From contig MNYK01000025.1 of the NCBI GenBank assembly GCA_001873115.1, forward strand, positions 1 to 49,332: a stretch of DNA of 49,332 nucleotides. The letters are read 5' to 3'. The notes beneath the pieces were generated by a model. The model worked only from the letters and a program-made list of their open reading frames with translations, did not search any database and was not told the DNA's origin. Below are positions 1 to 49,332 of the stretch, one piece after another. The DNA comes from Desulfobacterales bacterium CG2_30_60_27 (lineage in GTDB: Bacteria > Desulfobacterota > Desulfobulbia > Desulfobulbales > CG2-30-60-27). Positions within the stretch are counted from its first letter, which is position 1, and every line of letters begins with the position of its first letter. Position numbers and translations under genes: made by a program.

Positions 1-98
1 CGGACGCCTCGGAGGCGGGCAGGACGCCCGCCCCCGCATGAGCGAAAAGTATTTGCAGGCCGGGAACGCTTGACTGCCGACACAAGCTGGATAGTTAC
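1..98 (+). mobile_element. Partial (3' half) copy of 195-bp MITE-like repeat, cut by window edge
   Basis: Closely matches 3' half of 14260-14454 and 38282-38476; ends in the terminal inverted repeat GCTGGATAGTTAC. Confidence 0.85.
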
Positions 99-254
99 AG
101 ATTTTGGTCAGCTCTTCCGCCTCCGCCTTCTCACTTAAAAAATGCCTTACCCCCTCTTCACCATTTCTTCATCTTGGTCTGTTATTAACCCCAAGAATCG
201 AATAAAATTTTTTACGGACTGTTGGCTATCCTTAATTGCCCATGAGGTTCTGTC

Positions 255-1406
255 TTGCGGAAAGACTTTCTGCCGTTTTCCAAGCCCTCGATCAGTGAAG
301 CGGAGATCGGCGCCGTGGCCGAGGTGCTGCGCTCCGGCTGGATCACCACCGGCCCGAAGTGCGCCGAGTTCGAGGAGGCCTTTGCCCGCTACTGCGGGGC
401 CCCAGGCGCGGTGGCCCTGACCTCGGCCACCGGCGGCATGCACCTTCTGTTCACCGCCCTGGGCATCGGCCCGGGCGACGAGGTGGTGACCCCGGCCATG
501 ACCTGGGTCTCTACCGTTAATCTGATCACCCTGGCCGGGGCCACCCCGGTGTTTTGTGACATCGACCGCGACACCCTGATGACCACGGCGGCGCTCATCG
601 CGCCCTGCCTTTCAGAACGTACCCGGCTCATCCTGCCGGTGCATTTCGCCGGGGCCGCGGCCGACATGGCGCCGATCCGGGCTCTGGCCGCCAGCCGCGG
701 CATCACCCTGGCCGAGGACGCGGCCCATGCGGCCGGCACCGAGTATGGGGGTGACCGGATCGGCAAAAAAGGCACCAGCATCTTCTCCTTTCACCCGATC
801 AAAAACATGACCACCGGCGAGGGCGGCATGTTCTGCTCCGATGATGCTGCCCTGCTCGACAAGGTCCGCTGCCTGAAGTTCCACGGCCTTGGGGTGGACG
901 CTTACGACCGCACCATGCAAGGCCGCTCGCCGCAGGCCGAGGTCATCATGCCGGGCTTCAAGTACAACCTCACCGACTTTGCCGCCGTACTTGGCCTGGG
1001 CCAACTGGCGCGCCTTAACGAGTTCATCGAGCAGCGCACCCGCCTGGCGGCGCATTATGCGGCACGGCTGGCCGAGGTGGCGGAGATCCTGCCCCTCACT
1101 GAACCGGCCTGGCCCATGCGCCACGCCTGGCACCTCTATATCGTTCGCCTGGATACGGCCAAGGCCGGCATGAGCCGCGACGAGTTCATGGCAGAGCTGA
1201 AGAAACGTAACATCGGCACCGGCCTGCACTTTCGCGCCGTGCACCAGCAGAAGTATTACCGCGACACCTTGGGCCTGCCCGCCGAGGCCCTGCCGGCCAC
1301 CACCTGGAACTCGGAGCGCATCTGCTCGCTGCCGCTCTTCCCGGCCATGAAGCTTGGCGATGTCGATGATGTGGTGGCCACCATCAAGGAGGTGCTTGGC
1401 CGATGA
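255..1406 (+). CDS. arnB: UDP-4-amino-4-deoxy-L-arabinose aminotransferase (DegT/DnrJ family, PLP)
   Basis: [30 protein letters not shown]; first gene of arn cluster; TTG start after GAGG. Confidence 0.95.
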
Positions 1407-2407
1407 TCGCCCCTGCCCTGTCCATCGTCATTCCCGTGTTCAACGAGGCCGCCTGCCTGCCGGAGCTGATCCGCCGCTGCCTGGCCGCCGGCCGGCGGAC
1501 GGCGCGGCCCTTCGAGCTCATCCTGGTGGATGACGGCAGCTCGGACGGCACCACCCGGATGATCACCGCGGCCGCCGACCAGCACGCCCCGGAGCTGGTT
1601 GCGGTGATCCTCAACCGCAACTACGGCCAGCATGCCGCGGTCTTTGCCGGCCTGGCCCAGAGCCGCGGCGCCATGGTCGTTACCCTGGACGCCGACCTGC
1701 AGAACCCGCCCGAGGAGATCCCCGCCCTGGTGGCGGAGATGGATAAAGGCTTCGACGTGGTGGGCACGGTGCGCGGCAACCGCCAGGACAGCATGTTCCG
1801 CCGTTTCTCCTCGTCACTGATCAACAAGATGGTGCGCCAATCGACCGGGGTCATGATGCACGACTACGGCTGCATGCTGCGCGCCTACCGCCGGCCGATC
1901 GTTAACGCCATGCTGCTCTGCCGGGAGAACTCCACCTTCATCCCCATCCTGGCCAACAGCTTTGCCCGGACCACCACCGAGATTACCGTGGCCCACGCCC
2001 CGCGCCTCAAGGGCGAGTCCAAGTACGATCTCATCAAGCTCCTGAGCCTGCAGTTCGACCTGCTGACCAGCATGTCCACCTTTCCGCTGCGGCTGCTCTC
2101 CCTGGTCGGCACCCTGATCGCTTGCTGCGGCATGGGCTTTGGCGTTTTCTTGCTGATCATGCGCCTGGTCTATGGCGCGGTCTGGGCCGCCCAAGGGGTG
2201 TTCTCGCTCTTTGCCGTGCTCTTTGTCTTTGTCGGCGCCCAGTTTATCGGCCTGGGCCTGCTCGGCGAGTATATCGGCCGCATCTTTCGCGACGTGCGCG
2301 GCCGGCCCCGTTACTTTATCCAGGAGATCCGCGGCGGCCAACGCGCCCCTGACCCCATGCAACCGGGTTCCGCCCCGGCAACCTTCCAAAACGAGAGGAC
2401 ATCATGA
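1403..2407 (+). CDS. arnC: Undecaprenyl-phosphate 4-deoxy-4-formamido-L-arabinose transferase (GT2)
   Basis: [34 protein letters not shown]; two C-terminal TM helices; ATGA overlap. Confidence 0.93.
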
Positions 2408-4389
2408 AAGCTATCGTACTTGCCTATCACAATATCGGCTGCGCCGGCATCCGGGCGTTGCTCGCCCAAGGCTTCGACATCCAGGCCGTCTTCACCCACC
2501 AGGACGACCCCGAGGAAAACATCTGGTTCGAGTCGGTGGCGGAACTGGCCGCGGCCCATGGCCTGCCGGTCTTCGCGCCCGAGGACATCAACCACCCCCT
2601 GTGGCTGGCCGAGATCAAGAAAATGCAGCCGGACATCATCTTCTCCTTCTATTACCGTAACCTGGTCGGGCCCGAGGTCTTAAGCATCCCGCCGGCCGGC
2701 GGCCTTAACCTGCACGGCTCGCTGTTGCCCCGCTACCGGGGCCGCTGCCCGGTGAACTGGGCCTTGGTGCATGGCGAGGCCGAGACCGGCGTCACCCTGC
2801 ATTACATGACCGCCCGGCCGGACGACGGCGACATCGTCGGCCAGCAGCGGGTGGCCATCGAGGAATCCGACACGGCGCTTACCCTGCACCACAAGCTGAC
2901 CGCCGCGGCCAGCCTGCTGCTTAACGAACTGCTGCCCGCCGTGGCCGCGGGCACGGCGCCACGCCTGGCCCAGGACCAGAGCCTGGCCAGCTACTTCGGC
3001 GGCCGGCGACCGGCCGATGGCGAGATCGACTGGGACCAGCCGGCCACGACGGTGCGCAATCTGGTGCGGGCGGTAACCCGCCCCTATCCAGGCGCCTTCA
3101 CCTACCTGGGCAATCGCAAGGCCTTTTTCTGGTCGGTGAGCCTGGTGGCGGAGAACGAGGGCAAGGCCCCGGGCCACGTGCTGTCCACCACGCCCCTGGT
3201 GATCGCCTGCGCCAGCGGCGCGGTGCGGGTGGAGGCCGGTCAGCTCGAAGCCGGGGTATTCGTCAACGGCGCGCAACTGGCCACGGAACTGAACCTGGTG
3301 GCCGGCATGCGCTTCGGCCTGCGGGCCTCGGCCGAGGTCGAGGAACGCCGCAAGAAGCATGTGCTCATCCTCGGGGTGGACGGTTTTATCGGCAACCACC
3401 TGAGCGAACGGCTGCTGGACAGCGGCCGCTACGAGGTGCACGGCATGGACCTCGGCGCCACCTCCATCGGCCGCCACCTGGGCCGGCCCGGCTTTCACTT
3501 CCGCGAGGGCGACATCTCCATCCAGCGCGAATGGATCGAGTACCATGTCCGCAAGTGCGACATCATCCTGCCCCTGGTGGCCATCGCCACCCCGGCCGAG
3601 TATGTGCGCCGGCCCTTGAAGGTCTTTGAACTGGACTTCGAGGAGAACCTGCGTATCGTCCGCTACTGCGCCAAGTACAAAAAACGCATCATCTTCCCCT
3701 CCACCTCCGAGGTCTACGGTATGTGCGCCGATCCGGAGTTTGACGAGGAAAACTCTACCTGCGTGCTGGGGCCGATCCGCAAGCAGCGCTGGATCTACTC
3801 ATGCAGCAAACAGCTCATGGACCGGGTGATCTGGGCCTACGGCGCCACCGAAGGGTTACCCTTCACCCTGATCCGGCCCTTCAACTGGGTGGGACCACGA
3901 CTGGACAGTCTGGCCTCGGCCCGGGTGGGCAGCTCGCGGGTGATCACCCAGCTCATTTTGAACCTGGTGGAGGGCACCCCCATCCGCCTGGTGGACGGCG
4001 GCAGCCAGAAGCGCTGCTTCACCGACGTGAAGGACGGCGTCGAATGCCTCTACCGCATCATCGAGAACAAGGACAACGCCTGCAACGGCAAGATCTTCAA
4101 TATCGGCAACCCGGACAACGAGGCCTCGATCGCCGAGCTCGCCGATATCCTGGTCGAGAAGTTCAACAAGCACCCGCTGCGCGACAAGTTCCCGCCCTTT
4201 GCCGGCATCCGCCCGGTGGAGGCGCGGGCCTTTTATGGCTCCGGCTACCAGGATGTCCTGCACCGGCGGCCGTCCATCCGCCAGGCCCGCACTATTCTGG
4301 GTTGGCAACCCACGGTGGGTATCGATCAGATGGTGGAGGAGACCCTGGATTACTTCCTGCGCCATGAGGTTGGCCAGGCCGAGCTGTGA
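2404..4389 (+). CDS. arnA: Bifunctional UDP-Ara4N formyltransferase / UDP-glucuronate dehydrogenase-decarboxylase
   Basis: [12 protein letters not shown] formyltransferase domain, [10 protein letters not shown]-binding, [16 protein letters not shown]; 661 aa. Confidence 0.97.
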
Positions 4390-5297
4390 GCATGGCGCCG
4401 CTCGTCGCCGGCCTGCGCATCGACGTGGACACCCTGCGCGGCACCCGCCTGGGGGTGCCTGCCCTGGTGCGCCTCCTCGACCAGGCCGGTATCCAGGCCA
4501 GCTTCTTTTTCTCGGTGGGGCCGGACAACATGGGCCGCCACCTTTGGCGGCTGCTGCGGCCGAGCTTTCTCATGAAGATGCTGCGCACCCGGGCGGCCAG
4601 CCTCTACGGCTGGGATATCCTTTGGAAAGGCACCCTGTGGCCGGGGCCTGGCATTGGCCAACACGCCGCCGAGCAGATCCGGCAGGCGGCGGCCGCCGGC
4701 CATGAAATCGGCCTGCATGCCTGGGACCACCATGGCTGGCAGACACGAATCGCCGGCCTGGACCAGGCCGCCGTGACGCGGGAACTGCGGCGCGGCTGGG
4801 AACGGCTGGCCGGGATCATCGGCCGCCTGCCGGACTCTGCCGCGGCCCCGGCCTGGCGCATCACCGACGCGGCCCTGGCCGCCCGCGAGGCCTTCCCCTG
4901 CCGCTACAACTCCGACTGCCGGGGCCGCTCCGCCTTTTACCCGGTGGTGAACGGCCGCCCCTTAAGCCAGTTGCAGATCCCCACCACCCTGCCCACCTAT
5001 GACGAACTGATCGGCGCCAGTGTTACGCCCGAGACCTACAACGACTATCTGCTCGGCCTCTTCCAACCGGGGCGACTGAACGTGCTGACCATCCACGCCG
5101 AGGTTGAGGGGTTGAGCTGCCAGGCGCTGTTCCGCGATTTTCTGGCCAAGGCCAAGGGGCGCGGCATCGGCTTTGCGCCGCTAGGCGATCTGGCGGCGGC
5201 TGTCAAGAATGCCCCGGTGGCCGGCATAGGCCGCGGCGCCGTGGCCGGCCGGGAGGGCTGGCTCGCCTGCCAGCAGGAGAATACCGACTTGCCATGA
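4386..5297 (+). CDS. arnD: Undecaprenyl-P-Ara4FN deformylase
   Basis: [37 protein letters not shown]; operon position. Confidence 0.93.
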
Positions 5298-6970
5298 CCA
5301 CCCAAAGAACCCTGCCTCTGCTGACCCTGGCCCTCTTTGTCCTCATCTACCTGGTGCCACTCGGCGCCCGGCCGCTGTTCGTGCCCGACGAGGCCCGCTA
5401 CGGCGAGATCGCCCGGGAGATGATCGCCGACCACGACTGGGTGGTGCCCCATCTGAACGGCCTGCGCTATTTTGAAAAGCCGGTCCTGGGCTACTGGCTG
5501 CATGCCGGCTCGATTATGCTCTTCGGGGAGAACACCTTTGCCATCCGCCTGCCGTCGGCCGCGGCCGTTGGCCTCTCCGCCCTCATGATCTTTCTGCTGG
5601 TGCGCCGCATCTTCCGGACAAACGAACCGGAGAAAGGCTGGCAGGCCGCGATGGCCGCCCTTGCCTTTCTCGTCTGTTTCGAGGTCTTCGGGGTGGGCAC
5701 CTTCAGCGTGCTCGACAGCATGCTCGCCCTCTTCCTCACCGCCACCATGACCGCCTTTTTCCTGGCCACCGCGGCCCGGCCCGGTTCACGCCGGGAAAGG
5801 CTTATGCTCCTGCTGGCCGGCCTCTCCTGCGGCCTGGCCTTTCTCACCAAGGGCTTTCTCGCCCTGGCCGTACCAGTGCTGGCCATCGTCCCCTACCTGA
5901 TCTGGCAGCGGCGCCTTGCCGACCTGCCACGCCTGGCCTGGCTGCCTCTGGCCACGGCCATAGCGGTGGCCCTGCCGTGGAGCATCCTCATCCATCTTCG
6001 CGAGCCGGATTTCTGGCATTTCTTCTTCTGGAATGAACATGTGCGCCGCTTTCTCTCGCCCAGCGCCCAACACCAGGAATCCTTCTGGTTCTACTTCCTG
6101 GCCGCACCGGCCATGTTCCTGCCGTGGACCTTCCTGATCCCGGCCGCGGCCAGTGGGGTAAAAAACAACCTGAAGAATCATGCCGCAAGCGCCGATCTCC
6201 TCCGTTACTGCCTGTGCTGGGCCATCTTCCCCTTTCTCTTCTTTTCCGCCTCCAGCGGTAAACTGCTGACCTATATCCTGCCCTGCTTCCCGCCCTTTGC
6301 CATCCTTATGGCCCTGGGGCTGGCCCATACCCTGAACCAGGGCCGCGCCCGCGCCTTCCGCCATGGCGCAGGCCTGATGGGCCTTGTCTCTGGCCTGCTG
6401 CTAGCCACCCTCATCTTTCTGCAATTTTTCGGCTACCACCACCTGCTGCCTTACAGCCGCACCTGGAAATGGCTGATGCTGGCCAACGGCCTGGCGGTGA
6501 TGCTGCTCTGCTGCCTGCTGGCGCTCCGCAGTCGGGAACCCGCCTGGAAAATGGTGGGCCTGGCCCTGGCCCCGGCTCTGCTCTTCCTAAGCCTGCCAGC
6601 CATCATGCCGGACCCGCTGCTGGTAGCCAAGGCCCCGGCCGCTCTGCTGCAGCGCCATAACCAGGACCTCGGGCCGGATACCCTCCTCATCGTCGACGAG
6701 GAGATCATGCCGGCCGTGAACTGGACCTTTGCGCAGAATAACGCCTATCTCCTGGAAAACCCCGGCGAGGTGGGCTATGGCCTGGGGTATGCCGACGCCA
6801 AGGGTAGGTTGTTGGACCTGGCCGGCGCCCGCCACCTGATCGAGCAGAACCCGGGCCGCGTCGTCCTCGTGGCCCGGGGCCGCAACTACCGGCGCTGGGC
6901 CCCAAGCCTGCCGGCCCCGGTGCTGGCGGATAACAACGGCCCAGCGGGCTACGTGTTTGTAAAATATTAG
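5294..6970 (+). CDS. arnT: Lipid A 4-amino-4-deoxy-L-arabinose transferase (GT83)
   Basis: PDEARYGEIAREM, YFEKP, AFLTKG, KLLTYILP; polytopic membrane protein. Confidence 0.93.
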   Translation: MTTQRTLPLLTLALFVLIYLVPLGARPLFVPDEARYGEIAREMIADHDWVVPHLNGLRYFEKPVLGYWLHAGSIMLFGENTFAIRLPSAAAVGLSALMIFLLVRRIFRTNEPEKGWQAAMAALAFLVCFEVFGVGTFSVLDSMLALFLTATMTAFFLATAARPGSRRERLMLLLAGLSCGLAFLTKGFLALAVPVLAIVPYLIWQRRLADLPRLAWLPLATAIAVALPWSILIHLREPDFWHFFFWNEHVRRFLSPSAQHQESFWFYFLAAPAMFLPWTFLIPAAASGVKNNLKNHAASADLLRYCLCWAIFPFLFFSASSGKLLTYILPCFPPFAILMALGLAHTLNQGRARAFRHGAGLMGLVSGLLLATLIFLQFFGYHHLLPYSRTWKWLMLANGLAVMLLCCLLALRSREPAWKMVGLALAPALLFLSLPAIMPDPLLVAKAPAALLQRHNQDLGPDTLLIVDEEIMPAVNWTFAQNNAYLLENPGEVGYGLGYADAKGRLLDLAGARHLIEQNPGRVVLVARGRNYRRWAPSLPAPVLADNNGPAGYVFVKY

Positions 6971-7023
6971 GATTTCTGGTTAACTATGCAGGCGGATAGC
7001 CTGTAGTGTTGGAGACGCTTCGG

Positions 7024-7055
7024 ATAGGTCCTATGAGTCCTATAAGTCTTATGAG
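7024..7055. repeat. Short 9-bp tandem repeat (GTCCTATGA / GTCCTATAA / GTCTTATGA)
   Basis: Three degenerate 9-mers at 7028-7054 in the arnT-flippase spacer. Confidence 0.6.
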
Positions 7056-7073
7056 CTGCGGAGTACAAAAAAC

Positions 7074-7445
7074 ATGACTCGCTACCTCCCCCTGATCCTC
7101 GCCGGCGTGCTGCTCAATGCCCTGGCCCAGATCACCCTGAAGATGGGCATGCGCGGCATCGGCCACTTCAACTTCCGCCTGGAAAATTTAGGCTCCGTTG
7201 GACTGGCCGTGGCCACCAGTCCATTTATCCTGGCCGGCCTGGTCTGCTATGTGGTCAGCGTGGTGATCTGGCTCTTGGTGCTCTCCCGGGTGGAGGTGAG
7301 CTACGCCTACCCGCTGCTCTCGGTGGGCTACATCGTCACCGCCCTGGCTGGCTACCTCTGGCTGCACGAGGCCATGGGCCCCATGCGCTGGACCGGCATC
7401 GTGGTCATCTGCCTGGGGGTCTGGCTGATTACCAGGACCGGGTGA
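7074..7445 (+). CDS. SMR/EamA-family undecaprenyl-P-Ara4N flippase subunit (ArnE/ArnF-like)
   Basis: 4 TM helices, LSRVEVSYAYPLLSVGY motif; follows arnT. Confidence 0.85.
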   Translation: MTRYLPLILAGVLLNALAQITLKMGMRGIGHFNFRLENLGSVGLAVATSPFILAGLVCYVVSVVIWLLVLSRVEVSYAYPLLSVGYIVTALAGYLWLHEAMGPMRWTGIVVICLGVWLITRTG

Positions 7446-8128
7446 AGGCCATGCATATCCTGGTGGTGGATGACGAATCGGCCCTGCGCGACCAACTCCG
7501 ACAGACCCTTGGCCGGCAACAGTACCGGGTCGATACCGCGGCCAACGGCGAAGAGGCGCTGGACAAGCTCTGCAACGACACCTATGACCTGGTCCTGCTG
7601 GACATCATGATGCCCGGGCTGGACGGCATGGCGGTGCTCCGGGAAATGCGGCGGGTCGGGCTCCACACCCCGGTCCTCATGCTCACCGCCCGGGGCGATA
7701 CCGACGACCGGGTGCAAGGCCTGGACCAGGGCGCCGACGACTACCTGGCCAAGCCCTTTTCCATGGCGGAACTCCTGGCCCGCATCCGTTCCCTGCTCCG
7801 CCGCCAGGGGGGCCGCGACCCGGTCATGACCGTTGGCCACCTGACCCTGGACACGGTGAGCCGCACGGTGACCAGCCAGGGCCACCCGGTGCCCCTGACC
7901 AGCAAGGAATTCGCCATCCTCGAATTTCTCTTCTATAACCAGGGCCGGGCCGTGTCCCGCTTCAACCTGGCCGAGCACGTCTGGGGCGATGATTTTGACC
8001 CCTTCACCATGTCCAACTTCATCGACGTCCACATGAAAAACCTGCGCAAAAAGACCGCCGATGCGGCCGGTGCCTCCATTGTCCGCACCATTCGCGGCGT
8101 AGGCTATATCATCGACGGCAACCTATGA
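7442..8128 (+). CDS. OmpR-family response regulator
   Basis: ILVVDD, LLDIMMPG, MLTA, GADDYLAKPF, winged-helix RTIRGVGY; start may be ATG 7451. Confidence 0.95.
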   Translation: MKAMHILVVDDESALRDQLRQTLGRQQYRVDTAANGEEALDKLCNDTYDLVLLDIMMPGLDGMAVLREMRRVGLHTPVLMLTARGDTDDRVQGLDQGADDYLAKPFSMAELLARIRSLLRRQGGRDPVMTVGHLTLDTVSRTVTSQGHPVPLTSKEFAILEFLFYNQGRAVSRFNLAEHVWGDDFDPFTMSNFIDVHMKNLRKKTADAAGASIVRTIRGVGYIIDGNL

Positions 8129-9516
8129 AAATTCGCCAGAAAATCACCCTGTGGATCGCCGCCACGGTGCTGACCGCCGCCCTCTCCTTCTCCACCTTTG
8201 TTTTCCTGGAACTCGTAAAGGAACCGTACAAACTTATCGACGCGGAGCTGGAACACATGGCCGCGGCTCTCACCGCGACGGGCCAGGGCCTGCTGCAAAA
8301 CGGGCCGACCCTGGCCCCCGGCGCCCTGCCCTATCCGCCGGACCGGTACTGGATCAAGATCACCGGCCTGGACGGCCGGCTGCTCTTTGCCTCGGCCATG
8401 ACCAGTCAGGTGGATCTTGCCCCCGGCGACGCCCAGCAAACCGCCTACAACATCGAAAAGACCATCCCCCGGCATCTCATCCAGTTGGGCCAGGACGAGG
8501 ACGACGTGGTGGCTTTCCGGGTGCGGAACACGCCGGGGAGGCTTGGCGACCTGCCCTGCACGGTGCGGATCGCCAAGCCCATCGAGGATCTGGAAGAGGA
8601 ACTGGACGAACTGCTGCGCGAGGTCGGGGCCGGACTCGCCACCTGCACCCTGCTGGTCATCCTGGCCAGTTATCTGCTGGCCGGCGGCATCCTGCGACCG
8701 GTGGCCACCATCAGCCAGTTGGCCCGGCACATCAACGAAGAGACGCTGGACCAACGGATCCCGGCCGGGGAGAGCCCGGATGAACTGAATGAACTGATCC
8801 ACACCTTGAACCGGATGTTTGACCGGCTGCACCATTCCTTTAACCGTCAGAAAGGTTTCCTGGCCGACGCCTCCCATGAACTGAAAAGCCCCATCGCCCT
8901 GCTGATGCTGCGCCAGGAGGAGATGCTGCGGATGCCGGAATTGCCCGAGGCCCTGCGCGACGACTTGGAGCGGCAGCTTAACAGCCTGCGCCGCATGGGA
9001 CAACTGGTCAAGAACCTGCTGGATCTCTCCCAGCTCGAACAGCGGGGCATTGCGGCGCTGCAGCCCGTGGACCTGGGCGCCCTGGTGGCGGAGGTGGTGG
9101 CCGAATACCGGGAAATGCTGGCCGCGCTGGACATCAGCGTGCACAGCGAGCTGCCGGAAGGGCTCGTGGTGCCAGGCGACCCGGAAAAGCTGCGCCGCCT
9201 GATGATCAATCTGGTTGACAACGGCATCCGCTACAATGCCCCGGCCCATGGCCGCCTGACCCTCAAGGGCTGGAGCGCGGATTATCTGGCCCATCTGCAG
9301 CTTGCCAACACCGGGCCGGGGATTCCGGCCGCCGACCTCGGCCGGGTTTTTGAACAGTTCTACCGGGTGGAAAAATCCCGTTCCCTGGACCATGGCGGCT
9401 CGGGCCTCGGGCTGACCATTGCCAGAAAAATCGTTGAGTTGCACGGCGGCCAAATTGTGCTGACCAGCGTGCCGAGCGGTTGGACCACGGTAACCGTGAG
9501 CCTGCCCCAGGCCTGA
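8125..9516 (+). CDS. Sensor histidine kinase (HAMP, HisKA, HATPase_c)
   Basis: Two TM segments, H-box ADASHELKSP, N-box NLVDNGIRY, G-box GSGLGLTI. Confidence 0.95.
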   Translation: MKIRQKITLWIAATVLTAALSFSTFVFLELVKEPYKLIDAELEHMAAALTATGQGLLQNGPTLAPGALPYPPDRYWIKITGLDGRLLFASAMTSQVDLAPGDAQQTAYNIEKTIPRHLIQLGQDEDDVVAFRVRNTPGRLGDLPCTVRIAKPIEDLEEELDELLREVGAGLATCTLLVILASYLLAGGILRPVATISQLARHINEETLDQRIPAGESPDELNELIHTLNRMFDRLHHSFNRQKGFLADASHELKSPIALLMLRQEEMLRMPELPEALRDDLERQLNSLRRMGQLVKNLLDLSQLEQRGIAALQPVDLGALVAEVVAEYREMLAALDISVHSELPEGLVVPGDPEKLRRLMINLVDNGIRYNAPAHGRLTLKGWSADYLAHLQLANTGPGIPAADLGRVFEQFYRVEKSRSLDHGGSGLGLTIARKIVELHGGQIVLTSVPSGWTTVTVSLPQA

Positions 9517-9573
9517 GGGTTATGGAAAAAAATTTATACCAATAAAAAAATTGAACGCTTTTTCATGGATGCG

Positions 9574-9602
9574 ACCCCGCCTGGCTAAGGGCGGGTATTT
9601 TT
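9574..9602 (+). terminator. Intrinsic terminator
   Basis: CCCGCC...GGCGGG stem followed by T tract. Confidence 0.6.
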
Positions 9603-9761
9603 GGGCAAGATTTAGACTTTAGTCACAATCTCAAATAGTTACCCTCAAAAAAAATCATTAATTTCACCTTCCCGGCAAAAAAATAATTTTGCCGTTGCCC
9701 CCGGCCTTTCGCCTGTTATTTCTTTAAAGAAAATCAATAGCAATTTAAGTGGTTAGTTGAA

Positions 9762-11843
9762 TTGCCCGACCGGCACACCCTGACCCTGGCCGGTAAGTGC
9801 GCCAAGGGCGATATCATCACGGTGCGTAACGCCGACAGTGGCGTGGTGCTTGGCCGGACCAGCCGGGCGGCCAGCAGCACCTCCTGGACGCTACGCATTG
9901 CCCGCCTAAGCACGGCCCCCTGCCGGGTTCGCGCCGAGGCGGGCGGTGAGTCCGCGGAAAAGGCGGTGAGCAACGCCCCCGAGGCTTGCCTCAGCCCGCC
10001 GGTTGAACCGCCCACCACGCCGCCCCCGCCCACGGCCGGGTCAGGGTCATATCAGGTGCTGGCCTTCAACGACCTGGGCATGCATTGCTATGATCGCGAC
10101 TTCTCCGTACTTTCCCTGCTGCCCCCCTTCAACGTCATCCACGCCCAAGTGGTCAAGAAGGGCGGCGAGCCGGACCTCCTGAATGACAGCCAGGTGAGCG
10201 TCTCCTACGCGGCCGTAACGGACCAGCAGGGTTCCCGCACCACCACCAGCGTTGGCAAGACCAATTTCTGGGACAATATCTACGGTCTCTTCGGCGTGAC
10301 CCGCGCGGTTGACGTGGGCATCCTGGGCGCCAAGATGCCCGGCGCCGCCAATACCCCGCAACCCATGGGCGCGTATGACCCCCAGAAGGGCTGGTTCACC
10401 GCCGCTGGCATCCCGATCACCGCCATCGACGACCAGGGCCAGACCAATGATTACCCGATGATGCGCATCACGGCCAAGGACAAGACCACCGGCACCGTGC
10501 TCGACTCCACCGATATCGTGCTGCCGGTTTCCGCCGAGATGCACTGCAGCGACTGCCATGCCAGCGGCGGCGTCGCGGCCAACAGCCAGGAAGCGGCCAA
10601 CTACGGCATTGCCGCCTGGAGCATCAAGACGGACAGCGAACAGGCCTATCGCCAGAACATTCTGATCCTGCACGATGCCAAGCACAACACCAACCTCATG
10701 GCCTCGCAGCCGGTGCTGTGCGCCTCCTGCCACTACTCACCGGCCCTCGACCTGGCCGGCGCCGGCCCCCAGGGTAATCAGCTCGGCAAACCCCTGCTCT
10801 CCGCCGTCATCCACGGCCGCCATGGCAAGACCATGGCCGGCAACCTGCCGAATACCAGCAACCCGGCCATTATTCCTGAAAACGGCACCACCTCCTGCTA
10901 TTTCTGCCATCCCGGCAGCACCACCAAGTGTCTGCGCGGCGCCATGGGTAGCGCTGGCCTGACTTGCCAGAACTGCCACGGTGGCCTGCTGGCCGTATCT
11001 GGCGCCCTCGGCGGCAACCGGACCCCCTGGGTGAACGAGCCGACCTGCCAGTCCTGCCATACCGGCGATGCCGTAAGCCACCTGGGCAGCTCGATTCGCG
11101 GCACGGTCACCTATAATCCGGCCGACCCCACCGCGACACCGCTGGTGGCCACCAACAAGCGCTTTGCCGAGGAGAGCAACACCCTGTACCGCAACAGCCG
11201 CGGTCATAGCGGCATTGCCTGCGAAAGCTGCCACGGCAGCACGCACGCCATCTGGCCGTCCCTTGAGCCCAACGACAACGTGGCCGCCACCCAGATCCAG
11301 GGCCACGCCGGAACGATCATCGAGTGCAGCGCCTGCCATGGTACCGGCCTGGCCCTGACTACCGCCGGCCCCCACGGCATGCACAACGTCAATGATAAGG
11401 CCTGGAACAAGGACCACGAGGAGTTCTATAAAAAGGATCCGCTTGCATGCCAGGCATGTCACGGTACCGATCTGCGCGGTACCGTGTTGTCACGGGCCGC
11501 GGCCGCCCGGACGCTGGCTGGTGACGACAACCAGGTCGTGTCAATAGCCAAGGGCACCCGGATCGGTTGCGGCCTCTGCCACGACAATCCGCTCACCGGC
11601 GGCTCCGACCCGGTGCCGACGCCGACGCCGACGCCAACCCCGGCCCCGGGCAGCCCGGACGGCGCCACCCTCTATACCGCCTATTGTGCGTCCTGCCACA
11701 AGGCACTGGCCACCTCCTCCAAACGGGGGGTCGGTTCCAACACCATCCAACAGGCCATCGCGGCCGACAGGGGTGGCATGGGCTCGCTCACCTTTCTGAG
11801 TACGGCCCAGATTGATGCCATTGCCTATGCCCTGTCACATTAG
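9762..11843 (+). CDS. Multiheme cytochrome c (10 CxxCH), probably 5'-truncated
   Basis: CSDCH, CASCH, CYFCH, CQNCH, CQSCH, CESCH, CSACH, CQACH, CGLCH, CASCH; NDLGMHC motif; Pro/Thr linkers; no signal peptide, start uncertain. Confidence 0.88.
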   Translation: MPDRHTLTLAGKCAKGDIITVRNADSGVVLGRTSRAASSTSWTLRIARLSTAPCRVRAEAGGESAEKAVSNAPEACLSPPVEPPTTPPPPTAGSGSYQVLAFNDLGMHCYDRDFSVLSLLPPFNVIHAQVVKKGGEPDLLNDSQVSVSYAAVTDQQGSRTTTSVGKTNFWDNIYGLFGVTRAVDVGILGAKMPGAANTPQPMGAYDPQKGWFTAAGIPITAIDDQGQTNDYPMMRITAKDKTTGTVLDSTDIVLPVSAEMHCSDCHASGGVAANSQEAANYGIAAWSIKTDSEQAYRQNILILHDAKHNTNLMASQPVLCASCHYSPALDLAGAGPQGNQLGKPLLSAVIHGRHGKTMAGNLPNTSNPAIIPENGTTSCYFCHPGSTTKCLRGAMGSAGLTCQNCHGGLLAVSGALGGNRTPWVNEPTCQSCHTGDAVSHLGSSIRGTVTYNPADPTATPLVATNKRFAEESNTLYRNSRGHSGIACESCHGSTHAIWPSLEPNDNVAATQIQGHAGTIIECSACHGTGLALTTAGPHGMHNVNDKAWNKDHEEFYKKDPLACQACHGTDLRGTVLSRAAAARTLAGDDNQVVSIAKGTRIGCGLCHDNPLTGGSDPVPTPTPTPTPAPGSPDGATLYTAYCASCHKALATSSKRGVGSNTIQQAIAADRGGMGSLTFLSTAQIDAIAYALSH

Positions 11844-11877
11844 ATAAATTGGACAACAGGCTGCCCAGTCGGGCGCC

Positions 11878-11909
11878 AGGGGGGAAGACGCAAGTCTTCC
11901 CCCCTTTTT
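11878..11909 (+). terminator. Intrinsic terminator
   Basis: AGGGGGGAAGAC-GCAA-GTCTTCCCCCCT perfect stem with GNRA loop and T tract. Confidence 0.9.
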
Positions 11910-12011
11910 ATTGGCAACCAGGCCGGCGCAAGGTTCTCAAGAAAGCCCTCCTCTTTTGCAAGCCGATTCTTTACAATGGGATGGGGTCAAGAGATGAGCA
12001 GGGAAAAAACC

Positions 12012-12803
12012 ATGACAAGCTGGCGGAAGACCATGCGGCTCTGGCCGCTGCTCCTGCTCTGCGGCCTGGGGCCGGCCTGCTGCCTGGCGGCGGACGCGGG
12101 CCTGCCCTTTGCCCCGGGCGAAAAACTCACCTTCCAGCTCAGGTGGGGACTGATCCCGGCCGGCAGCACCACCCTCATGGTGGCGCCTACCGAGAAAATG
12201 GACGGCGCCATGGCTCAGCACCTGGTGATGACCGCCGAGACCAATGCCTTTGTGGACGTGTTCTACAAGGTGCGGGACCGGATCGACTCCTATACCAGCG
12301 CCGATGTCAGCTATACCCTGCTGTACCGCAACCGCCAGCGGGAAGGCCACTCCAAGCGCAACGTCGTGGTCAATTTCGACTGGACCAGGATGCAGGCTGT
12401 CTTCAGCAACTTCGATGAAAAGAACGAGCCCATCGCCATTCCCCCGGGTACCCTGGATCCGCTGGCCTCGTTCTATTACGTGCGCACCCTGGTGCTGCTA
12501 CCGGGCAAGGTACTTTACCGCCCCTTGACCGACGGCAAAAAAGCGGTGATCAGCCAGGTGCGGGTTCTGGCCGAGGAGGAGGTCACGGTGCCGGCCGGCA
12601 CCTTCCAAACCATCCGCTTTGAGCCGGACCTGTCCGAGGCCGGCGGGGTGTTTGAAAAGAGCAAAGATGCCGGGATGACCGTCTGGGTGACCGCCGACCG
12701 CCGTCACATCCCGGTGAAGATCACCAGCAAGGTGGTGGTCGGCCATTTCACCGGTGAACTGCTAAGCATGGAAGGGGTTCAGGAACTCCCGGCCGCCCCG
12801 TAA
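12012..12803 (+). CDS. DUF3108-family exported protein
   Basis: Signal peptide then PFAPGEKLTFQLRWG, VTVPAGTF, VWVTADRRHIPVKI; alternative starts 11976/11994. Confidence 0.8.
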   Translation: MTSWRKTMRLWPLLLLCGLGPACCLAADAGLPFAPGEKLTFQLRWGLIPAGSTTLMVAPTEKMDGAMAQHLVMTAETNAFVDVFYKVRDRIDSYTSADVSYTLLYRNRQREGHSKRNVVVNFDWTRMQAVFSNFDEKNEPIAIPPGTLDPLASFYYVRTLVLLPGKVLYRPLTDGKKAVISQVRVLAEEEVTVPAGTFQTIRFEPDLSEAGGVFEKSKDAGMTVWVTADRRHIPVKITSKVVVGHFTGELLSMEGVQELPAAP

Positions 12804-13777
12804 GCCAGCGCGGCCCAAGCCAACTCCTGCCGCACCATTTCCCGGAGCTCCAAGGGCGCCAACACCCGGGCCCCGGCCCCCCAGGAGAGCACCCAGCGCA
12901 TCACCTCCCTGAGGTTGGTGGCCGGGAAGCTCAGTTCCGCGCCGCCGTCGGCCATGGCGGTCAAAACCTGTCTGACATGCCACTGCCGTTCGGCCGCGTA
13001 CGGGGCGGTGGGCTTGTCGAAGCGCAGCCGCACCCGAAATTCCTGGTCGCCGCCGAAAATACCGAAGCGATTCTCCAGCAATTTTTCCGCGTCAAAATTC
13101 TTGGGTATGGCAAAGGTGCGCGACTGCATCTCGGCCCGGCGGATGCGCGACAGGGCAAAAGTGCGCTGCGCCTCGCGCAGATGACAGTAGGCCAGCAGAT
13201 ACCATTCACCCCGGTGCCGCACGACATGGAAGGGATCGACGTTACGCACCACCGCCTTGTCCGCCCCTGGTTTCTGATAGAGGATGATCAGACCGCGGTT
13301 CTTGGCAAGGGCCGCGGCCACCGTGTCCCAAATTGCCGGCACGATGCTGGTCTCGGGTTCCTGGGTAACGGACAGCCGGGTGTCCACCCAGGCGGGCTGC
13401 ACCGATACCTTGTCGGGCAGGGAGGACTCGATCTTGCGAAACACCTGGGCCAACTGGCGGTGAATGGGGGTATTCTCATAGTGGGCCAGGGCCTTTTCCG
13501 CGATACAGATGGCGAACAGGTCGCTCTCGTTCAAGGTGATGGCCGGCAGGGCGTAACTCTCCTCGGTATATAGATAGCCATGCCGGGCGCCATCGTAGTC
13601 AATGGGCGCGTCCCGCTGATTCTTGAGAAAGTCGATGTCCCGGAGGATGGTCTTGCTGCTCACCTCGTAGTCGCGGGCCAGGGTGGCGCAGTTGACCAGC
13701 CGGCCGGCGCGCATCCCCTCGCGGATCCTCCGGTCGATGAAGATATGGCGGAGCAGTTGGTTCTTGTCCTGGGGCAT
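12779..13777 (-). CDS. WYL-domain transcriptional regulator (wHTH-WYL-WCX, PafBC/DriD-like)
   Basis: HTH LARDYEVSSKTILRDIDFL; EWYLLAYCHLREAQRTFALSRI; WCX RWVLSWGAGARVLAP; GGAGG RBS. Confidence 0.93.
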   Translation of the reverse strand: MPQDKNQLLRHIFIDRRIREGMRAGRLVNCATLARDYEVSSKTILRDIDFLKNQRDAPIDYDGARHGYLYTEESYALPAITLNESDLFAICIAEKALAHYENTPIHRQLAQVFRKIESSLPDKVSVQPAWVDTRLSVTQEPETSIVPAIWDTVAAALAKNRGLIILYQKPGADKAVVRNVDPFHVVRHRGEWYLLAYCHLREAQRTFALSRIRRAEMQSRTFAIPKNFDAEKLLENRFGIFGGDQEFRVRLRFDKPTAPYAAERQWHVRQVLTAMADGGAELSFPATNLREVMRWVLSWGAGARVLAPLELREMVRQELAWAALAYGAAGSS

Positions 13778-13805
13778 GACCAGGTCCTCCTTTTTTTATT
13801 TTGGT

Positions 13806-13826
13806 CTAGGACATCATTTGTCCCAG
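13806..13826. promoter_or_regulatory. Candidate WYL operator palindrome CTAGGACA-N5-TGTCCCAG
   Basis: Imperfect inverted repeat (core GGACA-N5-TGTCC, 13809-13823) in the 110-bp divergent spacer. Confidence 0.6.
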
Positions 13827-13887
13827 GTGCCATGATAAAAAGAAGGCAAGAGAAAGGCAACCGCTAACTCATCGCAAGGAGAACATC

Positions 13888-14124
13888 ATGATGCTCGACA
13901 GCACGGATTTTATGGAAGGATTTATCGCCGCCGCCCGCACCTTCGGACTCGATCTGGCCGCCACCCCGGAACGTGTCCTTGTCCACTGCCGGCCCCTGGC
14001 CGCCGAAACCAGCCTCTGGGCAGGCACCCACCTGACCATGGACGATTATCTGGCCATCCCGACCTTTATCCGCCAGGGGCGAGGTGTTCAGGCATGCATA
14101 GCCACCGGATTTATCGATAAATGA
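13888..14124 (+). CDS. Small hypothetical protein with FtsZ C-terminal-peptide-like motif (DDYLAIPTFIRQ)
   Basis: AAGGAG RBS, genome-like codon usage, downstream hairpin, divergent from WYL gene. Confidence 0.7.
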   Translation: MMLDSTDFMEGFIAAARTFGLDLAATPERVLVHCRPLAAETSLWAGTHLTMDDYLAIPTFIRQGRGVQACIATGFIDK

Positions 14125-14259
14125 GCCGGCCGGCCGCGGCTGTGGGGCGGTGCGGCCCCACGGCCCAGCCAGATCATGCGCGGCACCAGGGAATTTTTTG
14201 TTTGACAAACCTTTTAGTTTATAGCAATACTGACCAATCTTAAATTGATAAGTAATAAC

Positions 14260-14454
14260 GTAACTATCCAGCAGAACCGCAACCCAGGGGAGTTCCCGGA
14301 CTGGAAATGCTTTTCGCGGGTTCGTCCGCAACCGGGCGCAGGATGCGCAGGAGGTCGCGGACGCCTCGGAGGCGGGCAGGACGCCCGCCGAGAATGAGCG
14401 AAAAGTATTTTCAGTCCGGGAACGATTGACTGCCGACACAAGCTGAATAGTTAC
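14260..14454 (+). mobile_element. 195-bp MITE-like element with GGA hairpins
   Basis: TIR GTAACTATCCAGC / GCTGAATAGTTAC; flanked by GTAATAAC direct repeat (14252-14259, 14455-14462); near-identical to 38282-38476. Confidence 0.9.
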
Positions 14455-14583
14455 GTAATAACGTGAATTGATAATTCCTCACTCCGCAAATTCCCCAATC
14501 GAAAATTACTGAATCGATAACTGCGTTAGAGGTTCCCCTTTAATCCGGGGACATTGTTGTCAATTTCATCTGGGGGAGACACC

Positions 14584-17409
14584 ATGGAGAAGGCGGCACG
14601 GCAATTGCTTGCGCTTGGCACCGCGTGTATGATCGGACTTACGACTACGCTAACCGGCTGTAGTAGTGGGGGCGGTGGCGATGTGGCGGCAACGTCCAGC
14701 GACACCAATGCCAACGGCGAGGTTCTCTCGAGCCTGTCCACCGGTTTTACACTGCCGGCCGAGCTTTCGGCCGTACCCGCCTCCAGCGTGCAAGGCGCCG
14801 GGGTGGCAAGCGCGGACAAAATCACCAAAACCGTTTCCTTTGCCGCCGCGCTCAGGCGCGTGGCCTCGGCGGCGGCGGACCTGCCCTCGACCTCTGATTA
14901 TGCCCAGACCACGGGCGCTAAATACGTTGAAGAGCCGGCCCTCGACCGCTTTGCGATTATCGAGCAGGTCTTGAAGGCGGTCGGTCAGACCAGGTATGCC
15001 GACGCCGCCAACATCAACAACGGTCCCTACAAGGCCATGATTGCCTGGGCCGATGAAAAAAATGGCGTGCAGGTCAAGACCCTGGAGCCCTGGGTCGTCG
15101 ACTCCCGCATGATCGTCATCGACGGCCAGGACGTCAACCGCGTCCTCGCCTGGATCGAGGAGTCCGACTCCGAGGCCCCGGACGGCATCAGCCTGGTCAA
15201 GGCGGAATTCAAGATCTACCAGGCCGCCACCCTGGACGTGGACGGTAAAATTCTCGATTACGGCAAGTGGGAGTTGAACGTCAAGTTCTCCGAGGACGGC
15301 ACCGACTTCTTCGTGGCCACCTGCGAGCCGAATCCGGATGGCGGTTCCATCATCAAGGTGAACGAGCACGAGGAGATGGGCAACGGCACCGAGGGCATGA
15401 AGGGCGTGCTCTACCGGGCCGGGACCACTGGCTACGGCAAGGTGCAGTATACCGACTGGGAAGGGGTTGACTGGCAGTCCTGCGGCGAAAACTGCACGCC
15501 GGAGACGCCCACCGCCCAATACGCCTATAATGAAAACTATCTGGGCAGCCAAAAAACCGGGGCTGATCCGGTCTACAAGGACCGCAACAACAGCTATGAG
15601 ATGACCCATAACTACGGGTTGTTCTATGACGAGAATCCGCCCGACGGCGTTACGGCCGGCGATGACGTGAAAAAGCACAACCAGTTCGGTTTCCCGTTGA
15701 CCTATACCAATACCGACGGCCACAAGAGCTTTGCCTATTACGGCGCCTGGCAGGGCCGCCATCAGATCTGGGCGGGCGGCGGCGACGGCCAGGGCGTGCC
15801 GGCCGGCACCACGGTAACCAAGGAGGCCTGGGGCGCCGGGGTTCCCGAGACCTTCACCGTGGCCGACAGCCTGCAGGGCACCTTCACCAAGCGGACCTAT
15901 GTGGACGCCAGCCTGGCCGACATCGTCAACGTGCCGGTCGAGACCTGGCTCAACAAAAACTTTGCCCTGTTCTACAACGACAGCAACAATTGGCAACAGT
16001 GTGAAAACGGCTGGGTTGAGATGGTTCCGCCGAATCCGCCTGAACCGCCGAGTCCGCCGATCTGCCGTGATCATAATGGCGAGGTAAAGGAGTTTACCCC
16101 CTACACCCCGGGCCCGGAACTCATCGTCTCCCTGGAAGACCGCAAGAATGTCAACATCGACCAGTGGGACAACGAGACGCACATGCAAAAGAGGTATGTC
16201 TATCTGAACGATGCTGCTGCGCCCAGCGGGGAAGGTTTCGGGGAAGGTTTCTATGAGGCCATGCAAGGGCAGAACGGCAAGATGGTGGCCGCTGAGCCGG
16301 CCGTTAAATACAGCCCCGCACCGGGCGACCAGCTTAATATCAACATGGGCGGCTCCATCTACATCGCCTATACCGGTCAGTTCGCCGGGACCACCGGCTG
16401 GGTGCAGAAGGAGCTGACCAGCTTCGACAACCAGAACTGGCGGCCCGTTTTCGGGACCAACGATACCCCCTTCACCCCGGAGCTGGGCCGGGAATATTAC
16501 ATGAACAGCAACGGCGTAAACTATGTGGTCAAGCGTAAGGCCATAGACAACGTGGCCAACTCCTACGACGTGTTGCTGGAGGTGCAGACCACGGCCAACC
16601 CGGCCAACTGCACCGCTAGCGACTGCTCAAAAATCCTGCCCGCCGCGGCCGACTACCTGCGCACCCCCTGGGATATGACCGTGCGCTATGCCCTGGTGAC
16701 CGATGCCGCTGACCCGAACTACCTGCTGCTCACCTATCTTACCGACGACCCGAACACCCCGACGGTTGAGACGGGAACGGTATACCAACAGGGCGGCTGG
16801 GGGCTGCAGGCCTGGAGCACCAATGCCACCGAGACGACGGATAACGACTATCCCATCGACGCCGACGGCAATCAAGTGGCGGTTGACGACTACGGCATGC
16901 CGACCGGCGGCATCCGCCCGGTGGAATTCAACTGGGAATACTCCGCCTCCGGCGGCTAGGGCGCGCAGCAGTATCTGCTCGATGGTGACGGGAACTACGT
17001 GATTCTCGCCAATCCGATCATGCTGGAGCAGATTACCGTCGCCACCAATGTCCCCGACGTGACCAAGAACCTGCTGCTGCAATTCGACGGCTGGATGCAC
17101 GGCCTGCCGGACATGCATGATGCCCTGAAGCAGGCGGATTGGGACATCAGCAACATCTGGGAAAAGATCATCAACATCCCGGCCGGCACCGCGGTTACCG
17201 ATAGCAACGGCATCGGCTACTACATCAAACCGCTGGAAACCAGCATCTTCCTGGCGGTTGTCCCTGCTGACACCGCTGGCCTGCCGGACCTCACCCGGGC
17301 CGACAGCATTAATCTGGACACCGACGTCCCGACCTTCACCGAGCATGGCATGGGCGATAAGCCTGATATCAGCACGGTGAAATATTCCGAGGGCGTGCTG
17401 GTGGAGTAA
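14584..17409 (+). pseudogene. Large putative surface lipoprotein interrupted by one in-frame TAG (16957-16959)
   Basis: GGGGAG RBS, lipobox LTGC; ORFs 14554-16959 and 16999-17409 share a frame with only the TAG between them. Confidence 0.75.
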
Positions 17410-17421
17410 CCGGCAAGCAAA

Positions 17422-17457
17422 CCCAGGCCCGGACGCCGCCAGGCGCCCGGGCCTGGC
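17422..17457. terminator. GC-rich hairpin between convergent genes
   Basis: CCAGGCCCGG...CCGGGCCTGG inverted repeat. Confidence 0.55.
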
Positions 17458-17461
17458 CCCC

Positions 17462-17887
17462 TTAGAACTCCGAGCCGTTCACCTTTTTGCGCAGTTTTTT
17501 CCGCTCGCCGGACTTGACCTTGCCCTCCAACCGGCGGACCCGCGACGCCCGCGTCGGGGCGGTGGGCCGACGCTTCTTCGCCACCACGGTCACGGCGTGC
17601 AGCAGTTCGGACAAGCGCATGAGGGCGTCCTCCCGGTTGCGCTCCTGGCTGCGGAAACGTTGCGCCCGGATAACAATAAAGCCATCCCGACTCACCCGCC
17701 GATCACCAGTTGCCATCAGCCGCGTCTTATAAAATTCCGGCAGCACGGTCGAGGCCATGAAATTGAAACGGAGCTGCACCGCAGTGGCGGAGCGGTTGAC
17801 GTGCTGGCCGCCCGGCCCCTGGGCGGTGACGTATTGAAACTCCAGTTCCTGGTCCGGGATGATTATGGTGCTGGAAATCCACAGCAT
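17462..17887 (-). CDS. arfB: Alternative ribosome-rescue peptidyl-tRNA hydrolase ArfB
   Basis: GPGGQHVN, RSQERNR, basic C-terminal tail. Confidence 0.93.
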   Translation of the reverse strand: MLWISSTIIIPDQELEFQYVTAQGPGGQHVNRSATAVQLRFNFMASTVLPEFYKTRLMATGDRRVSRDGFIVIRAQRFRSQERNREDALMRLSELLHAVTVVAKKRRPTAPTRASRVRRLEGKVKSGERKKLRKKVNGSEF

Positions 17888-17920
17888 GGCACACCTTCGA
17901 GCCGCTAGCGGCTAGCGGCC

Positions 17921-18202
17921 CTATTTATAGAGGCAGAGGTAGGCGGTGTCCACCGTCGCCCGCACCATAAACTTCACATCACGGGCCACGGTGAACGACT
18001 GCCCGGGCCCGAAGCTCTGCCAGCTTGGGTTGCCGGGCAGTTGCGCCTCAAGCTCGCCTGAAACCACAGTCATGATCTCCACGGAGGCGGTGCCGAACTC
18101 ATAGGTCCCCGGGGCCATGACGCCCACGGTGGCCGGGCCGTCCACACTGGCAAAGGCAAGGGATTTCACCTTGCCGTCAAAATATTCGTTGGTCTTGAAC
18201 AT
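17921..18202 (-). CDS. ppnP: Pyrimidine/purine nucleoside phosphorylase (DUF1255)
   Basis: MFKTNEYFDGKVKS, ATVGVMAPG, AYLCLY. Confidence 0.93.
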   Translation of the reverse strand: MFKTNEYFDGKVKSLAFASVDGPATVGVMAPGTYEFGTASVEIMTVVSGELEAQLPGNPSWQSFGPGQSFTVARDVKFMVRATVDTAYLCLYK

Positions 18203-18208
18203 CGCTTT

Positions 18209-18634
18209 TCATCTCCTTAAAGTAGTTGTAAAAAAATCCCTGCGCCCGGCTTGCCGCCGATGCCAATAGACCGCCGCCAGATAGACCGCCCCCGCGCCCA
18301 GCAGGTCGGCCAGGAAATCCCGCCAGTCGGCGGTTCTGGTCCTCGTCAAGGTTCCCTGCAGCACCTCGATCAGCGCCCCCCAAAAAACCGCAAACAGCCA
18401 GCCCCGGAACCAGCCCGGCAACGGTCGCGTGCCAAGGGGCGCAAAAGACCAGCCGGCCAGCAGGGTCACCACGGCAAAGGCGGCGGCGTGCTGCAGTTTA
18501 TCCCAGCCAAAAACCCCGGATACCCTTGGGGGAGATGGCGTAAGCGCCAGCCACAGGACAAGGAGCACCCAGGCAACAAGCAGGACGAACCGCGGGAAAT
18601 GCGCCCGGATTTTTGCAACAATGGCAGACGCCAC
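18209..18634 (-). CDS. VanZ-family membrane protein
   Basis: WDKLQH, IEVLQ, RTADWRDFLAD; hydrophobic. Confidence 0.85.
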   Translation of the reverse strand: MASAIVAKIRAHFPRFVLLVAWVLLVLWLALTPSPPRVSGVFGWDKLQHAAAFAVVTLLAGWSFAPLGTRPLPGWFRGWLFAVFWGALIEVLQGTLTRTRTADWRDFLADLLGAGAVYLAAVYWHRRQAGRRDFFTTTLRR

Positions 18635-18786
18635 AGACCAACCCCCTCTTCATTATTGACGAGATGAAAAACTACAGGATACTAAACGCCACGTCAACAA
18701 AACACCCACCCCTTGCCATCCCCACCCCTGGTATGATAATGTCAGGCAGGTGGCTGGCACCGTGCCGCCAAAGCAAGGAGAGGCCC

Positions 18787-19920
18787 GTGACCTATCCCGT
18801 TCCCATGGCCCGCAGGAACCTGTTCCACGAACGGGTGCGGCTTGCCATCACCCTGGTGGGCATCGCCTTCTCGGTGGTGCTCATTTTGGTGCAGATGGGG
18901 GTCTACCTCGGCATGATGAACAACACCTCGTCGATCATCGACCATACCGAGGCCGACCTCTGGGTCACGGCCCGCCACAACTCCAACTTTGATTTTTCCC
19001 TGCCCTTTCCCGAGCACCGCGAGAACACGGCCAAGGGTGTGGAGGGCGTCCTCGGGGTGAAGAAATTCATCCTGGTCTGGTCGCTCATGAAACTCTCCGG
19101 CGGCGGCAGCGAGAACGTCGAGATCGTCGGCTTCGACCCGGAGACCGGCATAGGCGGCCCCTGGGAGATGGTGGCCGGAGAGGCCCGCGACGTCAAGTAC
19201 CCCAAGGGGGTGATCGTCGACGAGTCGAGCTTCGCCAAGCTCGGGAAGGCAGCGGTGGGCGACGACCGGGAAATCTACGGCTCGCGGGTGCGGGTGGTGG
19301 GCATCTGCAAGGGCGCCAAGCGGATCACCACCGCGCCCATCCTGTTCACCTCCTACAAGACCGCCCAGGAACTCAATCCCTGGATGGCGGGCAAGACCGT
19401 CTTCCTGCTGGTGAAAATCAAGCCCGGCGCCGACGTGGGCGCGGTACAGAAACGACTGCGGACGGTGATGAACCTGGAAGACGTTTACACCCAGGCGGAC
19501 TTTGCCTGGGCCACCAAGAAGTACTGGACCCTCAGCACCGGCATCGGCCTGGGCTTCGGCTTCACCATCCTCATGGCCATCTTCGTGGGCGCGGTGATCG
19601 TCAGCCAGACCATTTACAGCGCCACCATCGAGCACCTGCGCGAGTTCGGCACCCTGAAGGCCCTGGGCGCGGAAAACCGCACCGTGTATGGCATTATTCT
19701 GAAACAGGCGTTGCTCAGCGGCCTCATGGGCTATACCATCGGTCTGGTCATCAACCTGGTGATCACCGACCTTTATCGGCGCACCGGCCAGCTCGTGGTC
19801 CAGCCCTGGCAACTTTTCGTAGCCGACTTGATCGTCACCCTGCTGACCTGCGTGGCCGCCTCCATGATCTCGGTGCGCCGCGCCATGCAGGTGGACCCCA
19901 TGGAGGTCTTCCGGGCATGA
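18787..19920 (+). CDS. ABC exporter permease (FtsX/MacB/DevC-like)
   Basis: ARRNLFH, EFGTLKALGA, VDPMEVFR; GTG start after AGGAGAGG. Confidence 0.88.
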   Translation: MTYPVPMARRNLFHERVRLAITLVGIAFSVVLILVQMGVYLGMMNNTSSIIDHTEADLWVTARHNSNFDFSLPFPEHRENTAKGVEGVLGVKKFILVWSLMKLSGGGSENVEIVGFDPETGIGGPWEMVAGEARDVKYPKGVIVDESSFAKLGKAAVGDDREIYGSRVRVVGICKGAKRITTAPILFTSYKTAQELNPWMAGKTVFLLVKIKPGADVGAVQKRLRTVMNLEDVYTQADFAWATKKYWTLSTGIGLGFGFTILMAIFVGAVIVSQTIYSATIEHLREFGTLKALGAENRTVYGIILKQALLSGLMGYTIGLVINLVITDLYRRTGQLVVQPWQLFVADLIVTLLTCVAASMISVRRAMQVDPMEVFRA

Positions 19921-20597
19921 GCACCACCATGCTGGCCGTAACCGGGGTCAACAAGATCTACCAGAGCCACGCCACCCGGGTGGTGGCGGTGGAGGGGGCC
20001 TCGGCCGCCTTTGCCGCCGGCACGGTGACCGCCATCATGGGACCCTCGGGCAGCGGCAAGACCACCCTGCTCTCCATCCTCGGCCTCATCCTGAAACCCA
20101 GCAGCGGCCGGGTGACCCTCATGGGCCAGGACGTCACCGACCTGGACGAGTCGCAATTGCCAGCCTTGCGGCGCCAGCACATCGGCTTCATCTTTCAGTC
20201 GTTCAACCTCTTCGCCGCTCTCAACGCCATGGAGAACGTCCTGGTTTCCCTGCAACTCAAAAAGGTGGCGCGGCCTGCGGCCGAGGCCTCGGCCCGTGCG
20301 GCGTTGCACCGGGTGGGGTTGGAGCAACGGATGCACTTCTATCCCAGAGACCTGTCAGGCGGAGAGAAGCAGCGGGTCTCCATTGCCCGGGCCCTGGCCA
20401 CCAACGCGCCCATCATCCTGGCCGACGAACCCACCGCCAACCTCGACTCCCACACCGGGCTTGCGATCATCGACCTGCTGGCCGAACTGGCCCGGGAGCA
20501 TGGCAAAACCGTGGTGGTGGTAACCCACGACACCCGTCTGCAACAACATGTGGACCATACCCTGCGCATGGAGGACGGCCGCATCAATGAAAACTGA
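19917..20597 (+). CDS. ABC exporter ATP-binding protein (LolD/DevA-like)
   Basis: GPSGSGKT, LSGGEKQR, ILADEPT, VTHD. Confidence 0.95.
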   Translation: MSTTMLAVTGVNKIYQSHATRVVAVEGASAAFAAGTVTAIMGPSGSGKTTLLSILGLILKPSSGRVTLMGQDVTDLDESQLPALRRQHIGFIFQSFNLFAALNAMENVLVSLQLKKVARPAAEASARAALHRVGLEQRMHFYPRDLSGGEKQRVSIARALATNAPIILADEPTANLDSHTGLAIIDLLAELAREHGKTVVVVTHDTRLQQHVDHTLRMEDGRINEN

Positions 20598-21594
20598 ACA
20601 ACTACTCTGCAAGGCCCTGTTGGTCGTGCTCCTGCTGGCCGGCTGTTCCGCCCCGCCCAAGCCGCCCGACCAGCAAACGGCCGGCCGGCCCAAGGTTGCG
20701 TCGGTGTATGCTTACGGCATCATCGAGGCGCGCCACCACTCCACCCTGAGCGCCAAATTTCCGGGCAAACTCGAAGAGATCCTGGTGAAAGAGGGCGATG
20801 TGGTGCAACGCGGCCAGTTGCTGGCCCGCTTCGAGTCCCGCGAACTGGAGGCGCAGCTTGCCGCGGCCCGGGCCGACGTGCGGGTGGCCGAAGCGACCCT
20901 GGCCGAGGCCCGGGCCGGCTTCCGGCCCCAAGAGATCACCGAGGCCGAGGAACAGTACAAGGCCGCCGTGGCCCAGCTCACCAAGACCGAACTGGACTGG
21001 CAGCGCCACGACAAACTCCATAGTGACGGGGTGCTGGCGGCCAGCGACTGGGATCAGACCAAGATGGCGCGCGACCAGGCCGAGGCGGCCCACAACGCCG
21101 CCCAGGCCAGGCTGAACCTGGTGCAACAGGGCACCCGGCCGGAAACCCTGGCCACGCTGACCCGCCGCCTGGAGCTGGCCCGGGCCCGGGTGGGCCAGGC
21201 CGAGGCGGCCCTGGCCAACGCCCAGCTCACCGCGCCCTTTAACGGCACCATCACCCGCAAGCACCGCGAGGAGGGCGAGGCCATGGACATCGGCCTGCCG
21301 GTGCTGGACATCAGCACCCTTGACGACCGTTACGTACGCACGGAGATCGACGAAACCGACCTGGGCAAGATCCGCCTGGGCCAGCAGACGACAATCTCCG
21401 CCACCGGCTTCCCGGACCTGTGCTTCACCGGCCAGGTCACGGCCATCCGCCAGCAGATGGGCCGCAAGCAGCTCATCCCCACCGACCCGGCCAAAATCGT
21501 CGACTACAAAGTCCTGGAGATCGAGGTTTCCCTGCCAGCGGAGTGCCCCTTTCCCATCAAGCTGCCGGTTGATGTGCGTATTGCCTTGGAGTGA
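20587..21594 (+). CDS. HlyD-family membrane fusion lipoprotein
   Basis: Lipobox LAGC, VKEGDVVQRGQLL, long coiled coil, LTAPFNGTI. Confidence 0.9.
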   Translation: MKTEQLLCKALLVVLLLAGCSAPPKPPDQQTAGRPKVASVYAYGIIEARHHSTLSAKFPGKLEEILVKEGDVVQRGQLLARFESRELEAQLAAARADVRVAEATLAEARAGFRPQEITEAEEQYKAAVAQLTKTELDWQRHDKLHSDGVLAASDWDQTKMARDQAEAAHNAAQARLNLVQQGTRPETLATLTRRLELARARVGQAEAALANAQLTAPFNGTITRKHREEGEAMDIGLPVLDISTLDDRYVRTEIDETDLGKIRLGQQTTISATGFPDLCFTGQVTAIRQQMGRKQLIPTDPAKIVDYKVLEIEVSLPAECPFPIKLPVDVRIALE

Positions 21595-21659
21595 GCCGGC
21601 TCATTTTCGCCAGCGGCGGTGCGGAACCGCGGTACGTTGTTGTCTCAGTTGACAAACCT

Positions 21660-21933
21660 GGGGCTACTCTCCGGGATCAAGCACCAAACACACTTCCAGA
21701 AACTGCGCAATCATCCGCGGGCCTTTCCCGATCTTGAACTGACCACCCGTGATTACGAGACTGCCGCTGCATTCTTCAACCTTTGCCGTGGCAAGGGAAT
21801 CCAATGATCAAATACCGACTTTCTCATCTGCGCCGTTGCGGCGCGGCGCAACATCCCCATATTTACCACGGATGGGGATTTCACCCTGTTGCAGCCCCAC
21901 CTGCCAATTACGCTCCACTGCCCCCGTCCCTGA
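21660..21933 (+). pseudogene. VapC/PIN toxin remnant, 5'-truncated, internal stop
   Basis: One frame reads LLSGIK...NLCRGKGIQ*SNTDFLICAVA...IFTTDGDF; TGA at 21805-21807; no N-terminal PIN Asp motif, no antitoxin. Confidence 0.75.
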
Positions 21934-21986
21934 ACGAAAAAACACAGTTCGAAGCAACGGCCCCAAAGTCTACCAAAGTCCCTTTT

Positions 21987-22027
21987 ATCCTTGCAAATCA
22001 AAAACTATTATTTTAGTTTGCAAGGAT
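21987..22027 (+). promoter_or_regulatory. Promoter overlapped by palindrome, probably leaderless
   Basis: ATCCTTGCAAA...TTTGCAAGGAT; TTGCAA-N17-TAGTTT ends 6 nt before the ATG; no SD. Confidence 0.55.
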
Positions 22028-23204
22028 GATTGCACGACTTATCATTAGCAGAATCGAAGCGGCCTTGCAACGGCAAGCTGCCGTGGCACTAATTGGTCCC
22101 CGACAGGTTGGTAAGACCACCCTGGCCTTGAAGCTGGCGGAGGACCGGCCGGCCATCTACCTGGATCTCGAATCCAGGCCCGACCGGGACCGGTTGCGGG
22201 AGCCGGAGCTTTTCCTGAAGCTCCATGAGGACAAGCTGGTTATTCTCGATGAAATCCACCGGGCGCCGGAGCTTTTCCAAACCCTGCGCAGCCTGATCGA
22301 TCAGGGGCGCCGCCGCGGCAAACGCACCGGCCGCTTCCTGATCCTGGGTTCCGCCTCCGTCGATCTTTTGCGCCAGTCCAGCGAGAGCCTGGCCGGACGG
22401 ATCGAATATATCGACATGGCCCCTCTGCATCTGCTGGAAGTAAAAAATGACGGGCAGACCAGGAACCGTCTGTGGCTGCGGGGTGGTTTCCCCGACAGCT
22501 TTCTGGCCGCCAATGACGCGGACAGCTTCCAACTGCGCCGGAGTTTTATCCGCACCTGCCTGGAACGTGATGTGGCCCAGTTCGGCCCCAGGATTCCGGC
22601 CGAAACCCTGGAACGGCTTTGGACCATGCTGGCGCACAACCAGGCCACCTTGCTCAATGCCTCCAGGCTGGCCGCGGGTCTAACGGTGAGCGCCCCGACC
22701 GTCACCAGCTACATCAGCCTGCTGGTCGATCTACTTCTGGTGCGCCGGCTCATGCCGGTCCATGCCAATGTCGGCAAACGGTTGGTTAAGTCGCCCAAGA
22801 CCTACGTCCGCGACAGTGGCCTCGTGCATGCGCTGCTCGGTATCGGAGAGATGCATGCGCTGCTGGGACATCCGGTGGTTGGGGCAAGTTGGGAAGGCTT
22901 CGTGATCGAAACCCTGCTTGGCCTGGCGCCGGCGCGGGCCGTGGCCGGTTTCTACCGGACCGCGGCCGGGGCGGAGATCGATCTGGTCCTGGAATTCGGC
23001 GGCAACACCGGCACCTGGGCGATTGAGATCAAGCACGGTCTTACCGCCCGGCTGGAACGGGGATTTTACCACGCCCTGGAAGACCTGCAGCCGTCCCGGG
23101 CACTGGTTGTCCATGCCGGAGAGAACCGCTACCCCGTATCCGCCGAAATCGAGGCCATCGGCCTCGGGGAGTTGGCTGGAGAGATTGCCGCCCTTGGGGC
23201 GTAG
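22026..23204 (+). CDS. AAA+ ATPase (AAA_14) with DUF4143 domain
   Basis: GPRQVGKT, ILDEIH, LILGSAS, ESLAGRI, RGGFP, KSPKTYVRDSG, EIDLVL...AIEIK. Confidence 0.92.
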   Translation: MIARLIISRIEAALQRQAAVALIGPRQVGKTTLALKLAEDRPAIYLDLESRPDRDRLREPELFLKLHEDKLVILDEIHRAPELFQTLRSLIDQGRRRGKRTGRFLILGSASVDLLRQSSESLAGRIEYIDMAPLHLLEVKNDGQTRNRLWLRGGFPDSFLAANDADSFQLRRSFIRTCLERDVAQFGPRIPAETLERLWTMLAHNQATLLNASRLAAGLTVSAPTVTSYISLLVDLLLVRRLMPVHANVGKRLVKSPKTYVRDSGLVHALLGIGEMHALLGHPVVGASWEGFVIETLLGLAPARAVAGFYRTAAGAEIDLVLEFGGNTGTWAIEIKHGLTARLERGFYHALEDLQPSRALVVHAGENRYPVSAEIEAIGLGELAGEIAALGA

Positions 23205-23227
23205 GGGGTCACCTTGCTCCTTGCCAC

Positions 23228-25387
23228 TTACTTGAAGAACCCGCCCAGCAGCCGCTGCACCTCCGCATCCCGCAGCATCTGTTTCGTGAGTTGATAGCCC
23301 AGCTCCCGGTAGGCCTCGAACTGGGCCTCGTCAAAGAACTGGTCCGTGGTGGGCTGGTCCGGAAAGGTGGGGTGGCCGCTCTTGTAGCCGTGGATATCGG
23401 TCGGCAGATCATTGATCAAGGTGGGTTTCAGGTAGAGCAGGATACCGTTGGCAGCCGGGTCATGCCGGTCATAGAGGATATCGGCAATGGCAAAACCCCG
23501 TTTCGCCGACCGGTATTTCTTTTGCCAGGGCCCGGCGCCGCCAGAACCGGGCAGGATCCCCGCCAGGTCGCAGTCTTGATCGCTTCTAAAACGAATCTGC
23601 ACGCCAAAATCGACCCGCACCCGCTCCACCGCGTTGGCCAGATCATCAAAGATATAGCCGGGATCGGCCCCGCCATCGGCGAGGACGATCAGTTGCACCC
23701 GGCGCCGAATCAGTTCGTAGAGGCCGAGATTTTCGAAATGGCCGCCGTCGGTCAGCTCGATGAAGGTGCTGTTTTCATGAGAGCCGCAACCGAACACGCC
23801 CTGGAACAAACCTGGCACCAGATAGTTAGGACCCAAGGGGATTCTTTTCCTCTTGTCCGGCCGCAGGGTCCAGTAACCGAGGCGCAGGTTCAACAGTGAC
23901 ATCAGAGTAGAGACCAGTTTATTGCGGGTCACCCCCTTGCCCGCCACCCCGGAGTTGGGGTTGGCGGCCGCCCCGGAGATGGTCATGGCCGTGGCCAGGG
24001 TCATGCCGCTCCGGCTGCTCATCCCGGTGTTGGCAAAATCCTCGGTCGGGCAGTAGCCGGTGGCGTAGCTGCCGCAGAACAGGGGAGACAGCAGGAAAGA
24101 GTCGCCGCCCCGGCCGCGGTAGCGGGAATCGGCCGAGTCCACCAGCACCACGTTGGCATTGATCAACTGGTACGGCCAGGCGCCGTTTCTGCTCACCTCC
24201 CGTACCTCCGCGAGCAGGGCGACGTTGGCCCGGGTGGCCGGACCCCATTGCTTGGCCGCCACGCAATCCGCGTCGGGCAGAAAGACCTCCATGAGGCGGT
24301 CCCTGTACATCCGGTGCAGGCCGGCATAGTTCAGGTTCACCACGAACCCGAAGAAAAGGGTGGCCGCGCCGAGCCAGCCGAATAACGCCCCATCGGGCAA
24401 CCGCGCGGCCACCATATAGGCGGCCAGCAGCAGACCGTACACCAGAAAGAAGGCGCCAGCCGCCGCCTGGGCCACCTGCGGCGTGGCGGCCTCATCTGCC
24501 TTGCCCTGGGAAGATTGCTTGCGGGACTGGATAAAACCGAGCAGTGCCCCGACAGCCGTGCACAGGCCGGCAATTGTCACCTTCCGCCAGAATTGCCCAA
24601 GCAGGCCAAGGGTAGAGGGCAGGGAGCCAATAAGGACCAGGAGCAGGATAAGCTTGCAACACCGCCCGAAGAGCTTTTGGGTCATGATGAAAAAACGGTA
24701 CTTGGCCTGCGCGCCGATCTTCCATGCACACAGCACCGAAAAAACCAGGCTGGCGCCGCCGAGGGCAATGGCAAGGCCGAGGGCCAGCAGCAGAAAATAA
24801 TTGAGGGTAAGCGGCCCTTGCAGCGGGATCCACAAGATATCCCTGAGGGTTGCTTCCGCGAAGGCGCCGCCCTGATCCAATAGTTTCAGGGCCAGAATGG
24901 CCAGACAAAAATAAACGGCCAGGGAAACGAACATCGACCGCAGCACCAAGGCCAGCAGGGCAACCAGGTCCAGACCATGCTGGGGGGTAAGATAGTTGCC
25001 ATGCTGCCGGATGAAATCCAGGAACTGGTTATAGCTGCTCTTTTCGGTTCGCGCCCCGATACCCTTCATCCCCAGCGGCGCGCTGGCCCCAACCGGTGGC
25101 GCGCCAGCCCCAAGCTGATGCACGAACCAGGTCAGCGCGGTGCCGATGTAGCCGCCCCCGGAAACGGTGGAGAGATAATCGAATTTCCGGAGCAGCCCAT
25201 GTGATTCACGGTTGTAGCCGGCATAGAGCGCCTGCATAAGCCCGAGCCCGAAGGAAGCGGAGCGGATGCCGCCGCCGGAAAGGGCCAGGCCGGTCAAGGG
25301 CTCCCCCGTGTCCTGCTCGCGGATATGGCGCCGCTCGGCCGCGATAATCTCTTTGATTTTTTCATCGATACCGTCTTGCTGGTTCAT
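23228..25387 (-). CDS. Patatin-like phospholipase with central membrane region
   Basis: LALSGGGIRSA, STVSGG, LTDGGHFENLG; start set by GAGGAGG RBS, not the ORF-track start. Confidence 0.85.
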   Translation of the reverse strand: MNQQDGIDEKIKEIIAAERRHIREQDTGEPLTGLALSGGGIRSASFGLGLMQALYAGYNRESHGLLRKFDYLSTVSGGGYIGTALTWFVHQLGAGAPPVGASAPLGMKGIGARTEKSSYNQFLDFIRQHGNYLTPQHGLDLVALLALVLRSMFVSLAVYFCLAILALKLLDQGGAFAEATLRDILWIPLQGPLTLNYFLLLALGLAIALGGASLVFSVLCAWKIGAQAKYRFFIMTQKLFGRCCKLILLLVLIGSLPSTLGLLGQFWRKVTIAGLCTAVGALLGFIQSRKQSSQGKADEAATPQVAQAAAGAFFLVYGLLLAAYMVAARLPDGALFGWLGAATLFFGFVVNLNYAGLHRMYRDRLMEVFLPDADCVAAKQWGPATRANVALLAEVREVSRNGAWPYQLINANVVLVDSADSRYRGRGGDSFLLSPLFCGSYATGYCPTEDFANTGMSSRSGMTLATAMTISGAAANPNSGVAGKGVTRNKLVSTLMSLLNLRLGYWTLRPDKRKRIPLGPNYLVPGLFQGVFGCGSHENSTFIELTDGGHFENLGLYELIRRRVQLIVLADGGADPGYIFDDLANAVERVRVDFGVQIRFRSDQDCDLAGILPGSGGAGPWQKKYRSAKRGFAIADILYDRHDPAANGILLYLKPTLINDLPTDIHGYKSGHPTFPDQPTTDQFFDEAQFEAYRELGYQLTKQMLRDAEVQRLLGGFFK

Positions 25388-25529
25388 TTCCATCCTCCTC
25401 AGGAAAATGGTTGCCACCAGCAACCTGTAAACCCGAGCCGGAAGACGCGTCAAGGAAAAAGTGTTAGGGGAAAGCCGCGTCGCTGGTCCCAGCCTGTTCC
25501 ACCACGCCACTCCTCTCCGGAAAAAAAGA

Positions 25530-25558
25530 TTGACAATTGCCACCCTCTCAAATATATA
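25530..25558 (+). promoter_or_regulatory. Sigma-70 promoter for rpsU-xerD
   Basis: TTGACA-N17-TATATA. Confidence 0.6.
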
Positions 25559-25624
25559 AGGTGATTCACTCCCACACCGCCGGGTGAGGGGAGATAAGGC
25601 TATCCAAAGGAGCGTAATTCCAAC

Positions 25625-25822
25625 ATGGCGATTGAAATCGAAGTACGTGGTGACATTGAGCAGGCCATGCGCCTGCTGAAGAAGAAACTTCAGCTTGACG
25701 GTATCAAGAAGGAACTGAAACGGCGCGAGTGCTACGAAAAGCCCTCGATCAAGCGCCGCCGCAAGCAGGAAGAGGCGAAGCGCAAGCTGCGCAAGCTCGC
25801 CATGCGCCAGACCACGGAGTAA
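25625..25822 (+). CDS. rpsU: 30S ribosomal protein S21
   Basis: IEQAMRLLKKK...RRECYEKPSIKRRRK; AAGGAG RBS. Confidence 0.95.
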   Translation: MAIEIEVRGDIEQAMRLLKKKLQLDGIKKELKRRECYEKPSIKRRRKQEEAKRKLRKLAMRQTTE

Positions 25823-25834
25823 GCCCATTCTCCC

Positions 25835-26791
25835 ATGAAAACCCGGCGAAGAATGGCGGCCGGCCGTTCGCCATCGCCACGTTCCAAGCGCGCCGCCCGG
25901 CCACTGGAACTGCTCCAGGATGAATTTCTGCACTACCTGGCCGCCGAGCGCCGGTTGGCGGCCAACACCGTCATCTCCTACCAGGCCGATCTCGCCGCTT
26001 TTCTCACCTTCCTGGGGCAGCGCGACATACACCAGGCCGAGGCCATCGCCGTTGACCATATCCGCGACTACCTCGCCCACGGCCGGGCCCGCCAGCTTTC
26101 CAGCCGCACCTTGGGCCGCCACATCTGTACCCTGCGCGCCTTCTGCCGCTTTCTTCTGGCCGAAGGCCATATCCAGGTAGACCCCACCGGCCTGATAGAC
26201 CACCCTAAATCCGGCCGCAAACTTCCCCATGTCCTCACCGAGGCAGAGGTCAACGAACTGCTGGCCGTAAGCCCCGGCCTGCACCCCCTGGCACTACGCA
26301 ACACCGCCATGCTCCACCTGCTCTACGCCACCGGCATGCGGGTCTCGGAACTGGTGAAACTACCAACCGCGGCAGTGAACCTGGTGGCCGGCTATATCCG
26401 GGTGCTCGGCAAGGGGTCCAAGGAACGCCTCATCCCCTTTGGCGAGGAGACGCGGGCCCGTCTTAACGACTATATCCGCCAGGGCCGGCCGCTACTTATG
26501 AAGCGGCGGACCAGCGATTTCCTGTTCGTCACCAACCGGGGCACGGCCATGAGCCGGCTGCGTTTCTGGCAGATCATCCGGGAACGAGCCCTCATTACCG
26601 GCATCACCAAGAAGATAAGCCCCCACCTGCTACGCCACTCCTTTGCCACCCATCTCCTCCAGCACGGCGCCGATCTCCGCTCGGTGCAGATCATGCTGGG
26701 CCACGCCGACATCGCCACCACCCAGATCTACACCCATGTGGATCGTGACCGCTTAAAAGCGGTGCACGCGCGTTTTCATCCTCGGGGATGA
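25835..26791 (+). CDS. xerD: Site-specific tyrosine recombinase XerD
   Basis: [56 protein letters not shown] end. Confidence 0.92.
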
Positions 26792-26842
26792 AAACGCAGC
26801 TCAAGGCTGAAAGCTGGTGGAACTTCTCGAAATTAAATCCGT

Positions 26843-28015
26843 TCAGCCAGAATGATGAAGATGCCTCAGGAGATGTGGCAGGGGTGCGACCATTACCCCC
26901 TGTTTGTAGGGATAGGCCTCTTGCACCGGGGCAATGATCCAGGCTTCCCGAATGGCCAAGGCTTCAAGGGCACTCCAGAAACCGCGCTCAACACCGGGCG
27001 AGGTGGAGGCCTTGCACTCCACGGCAATCTTCCTGTTCCCCTTTTCCAGAATAAGATCGATTTCCGCGCCCGAGGCGGTCCGGAAAAATGAGGCCCGCCA
27101 GCGGGGCAGGGAGGCGATGATCGTCTCCAGGGCAAAACTTTCCCAGGATGCACCGTAGGCGGGATGCCCCAGGAGATCGTTTTGCGACTCGATGTCAAGA
27201 AGCGCGTGCAGCAGTCCGGTATCCCTGACAAACAGCTTTGGTGATTTGATAAGCCGCTTTTTCAGATTCGCCTCGTGAGGACGGAGCACGCGCACCAGAA
27301 ACGTCCGCTCCAGCAGGTCAACATAGGAGCGGATCGTATGATGACTAACCCCAAGGGACTCGCCAAGTTTCGAACCGTTTAATAATTGGCCCTGCACATG
27401 GGCGCACATCTGCCAAAAACGTTCCATCCGTTTGGCATCGAGGTTATACCCGAGCTGCGGGATGTCGCGTTCAAGAAAGGTTCTGATAAAATCAAGCCGC
27501 CACTCAAAGCTCTCCCGTTCGTCCAGCGCAAGGTAACTGCGTGGAAACCCACCACGCAGCCAGAGATTTCTGAGCATAGCGAGATCGCCGTCTGGCGCGG
27601 CCTCCGGCAGCAGAAAGGGCGTCAACTCAAGATAGGCGATGCGGCCGGCCAGGGTCTCGGAGGTCTGCCGGAGCAGTTCGGGTGAGGCAGACCCCAGCAG
27701 GAGGAATTGTCCATTTCTTTTCTGTGCATCGACGCATGCCCTGATCTGCGGGAACAAGGCCGGCTGCCGCTGGATTTCATCAAGGCAGATGAGGCTTTCC
27801 GCATTAAGCTGAAAAAACGCCTCGGGATCCCTGAGTTTGTTCAGGTCGGAAGCACGCTCAAGGTCAAGATGAACCACCTTGCCGCCCTGGGAGGTGACTA
27901 CCTGCGCCAACGTAGATTTGCCGCATTGCCTGGGGCCGAGCACGGCGACCACCGGCATGGTGCGGAGCTTTCGCTCCAAGTCTGCCGTGAGTGCGCGGGG
28001 GATGTAAGTTTGCAT
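26843..28015 (-). CDS. AAA+ ATPase (AAA_14) with DUF4143 domain, second paralog
   Basis: GPRQCGKS, CLDEIQ, ETLAGRI, RGGFP, KSPKLFVRDTG, EIDLIL...AVECK; start MQTYIPR. Confidence 0.92.
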   Translation of the reverse strand: MQTYIPRALTADLERKLRTMPVVAVLGPRQCGKSTLAQVVTSQGGKVVHLDLERASDLNKLRDPEAFFQLNAESLICLDEIQRQPALFPQIRACVDAQKRNGQFLLLGSASPELLRQTSETLAGRIAYLELTPFLLPEAAPDGDLAMLRNLWLRGGFPRSYLALDERESFEWRLDFIRTFLERDIPQLGYNLDAKRMERFWQMCAHVQGQLLNGSKLGESLGVSHHTIRSYVDLLERTFLVRVLRPHEANLKKRLIKSPKLFVRDTGLLHALLDIESQNDLLGHPAYGASWESFALETIIASLPRWRASFFRTASGAEIDLILEKGNRKIAVECKASTSPGVERGFWSALEALAIREAWIIAPVQEAYPYKQGVMVAPLPHLLRHLHHSG

Positions 28016-28067
28016 ATTGGAACAATAGCTTCCAATATACAGAAGAGCAAGAGGTAAAATGAGAGAG

Positions 28068-28170
28068 ACGCAGCTCAAAGGTGAAAGGTGAAAGCGCAAA
28101 GCAAAAGATAGAAGAATAGGATAAACTAGAAACAAGCCAGCTCTTCCTTTCACCTTTCAGCTTTGAGCTC
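28068..28170. repeat. Heptamer-type repeats (AGCTCAA/AGGTGAA/AGCTGAA) forming an inverted repeat; related copy at 26794-26814
   Basis: AGCTCAAAGGTGAAAGGTGAAAG ... CTTTCACCTTTCAGCTTTGAGCT. Confidence 0.7.
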
Positions 28171-28174
28171 AACC

Positions 28175-28266
28175 CATGGAAGTCATCACCTCTCATCTCA
28201 ACGCCGACTTCGACAGCCTGGCCGCCATGGTGGCGGCTCGGAAGCTGTATCCCGACGCGGTGCTGG
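28175..28266 (+). repeat. 92-bp direct duplicate of the 5' end of the tRNA nucleotidyltransferase gene (29900-29991)
   Basis: Identical except one synonymous TTC/TTT change; upstream copy stops at TAA 28272-28274. Confidence 0.95.
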
Positions 28267-28455
28267 GGGCGTAAATGCGGGACGTACTTCAGATTATAAG
28301 TTTCGGTCGAAATGCGGGGCGTGTTGAACAAAAATGATAGGGTTGATAGGTGCTTTTTCAGCTCAATCCGCGCTCAGCCACATGTCCCTCTGCTCCGGTA
28401 CTTGCAGCACGATTTTAAATTGACAATCCGAAACGCTACGCTATACACTATGGCT

Positions 28456-28725
28456 ATGATCAAATCATTTCGGCACAAAGGACTGCAAGTTTTCTTTGAG
28501 ACCGGCAGCAAGGCAGGCTTACAACCACATCATGCGTCAAAGTTGAAACGGCAGTTAGTGCGCTTGGACCTTTCCAAAAATCCAAGCGACATGAATGTGC
28601 CGGGCTGGAGACTGCACCAGTTGGCAACCGGACATTGGTCGATATGGGTGAATGGCAATTGGCGAATGACGTTCGATTTTGATGGTGAGGACGCCGTGCT
28701 GATTGATTACCAGGACTACCATTAG
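28456..28725 (+). CDS. higB: HigB-like toxin (RelE superfamily, plasmid maintenance killer)
   Basis: MIKSFRHKGL, PGWRLHQL, WSIWVNGNWRMTF, DYQDYH; TTGACA-N18-TACACT upstream; alternative start 28450. Confidence 0.92.
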   Translation: MIKSFRHKGLQVFFETGSKAGLQPHHASKLKRQLVRLDLSKNPSDMNVPGWRLHQLATGHWSIWVNGNWRMTFDFDGEDAVLIDYQDYH

Positions 28726-28874
28726 TTTGCCTTGAAAAATTCAAGGCAACCGCGCGGGGCATGGACGCCCCGCCATTTTTAGCCACGCAAGTGGCTGAAA
28801 ATGTAAGCAAAGGCAAAACTCCGTTTTAGCTTTGCGTCTTGAAAAAGCGCCAGGACGGCGATTTTTCAAGGTTC
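28726..28874 (+). mobile_element. ~150-bp five-hairpin insertion between higB and higA
   Basis: Flanked by CCATTAG direct repeat (28719-28725, 28875-28881); CCTTGAAAAAT/ATTTTTCAAGG near the termini. Confidence 0.7.
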
Positions 28875-28892
28875 CCATTAGGAGGAAACACC

Positions 28893-29198
28893 ATGACTCA
28901 AATGCACAGCCCGCCACACCCGGGCGAGACCTTAAGGAAAGATGTTTTACCCGCCCTAGGACTAACCGTTACCGAGGCGGCAAGGCAGCTTGGCGTTACT
29001 CGTGCCGCTTTGTCCCGAGTGCTTAACGAGCACGCCGCCATCTCTCCTGAGATGGCCTTACGTTTGGAAGGCTGGCTAGGGGTTGAAAACGGTGGCCGTG
29101 CTGATCTCTGGATCGGCCAGCAGGCCGCGTACGACCTTTGGCAAGCACGCCAAGCTGGTGCGCCCAAGGTGCAGCGCGCCAAACTCATGGCAGCTTGA
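28893..29198 (+). CDS. higA: HigA-family antitoxin (HTH)
   Basis: MHSPPHPGETL, VTEAARQLGVTRAALSRVLN, ISPEMALRL, QAAYDLW; AGGAGG RBS. Confidence 0.93.
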   Translation: MTQMHSPPHPGETLRKDVLPALGLTVTEAARQLGVTRAALSRVLNEHAAISPEMALRLEGWLGVENGGRADLWIGQQAAYDLWQARQAGAPKVQRAKLMAA

Positions 29199-29355
29199 GT
29201 TCTGTCTGGGTTTGGAGGGGAAGGCGGTTCACAGCAGCAAACGCCCACGTCAAGCTCAAGGGAAAAAATGGTTTGCTGGTTGCACATGTGCCACGCATGT
29301 GCTATATTGAATTTGCAGGTTCCTTCACACTCCAAACCACGCCAGGAGATTTGCA

Positions 29356-29649
29356 ATGGGCACGCCAGCACGCCAGGAAGCAATGCTCAGAAAGCCGATC
29401 CTTATGCCGCCGAGCATGATTGAAAAAATTGACAAAATTGCGAAAACCCAAAAAGTTTCGTTTGCAGAGGTCGTAAGAAAAGCGGTCAATGCTTTTGGCA
29501 GTGAGCCTTCCAGCGATGATGCGGCTATCTTGGAGGCCTTAGCTGACACCATGATTGCGTCGGCAAAAGACACCCTTAAGCTCATTGATAAGCTGGGCAA
29601 GAAGTTGGATGAGACCCATGCGATTTTGGAGGCGCACGGTGGGAATTAG
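29356..29649 (+). CDS. Ribbon-helix-helix (CopG-like) protein
   Basis: RKPILMPPSMIEKIDKIAKTQKVSFAEVVRKAV fits RHH pattern; AGGAG RBS. Confidence 0.65.
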   Translation: MGTPARQEAMLRKPILMPPSMIEKIDKIAKTQKVSFAEVVRKAVNAFGSEPSSDDAAILEALADTMIASAKDTLKLIDKLGKKLDETHAILEAHGGN

Positions 29650-29824
29650 TGAAAAGGTAATGGATGCCTTGAAATCGGGGATTCTGCTCAACGAACGGTT
29701 GTCTATTTATATGGCCAAGGTGGACCGCATGGATAACGACCTGCGGCACATGAACGAGCGGCTGATTCGCCTGGAAACCATGGTGGAAATAGCACAAACG
29801 CGCTCTCAACCGAAAATCAAATGA
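29639..29824 (+). CDS. Small helical/coiled-coil hypothetical protein (61 aa)
   Basis: GGAGG RBS plus GTG start overlapping the RHH gene end; ERLIRLETMVEIA. Confidence 0.6.
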   Translation: MGISEKVMDALKSGILLNERLSIYMAKVDRMDNDLRHMNERLIRLETMVEIAQTRSQPKIK

Positions 29825-29900
29825 CATCCCGGCGCTGGGGAAGCCACGGGAACGCACTTCAGATGATAAGTTTCTGTCGGCCGACGATCAGCTAAAAAAC

Positions 29901-32549
29901 ATGGAAGTCATCACCTCTCATCTCAACGCCGACTTTGACAGCCTGGCCGCCATGGTGGCGGCTCGGAAGCTGTATCCCGACGCGGTGCTGGCCTTTCCCG
30001 GTTCCCAGGAAAAAAACGTCCGCACCTTCCTGGAGCAATCGGAGAGCGCCTTTGCCTTCCAGCGCCTGAAAAACATCACCCTGGAGCAGGTGACCCGTCT
30101 CATCGTGGTCGACACCCGCCAGCCCGGCCGCATCGGCAGCCTGGCCCAGTGTCTGAAGAACCCCGGCATCGAGGTCCATCTCTACGACCACCACCCGGAC
30201 GCCGTGGGCGACATGAAGGGCGACCTTGAGATCGTCGAACCGGTGGGCTCCACCACCACCATCCTGGCCCGCCTCTTCCAGGAGAAGAATATCAGCCCCA
30301 GCCGGCAGGAGGCCACCCTCATGGCCATTGCCATCCAAGAGGACACCGGCTTCTTTACCTTCGACACCACCACGCCCGCGGATCTTCTTGCCATGGCCTG
30401 GCTGCTGCGCCAGGGGGCGAATCTACAGATGGCCGGCCAGTTCCTGTCCCAGGAACTCACCACCCACGACGTCACCCTGCTTCACGAGCTGATCAAGTCG
30501 GCCACCACCTACACCATCCACGGCAAGGCCATTGTCGTGGCCAAGATAACCCTGCCCGCCTATGTGGACGAGTTCGCCCTCGTGGTGCGCCGCTTCATGG
30601 ACATGGAGAACCTGAACACCCTCTTCGCCCTGGCCTCCATGGCCGGCCGTCTCTACCTCATCGCCCGCAGCCGTGTCCCGGAAATCAATGTCGGCAAGAT
30701 CGCCGCCGAGTTCGGTGGCGGCGGCCACGCCTCGGCAGCCTCGGCCACGGTTCGCGACCTGAGCCTGATCGAGGCCGAGGAAAAGCTCATAGCCTTACTG
30801 CACCGGCACGTGCGGCCGGAGAGCCTGGCCGGTGAATTGATGAGCGCGCCGGTCATCGCGGTGGCGCCGGACATGGTGATTCAGGACGCCAACCAGATGC
30901 TTACCCGCTACAACATTACGGTCCTGCCGGTGCTGAATGAAAAAAAGGAGATCCTGGGCCTCATCTCCCGCCGGGTGATGGAAAAGGCCATCTTCCACGG
31001 CCTCGGCCAGCAGGCGGTTTCCGAATACATGACCACCGACTTCGCCACCCTGCCACCCACCGCCACCCTGGCCGAGATCCAGCAGATCATCATCGAGAAC
31101 CGGCAGCGCTTCATCCCGGTGGTGGAGCAGGGGGAAGTAAAGGGGGTCATCACCCGCACCGACCTCCTGAACCTCCTGGTCACCAACCCGGCCAACCTGC
31201 CCAAGAACCTGCTGGACGCCCAGGAGCAGCCCTCCATTGCCCGGCAACGCAACCTGAACCAGCTCATGGTGGAAACCCTGGGCAAGAAGACCATCGTCCT
31301 GCTGCGCACCATAGGCGAAACCGCTCAGAACCTTGGCTACACCGCCTACGCCGTGGGCGGCTTTGTCCGGGATCTACTCCGACGCGTAAAAAACCTCGAT
31401 ATCGACATTGTCATCGAGGGTGACGGCATTGATTTCGCCAAGAAGCTGGCCGCAGCACTGAAAGGCACGGTCCGCACCCACCAGAAGTTCCGCACCGCCC
31501 TGGTGACCCTGCCCGACGGCCAGAAGATCGACGTGGCCACGGCCCGGCTGGAATTCTACGAATACCCGGCCGCCCTGCCCACGGTGGAGCTCTCCTCCAT
31601 CAAACTCGATCTCTACCGCCGCGACTTCACCATCAACGCCATGGCCGTACACCTGAACCCGGAGCGCTTCGGCGCCCTGGTCGACTTTTTCAACTGCCAG
31701 AACGACATCAAGGACCGCCAGCTCCGCATCCTCCACAACCTGAGTTTCGTGGAAGACCCCACCCGTATCTTCCGGGCCATCCGTTTCGAACAGCGCATGG
31801 GGTTTACCATCGGCCGGCACACCGAGAAGCTCATCCGCAGCGCCGTGGCCATGAACCTCTTCGGCCGCTTCGCCGGCCACCGCTTCCTCGCCGAACTAAG
31901 GCTGCTGCTGGCCGCGGAAAACCCGCTGCCCGCCCTCAGGCGCATGGCCCAGTTCGGCCTGCTCGCCTTCCTGCATCCTCGCATCAAGCTCGAGGGCCGG
32001 CTGGAAGAAATCCTGGAGGAGACCCAGCGCGCCCTGGCCTGGCACAAACTCCTCTACCTGGACGAGCCCTGCGAGCCATGGCTGGTCTACCTGCTCGCCC
32101 TGATGAGCCGGATCAGCGGCAAGGATTTCGAGGCCTTCTGCGACCTGGTGGAGATGCCGCCCCGGCAGAAGCAGTTTATGGTCCAGGAAAAGCTGCAGGT
32201 CTTTCGCATCCACCGCCTGCTGCAGAGCCAGCCCCACCCCCGGCCCAGCGCGATTTACTGGCTCATGCAGGGCTTGTCCGCCGAAGGCATCCTCTTTCTC
32301 ATGGGAGTCACCCGCAACAAGGCGAGCAAGCGGTCCATCTCGCTTTTTGTCACGCACCTGCGCCATGTGAAACCCGAACTAACCGGCGACGATCTCAAAA
32401 AAATGGGTTATCCTGCCGGGCCGGTCTTCCAGACCATCCTCACTGGCCTGCTGAAGGCCAAGCTCGACGGCCTGGCCCCGGACCGCGCCGCCGAGGCGGC
32501 CTTGGTGCGCCGCCAGTATCCCCTGGCCGATATCCAGCCGCGTGGCTAG
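29901..32549 (+). CDS. tRNA nucleotidyltransferase with DHH, DHHA1 and CBS domains (likely A-adding type)
   Basis: ADFDSL, YDHH, GGGH, CBS pair, VGGFVRD, DIDIV, DLYRRDFTINA, EDPTRIFR. Confidence 0.93.
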   Translation: MEVITSHLNADFDSLAAMVAARKLYPDAVLAFPGSQEKNVRTFLEQSESAFAFQRLKNITLEQVTRLIVVDTRQPGRIGSLAQCLKNPGIEVHLYDHHPDAVGDMKGDLEIVEPVGSTTTILARLFQEKNISPSRQEATLMAIAIQEDTGFFTFDTTTPADLLAMAWLLRQGANLQMAGQFLSQELTTHDVTLLHELIKSATTYTIHGKAIVVAKITLPAYVDEFALVVRRFMDMENLNTLFALASMAGRLYLIARSRVPEINVGKIAAEFGGGGHASAASATVRDLSLIEAEEKLIALLHRHVRPESLAGELMSAPVIAVAPDMVIQDANQMLTRYNITVLPVLNEKKEILGLISRRVMEKAIFHGLGQQAVSEYMTTDFATLPPTATLAEIQQIIIENRQRFIPVVEQGEVKGVITRTDLLNLLVTNPANLPKNLLDAQEQPSIARQRNLNQLMVETLGKKTIVLLRTIGETAQNLGYTAYAVGGFVRDLLRRVKNLDIDIVIEGDGIDFAKKLAAALKGTVRTHQKFRTALVTLPDGQKIDVATARLEFYEYPAALPTVELSSIKLDLYRRDFTINAMAVHLNPERFGALVDFFNCQNDIKDRQLRILHNLSFVEDPTRIFRAIRFEQRMGFTIGRHTEKLIRSAVAMNLFGRFAGHRFLAELRLLLAAENPLPALRRMAQFGLLAFLHPRIKLEGRLEEILEETQRALAWHKLLYLDEPCEPWLVYLLALMSRISGKDFEAFCDLVEMPPRQKQFMVQEKLQVFRIHRLLQSQPHPRPSAIYWLMQGLSAEGILFLMGVTRNKASKRSISLFVTHLRHVKPELTGDDLKKMGYPAGPVFQTILTGLLKAKLDGLAPDRAAEAALVRRQYPLADIQPRG

Positions 32550-32608
32550 GGCTTGCTGGTGCGCGCGGCGCACCCTACAACTGAGTACCCAGCCCCCTAT
32601 CGGAGCCC

Positions 32609-33232
32609 ATGAATCTATCCCAGACCATCCAGGAAATCGCCGTGCTGGCCCCGCCCTTTCTCTTCGCCCTCACGGTGCACGAGTATGCCCACGGCCTCAC
32701 CGCCCTGCGCTTCGGGGATCCCACCGCCAGCCGGCTGGGGCGGCTAACGCTGAACCCCTTAAAACATCTCGACCCCATGGGCGTGCTCTTCTTTATCATC
32801 ATGAAGATCGGCTGGGCCAAGCCGGTGCCGGTGGACCCCAGGTATTTCAAGAACCCGGCCCGCGACCTGCTGCTGGTCTCCCTGGCCGGGCCGGGCGCCA
32901 ACCTGCTCACCGCCGTGGCCAGCGGCCTGGTTTTACAGTTGCTGGTGCCCATCGCGCCGCTGCTGCCCCACTTCCTCCTCTGGCCGCTCTTGCAGATGAC
33001 CGCGGCCTCGGTCTGGATCAACATCATGCTGGCGGTCTTCAACCTCATTCCCATCCCGCCCCTGGACGGCAGCAAGGTCCTCCTTGGCCTGCTGCCGCCA
33101 GACCTGGCCATGGTCTACCGGAAAATGGAGCCCTTCGGCTTCGTCATCCTCCTGGCCCTGTTTTACACCGGCATCATTCCGAAGATCATCATGCCGATCA
33201 TCAGCTTTGCCAACAGCCTGATCATGGGGTAA
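32609..33232 (+). CDS. Site-2 protease (peptidase M50)
   Basis: HEYAH, AGPGAN, FNLIPIPPLDG. Confidence 0.93.
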   Translation: MNLSQTIQEIAVLAPPFLFALTVHEYAHGLTALRFGDPTASRLGRLTLNPLKHLDPMGVLFFIIMKIGWAKPVPVDPRYFKNPARDLLLVSLAGPGANLLTAVASGLVLQLLVPIAPLLPHFLLWPLLQMTAASVWINIMLAVFNLIPIPPLDGSKVLLGLLPPDLAMVYRKMEPFGFVILLALFYTGIIPKIIMPIISFANSLIMG

Positions 33233-33337
33233 TTTTCTACTGGTTACCCGTGGGAATCTACTGTACTTTGGGGGCGATTCTCCAGTACCATTAATCTGTT
33301 CGCACCAGTGCAATTCTTTCCGAGAAGGAGAAACATC

Positions 33338-34216
33338 ATGATTTGCTTACGCCCCCGCACCATTATCATGCTCGTCGCAATCACCGCCCTGGCGGCCCTG
33401 CCGGGCTGCTCGCGCCCCGACAAGACCGACGCCACCAGCAAGGCCAAGCAGACCCTCACCATCAAGGGCTCGGACACCATGGTGCACCTGATGAGCACCT
33501 GGGCTGAGTCCTTTGGGGCCACGAGCCCGACCCAGGTCTCGGTGACCGGCGGCGGCTCGGGCACCGGCATTGCCGCGCTCTTAAACGGCACCACCGACAT
33601 CTGCGCTGCCTCCAGGCAGATCGAGGATAAGGAAACCGCCCTGGCCAAACAGAAAAACATCACCCCCAACGAGATCACCGTGGCCCTGGACGGCATCGCC
33701 GTCGTCGTCCACCCGGACAACCCGATCACCGAACTCAGCCTCGAACAGATCGGCGCGATCTACACCGGCGCCATCGGCAACTGGAAAGAGGTGGGCGGCC
33801 CGGACCAACCCATCCTCCTCCTTTCCCGCGAGTCCAGCTCCGGCACTTATGTCTTTTTTCAGGAAAAGGTGCTGAACAAGAAGGATTACAGCCAGCAGGC
33901 CCGCCTGATGCCGGGCACCTCGGCGGTGGTGCAGGCGGTGACCGCCGACCGGGGGGCCATCGGCTACGTCGGCCTGGGCTACGCCAAGGAGGCCGGCAAC
34001 AAGGTTAAGACCATCGCCGTGCGAAGCGCCGCCGGCCAGCCGGCGGTCATGCCGTCGCCGGCCACGGTCAAGGACGCCAGCTACCCGGTGGCCCGCGCCC
34101 TCTACCTCTATACCAACGGCGCGCCCCAGGGTAAGGTGAAGGAGTTCGTGGACTTCTGCCTGGGCTCTGCCGGCCAGAAGATCGTGGCCGACACGGGTTA
34201 CGTGCAGGTGCACTAG
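33338..34216 (+). CDS. pstS: Phosphate ABC transporter substrate-binding lipoprotein
   Basis: Lipobox LPGC, IKGSDT, GGGSGTG, SRESSSGT; AGGAG RBS. Confidence 0.92.
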   Translation: MICLRPRTIIMLVAITALAALPGCSRPDKTDATSKAKQTLTIKGSDTMVHLMSTWAESFGATSPTQVSVTGGGSGTGIAALLNGTTDICAASRQIEDKETALAKQKNITPNEITVALDGIAVVVHPDNPITELSLEQIGAIYTGAIGNWKEVGGPDQPILLLSRESSSGTYVFFQEKVLNKKDYSQQARLMPGTSAVVQAVTADRGAIGYVGLGYAKEAGNKVKTIAVRSAAGQPAVMPSPATVKDASYPVARALYLYTNGAPQGKVKEFVDFCLGSAGQKIVADTGYVQVH

Positions 34217-35095
34217 ATGGCCCAGCGCCGTTGGCAGGAGAAGGCCATCCAGCTCACCCTGGTGGCCATGGCCACTACCAGCCTGCTGGTGGTGGTGCTG
34301 ATCTTTCTCTTCCTCGGCAAGGAGGCCATCCCCTTTCTTAAGGATCCGGGCATAGCCCGCCTTTTGGATCGACAGTGGATGCCGGTCTCTTTCCAGCAGG
34401 AACACTTCGGCCTCCTGCCCCTGCTAACCGGCTCCCTGGTGGTCACCCTCACCGCCACCCTGATCACCGTGCCCTTTTCGGTGCTGGGCGCCATCTACAT
34501 CGCCGAGATCGCCCGCCCCCTGGAGCGGGAATTTTTGAAACCCTTCATCGAACTGCTCGCCTCCATCCCCTCGGTGGTCCTGGGTTTCTTCGGCCTGGTG
34601 GTGCTGGCGCCGCTGGTCAAGGCTCTCTTCGGCCTGCCGAGCGGCCTGAACGGCCTCACCGGCGGCCTGCTCCTGGCGCTCATGGCCATCCCCACCGTTA
34701 TCTCCATCTCCGAGGATGCCATCACCAGCGTGCCGCGCCACTTAAAGCAGGCCTCCCTGGCCCTGGGCGCCTCGGAACTGCAGACCATCCTCAGGGTCAC
34801 CGTGCCCGCCGCCCTGCCGGGGATCATTGCCGCGGTCATGCTGGGCATGGGCCGCATCGTCGGCGAGACCATGGTGGTGATGATGGTGACCGGCAACGCC
34901 GCCCTGGTCACCCTGAACCCCTTCCAGTCGGTGCGCACCATGACCGCCACCATCGCCGCCGAGATGGGCGAGGTGTCGTTTGGCAGCATCCATTACAGCG
35001 CCCTGTTCTGCGTCGGCGTGGTCCTCATGCTGGTGACCTTTGTCCTGAACCTCGGGGCCCAGCGGGTGCTGAAACGCTACGGCATGATGACATGA
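34217..35095 (+). CDS. pstC: Phosphate ABC transporter permease
   Basis: ELLASIPSVVLG, GETMVVMMVTGN, TMTATIAAEMGE. Confidence 0.93.
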   Translation: MAQRRWQEKAIQLTLVAMATTSLLVVVLIFLFLGKEAIPFLKDPGIARLLDRQWMPVSFQQEHFGLLPLLTGSLVVTLTATLITVPFSVLGAIYIAEIARPLEREFLKPFIELLASIPSVVLGFFGLVVLAPLVKALFGLPSGLNGLTGGLLLALMAIPTVISISEDAITSVPRHLKQASLALGASELQTILRVTVPAALPGIIAAVMLGMGRIVGETMVVMMVTGNAALVTLNPFQSVRTMTATIAAEMGEVSFGSIHYSALFCVGVVLMLVTFVLNLGAQRVLKRYGMMT

Positions 35096-35940
35096 AGAAC
35101 GCGGGCGAAGGGCTGACATACCTGGGCCTCCGGCTGGCGACCTATAGCGTGGTCCTGGTGATCGGCTACATCCTGGCCGACATCATCTGGCACGGCATCC
35201 CGGCCTTGAGCTGGGAGTTCCTCTCCGGCCCGCCACGGCAGAGCGGCGCCGCCGGCGGTATCCTGCCGGCCATCGTCGGCACCTTCTACCTGGTGAGCGG
35301 CACCCTGCTGGTCGCCCTGCCCCTAGGCATCGGCGGCGCCCTCTACCTGTCGGAGTATGCCACCAGGAACCGGCTGACCATGGCCATCCGCCTGGCCATC
35401 TCCACCCTGGCCGGGGTGCCGTCCATTGTCTTCGGCCTCTTCGGCCTCGGCCTCTTTGTCATCTTCTGCAACTTCGGCGCCTCCATCCTGGCCGGGGCCC
35501 TCACCCTGGCCTGCATGGTGCTGCCCACCATCATCGTGGCCTGCGAGGAGGCCTTGCTGGCGGTGCCCCAAGGTCTGCGCTCCTCCTCGCTGGCCCTGGG
35601 CGCCACTAAGTGGCAGGCGATCCGCACCAACGTCCTGCCCTATTCCCTGCCCGGCATGCTCACCGGCACCATCCTGGCCATCGGCCGGGCCGCGGGCGAA
35701 ACCGCCCCCATCCTGCTCACCGCCGCCGCCTTCTTCCTGCCCCGGTTGCCGGGTTCGATCTTTGATCAGGTCATGGCCCTGCCTTATCATCTGTATATCC
35801 TGGCCACCCAGCACCCCGAGGCCGAGAAGGTGCGGCCCATGCAGTACGCCACCGCCCTGGTGCTGCTCCTCCTGGTCTTGGGCATCACCATGGGGGCCAC
35901 CATCCTCCGCAGCAGATTCAGGAAAAAATACCGATGGTAA
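35092..35940 (+). CDS. pstA: Phosphate ABC transporter permease
   Basis: [33 protein letters not shown]; ATGA overlap with pstC. Confidence 0.93.
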
Positions 35941-36698
35941 ACGACACCCCGAAAATCCAGGTACATGATCTCAACTTCTTCTACGGGGCCACCCAGGCCC
36001 TGTTCAACATCACCATGGATATACCGCCCCGCCGGGTCACCGCCCTGATCGGCCCGTCCGGCTGCGGTAAATCCACCTTTCTCCGCACCATGGACCGCAT
36101 GAACGACATCATCGACGGGGCCCGGATGACGGGAGAGGTACTCATCGACGGTAACAACATTTACGCGCCAGGCACCGACGTGGTGCGGCTGCGCCGGAAT
36201 GTGGGCATGGTTTTTCAGAAATCCAACCCCTTCCCCAAGTCCATTTTCGACAACGTCGCTTACGGCCCCAGAATTCACGGGGTGAAAAAACAGGCGGAAC
36301 TGGTCGAGATCGTGCAGCGCAGCCTGACGCGTGCGGCCCTCTGGGATGAAGTCAAGGACCGGCTGCCCGAGAATGCCATGGGCCTCTCCGGCGGCCAGCA
36401 GCAGCGCCTCTGCATCGCCCGGGCCCTGGCCGTGGACCCGGAGATCCTGCTCATGGACGAGCCGGCCTCGGCCCTGGACCCCAAGTCCACGGCCCGGGTG
36501 GAGGAACTGATCGGCGAGTTGCGCGACCAGTACACCATTGTCATCGTCACCCACAACATGCAGCAGGCGGCCCGGGTTTCCGATCTCACCGCCTTCTTCT
36601 ACGAGGGCCGGCTTATCGAATTCGACCGCACCAAACGGATCTACACCAACCCGGCCAAGAAGCAGACCGAAGACTACATTACCGGCCGTTTCGGCTGA
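35934..36698 (+). CDS. pstB: Phosphate ABC transporter ATP-binding protein
   Basis: [33 protein letters not shown]. Confidence 0.97.
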
Positions 36699-36714
36699 GA
36701 GCAGGAGAAAGGGT

Positions 36715-37386
36715 ATGGAACGACATCTGCAGCGGGAAATCAACAACCTGAAGGCCAGGCTGCTGGCCATGAGCGCGGTGGTGGAAAAACGGGTGGCCGA
36801 CGCCACCCGGTCCATCGCCGACCGTGACCCCGAACTGGCCCAGTCGATCATGAAGGGCGACTACGAGATCGACGAGCTGGAGGTGGGCATCGAGGAGGAA
36901 TGCCTCAAAATCCTGGCCCTGCATCAGCCGGTGGCCATCGACCTGCGCTTCATCATCGCCGTGCTCAAGATCAACAGCGACCTGGAACGGGTGGGCGACC
37001 TGGCGGTGAACATCGCCGAGCGCGGCGCCTTTCTGGCCACCCAGGAGCAGCTCTGCATGCCCTTCAATTTCGTGAGCATGGCCACCCGGGTGCAGGATAT
37101 GCTGGGCAACAGCATCAAGGCCCTGGTCAACCTGGACACCCGGCTGGCCCACCACATCCGCGCCGAGGACGATGAGATCGACGCCATCAACCGGCAGATG
37201 TACGAAATGGTCAAGACCCAGCTCACCGCCAACCCAGAGCGCACCAACTGCCTGCTCCACTCCCTGTCCGTCTGCCGCCATCTGGAACGCATCGCCGACC
37301 ACGCCACCAACATCGCCGAGGATGTCATCTACCTGGCCGAGGCCCAGATCGTCCGTCATACGCCGGAGACCTTTACCGAAGAATGA
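36715..37386 (+). CDS. phoU: Phosphate signalling protein PhoU
   Basis: LHQPVAIDLR, DLERVGDLAVNI, LERIADHATNIAE. Confidence 0.95.
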   Translation: MERHLQREINNLKARLLAMSAVVEKRVADATRSIADRDPELAQSIMKGDYEIDELEVGIEEECLKILALHQPVAIDLRFIIAVLKINSDLERVGDLAVNIAERGAFLATQEQLCMPFNFVSMATRVQDMLGNSIKALVNLDTRLAHHIRAEDDEIDAINRQMYEMVKTQLTANPERTNCLLHSLSVCRHLERIADHATNIAEDVIYLAEAQIVRHTPETFTEE

Positions 37387-37500
37387 CAGGGCCGCGGCAA
37401 CACCCGCCTGGCGCCTGAAATACTGCCGTCAGGCGATTCCGGTCAAGTCGTGGCTAGGCCTGTCTCTGCCGGTACGCCGGGTTTGCCCGCTCCGCTGGGC

Positions 37501-37540
37501 GAAAAAAAGCCGGAACCGCTTGCCCAGCGACCCCGGCTTT
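37501..37540. terminator. Terminator hairpin between phoU and PilZ gene
   Basis: AAAAAAAGCCGG...CCGGCTTT; U tract on minus strand. Confidence 0.6.
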
Positions 37541-37565
37541 CAATAAAACAGTGGCAAGGCCGTTC

Positions 37566-37910
37566 TCAGGCAACGCCCTCGAGCACCGCCACCTTGTTAA
37601 CCGCATTCAGAATTTCCCGCTGCATGGACACCTTGGGCTTGATGAATTTGATGCCCATCCCGTGATGCCGGCGATCGCCGGTAGTGTTGACCCAGGCCAC
37701 GCGGCCGGCCAGCTCCAGATCCTCCAGGCCATCGACGCTGAACTTCAGGATCACCTTCTGGCCCACGGCCGGCGGATTCTCGGTGCAGATGAACATGCCA
37801 TCCGCCGAGATGTCGCGGGTCTGTGAAATGATGAAGTCCCCAGTGTGAATGCAGTCCACCTTGTACTCGGCTGGGACGCGCTTCTTCCCCCTCCGGTCTG
37901 CTGTACCCAT
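37566..37910 (-). CDS. Single-domain PilZ protein
   Basis: RRGKKR (RxxxR) and DISADG (DxSxxG) c-di-GMP motifs, GMGIKF; GGAGGAG RBS. Confidence 0.9.
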   Translation of the reverse strand: MGTADRRGKKRVPAEYKVDCIHTGDFIISQTRDISADGMFICTENPPAVGQKVILKFSVDGLEDLELAGRVAWVNTTGDRRHHGMGIKFIKPKVSMQREILNAVNKVAVLEGVA

Positions 37911-38281
37911 GCTCTCCTCCCCCCTGTTCCGAATTTGCCGACCCAAAGGCCCTAAAGTCGCAACGCCGCCTGGTTGCACATTCCAGAAGACGCCCACAAC
38001 GACATGGAGCCGTAACAGGTCAGGCATTGTTTCGGCTGGATTCCCCAAACAATATCAATCAGATACAATGGCAATCCAGCCCCCCTGAATTGGCATATAG
38101 TAACAACTCAGCAGGATTGCAAGAAATTTTTTAATAAATTGAAAATATTATCTGCTTTTCCCTGAGCCGCGTCTCCTGCCTGGCCCATGAATCAGCAGCC
38201 GAAGCCCTCCGCCGGCTAGCGGGGGTATCCTGGCAAACCTTAGGGAGACAAGGATTACCAGGATGCCAGTTTGAAAAATAT

Positions 38282-38476
38282 GTAACTATCCAGCAGAACC
38301 GCAACCCAGGGGAGTTCCCGGACTGGAAATGCTTTTCGCGGGTTCGTCCACGACCGGGCGCAGGATGCGCGTGAGGTCGCGGACGCCTCGGAGGCGGGCA
38401 GGACGCCCGCCGAGAATGAGCGAAAAGTATTTTCAGTCCGGGAACGCTTAACTGCCGACACAAGCTGGATAGTTAC
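38282..38476 (+). mobile_element. 195-bp MITE-like element with GGA hairpins
   Basis: Perfect 13-bp TIR GTAACTATCCAGC / GCTGGATAGTTAC; near-identical to 14260-14454; no target duplication visible. Confidence 0.9.
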
Positions 38477-38486
38477 GTTTTTTTTT

Positions 38487-38515
38487 AGGAGGGGCTTGCG
38501 GGCTCCTCCTTTTTT
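38487..38515 (+). terminator. Plus-strand intrinsic terminator
   Basis: AGGAGGGGC-TTGCGG-GCTCCTCCT then TTTTT. Confidence 0.65.
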
Positions 38516-38562
38516 ATTGCGCTGTAGAAAAGGAGGCGCGTTGTCATCGTAAGGCCGCCAGC

Positions 38563-39978
38563 TCATTTTCTGAAATCCTCTTTCCTTAGCCCCAACCGCT
38601 TCATCTTATTATACAGCCCCCGCGAGTGAATGCCGGCCAGGCCGGCGGCCACCGCCACCCGGCCATTCGCCTCCTTCAGCACCATTGCAATATAGAGGCG
38701 TTCCACCTTGTCCATCATTTCGCTCTGGATCTCTGGCAGGCTCTTGCCCTTCCAAGAAAGCAGGTCATCAGCCCCGGCCGGCAGCAGGCGGCCCTCGGGG
38801 GAGGTACCGCGGCGAAAGGAATCGGGCAGGTCCTCCAGAGAGATCTCATCGGTGCGGCAGAGCAGCATGGAGCGCTCGACCACATTCATCAGCTCGCGCA
38901 CATTGCCGGGCCAGTCATAACTGCACAGGGCCTGCATGGCCGGCTCGGAAATACGACTCACGTCACAGCCAATCTTGTGCAGATAATAATTGATGTAGCG
39001 CCGGGCCAGGTTGGGGATGTCTTCCCGGTGATAACGCAGGGGGGGGATGGTAAGGGTGACGACGCTCAGGCGGTAATAGAGGTCTTTGCGGAAATTGCCG
39101 TGCGCCACCTCGTCCTCCAGATCCCGGTTGGTGGCGGTCACCACCCGCACATCGACCCAGATCGGCTTCTCCCCGCCCACCGGTCGAATCTCGAAGTCTT
39201 GCAGAACCCGCAGCAGTTTGGATTGCAGATGCAGGGGCATCTCGCCGATCTCGTCCAGAAAGATGGTGCCGCCGTGGGCCTGCTCAAAGGCGCCGCGCCG
39301 GGAGCGGGTGGCGCCGGTAAAGGCGCCGCGGGTGTGGCCGAAGAGTTCGCTTTCCAGAAGCTGTTCCGGCAGCGCGGCGGTGTTGACCGCCACAAATGGT
39401 CCGGCGGAGCGGGCGCTTTCAGAGTGGATGGCCTTGGCCAGATGCTCCTTGCCCACCCCGGTCTCGCCGAGCAGGAGCAGCATGGAGTCGCTCGATGCCA
39501 CCTGTTCCACCTGGTTCATGAAAATCTGCATCACCTCGCTGGTGGAACCAAAGTCGCTGAGCTTCGGCTGGACCCGGCGCTTGCGATCAAACTGGTCCAG
39601 TATCCGGAACTGGCGGCGGGACTCCAGGATGCTCTCCATGGCCTCGGCCAGGTTCTTCCAGGAAATACCGGAATAGAGGACGACATCGGCCCCGGCCGCC
39701 ATGATCTGGGCATGCTCTTCGGCAGAGTCGGTATGATGGAGCACGACCGTGGTCGGGTTCTCCGGCAGATTGTTGAGCATTAAAATACCGGAATCCACCG
39801 GCCGCGGGATCAGCTCCTCGCTGATTACGATGATATCGCCGCAGCTCTGCACCACCTTATGCCAAGTGCTTCGGACCCGACCAAGGCATTCCACCTGAAT
39901 GTCGGCATGGGAAAACCGTTGCTCCAGGTGCCGTTGCAGGGCCGCCTCCTTGATGGCTAGAACCATGCGGATCAGCAT
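38563..39978 (-). CDS. Sigma-54-dependent transcriptional activator (NtrC/Fis family)
   Basis: GETGVGKE, ESELFGH, GAFTGA, FLDEIGE, WPGNVREL, C-terminal HTH; degenerate receiver-like N-terminus. Confidence 0.93.
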   Translation of the reverse strand: MLIRMVLAIKEAALQRHLEQRFSHADIQVECLGRVRSTWHKVVQSCGDIIVISEELIPRPVDSGILMLNNLPENPTTVVLHHTDSAEEHAQIMAAGADVVLYSGISWKNLAEAMESILESRRQFRILDQFDRKRRVQPKLSDFGSTSEVMQIFMNQVEQVASSDSMLLLLGETGVGKEHLAKAIHSESARSAGPFVAVNTAALPEQLLESELFGHTRGAFTGATRSRRGAFEQAHGGTIFLDEIGEMPLHLQSKLLRVLQDFEIRPVGGEKPIWVDVRVVTATNRDLEDEVAHGNFRKDLYYRLSVVTLTIPPLRYHREDIPNLARRYINYYLHKIGCDVSRISEPAMQALCSYDWPGNVRELMNVVERSMLLCRTDEISLEDLPDSFRRGTSPEGRLLPAGADDLLSWKGKSLPEIQSEMMDKVERLYIAMVLKEANGRVAVAAGLAGIHSRGLYNKMKRLGLRKEDFRK

Positions 39979-40325
39979 GCCACTCCCCCCCAAAAACAGA
40001 AAATAATTGCTGTTTTTTTCAGCAAAAACTAACAAGTCGAAAAAAACGGTAATACAATTCTTGTTTTGCCAAAGACAACCCTGCGGCACTCGCGGCAGCC
40101 ACCCTTGCCTTTTTTAAAAAAACTAGCCATTACGGGAAGATAGTTTTCGCGACCACCACCGGCCCGCCCAAGACCGCCCCCCGCTTTTGCAAAAATACCA
40201 TACTTGGGCAGTATTAGGCAATGATCGGCAACAAGATACCGTTTTTATTTGAACAGCCCGGACCGCTGACCTTAAAAAAAATATTTTTCCTATTATTCCA
40301 AGAAGTTTAACAAATGTCTATTCTA

Positions 40326-40342
40326 TTGGCACGAAAAGTGCT
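40326..40342 (+). promoter_or_regulatory. Sigma-54 (-24/-12) promoter
   Basis: TTGGCACGAAAAGTGCT with GG-N10-GC spacing. Confidence 0.8.
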
Positions 40343-40418
40343 AGAAACTGGACAGTTGCCGCCCGTCCCGCAACCGGGTCGGTGCCCCACCAATAACCGC
40401 TAACACTTTGGAGTAACC

Positions 40419-40838
40419 ATGCAAACTTTACATATTGAAAGAGAGAATCAAGAAGGCCTGCGTGTTATGAATGAGGCGGTGGCCCAGCAGGCCTGGGGCA
40501 TATCGTGTTCCATCGATATCTATGACTGCGATGCCGCCACGATCCGAGACGCCGAGGCCATCCGCCGCTTTGTCGTCGAGTTGTGCGATCTCATCGAAAT
40601 GAAACGCTTCGGCGAAACCCAGGTCGTGCACTTTGGCGAGGATGAGAAGGTGGCCGGTTTCTCAATGATACAGCTCATTGAAACCTCTCTAATCTCTGGC
40701 CATTTCGCCAACCTGACCAACGCCGTATACCTGGATGTCTTCAGTTGCAAGGCTTACCAGCCGGAAACAGTACAGGCCTTTGCCCAGAAATTTTTCCAGG
40801 GCAGCAGCAGCAGAATGAGCGCTACCATGAGGCGTTGA
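40419..40838 (+). CDS. speD: S-adenosylmethionine decarboxylase-family pyruvoyl proenzyme
   Basis: IDIYDCD, QLIETSLISGH, YLDVFSCK; GGAG RBS; substrate not certain. Confidence 0.8.
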   Translation: MQTLHIERENQEGLRVMNEAVAQQAWGISCSIDIYDCDAATIRDAEAIRRFVVELCDLIEMKRFGETQVVHFGEDEKVAGFSMIQLIETSLISGHFANLTNAVYLDVFSCKAYQPETVQAFAQKFFQGSSSRMSATMRR

Positions 40839-41462
40839 CCTGGCCCGCATTCGGGTCATTCGCGCCTACAACGCCTCGTAACATTCAGCCCCCTGGTGGA
40901 TGCCGGCCATGTCGGCATCCACCGCCACACCGCTTTGGATCCTGCGGATCCGTCTTGTGCCACACCAGCTCCCAACGCGCCCTCAACCGTTTCACCTTGC
41001 AAGACCGGCCCCAAAGTTGTCCAAGACAACCTGGTATGCATCTTGCCACGGGGGCATTTCCTGCGGGACGATCACAACATCAAAAAGGTCCACAAGTCCG
41101 GGCCTCGACTCGCGCAACCGCCTTTACCATTCCCTTCCGTTAAGCGGTTTTCCGGGATGGTATTGCCGTAGACTCTTTAGACACGGAAGGAAGAACACCG
41201 ATAGCGCCAAGCCGACCTCGGACGCCAACTTATCGACCAGCAGTTCATCAAGCCCCTGCCCGAGGTCGTGATCGTCCGAGGTGGCGCCTGGGCACTAGCG
41301 CCGTATAAAATATTTGCGGCAAGCTAATTGCTTTTCAAATGCATTCCCGCCATATTCAGTATACTATTGCTGCCCTTACGAAGGTGACGGACCGGATCGG
41401 CCTGCCACCGGTGACTTCCGCATCACGGCTGTCCGCCGGAACACTTAGATATCGGGTGGTTT

Positions 41463-44099
41463 ATGCTGCGCGCCAATATCATCATCCTTACCGCCATTGC
41501 CGCGGTAACCTTCAGTCTGTGGGCCTACCTGAACCAGCCGGAACAGGAGCCCGCCTGGCCGGACCGGATTCAGGGCTTCTCCTTTTCTCCGGCCCAGGAG
41601 GATGACAATCCCATCGAACACATCCTGCCATCCGCGGCGGAAATTGATGCCGACCTGGCCCTGCTGTCGGGCAAGACCTTTGCCGTCCGCACCTACACTA
41701 TCGAGGGTACCCTGGCCCAGGTGCCGGAACTGGCCCGTAAATACAATATCAACATCTGCCTCGGGGCCTGGATCGGCGACGACCTCGAAAAAAACCAGGC
41801 CGAAATCGACAAGCTCATCGAGGTCGCCAACGCCAACTATAACGTGGTCCGCATCATCGTCGGCAACGAGGTCCTGCTGCGCAACGACATCCCGGTTGAA
41901 CAGCTTATTCAGTACCTGGATGAGGTCAGAGCAGCGGTGCGGGTGCCGGTCAGCACGGCGGAGCCCTGGCACGTCTGGATAAAACACCCGGAGGTCGCGG
42001 AGCATGTGGACTTCATCGGCACGCACATGCTCCCTTACTGGGAAGGTATTTCCGTCGACACCGCCGTGGACTATGTGGTGGATCGCACCAACGAACTGCG
42101 CACCAGGTTCCCTAATCTTCCCGTGGTGATTTCCGAGGTGGGCTGGCCCAGCAACGGCCGGCCCCGCAAGGCCGCCGTGGCCTCCGAATCCAACGAGGCT
42201 ATTTTCCTGCGGCGCTTCCTGGCCAGGGCCAAGGTCGAAAATTATACCTATTACATCATGGAGGCCTTTGATCAGCCCTGGAAAAGCACCAACGAAGGTT
42301 CCGTGGGGGCCTATTGGGGGGTATACGATGTGCATCGCCACCCCAAATTCGAGTTCAAGGAACCCATTGTCAAGATCCCGGAATGGCATATGCTGGCCGG
42401 CATCTCGGGCCTGCTGGCCGTCCTCGCCTCGTACATCCTGCTGATTGACAGCCGCACCCTGCGCAAGCGCGGCCGCGGTTTTCTGGCGGTATTGGCATAC
42501 GGGGCAGCCACGGGGGCCGTATGGGCGATCTATGATTTTGTCAATCAGTACATGACGATGACCTCGGTGTTAGTGGGCATCTCGCTGGTCATCGGCATGA
42601 TCGGCGTCATCCTGGTGATGCTTACCGAAGGCCATGAATGGGCCGAGGCGCTCTGGGTGACCGGCCGCCGCCGGTCCTTCACGCCCCGGCCGTTCGCCGC
42701 GGAGTCAGCGCCCAAGGTTTCCATCCATATCCCTTGCTACAACGAACCGCCGGACATGGTGATCCAGACTCTGAACGCCCTTAACCGCCTCGATTATCCG
42801 GACTTCGAGGTTCTGGTCATCGACAACAACACCAAGGACCCCGCCGTCTGGCAGCCGGTTGAGGCCCATTGCCAGCGCCTGGGTACCCGCTTCCGCTTCT
42901 TTCATGTGGACCCCTTGAGCGGTTTCAAGGCCGGCGCCCTGAATTATGCCATCAAAGAGACCGCGCCGGACGCCGCCATTATCGCGGTGATTGACAGTGA
43001 CTACCTGGTTGACCAGTCCTGGTTGAAAGACTTGGTGCCGCAGTTCGCCGAACCGCGCGTCGGGGTGGTGCAGGCGCCGCAGGACTACCGCGACGGCTGC
43101 CAGAACGCCTTCAAGGCCCTGTGCTATGCGGAGTACAAAGGCTTCTTCCAGATCGGCATGATTACCCGCAACGAGCGCAACGCCATCATCCAGCACGGCA
43201 CCATGACCATGATCCGCAAGTCCGTCATGACCGAAGTGGGCGGCTGGAGCGAATGGTGCATTACCGAGGATGCCGATCTGGGGCTTTCCATCTTCGAGCA
43301 TGGCCACGATGCGATTTACAACCCGAAAAGTTATGGCCAGGGCCTGATCCCAGACACCTTTAATGACTTCAAAAAACAGCGTTTCCGCTGGGCCTATGGG
43401 GCGGTGCAGATCCTCCGCCACCACGCCGGCACCCTGCTGGGGAAGAAGAAGACCGGGCTCCACGCCGGCCAACGCTATCATTTCCTGGCCGGCTGGTTGC
43501 CCTGGCTCACCGACGGCATGAATCTGCTGTTCACGGTGTTGGCTCTTGGCTGGTCCGCGGCCATGATCATTGCGCCCAAGGTCATTGACCCGCCGCTCCT
43601 GGTCTTCTCCATCCTGCCGCTTTCCCTGTTCTGCTTCAAGGCCAGCAAGATGGTCTACCTTTACCGCGCCAAGGTGGGAGCCTCCACCCGGGAAACCATG
43701 GCCGCGGCCCTGGCCGGCCTCTCCCTCTCCTACACGATTTCCAAGGCCGTGCTGCAGGGCCTGGTCACCACCGACAAGCCCTTTTTCCGTACCCCCAAGA
43801 TGGCCAACGCCTCGGCCCTGCTGAAGGCCCTGGCCTCGGCCTGGGAGGAAGCCCTGTTCCTGGCGGCCCTCCTGACCGCCGCGGTCGCCGTGTCCTCCCT
43901 GCCCAATTCCGACAACGTCGACCTGCTCGGCTGGACTCTGGTGCTCATTGTCCAGGCAGTGCCCTATCTGGCCTCCTGTGTGGTCTCGTTTATCAGTGCC
44001 TTCCCCGCCATGCCGGCCCGTTACATCAGCGGCATCTGCCGGGAAAAGGCGACCCACGCCCTGGCCCTGGCACACGGGCCGGGGAAAACGCCATCATGA
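41463..44099 (+). CDS. GH17-GT2 fusion, NdvB-like periplasmic (cyclic) beta-1,3-glucan synthase
   Basis: GH17 VRTY, IVGNE, SEVGWPS, EAFDQPWK; GT2 PCYNEP, KAGALN, DSD, TED, QRFRW. Confidence 0.88.
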   Translation: MLRANIIILTAIAAVTFSLWAYLNQPEQEPAWPDRIQGFSFSPAQEDDNPIEHILPSAAEIDADLALLSGKTFAVRTYTIEGTLAQVPELARKYNINICLGAWIGDDLEKNQAEIDKLIEVANANYNVVRIIVGNEVLLRNDIPVEQLIQYLDEVRAAVRVPVSTAEPWHVWIKHPEVAEHVDFIGTHMLPYWEGISVDTAVDYVVDRTNELRTRFPNLPVVISEVGWPSNGRPRKAAVASESNEAIFLRRFLARAKVENYTYYIMEAFDQPWKSTNEGSVGAYWGVYDVHRHPKFEFKEPIVKIPEWHMLAGISGLLAVLASYILLIDSRTLRKRGRGFLAVLAYGAATGAVWAIYDFVNQYMTMTSVLVGISLVIGMIGVILVMLTEGHEWAEALWVTGRRRSFTPRPFAAESAPKVSIHIPCYNEPPDMVIQTLNALNRLDYPDFEVLVIDNNTKDPAVWQPVEAHCQRLGTRFRFFHVDPLSGFKAGALNYAIKETAPDAAIIAVIDSDYLVDQSWLKDLVPQFAEPRVGVVQAPQDYRDGCQNAFKALCYAEYKGFFQIGMITRNERNAIIQHGTMTMIRKSVMTEVGGWSEWCITEDADLGLSIFEHGHDAIYNPKSYGQGLIPDTFNDFKKQRFRWAYGAVQILRHHAGTLLGKKKTGLHAGQRYHFLAGWLPWLTDGMNLLFTVLALGWSAAMIIAPKVIDPPLLVFSILPLSLFCFKASKMVYLYRAKVGASTRETMAAALAGLSLSYTISKAVLQGLVTTDKPFFRTPKMANASALLKALASAWEEALFLAALLTAAVAVSSLPNSDNVDLLGWTLVLIVQAVPYLASCVVSFISAFPAMPARYISGICREKATHALALAHGPGKTPS

Positions 44100-44347
44100 A
44101 CAAAATATATTTACCATTGGTCTTGCTGCTTTGTGCAACGCTCAGCGCGTGCTCTTCCAAAGAACAACTTTACGAGAAGGTATACGAAGGACTGCATGCG
44201 CGGGAGCGAATCGTCAACGAGACCGAGACCGCCAACCCCATCCCCAAGGAACATCCACGTTACGATGAATACCAGCAAGAGCGGGAGGAAATTCTGAAGA
44301 GTAACAAGTCAAATGATGACAAGGACATCAATAGTAGTATTCCTTGA
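44096..44347 (+). CDS. Small lipoprotein
   Basis: Lipobox LSAC; ATGA overlap with upstream gene. Confidence 0.7.
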   Translation: MNKIYLPLVLLLCATLSACSSKEQLYEKVYEGLHARERIVNETETANPIPKEHPRYDEYQQEREEILKSNKSNDDKDINSSIP

Positions 44348-44382
44348 CTTAACCAGCGCCATGCCTTAACTTCCATCCCATC

Positions 44383-44772
44383 ATGCTGCATACCTTCCGA
44401 CAACTCCGACTCTGCATCATCATCCTGGCCTTTGCCGCCCTTTCGTTCGGGGTTGGGGGCAAGACGATCCTCTGTGTTATGCCTGACGGGGATGTGCACC
44501 TGGAGCCAAGCCTTTCTCCCTGTTGTTTTGCCGGCGAATGTGACGCCGACTATCGGCTCCGGAACCAGGTTCATTGTCTGGACGTCTCCTTGGGGGGAGA
44601 AGCAGCAAATCAGCACCATGAAAATATTGTCCAACTCCCGCTATTGGCCATGGCCCCTCCAGGACCGCCAAGCATCCTCGCCCCGCATGTCAAAAAACCA
44701 TCCCGCGCCATCCATCTCCCTCCCCCGCCCCTCCAACTCGTGTCTCTGCGCAGCGTTATCCTCCTTATTTGA
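44383..44772 (+). CDS. Small exported Cys/His-rich protein upstream of czc-like operon
   Basis: Signal-like N-terminus, LCV..DGDVHLE, CC, HCLD, Pro-rich tail ending LRSVILLI. Confidence 0.55.
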   Translation: MLHTFRQLRLCIIILAFAALSFGVGGKTILCVMPDGDVHLEPSLSPCCFAGECDADYRLRNQVHCLDVSLGGEAANQHHENIVQLPLLAMAPPGPPSILAPHVKKPSRAIHLPPPPLQLVSLRSVILLI

Positions 44773-44894
44773 TTCCTTCCCCCCTCCTGCGCCCCGTCAA
44801 TGGTGACCACCCGCTAATTGCCAGCGACACCCACTATTGATCGCCGGCAAAACCACGCCATTCACCATTTTTCCCTCTACCTGGAGGATTATTT

Positions 44895-46217
44895 ATGCGT
44901 ATCCAACGATGCGCCGTGTTGGCGATTATTGTCTCAATCGGCCTCTGGTATGCGGTCATACCACCGGCCCAGGCTGCCGAGCCTGCCACGCTCGCCGCCC
45001 CGGGCGGCCTGACCCTTAAAGAGGCTCTCACCAGCGCCGCACGGCATCGGCAGGAACTTGCCGCCTTGCGGGCCGACCTTGAGGCCGCCGCGCTCAAGCT
45101 GAAGCATGCCGGCCTGCCCCCCAACCCCGAGCTTGAAATCGGTTGGGATAATCTGGGTGGCGATCTCCCGGTTGACGATGTCCGGGAGAACACGATTGCC
45201 CTAAAGCAGCCTTTGGAAATTGGCGGCAAGCCAGCGGCGCGCAGGAACAAGGGTCAGTCCGAAATCTTACGCCTGCAACGCGAACAGACTACGGTCTGGC
45301 TCGACATCGCCGCCGAGGTCAGAATGGCCTTTCTGGAGGTGCAGGGCGCCCGCGCCCGGCTGACCCTGCAACAGGAGGCGGAGAAAATCGCCGCGGAACT
45401 GGCCAGCATCACCCACGAGCGGGTCGCGGCCGGCGATCTGGCCGCCACGGAAGAGACCAGGGCCGAGGCCAGAAAGGCGGAGACCAGGGCGGCAACCCAG
45501 AAGCTTGCGCGTCTCCTGGCCGAGGCCGAACTTGCTCTCGCCATGGCCCTTGGCGAGCCGGACAGCGCCATCGTCACCGCCGCCGGAGACCTGGCCCAGG
45601 AGGTCGTCATTCCAGACCGCCAGACCCTGCTGGCCGGCATGCAGGACCTGCCCGTGCTGGCCCTGCGCCGGAGCGAGACGCAACTTGCCGCGACCGGCCT
45701 TGCGCTGGAGCGGGCCAACGCCTGGTATGACCCGGCCCTCTCCCTTACCCTGCGAGATATTCCTGACAAGCACGGCCGCGCCCTTTCCGTCGGCCTCTCC
45801 TTCCCCCTGCCGCTCTTCCAGCGTAATCAAGCGGCCGTGGCCGAGGCTGGCGCCACGGTGCGCAAGACCGCGACCAATGAGGCGGCGGCAACACGCCGCC
45901 TGCAAACAGAGCTCATCAAGTCTCATACCATGCTGGTCGCTGCCGACCAGGAGGCCCGCACCTTGCGTACCGAGGTCCTGAGCCGAGCCACGGAGGCCGC
46001 CGCGGCGGTTATGGAAGGATTTCGCTTCGGCAAGTTCCGTTACAGCGACGTGCTGGAGGCCTCCCAGGCCCAGGTGCAGACGCAGGCCCGCCATCTGGAC
46101 GCCATCATCGACCTCAACCGGGCCGCCATCACGCTGGACCGCCTCCTTGGCCAGCCTGCCATCCCGGTAACTTCACAAAATTCTTCGTCATCATCGCCCG
46201 ACAGGAGCAACCTATGA
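44895..46217 (+). CDS. TolC/CzcC-family outer-membrane efflux protein
   Basis: PNPEL, LKQPLEIGGK, SFPLPLFQRNQ, GKFRYSDVLEA; GGAGG RBS. Confidence 0.9.
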   Translation: MRIQRCAVLAIIVSIGLWYAVIPPAQAAEPATLAAPGGLTLKEALTSAARHRQELAALRADLEAAALKLKHAGLPPNPELEIGWDNLGGDLPVDDVRENTIALKQPLEIGGKPAARRNKGQSEILRLQREQTTVWLDIAAEVRMAFLEVQGARARLTLQQEAEKIAAELASITHERVAAGDLAATEETRAEARKAETRAATQKLARLLAEAELALAMALGEPDSAIVTAAGDLAQEVVIPDRQTLLAGMQDLPVLALRRSETQLAATGLALERANAWYDPALSLTLRDIPDKHGRALSVGLSFPLPLFQRNQAAVAEAGATVRKTATNEAAATRRLQTELIKSHTMLVAADQEARTLRTEVLSRATEAAAAVMEGFRFGKFRYSDVLEASQAQVQTQARHLDAIIDLNRAAITLDRLLGQPAIPVTSQNSSSSSPDRSNL

Positions 46218-47581
46218 GCCATACGAAAACAACTTACCTGGTCATAATCATCATCGTCATGCTTACCGTCCTGGCCGGGGCAGGAGGTTTTTTCGCCGCC
46301 CGCCGTATGCATCAGCCCGCTGCGGAGTCGCCAACCTCCACCCCAACCGCACCAACCAAAGCGAACCCCGAGGCCACGCCTGCGGAAACAGGCGCTGAAC
46401 AAACGGCCGAGATTAGCGATCTCGACCGGCCGGTGGATGAGATGTGGGCCGCCCGCTGCGAACATGACATGCTGCAATACCAATGCGACGAGTGCCGCTA
46501 CGAGATCGGCACGGTCAAGCTCGACGCTGCTCTCGTGGGCGACAATGGCCTGGTGCGCACCGGTTTTCCGGAAAAGCGGCAAGGCCGCCACGAGGAACGC
46601 AGCCTGCCCGGCGAGGTGCAGCTCGACGATACCCGCACCGTGCATGTGGCCAGCCCCTTGACTGGCCTGATCACCCGCGGCTTCACCACCCCGGGGGATC
46701 GCGTCGCGGCCGGGGCGCCGCTCTTCGAGGTGGACAGCCCCGAGGTGGCGGAGGCCAAGGGCAGCTTTCTCAAGGCCCTGGCCGGACTTGATCTGGCACG
46801 CAAGGCTGCGGAGCGCGAGGCCCTGTTGTTCACCCGCAAGGTGGCGGCCGAGGTCGAGGTCCAGGAGGCCGAGGCCAAACGGACCGAGGCCGAGACCGAG
46901 ATCGCCGCCGCCCGCGGCCGGCTGCTGCGCCTGGGGCTCACCAAGCCTGAAATCGACTCCATCTCGGCCATGCGTGGCAGCGGCGCCTTGAACGGCCTGG
47001 TGGTGGTCCGCGCCTCCAGGGCCGGAACCGTCATCGAGGGTCACGCCGCCCCGGGCGAGCACGCCGAGACCGGCAAGGAACTGCTCACCATTTCCGGACT
47101 TGACAAGGTGTGGGTCATGGCCGACTTGAAGGATCCCGATCTCGCCGCCGTCTCGAGCGCCTTGGGCGGCGAGGCCAGGGTCGAGGCCCTGGACCAGAGT
47201 TTCGCCGGCCGGCTGGACACGGTCGCCGGCCGCATGAGCGAAGAGACCCGCACTGCCAAGGCCCGTTTCAGCGTGGACAACCGCGATGGTCTGCTCAAGC
47301 CCGGCATGTTCGTCTCGGTGCGCTTGCTTATGCCCGCCAGCGGTGAGACCATAGCCGTGCCCAAGGTGGCGGTGCTGGCCGACGAGGGCCGCACCTTTGT
47401 CTTCACCCATAAGGAGGGCGACTACTGGGTGCGGCGGCCCGTCACCCTCGGCAGGCGCTTCGACGGCATGGTGGAGATCGCCTCCGGCCTCACGGCGGAG
47501 CAACGAATCATCACCGACGGTTCATTTCTACTAAAAAGCGACGTGCTGCGCGGCAAGATGGGCGCCGGTTGCGCGGACTAA
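46214..47581 (+). CDS. CzcB-like RND membrane fusion protein
   Basis: N-terminal TM, VASPLTG, ETRT, LKPGMF, VPKVAV; extra CEH-x6-CDEC motif. Confidence 0.9.
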   Translation: MSHTKTTYLVIIIIVMLTVLAGAGGFFAARRMHQPAAESPTSTPTAPTKANPEATPAETGAEQTAEISDLDRPVDEMWAARCEHDMLQYQCDECRYEIGTVKLDAALVGDNGLVRTGFPEKRQGRHEERSLPGEVQLDDTRTVHVASPLTGLITRGFTTPGDRVAAGAPLFEVDSPEVAEAKGSFLKALAGLDLARKAAEREALLFTRKVAAEVEVQEAEAKRTEAETEIAAARGRLLRLGLTKPEIDSISAMRGSGALNGLVVVRASRAGTVIEGHAAPGEHAETGKELLTISGLDKVWVMADLKDPDLAAVSSALGGEARVEALDQSFAGRLDTVAGRMSEETRTAKARFSVDNRDGLLKPGMFVSVRLLMPASGETIAVPKVAVLADEGRTFVFTHKEGDYWVRRPVTLGRRFDGMVEIASGLTAEQRIITDGSFLLKSDVLRGKMGAGCAD

Positions 47582-47593
47582 GGGGGAGACGAC

Positions 47594-49332
47594 ATGCATA
47601 CCTTTATCACCTTCCTCATGCGGCAACGCTGGTTCGTCATCGGTGCCACCCTGCTGCTGTGCATTGCCGGCTGGGTCGGCTGGACGCGGTTGCCGATCGA
47701 CGCCTTTCCCGACGTCACCAACGTCCAGGTCATGGTTCTGACCGAGGCCGCCGGACTCTCCGCAGCCGACATCGAACAACAGGTTACCTACCCAATTGAA
47801 CAACAGATGGGTGGCGTGCCCCGGGTAACCCAGGTCCGCTCGCTTTCCAAGGCCGGCCTCTCGCAGGTGATCGTGGTCTTTGATGACGACACCGACATCT
47901 ACTTCGCGCGGCAGCAGGTCTTCGAACGCCTGCAAGGGGCCAAGGAGCATCTGCCGTCCGGTGTGGAGCCGGGACTGGGACCGATCAGCACTGGCCTGGG
48001 CGAGATCTTTCAGTACACCCTCGAGAGCGCCACGCTCTCGCCCATGGAACTGCGGGGCATCCAGGACTTTCTGGTGGCGCCGCAGTTGCGGCCGATCCCG
48101 GGGGTGAACGAGGTCAACAGCTTCGGCGGCTTCGTCAAGCAGTACCACGTGCTGGTGCGACCCGATGCCTTGCTCAAGTACAACCTCGGCCTGCGGGACA
48201 TCGTGGAGGCCCTGGAGAAGAACAACGCCAATGCCGCCGGCGGTTTCATCGTGCGCGGCTGGGAGCAGACCTATATCCGCGGCCTCGGGCAGATCACCGG
48301 CATTGATGACATCAGCGAAGTCGTCCTCAAGGTCGCCGATGGGACGCCGGTGCATGTCCACGACGTTGCCGAGGTCGTCGTCGGCCCGCAATCCCGCCAG
48401 GGCGCGGTCTCCCGCGACGGCAAAGGCGAAGTGGTGGCCGGCATGGTGATCATGCTGCGGGGGGCGAACTCCAAGGACGTGGTAAACAGCGTCAAGGAGA
48501 CCGTACCCAGGATCCAGAAAAGCCTGCCACCTGGTGTCTCCCTCAATGTCTTCTACGACCGCACCACGCTCATCGAAGCCTGCATCGACACCGTGGTCAA
48601 GGCCCTGCTTGAGGGCGGCATCTTCGTGGTTCTGATCCTCTTCCTCTTTATTGCCGAGATGCGCTCGGCGCTTATCGTCCTCGCCTCACTGCCGATCACC
48701 TTCCTCATCACCTTCCTGATCATGGGCCGCACCGGGATCTCCTCCAACCTGATGAGCCTGGGCGGACTGGCCTTCTCGGTCGGCATCGTGGTGGACGCCT
48801 CAATCGTCATCGTCGAGAACGTGCGCCGCCACTTCAGCGCACGCAGCAACCCAGGGCTGCGGCGGCACATCGCCATCGAGGCGGTAAGCGAGGTGGCCCG
48901 TCCCGTGGCCTTCTCAGTGCTGATCATCATCATCGTCATGATCCCCCTCTTCTCCCTGCAGGGAATCGAGGGCAAGATGTTCGCCCCGCTGGCGGCGACC
49001 ATGATCATCGCCATCCTCGTCTCGCTCATCACCGCACTGACCTTCGTGCCGGTAACCGCGGAATGGCTGTTGCAACAGGCCCCGGAGAAAGAGTTCCGTA
49101 TCGTCAAAGGTTTTCACCATGGCTACCTTGCCCTGCTCGATAGCGCCCGCAAATTTCGCTGGGTGACGCTCGCCCTTTCAGCCGTCATCCTCGTCGTCTC
49201 GGGCTTTGCCGCCACCCGGATCGGCACCGAGTTCATCCCCAACCTGGATGAAGGCGCGATCGCGATCAACGTGGTGCGGCTGCCCAACGCCTCGCTCGAT
49301 GGCTCGGTCACAGTCAGCAGCTTCATGGAGCG
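47594..49332 (+). CDS. CzcA/CusA-family heavy-metal RND permease (runs off window)
   Basis: Own translation from ATG 47594: LPIDAFPDVTNVQV, GPISTGLGEIFQY, NLMSLGGL, GIEGKMFAP, GTEFIPNLDEG. Confidence 0.92.
   Translation, partial: MHTFITFLMRQRWFVIGATLLLCIAGWVGWTRLPIDAFPDVTNVQVMVLTEAAGLSAADIEQQVTYPIEQQMGGVPRVTQVRSLSKAGLSQVIVVFDDDTDIYFARQQVFERLQGAKEHLPSGVEPGLGPISTGLGEIFQYTLESATLSPMELRGIQDFLVAPQLRPIPGVNEVNSFGGFVKQYHVLVRPDALLKYNLGLRDIVEALEKNNANAAGGFIVRGWEQTYIRGLGQITGIDDISEVVLKVADGTPVHVHDVAEVVVGPQSRQGAVSRDGKGEVVAGMVIMLRGANSKDVVNSVKETVPRIQKSLPPGVSLNVFYDRTTLIEACIDTVVKALLEGGIFVVLILFLFIAEMRSALIVLASLPITFLITFLIMGRTGISSNLMSLGGLAFSVGIVVDASIVIVENVRRHFSARSNPGLRRHIAIEAVSEVARPVAFSVLIIIIVMIPLFSLQGIEGKMFAPLAATMIIAILVSLITALTFVPVTAEWLLQQAPEKEFRIVKGFHHGYLALLDSARKFRWVTLALSAVILVVSGFAATRIGTEFIPNLDEGAIAINVVRLPNASLDGSVTVSSFME

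What the first reader, a model, noticed from the sequence alone, without database searches (positions are those of the whole stretch)
12779..14170. WYL regulator divergent from a small protein carrying an FtsZ C-terminal-peptide mimic: candidate damage-inducible division-inhibitor module
Seen: a wHTH-WYL-WCX gene faces away from a stand-alone 78-aa ORF with a good RBS and a downstream hairpin; the ORF contains MDDYLAIPTFIRQG. Established: the FtsZ tail (E. coli DYLDIPAFLRKQ) docks FtsA, ZipA, MinC and ClpX; WYL regulators DriD and PafBC sense single-stranded nucleic acid and activate SOS-independent genes, and DriD induces the small division inhibitor DidA. Inference: this protein may be an inducible decoy that competes with FtsZ for its membrane anchors. 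The motif lies about 14 aa from the C-terminus rather than at it, and short motifs can match by chance.
Basis: partly seen in the sequence, partly recalled or inferred. Interest (0 to 1): 0.85.

Follow-up and report, generated by a model that had tools for sequence, protein, structure and literature searches.

The report
WYL-controlled FtsZ-tail mimic small protein
A sulfur-cycling groundwater bacterium carries a conserved gene pair, a stress-sensing regulator and a tiny protein that copies the docking tail of the cell-division protein FtsZ, which probably lets the cell pause division on demand, though nobody has tested this.

Summary
A wHTH-WYL-WCX gene (12779-13777, minus strand) lies 110 bp from a 78-aa ORF (13888-14124, plus strand) that has no Pfam or NCBIfam hit.

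- **Family:** the ORF belongs to a family of soluble 37-113-aa proteins. It was found in 51 of 201 sampled genomes of the order (record titles: Desulfocapsa, Desulfurivibrionaceae, Desulfobulbaceae).
- **Conserved core:** this is the C-terminal peptide (E/D)xYLx(I/V)PT(F/Y)(I/L)RxG(K/R)x(I/L). Synonymous codon changes show selection at the protein level.
- **Likeness to FtsZ:** a profile-profile comparison with 30 FtsZ tails of the order gives 95% probability (score 39.0; best of 101 controls 13.2). A one-sided tail HMM was not significant (E = 12).
- **Docking model:** a co-fold places residues 55-73 in the FtsZ-tail pocket of FtsA subdomain 2B (ipSAE 0.68, best control 0.00). A like complex is solved, so this may reflect memory.
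- **Synteny:** an intact WYL gene is adjacent and divergent in 45 of 51 genomes. A conserved GGAC-N7-GTCC palindrome sits over the -35 position, as at DriD promoters.

Best reading (about 0.5): an inducible decoy that competes with FtsZ for FtsA. Induction, binding and filamentation are untested. The putative regulon shows no repair genes.

The parts
12779..13777 (-). wHTH-WYL-WCX regulator, 332 aa, DriD/PafBC type
   Evidence: ORF. Pfam WYL 9e-21, WCX 2e-18, HTH_11 below cut-off. [quoted passage not shown] It is the only copy in the genome by tblastn at 1e-3.
13806..13826 (.). Operator-like palindrome; core GGACA-N5-TGTCC at 13809-13823, which equals GGAC-N7-GTCC
   Evidence: Most conserved block of the intergenic alignment of 18 loci. 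Same GAC-N7-GTC geometry with an A+T-rich centre as the DriD box ATACGAC-N7-GTCGTAT (paper passages). Four sites with at most 1 mismatch in the genome, none with 2.
13833..13841 (+). Extended -10-like element TGATAAAAA for the small gene, 9 nt after the palindrome. The palindrome therefore lies where a -35 would be.
   Evidence: Conserved as TGATAnnCT/TGATATGG at the same 9-nt spacing in related loci and in the other sites of this genome. Position read from the sequence. No transcription start was mapped.
13832..13860 (-). Promoter-like site for the WYL gene: TTGCCT, 17 nt, TATCAT. Its inferred start falls at the edge of the palindrome.
   Evidence: Consensus scan, 9 of 12 matches. Function is inferred.
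13873..13878 (+). Ribosome-binding site AAGGAG
   Evidence: Sequence. GGAG/GGAGG sits at the same place in homologous loci.
13888..14124 (+). 78-aa soluble small protein of the FtsZ-tail mimic family
   Evidence: ORF. Homologues. No 19-residue hydrophobic segment in 0 of 46 members. AlphaFold2 mean pLDDT 67, pTM 0.28, so no globular fold.
13900..13941 (+). N-terminal helix (residues 5-18) carrying the second conserved motif, F-x-(E/A)-G-F-(I/M/L)-A-A
   Evidence: Helix 5-18, block pLDDT 83. Conserved in most members but replaced in a 'YW' subgroup. Partner unknown. It is not in the modelled FtsA interface.
14029..14079 (+). FtsZ C-terminal-peptide-like motif HLTMDDYLAIPTFIRQG (residues 48-64)
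   Evidence: hhalign aligns it to the FtsZ tail SFVDEDTLDRPTFLRKN: probability 95.4%, score 39.0, against 10.9 reversed and a maximum of 13.2 in 100 permutations. Invariant amino acids are encoded by 3-6 different codons across 35 distinct DNA versions.
14080..14106 (+). Extension beyond the FtsZ-like core (residues 65-73; family consensus G-(K/R)-x-(I/L))
   Evidence: Residues 65-70 and 72-73 are part of the modelled FtsA interface. Conserved in the family. FtsZ tails of the order end three residues after the R-(R/K) pair.
14138..14165 (+). G+C-rich hairpin after the stop codon; not a canonical terminator
   Evidence: z = -1.03. Not called.

Best explanation
This is a two-gene checkpoint-like module of Desulfobulbales.

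1. The DriD/PafBC-type WYL regulator binds the GGAC-N7-GTCC palindrome that occupies the -35 position of the small gene's promoter. When its WYL domain is loaded with a stress ligand, most likely single-stranded DNA, it recruits RNA polymerase and switches on the small gene. This step is inferred.
2. The product is a soluble, largely disordered protein. Its conserved C-terminal peptide copies the C-terminal docking peptide of FtsZ.
3. The peptide occupies the FtsZ-tail pocket on subdomain 2B of FtsA. This step is modelled, not measured. FtsA is the only known FtsZ-tail receptor found in this genome.
4. Occupying that pocket keeps FtsZ filaments from being tethered and organised at the membrane, so division is delayed until the signal fades. 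This step is inferred.

The conserved G-(K/R)-x-(I/L) extension may add contacts that let a monomer compete with polymeric FtsZ. The conserved N-terminal helix has an unknown second role, such as oligomerisation or binding another partner.
For: **A real, translated family**
- 42 small-protein representatives (57-106 aa) in a profile search of 1.84 billion proteins.
- Found in 51 of 201 sampled genomes of the order, after removing one hit that is FtsZ's own tail.
- Synonymous codon variation over invariant residues.
- Conserved ribosome-binding site.

**Likeness to the FtsZ tail**
- hhalign of the family against 30 FtsZ tails gives 95.4%, score 39.0. Controls: reversed 10.9; 100 column permutations with maximum 13.2.
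- In an unbiased six-frame genome search, the family profile hit the FtsZ tail itself in G027 (E = 9e-5).
- One member beside a WYL gene reads LLDRPTYLRRG, like the order's FtsZ LDRPTFLRR.

**FtsA docking model**
- ipSAE median 0.68 (runs 0.68, 0.65, 0.74); best of 3 controls 0.00.
- That mark was reached by 58 of 80 solved complexes and 2 of 110 mismatched pairs.
- Runs agree in at least 66% of contacts. Partner pLDDT is 48-54.
- The interface is FtsA residues 233-246, 266 and 289-303. Host numbering equals enterobacterial numbering up to residue 311.
- This matches the pocket at 234-245 and 294-304 reported for the E. coli FtsZ tail and the Pichoff-Lutkenhaus mutants (passages).

**Precedent**
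- Free FtsZ C-terminal fragments 354-383 inhibit E. coli growth (same passages).

**Other receptors and inhibitors**
- No MinC, SepF, ZipA, ZapD, SulA or LexA DNA-binding domain was found in the 93%-complete genome.

**Regulator**
- Intact, adjacent and divergent in 45 of 51 genomes.
- Start-to-start spacing is 106-117 nt in most loci.
- Conserved palindrome plus -10 element.
- DriD and PafBC are the closest solved structures.
- 7 of 10 DriD ssDNA-contact positions are kept.
- DriD boxes overlap the -35 position. driD is divergent from the zeocin-induced small gene CCNA_03891 (passages).
- WYL activators drive the small division inhibitors DidA and AciT.
Against: - **Weak one-sided test.** An HMM of 29 FtsZ tails (17 aa) ranked the ORF only 12th of 45,651 six-frame ORFs (E = 12, 7.2 bits). 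The family profile did not hit the host's own FtsZ at E <= 10.
- **Motif differences.** The order's FtsZ has R/T/E where the mimic has I/V, and ends in NES/NEN, which the mimic lacks. In the window protein the motif is 14 residues from the end.
- **The co-fold may pass by memory.** The partner's fold is uncertain (pLDDT under 50 in two runs).
- **Avidity.** Recalled rather than tested here: FtsZ tails bind partners weakly and work through polymer avidity, so a monomeric decoy would need high levels or extra affinity.
- **No repair genes in the putative regulon.** The three other operator sites precede ORF6N/Bro-N genes, a 76-aa ORF next to an IS110, and nothing clear.
- **ssDNA contacts not fully kept.** Three of ten DriD ssDNA contacts (R176, K202, R207) are V, A and A here.
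- **Different cargo in other families.** Orthologous regulators with the same operator drive other genes, so the regulator is not specific to division.
- **Members without a nearby regulator.** Three of 51 genomes have the small gene with no WYL gene nearby. The long-form paralogue of this genome could not be assessed.
Confidence: 0.5

Rival explanations
1. Localisation tag rather than decoy. The FtsZ-like peptide only brings the small protein to FtsA at the division site. The conserved N-terminal helix is the active part, acting on another divisome or envelope component, either positively or negatively.
For: - Two separately conserved blocks joined by a variable disordered linker.
- Only residues 55-73 touch FtsA in the model, which leaves the helix free.
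- In many Desulfurivibrionaceae-type loci the gene after the WYL gene encodes a SPOR + NlpC/P60 septal-wall-type hydrolase.
Against: - The N-terminal motif is dispensable in evolution. A 'YW' subgroup and very short members (37-60 aa) keep only the C-terminal peptide and the WYL link.
- hhalign of the family against FtsA gives nothing (probability 0.07%). That tests sequence likeness only.
- The SPOR gene is absent from the window, and its conservation may be shared ancestry.
Confidence: 0.15
2. Same effector, different trigger. The module is a phage- or mobile-element-responsive growth-arrest or defence cassette. The WYL regulator senses infection-derived nucleic acid, as BrxR/CapW-type WYL regulators of defence islands do, rather than chromosomal damage.
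For: - In G015 a Septu system (PtuA 7e-187, PtuB 5e-70) sits between the WYL gene and the small gene, on the WYL strand.
- In a sister family the same promoter drives an ARPP-1 domain protein (3e-16).
- The other operator sites in this genome precede ORF6N/Bro-N genes typical of mobile elements.
- PADLOC's CRISPR-associated WYL models match the regulator (3e-39).
Against: - The closest solved relatives are the damage-response activators PafBC and DriD. The next-weakest solved WYL protein (7tb5), whose identity I did not check, scores only 7e-4.
- No family member was found on viral contigs (0 of 25 pattern matches confirmed).
- The window's neighbours are housekeeping-type genes (cytochrome, DUF3108).
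- The small protein has no PADLOC or PHROG hit.
- The Septu case is one genome.
Confidence: 0.15
3. The peptide is not an FtsA ligand. It may be a short linear motif for another partner, for instance feedback on the WYL regulator itself or a ClpX-type recognition tag. Its likeness to the FtsZ tail would then be convergent or irrelevant.
For: - The one-sided HMM test was not significant.
- The family-specific features, Y before L and the G-(K/R)-x-(I/L) extension, are absent from housekeeping FtsZ tails.
- Tight genetic linkage to the regulator would also fit a regulator-binding peptide.
Against: - The profile-profile match is far above controls.
- The FtsA model passes with all three controls at 0.00 and lands in the known pocket.
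- An FtsZ paralogue in G011 has a tail that reads STPAFLRRGKSL, so the RRGK-x-L extension also occurs on a true FtsZ-family tail (one case).
Confidence: 0.15
4. Chance ORF or untranslated leader in a divergent promoter region.
For: The protein is short, with no database family and low model confidence.
Against: - Conserved reading frame, ribosome-binding site and amino-acid motif across 55 loci, with synonymous variation.
- Family E-values down to 1e-24.
Confidence: 0.02

Closest known systems
DriD and its targets in Caulobacter crescentus: didA, and the divergent CCNA_03891/CCNA_01149 operon
   Same: - wHTH-WYL-WCX homodimer-type regulator.
- Palindromic box with GAC-N7-GTC geometry and an A+T-rich centre, lying over the -35 position at a fixed distance from the -10.
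- The regulator gene is divergent from a small gene of unknown function that it activates, without activating itself (passages).
- A small division inhibitor belongs to its regulon (abstracts and passages).
   Different: - DidA is described as acting on the late divisome protein FtsN (passage). That DidA is membrane-bound is recalled.
- The protein here is soluble and mimics FtsZ's tail.
- Half-site letters differ (GGAC against CGAC).
- No recA, recJ or dnaG-type targets were found.
- The sequence of CCNA_03891 was not available to me, so homology or analogy is untested.
DdaA (WYL) and AciT in Acinetobacter
   Same: A WYL activator switches on a small division inhibitor in species that lack LexA and SulA (abstract and passages). 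Here too, neither a LexA DNA-binding domain nor SulA was found.
   Different: - AciT is membrane-anchored and its mechanism is unknown (passages).
- The paper text holds no occurrence of the word 'divergent', so a divergent arrangement is not reported there.
- The effector here is soluble, with a recognisable docking peptide.
FtsZ conserved C-terminal peptide, and synthetic FtsZ C-terminal fragments
   Same: - Core (D/E)-x-x-L-x-x-P-T-F-(L/I)-R preceded by a disordered linker.
- Modelled in the same FtsA 2B pocket.
- Free fragments 354-383 of E. coli FtsZ are dominant-negative in vivo (passages of the FragFold preprint).
   Different: - This is a natural stand-alone gene under its own regulator, not a fragment.
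- It has Y-L and I/V where the order's FtsZ has x-L and R/T/E.
- It carries a conserved G-(K/R)-x-(I/L) extension and an unrelated N-terminal helix.
- The motif is not at the extreme C-terminus.
Protein inhibitors of FtsZ: SulA, MciZ, phage Kil, MinC, SlmA
   Same: Small or regulatory proteins that stop Z-ring function. MinC and SlmA use the FtsZ tail as a handle (titles and abstracts; the rest is recalled).
   Different: - Those bind FtsZ itself. The protein here is proposed to imitate FtsZ and bind its partner.
- It has no SulA Pfam match.
PafBC of actinobacteria
   Same: Best-scoring solved relative (6sj9, 4e-15). It is an ssDNA-activated WYL activator of a LexA-independent damage response, acting at promoters without a -35 (passages).
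   Different: - PafBC is a heterodimer of two WYL proteins, binds a non-palindromic site at -26, and needs RNA polymerase to bind (passages).
- Here there is one gene and a palindromic site.

Membership tests
DriD/PafBC-type WYL transcription activators | Domain order wHTH, WYL, WCX | tested here: met
   Pfam WYL 9e-21 and WCX 2e-18. HTH_11 scores 21.1 bits, below its cut-off of 25.
DriD/PafBC-type WYL transcription activators | Sequence relationship to the solved activators | tested here: met
   PafBC 6sj9 at 4e-15. The Caulobacter WYL proteins 7u02/7tzv/8tp8/9pfq, which I take to be DriD (7tzv and 9pfq are named as DriD complexes in the paper), at about 1e-13. PafB/PafC 7p5x at 1e-10.
DriD/PafBC-type WYL transcription activators | ssDNA-contact residues of the WYL/linker/WCX pocket (DriD Y168, R176, R178, Y192, K202, R204, W206, R207, Y240, R288) | tested here: inconclusive
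   From the HMMER pairwise alignment and the residue list in the paper, the window protein has Y167, V176, R178, Y193, A203, R205, F207, A208, F241 and R290. Seven of ten are kept or aromatic-equivalent; three are lost.
DriD/PafBC-type WYL transcription activators | Palindromic operator over the -35 of the target promoter at a fixed distance from the -10 | tested here: met
   GGAC-N7-GTCC is conserved in the aligned loci, 9 nt before a TGnTAnnnT element. The DriD geometry comes from paper passages. Binding itself was not tested.
DriD/PafBC-type WYL transcription activators | ssDNA-dependent activation of transcription | not testable with these tools
   Needs EMSA, a reporter, or RT-qPCR.
FtsZ C-terminal peptide (as a mimic, not as an FtsZ) | Core motif (D/E)-x-x-L-x-x-P-x-F-(L/I)-R after a disordered linker | tested here: met
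   hhalign 95.4% against controls. A one-sided HMM gave E = 12.
FtsZ C-terminal peptide (as a mimic, not as an FtsZ) | Position at the extreme C-terminus | tested here: not met
   There are 14 residues after G64 in the window protein, and 3-8 in most members. P0042 ends right after the motif.
FtsZ C-terminal peptide (as a mimic, not as an FtsZ) | Binds the 2B pocket of FtsA | tested here: inconclusive
   Prediction only: ipSAE 0.68 against 0.00. The interface at 233-246 and 289-303 matches the published pocket. The pass may come from likeness to a solved complex.
FtsZ/tubulin family | GTPase domain | tested here: not met
   No Pfam hit, 78 aa. The genome's FtsZ is on another contig.
WYL-activated small division inhibitors (DidA, AciT) | Membrane anchor | tested here: not met
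   None of 46 members has a 19-residue window with mean Kyte-Doolittle hydropathy of 1.6 or more.
WYL-activated small division inhibitors (DidA, AciT) | Sequence homology to DidA or AciT | not tested
WYL-activated small division inhibitors (DidA, AciT) | Induced by DNA damage through the WYL regulator, and blocks division | not testable with these tools
   Only synteny, the operator and a docking model are available.
SulA | SulA domain (PF03846) | tested here: not met
   No Pfam hit for the small protein. None in the genome either.

The most novel reading that the evidence does not exclude
This would be the first natural, chromosomally encoded division inhibitor that works by molecular mimicry of FtsZ's docking tail. 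It is a regulated, soluble decoy for FtsA.

It would sit in a modular WYL 'checkpoint cassette'. The promoter and operator of that cassette are kept across the order, while the effector is swapped between lineages:
- the FtsZ-tail mimic;
- small transmembrane proteins;
- an ARPP-1 protein;
- in one genome, a Septu defence system inserted at the same promoter.

The uncharacterised DriD-activated gene CCNA_03891 of Caulobacter may hold the same position.
Probability: 0.4. Interest if true: 0.85.

Novelty: new variant of a known kind. Interest (0 to 1): 0.76.

Why it matters
WYL regulators that sense single-stranded DNA are emerging as the LexA-independent route to damage responses. Their small effectors, DidA and AciT, are poorly understood.

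This effector's likely target and binding site can be read from its sequence. That makes the mechanism directly testable with a peptide, FtsA and a point mutant.

If it holds, three things follow:
- Cells would be shown to regulate division by titrating FtsZ's membrane anchor with a tail copy. So far this has been seen only with artificial FtsZ fragments.
- The decoy would provide a natural peptide scaffold, with an affinity-adding extension, for the FtsA pocket.
- WYL promoters would be shown to be exchangeable sockets for growth-arrest and defence effectors.

The earlier notes of this scan on other DNA (FtsZ-tail copies on phage and other proteins, and WYL-linked second FtsZ genes) suggest the theme is wider than this one order.

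Tried and rejected
- **FtsZ-tail HMM.** An HMM of 29 tails against the genome's 45,651 six-frame ORFs ranked the small ORF 12th (E = 12). It is not significant on its own.
- **Long hits of the profile search.** I read four of the five:
  - P0009 is a repeat adhesin with LNNYLDVPTNI.
  - P0018 and P0038 have about 15 ITLEQYLQIP repeats without the TF-x-R half.
  - P0031 is an unrelated repeat protein.
  - P0034 I did not read.
  None was counted as family.
- **Chance hit.** L008 (G043) is a chance match.
- **Family libraries.** Pfam, NCBIfam, PHROGs, PADLOC and the ESM Atlas gave no family for the small protein.
- **Alignment too diverse.** The search for related loci with the 46-row alignment failed because it had no conserved stretch. 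I used the 12-row alignment instead.
- **Viral contigs.** None of the 25 pattern matches was confirmed.
- **Second FtsZ genes.** The FtsZ paralogues of G011, G016 and G028 are not next to a relative of this WYL gene. The WYL-second-FtsZ pairing noted earlier in the scan is therefore not seen in this order.
- **hhalign against FtsA.** Nothing found.
- **RNA evidence.** One aquifer metatranscriptome run (X24, held as contigs, 90-95% alike, so from a relative) has a 305-nt contig over 13831-14078. It has the same 44-nt linker gap as the same-genus homologue P0003. Other pieces lie over the WYL gene. Contigs cannot show a start, a strand or a level, and DNA may be present in the library. This is only a weak hint that a relative's gene is present in RNA.
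- **Rfam.** The scan of 13600-14800 gave only a sub-threshold microRNA-family match.
- **CCNA_03891.** I could not obtain its sequence. Only two versions of one paper mention it, and supplements are closed.


Full report
**What is in the window**

One search lists a 332-aa ORF at 12779-13777 on the minus strand and a 78-aa ORF at 13888-14124 on the plus strand.
- The 332-aa protein has WYL (9e-21) and WCX (2e-18) domains and a sub-threshold HTH_11.
- The 78-aa protein has no Pfam or NCBIfam match.
- The small ORF starts 9 nt after an AAGGAG.
- It contains MDDYLAIPTFIRQG at residues 51-64, with 14 residues after it.
- The hairpin after the stop codon is real (11 bp, 14138-14165). It is unremarkable in energy (z = -1.03) and is not followed directly by a U-run.

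**The small ORF belongs to a real protein family**

- A word-based search gave four close homologues of 63-71% identity. In them DDYLAIPTF-RQG and an N-terminal block DF-EGFIAAARTFGLDL are invariant.
- A six-frame search of 61 related genomes found more distant members of 37-75 aa.
- A profile of 12 sequences, searched against 1.84 billion representatives, found 47 proteins at E <= 0.001. Of these, 42 are small (57-106 aa).
- I read four of the five long hits. They are repeat proteins that share only part of the motif. The fifth, P0034, I did not read.

Across 46 members the architecture is as follows:
- an N-terminal F-x-(E/A/Q)-G-F-(M/L/I)-(A/T)-A motif, replaced by a 'YW' motif in one subgroup;
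- a variable linker of 20-45 residues;
- the best-conserved block, (E/D)-x-Y-L-x-(I/V)-P-T-(F/Y)-(I/L)-R-x-G-(K/R)-x-(I/L), ending 3-8 residues before the C-terminus in most members.

Further properties:
- Over 55 loci there are 35 distinct DNA versions of the motif. Invariant L, P, R and G are written with 3, 3, 6 and 4 different codons. Selection therefore acts on the protein.
- None of the 46 members has a hydrophobic segment.
- AlphaFold2 gives a helix at residues 5-18, a mostly unstructured middle, a short helix at 51-55 and no globular fold (mean pLDDT 67, pTM 0.28).

**Is the motif an FtsZ tail copy?**

The genome's FtsZ ends in FVDEDTLDRPTFLRKNES. Thirty FtsZ tails of the order read F-D-E-(D/E)-x-L-(D/E)-(R/T/E)-P-T-F-(L/I/M)-R-(R/K)-N-E-(S/N). 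I ran three tests.
- **One-sided HMM.** An HMM of 29 tails, run over all 45,651 six-frame ORFs of the genome, ranked the small ORF 12th at E = 12. This is not significant. The family profile did not reach the host FtsZ at E <= 10 either.
- **Profile against profile.** hhalign of the 46-member family against the 30 tails aligned HLTMDDYLAIPTFIRQG with SFVDEDTLDRPTFLRKN at 95.4% probability and score 39.0. The reversed family scored 10.9. One hundred column permutations averaged 6.9 (sd 1.6, maximum 13.2).
- **Unbiased genome search.** In the six-frame search of 201 genomes, the family profile picked up one FtsZ tail itself (G027, tail PLDEDFLDIPTFMRKNEN, E = 9e-5).

Two further observations:
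- One family member next to a WYL gene reads LLDRPTYLRRG, the order's own FtsZ version.
- A post-hoc strict pattern occurs only in FtsZ and in this ORF in the whole genome.

I conclude that the likeness is real at the family level but too short to be proven from one sequence.

**Docking model**

No MinC, SepF, ZipA or ZapD was found in the genome, which is 93% complete. FtsA, encoded beside ftsZ, is therefore the one known tail receptor present.

I co-folded FtsA residues 1-388 (alignment of 21) with the small protein (alignment of 46). Results:
- ipSAE was 0.68, 0.65 and 0.74 in three runs (median 0.68). The best of three controls was 0.00.
- That mark was reached by 58 of 80 solved complexes and by 2 of 110 mismatched pairs.
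- The runs share at least 66% of contacts. Partner pLDDT is 48-54.
- The confident interface is small-protein residues 55-73 with FtsA residues 233-246, 266 and 289-303.

Host FtsA aligns without gaps to enterobacterial FtsA over residues 3-311, so the numbering is the same. Passages of the FragFold preprint place the E. coli FtsZ tail at FtsA 234-245 and 294-304, in the pocket defined by the Pichoff-Lutkenhaus mutants. They also report that free FtsZ fragments 354-383 inhibit growth in vivo.

The model therefore treats the motif as an FtsZ tail. The tool warns that such a pass may come from likeness to a solved complex. It shows likeness, not binding.

**The regulator and the shared promoter**

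In an evenly drawn sample of 201 genomes of the order, 52 had a profile hit. One of these is the FtsZ tail mentioned above, which leaves 51 genomes (22 of 67 genera).

Taking the best hit of each genome:

| Arrangement of the WYL gene | Genomes |
|---|---|
| Intact, next door, on the other strand (two cut by contig ends) | 45 of 51 |
| Adjacent but fragmentary (G059) | 1 |
| Only residues 1-45 remain (G177) | 1 |
| 2.7 kb away, with a Septu system in between (G015) | 1 |
| None nearby (G004, G024, G036) | 3 |

The genomes are related, so these are not independent events. The pattern-based collections agree but overlap with this sample:
- 18 of 20 genome-collection loci have the WYL gene.
- 22 of 27 metagenome loci have it. 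One more has a remnant, three are too short to judge, and one has none in the 500 nt available.

Features of the promoter region:
- The distance from the WYL start codon to the small-gene start codon is 106-117 nt in most loci.
- Its best-conserved element is the palindrome AGGTA-GGACA-N5-TGTCC-TACCT, followed after 9 nt by TGATAnnCT.
- In the window the core is at 13809-13823 and the -10-like element at 13833-13841. The palindrome therefore covers the -35 position of the small gene's promoter.
- A promoter-like site for the WYL gene (TTGCCT, 17 nt, TATCAT; 13860-13832) would start transcription at the edge of the palindrome.

Comparison with known WYL activators:
- The closest solved proteins are PafBC and the Caulobacter WYL proteins I take to be DriD.
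- Seven of ten DriD ssDNA-contact positions are kept.
- Paper passages give the DriD box as ATACGAC-N7-GTCGTAT with an A+T-rich centre.
- The box lies over the -35 position at a fixed distance from the -10.
- driD is divergent from CCNA_03891, a gene of unknown function. DriD switches that gene on after zeocin without regulating itself.

The arrangement here is the same in every respect that can be read from sequence.

**What argues for caution about the trigger**

The extended operator occurs four times in the genome with at most one mismatch. It occurs never with two mismatches and 11 times with three. The three other sites precede:
- a run of three ORF6N genes plus a Bro-N gene;
- a 76-aa ORF next to an IS110 transposase;
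- nothing I could name.

None is a repair gene. No LexA DNA-binding domain and no SulA were found.

Orthologues of the regulator are more widespread than the small protein. Hits at E <= 1e-40 occur in 117 of 201 genomes, and these include paralogues. In families where the small protein was not found, the same operator and -10 drive other first genes:
- small proteins with an N-terminal transmembrane helix and an RRRLWNDS-x-FDCYS motif in one family;
- a roughly 170-aa ARPP-1 domain protein in another (3e-16).

In G015, PtuA and PtuB of a Septu defence system lie between the WYL gene and the small gene.

The regulator and promoter thus behave as a socket with exchangeable cargo. Phage or other stress is a live alternative to DNA damage as the trigger.

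**Comparison with what is known, and novelty**

- WYL activators that induce small division inhibitors are known: DriD with DidA, and DdaA with AciT.
- AciT is described as membrane-anchored with an unknown mechanism. DidA is described as acting on FtsN (passages).
- The protein here is soluble and carries a recognisable copy of FtsZ's docking peptide.
- Three full-text searches for a natural FtsZ-tail decoy found none. That covers only the held library.
- Earlier unchecked notes of this scan report FtsZ-tail copies on phage and other proteins, and WYL-linked second FtsZ genes in other genomes. I tested the second of these and did not see it in this order.

I class the finding as a new variant of a known kind: a DriD-type module with a new class of effector. 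Nothing has been tested at the bench.

**Verdict**

- I am about 90% sure that the module is real and conserved and that the small gene is translated.
- Its core is an FtsZ-tail-like peptide.
- I put the full mechanism, an inducible FtsA decoy that delays division, at about 0.5.
- The main rivals are a localisation-tag role, a defence trigger, and a different binding partner.

Noticed in passing
G000 contig C154:7379-7720 (locus L067) and C44:402-641 (locus L068): The same genome holds a 113-aa long-form paralogue. It has an extra helical region and ends in YDDYLDVPTYFRQGRK plus 12 residues. A truncated copy lies beside an ISL3-like transposase fragment. The long form (also P0043, P0050 and L129) is not next to a WYL gene where that could be judged. 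C154 ends 406 nt upstream of the gene, so it could not be judged there.
   Followed up: partly
G000 C133:8659, C22:23925, C141:2313 (loci L166-L168): Three more copies of the operator plus -10 module, making up a putative regulon. C133 precedes three ORF6N-domain genes (one broken) and a Bro-N gene. C22 precedes a 76-aa ORF and an IS110 transposase. C141 has no clear gene. C22 and C141 share the transcribed start GTGATCAG-AAA.
   Followed up: partly
Loci L150, L152, L153, L155, L157 (one family of the order); L146-L149, L165 (another): Orthologous WYL genes with the same operator are divergent from different cargo. One family has small proteins of 57-151 aa with an N-terminal transmembrane helix and a conserved RRRLWNDS-x-FDCYS motif. 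The other has roughly 170-aa ARPP-1 domain proteins. The small membrane proteins resemble in type, but not demonstrably in sequence, known damage-induced division inhibitors.
   Followed up: partly
Locus L013 (G015:C66) 4543-6830: A Septu defence system (PtuA 7e-187, PtuB 5e-70) is inserted between the WYL gene and the small gene, on the WYL strand.
   Followed up: yes
Locus L020:4122-4889 and the equivalent place in many Desulfurivibrionaceae-type loci: The gene after the WYL gene on the same strand encodes a SPOR + NlpC/P60 protein, a septal-peptidoglycan-binding type of hydrolase. After the small gene come DUF3391 + HD-GYP and PilZ genes. None of these is in the window.
   Followed up: partly
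Locus L070 (G011:C45), FtsZ paralogue of 429 aa: A second FtsZ (about 42% identical to the housekeeping one) ends in STPAFLRRGKSLPTTVP. It carries the RRGK-x-L extension typical of the small-protein family. It is not next to a WYL gene.
   Followed up: no
window 14202-14497: In a groundwater DNA run this stretch has a contig word depth of 265-966, against 5.7 for its surroundings, so it is a repeat or widely shared element. A promoter-like TTGACA-18-AATACT lies at 14202-14231. There is no Rfam family above threshold.
   Followed up: partly
window 9762-11843, 11976-12803, 14554-16959: The neighbours are a multihaem cytochrome (MtrC/MtrF-like, cytochrome c7/c3 and cbb3-type domains), a DUF3108 protein, and an 801-aa protein without a Pfam family that is also next to the module in the same-genus relative (L017).
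   Followed up: no
Proteins P0018 (940 aa) and P0038 (754 aa) from the profile search: Large proteins with about 15 tandem repeats of roughly 33 residues containing ITLEQYLQIP. This is half of the motif without the TF-x-R part. Their origin and role are unknown.
   Followed up: no
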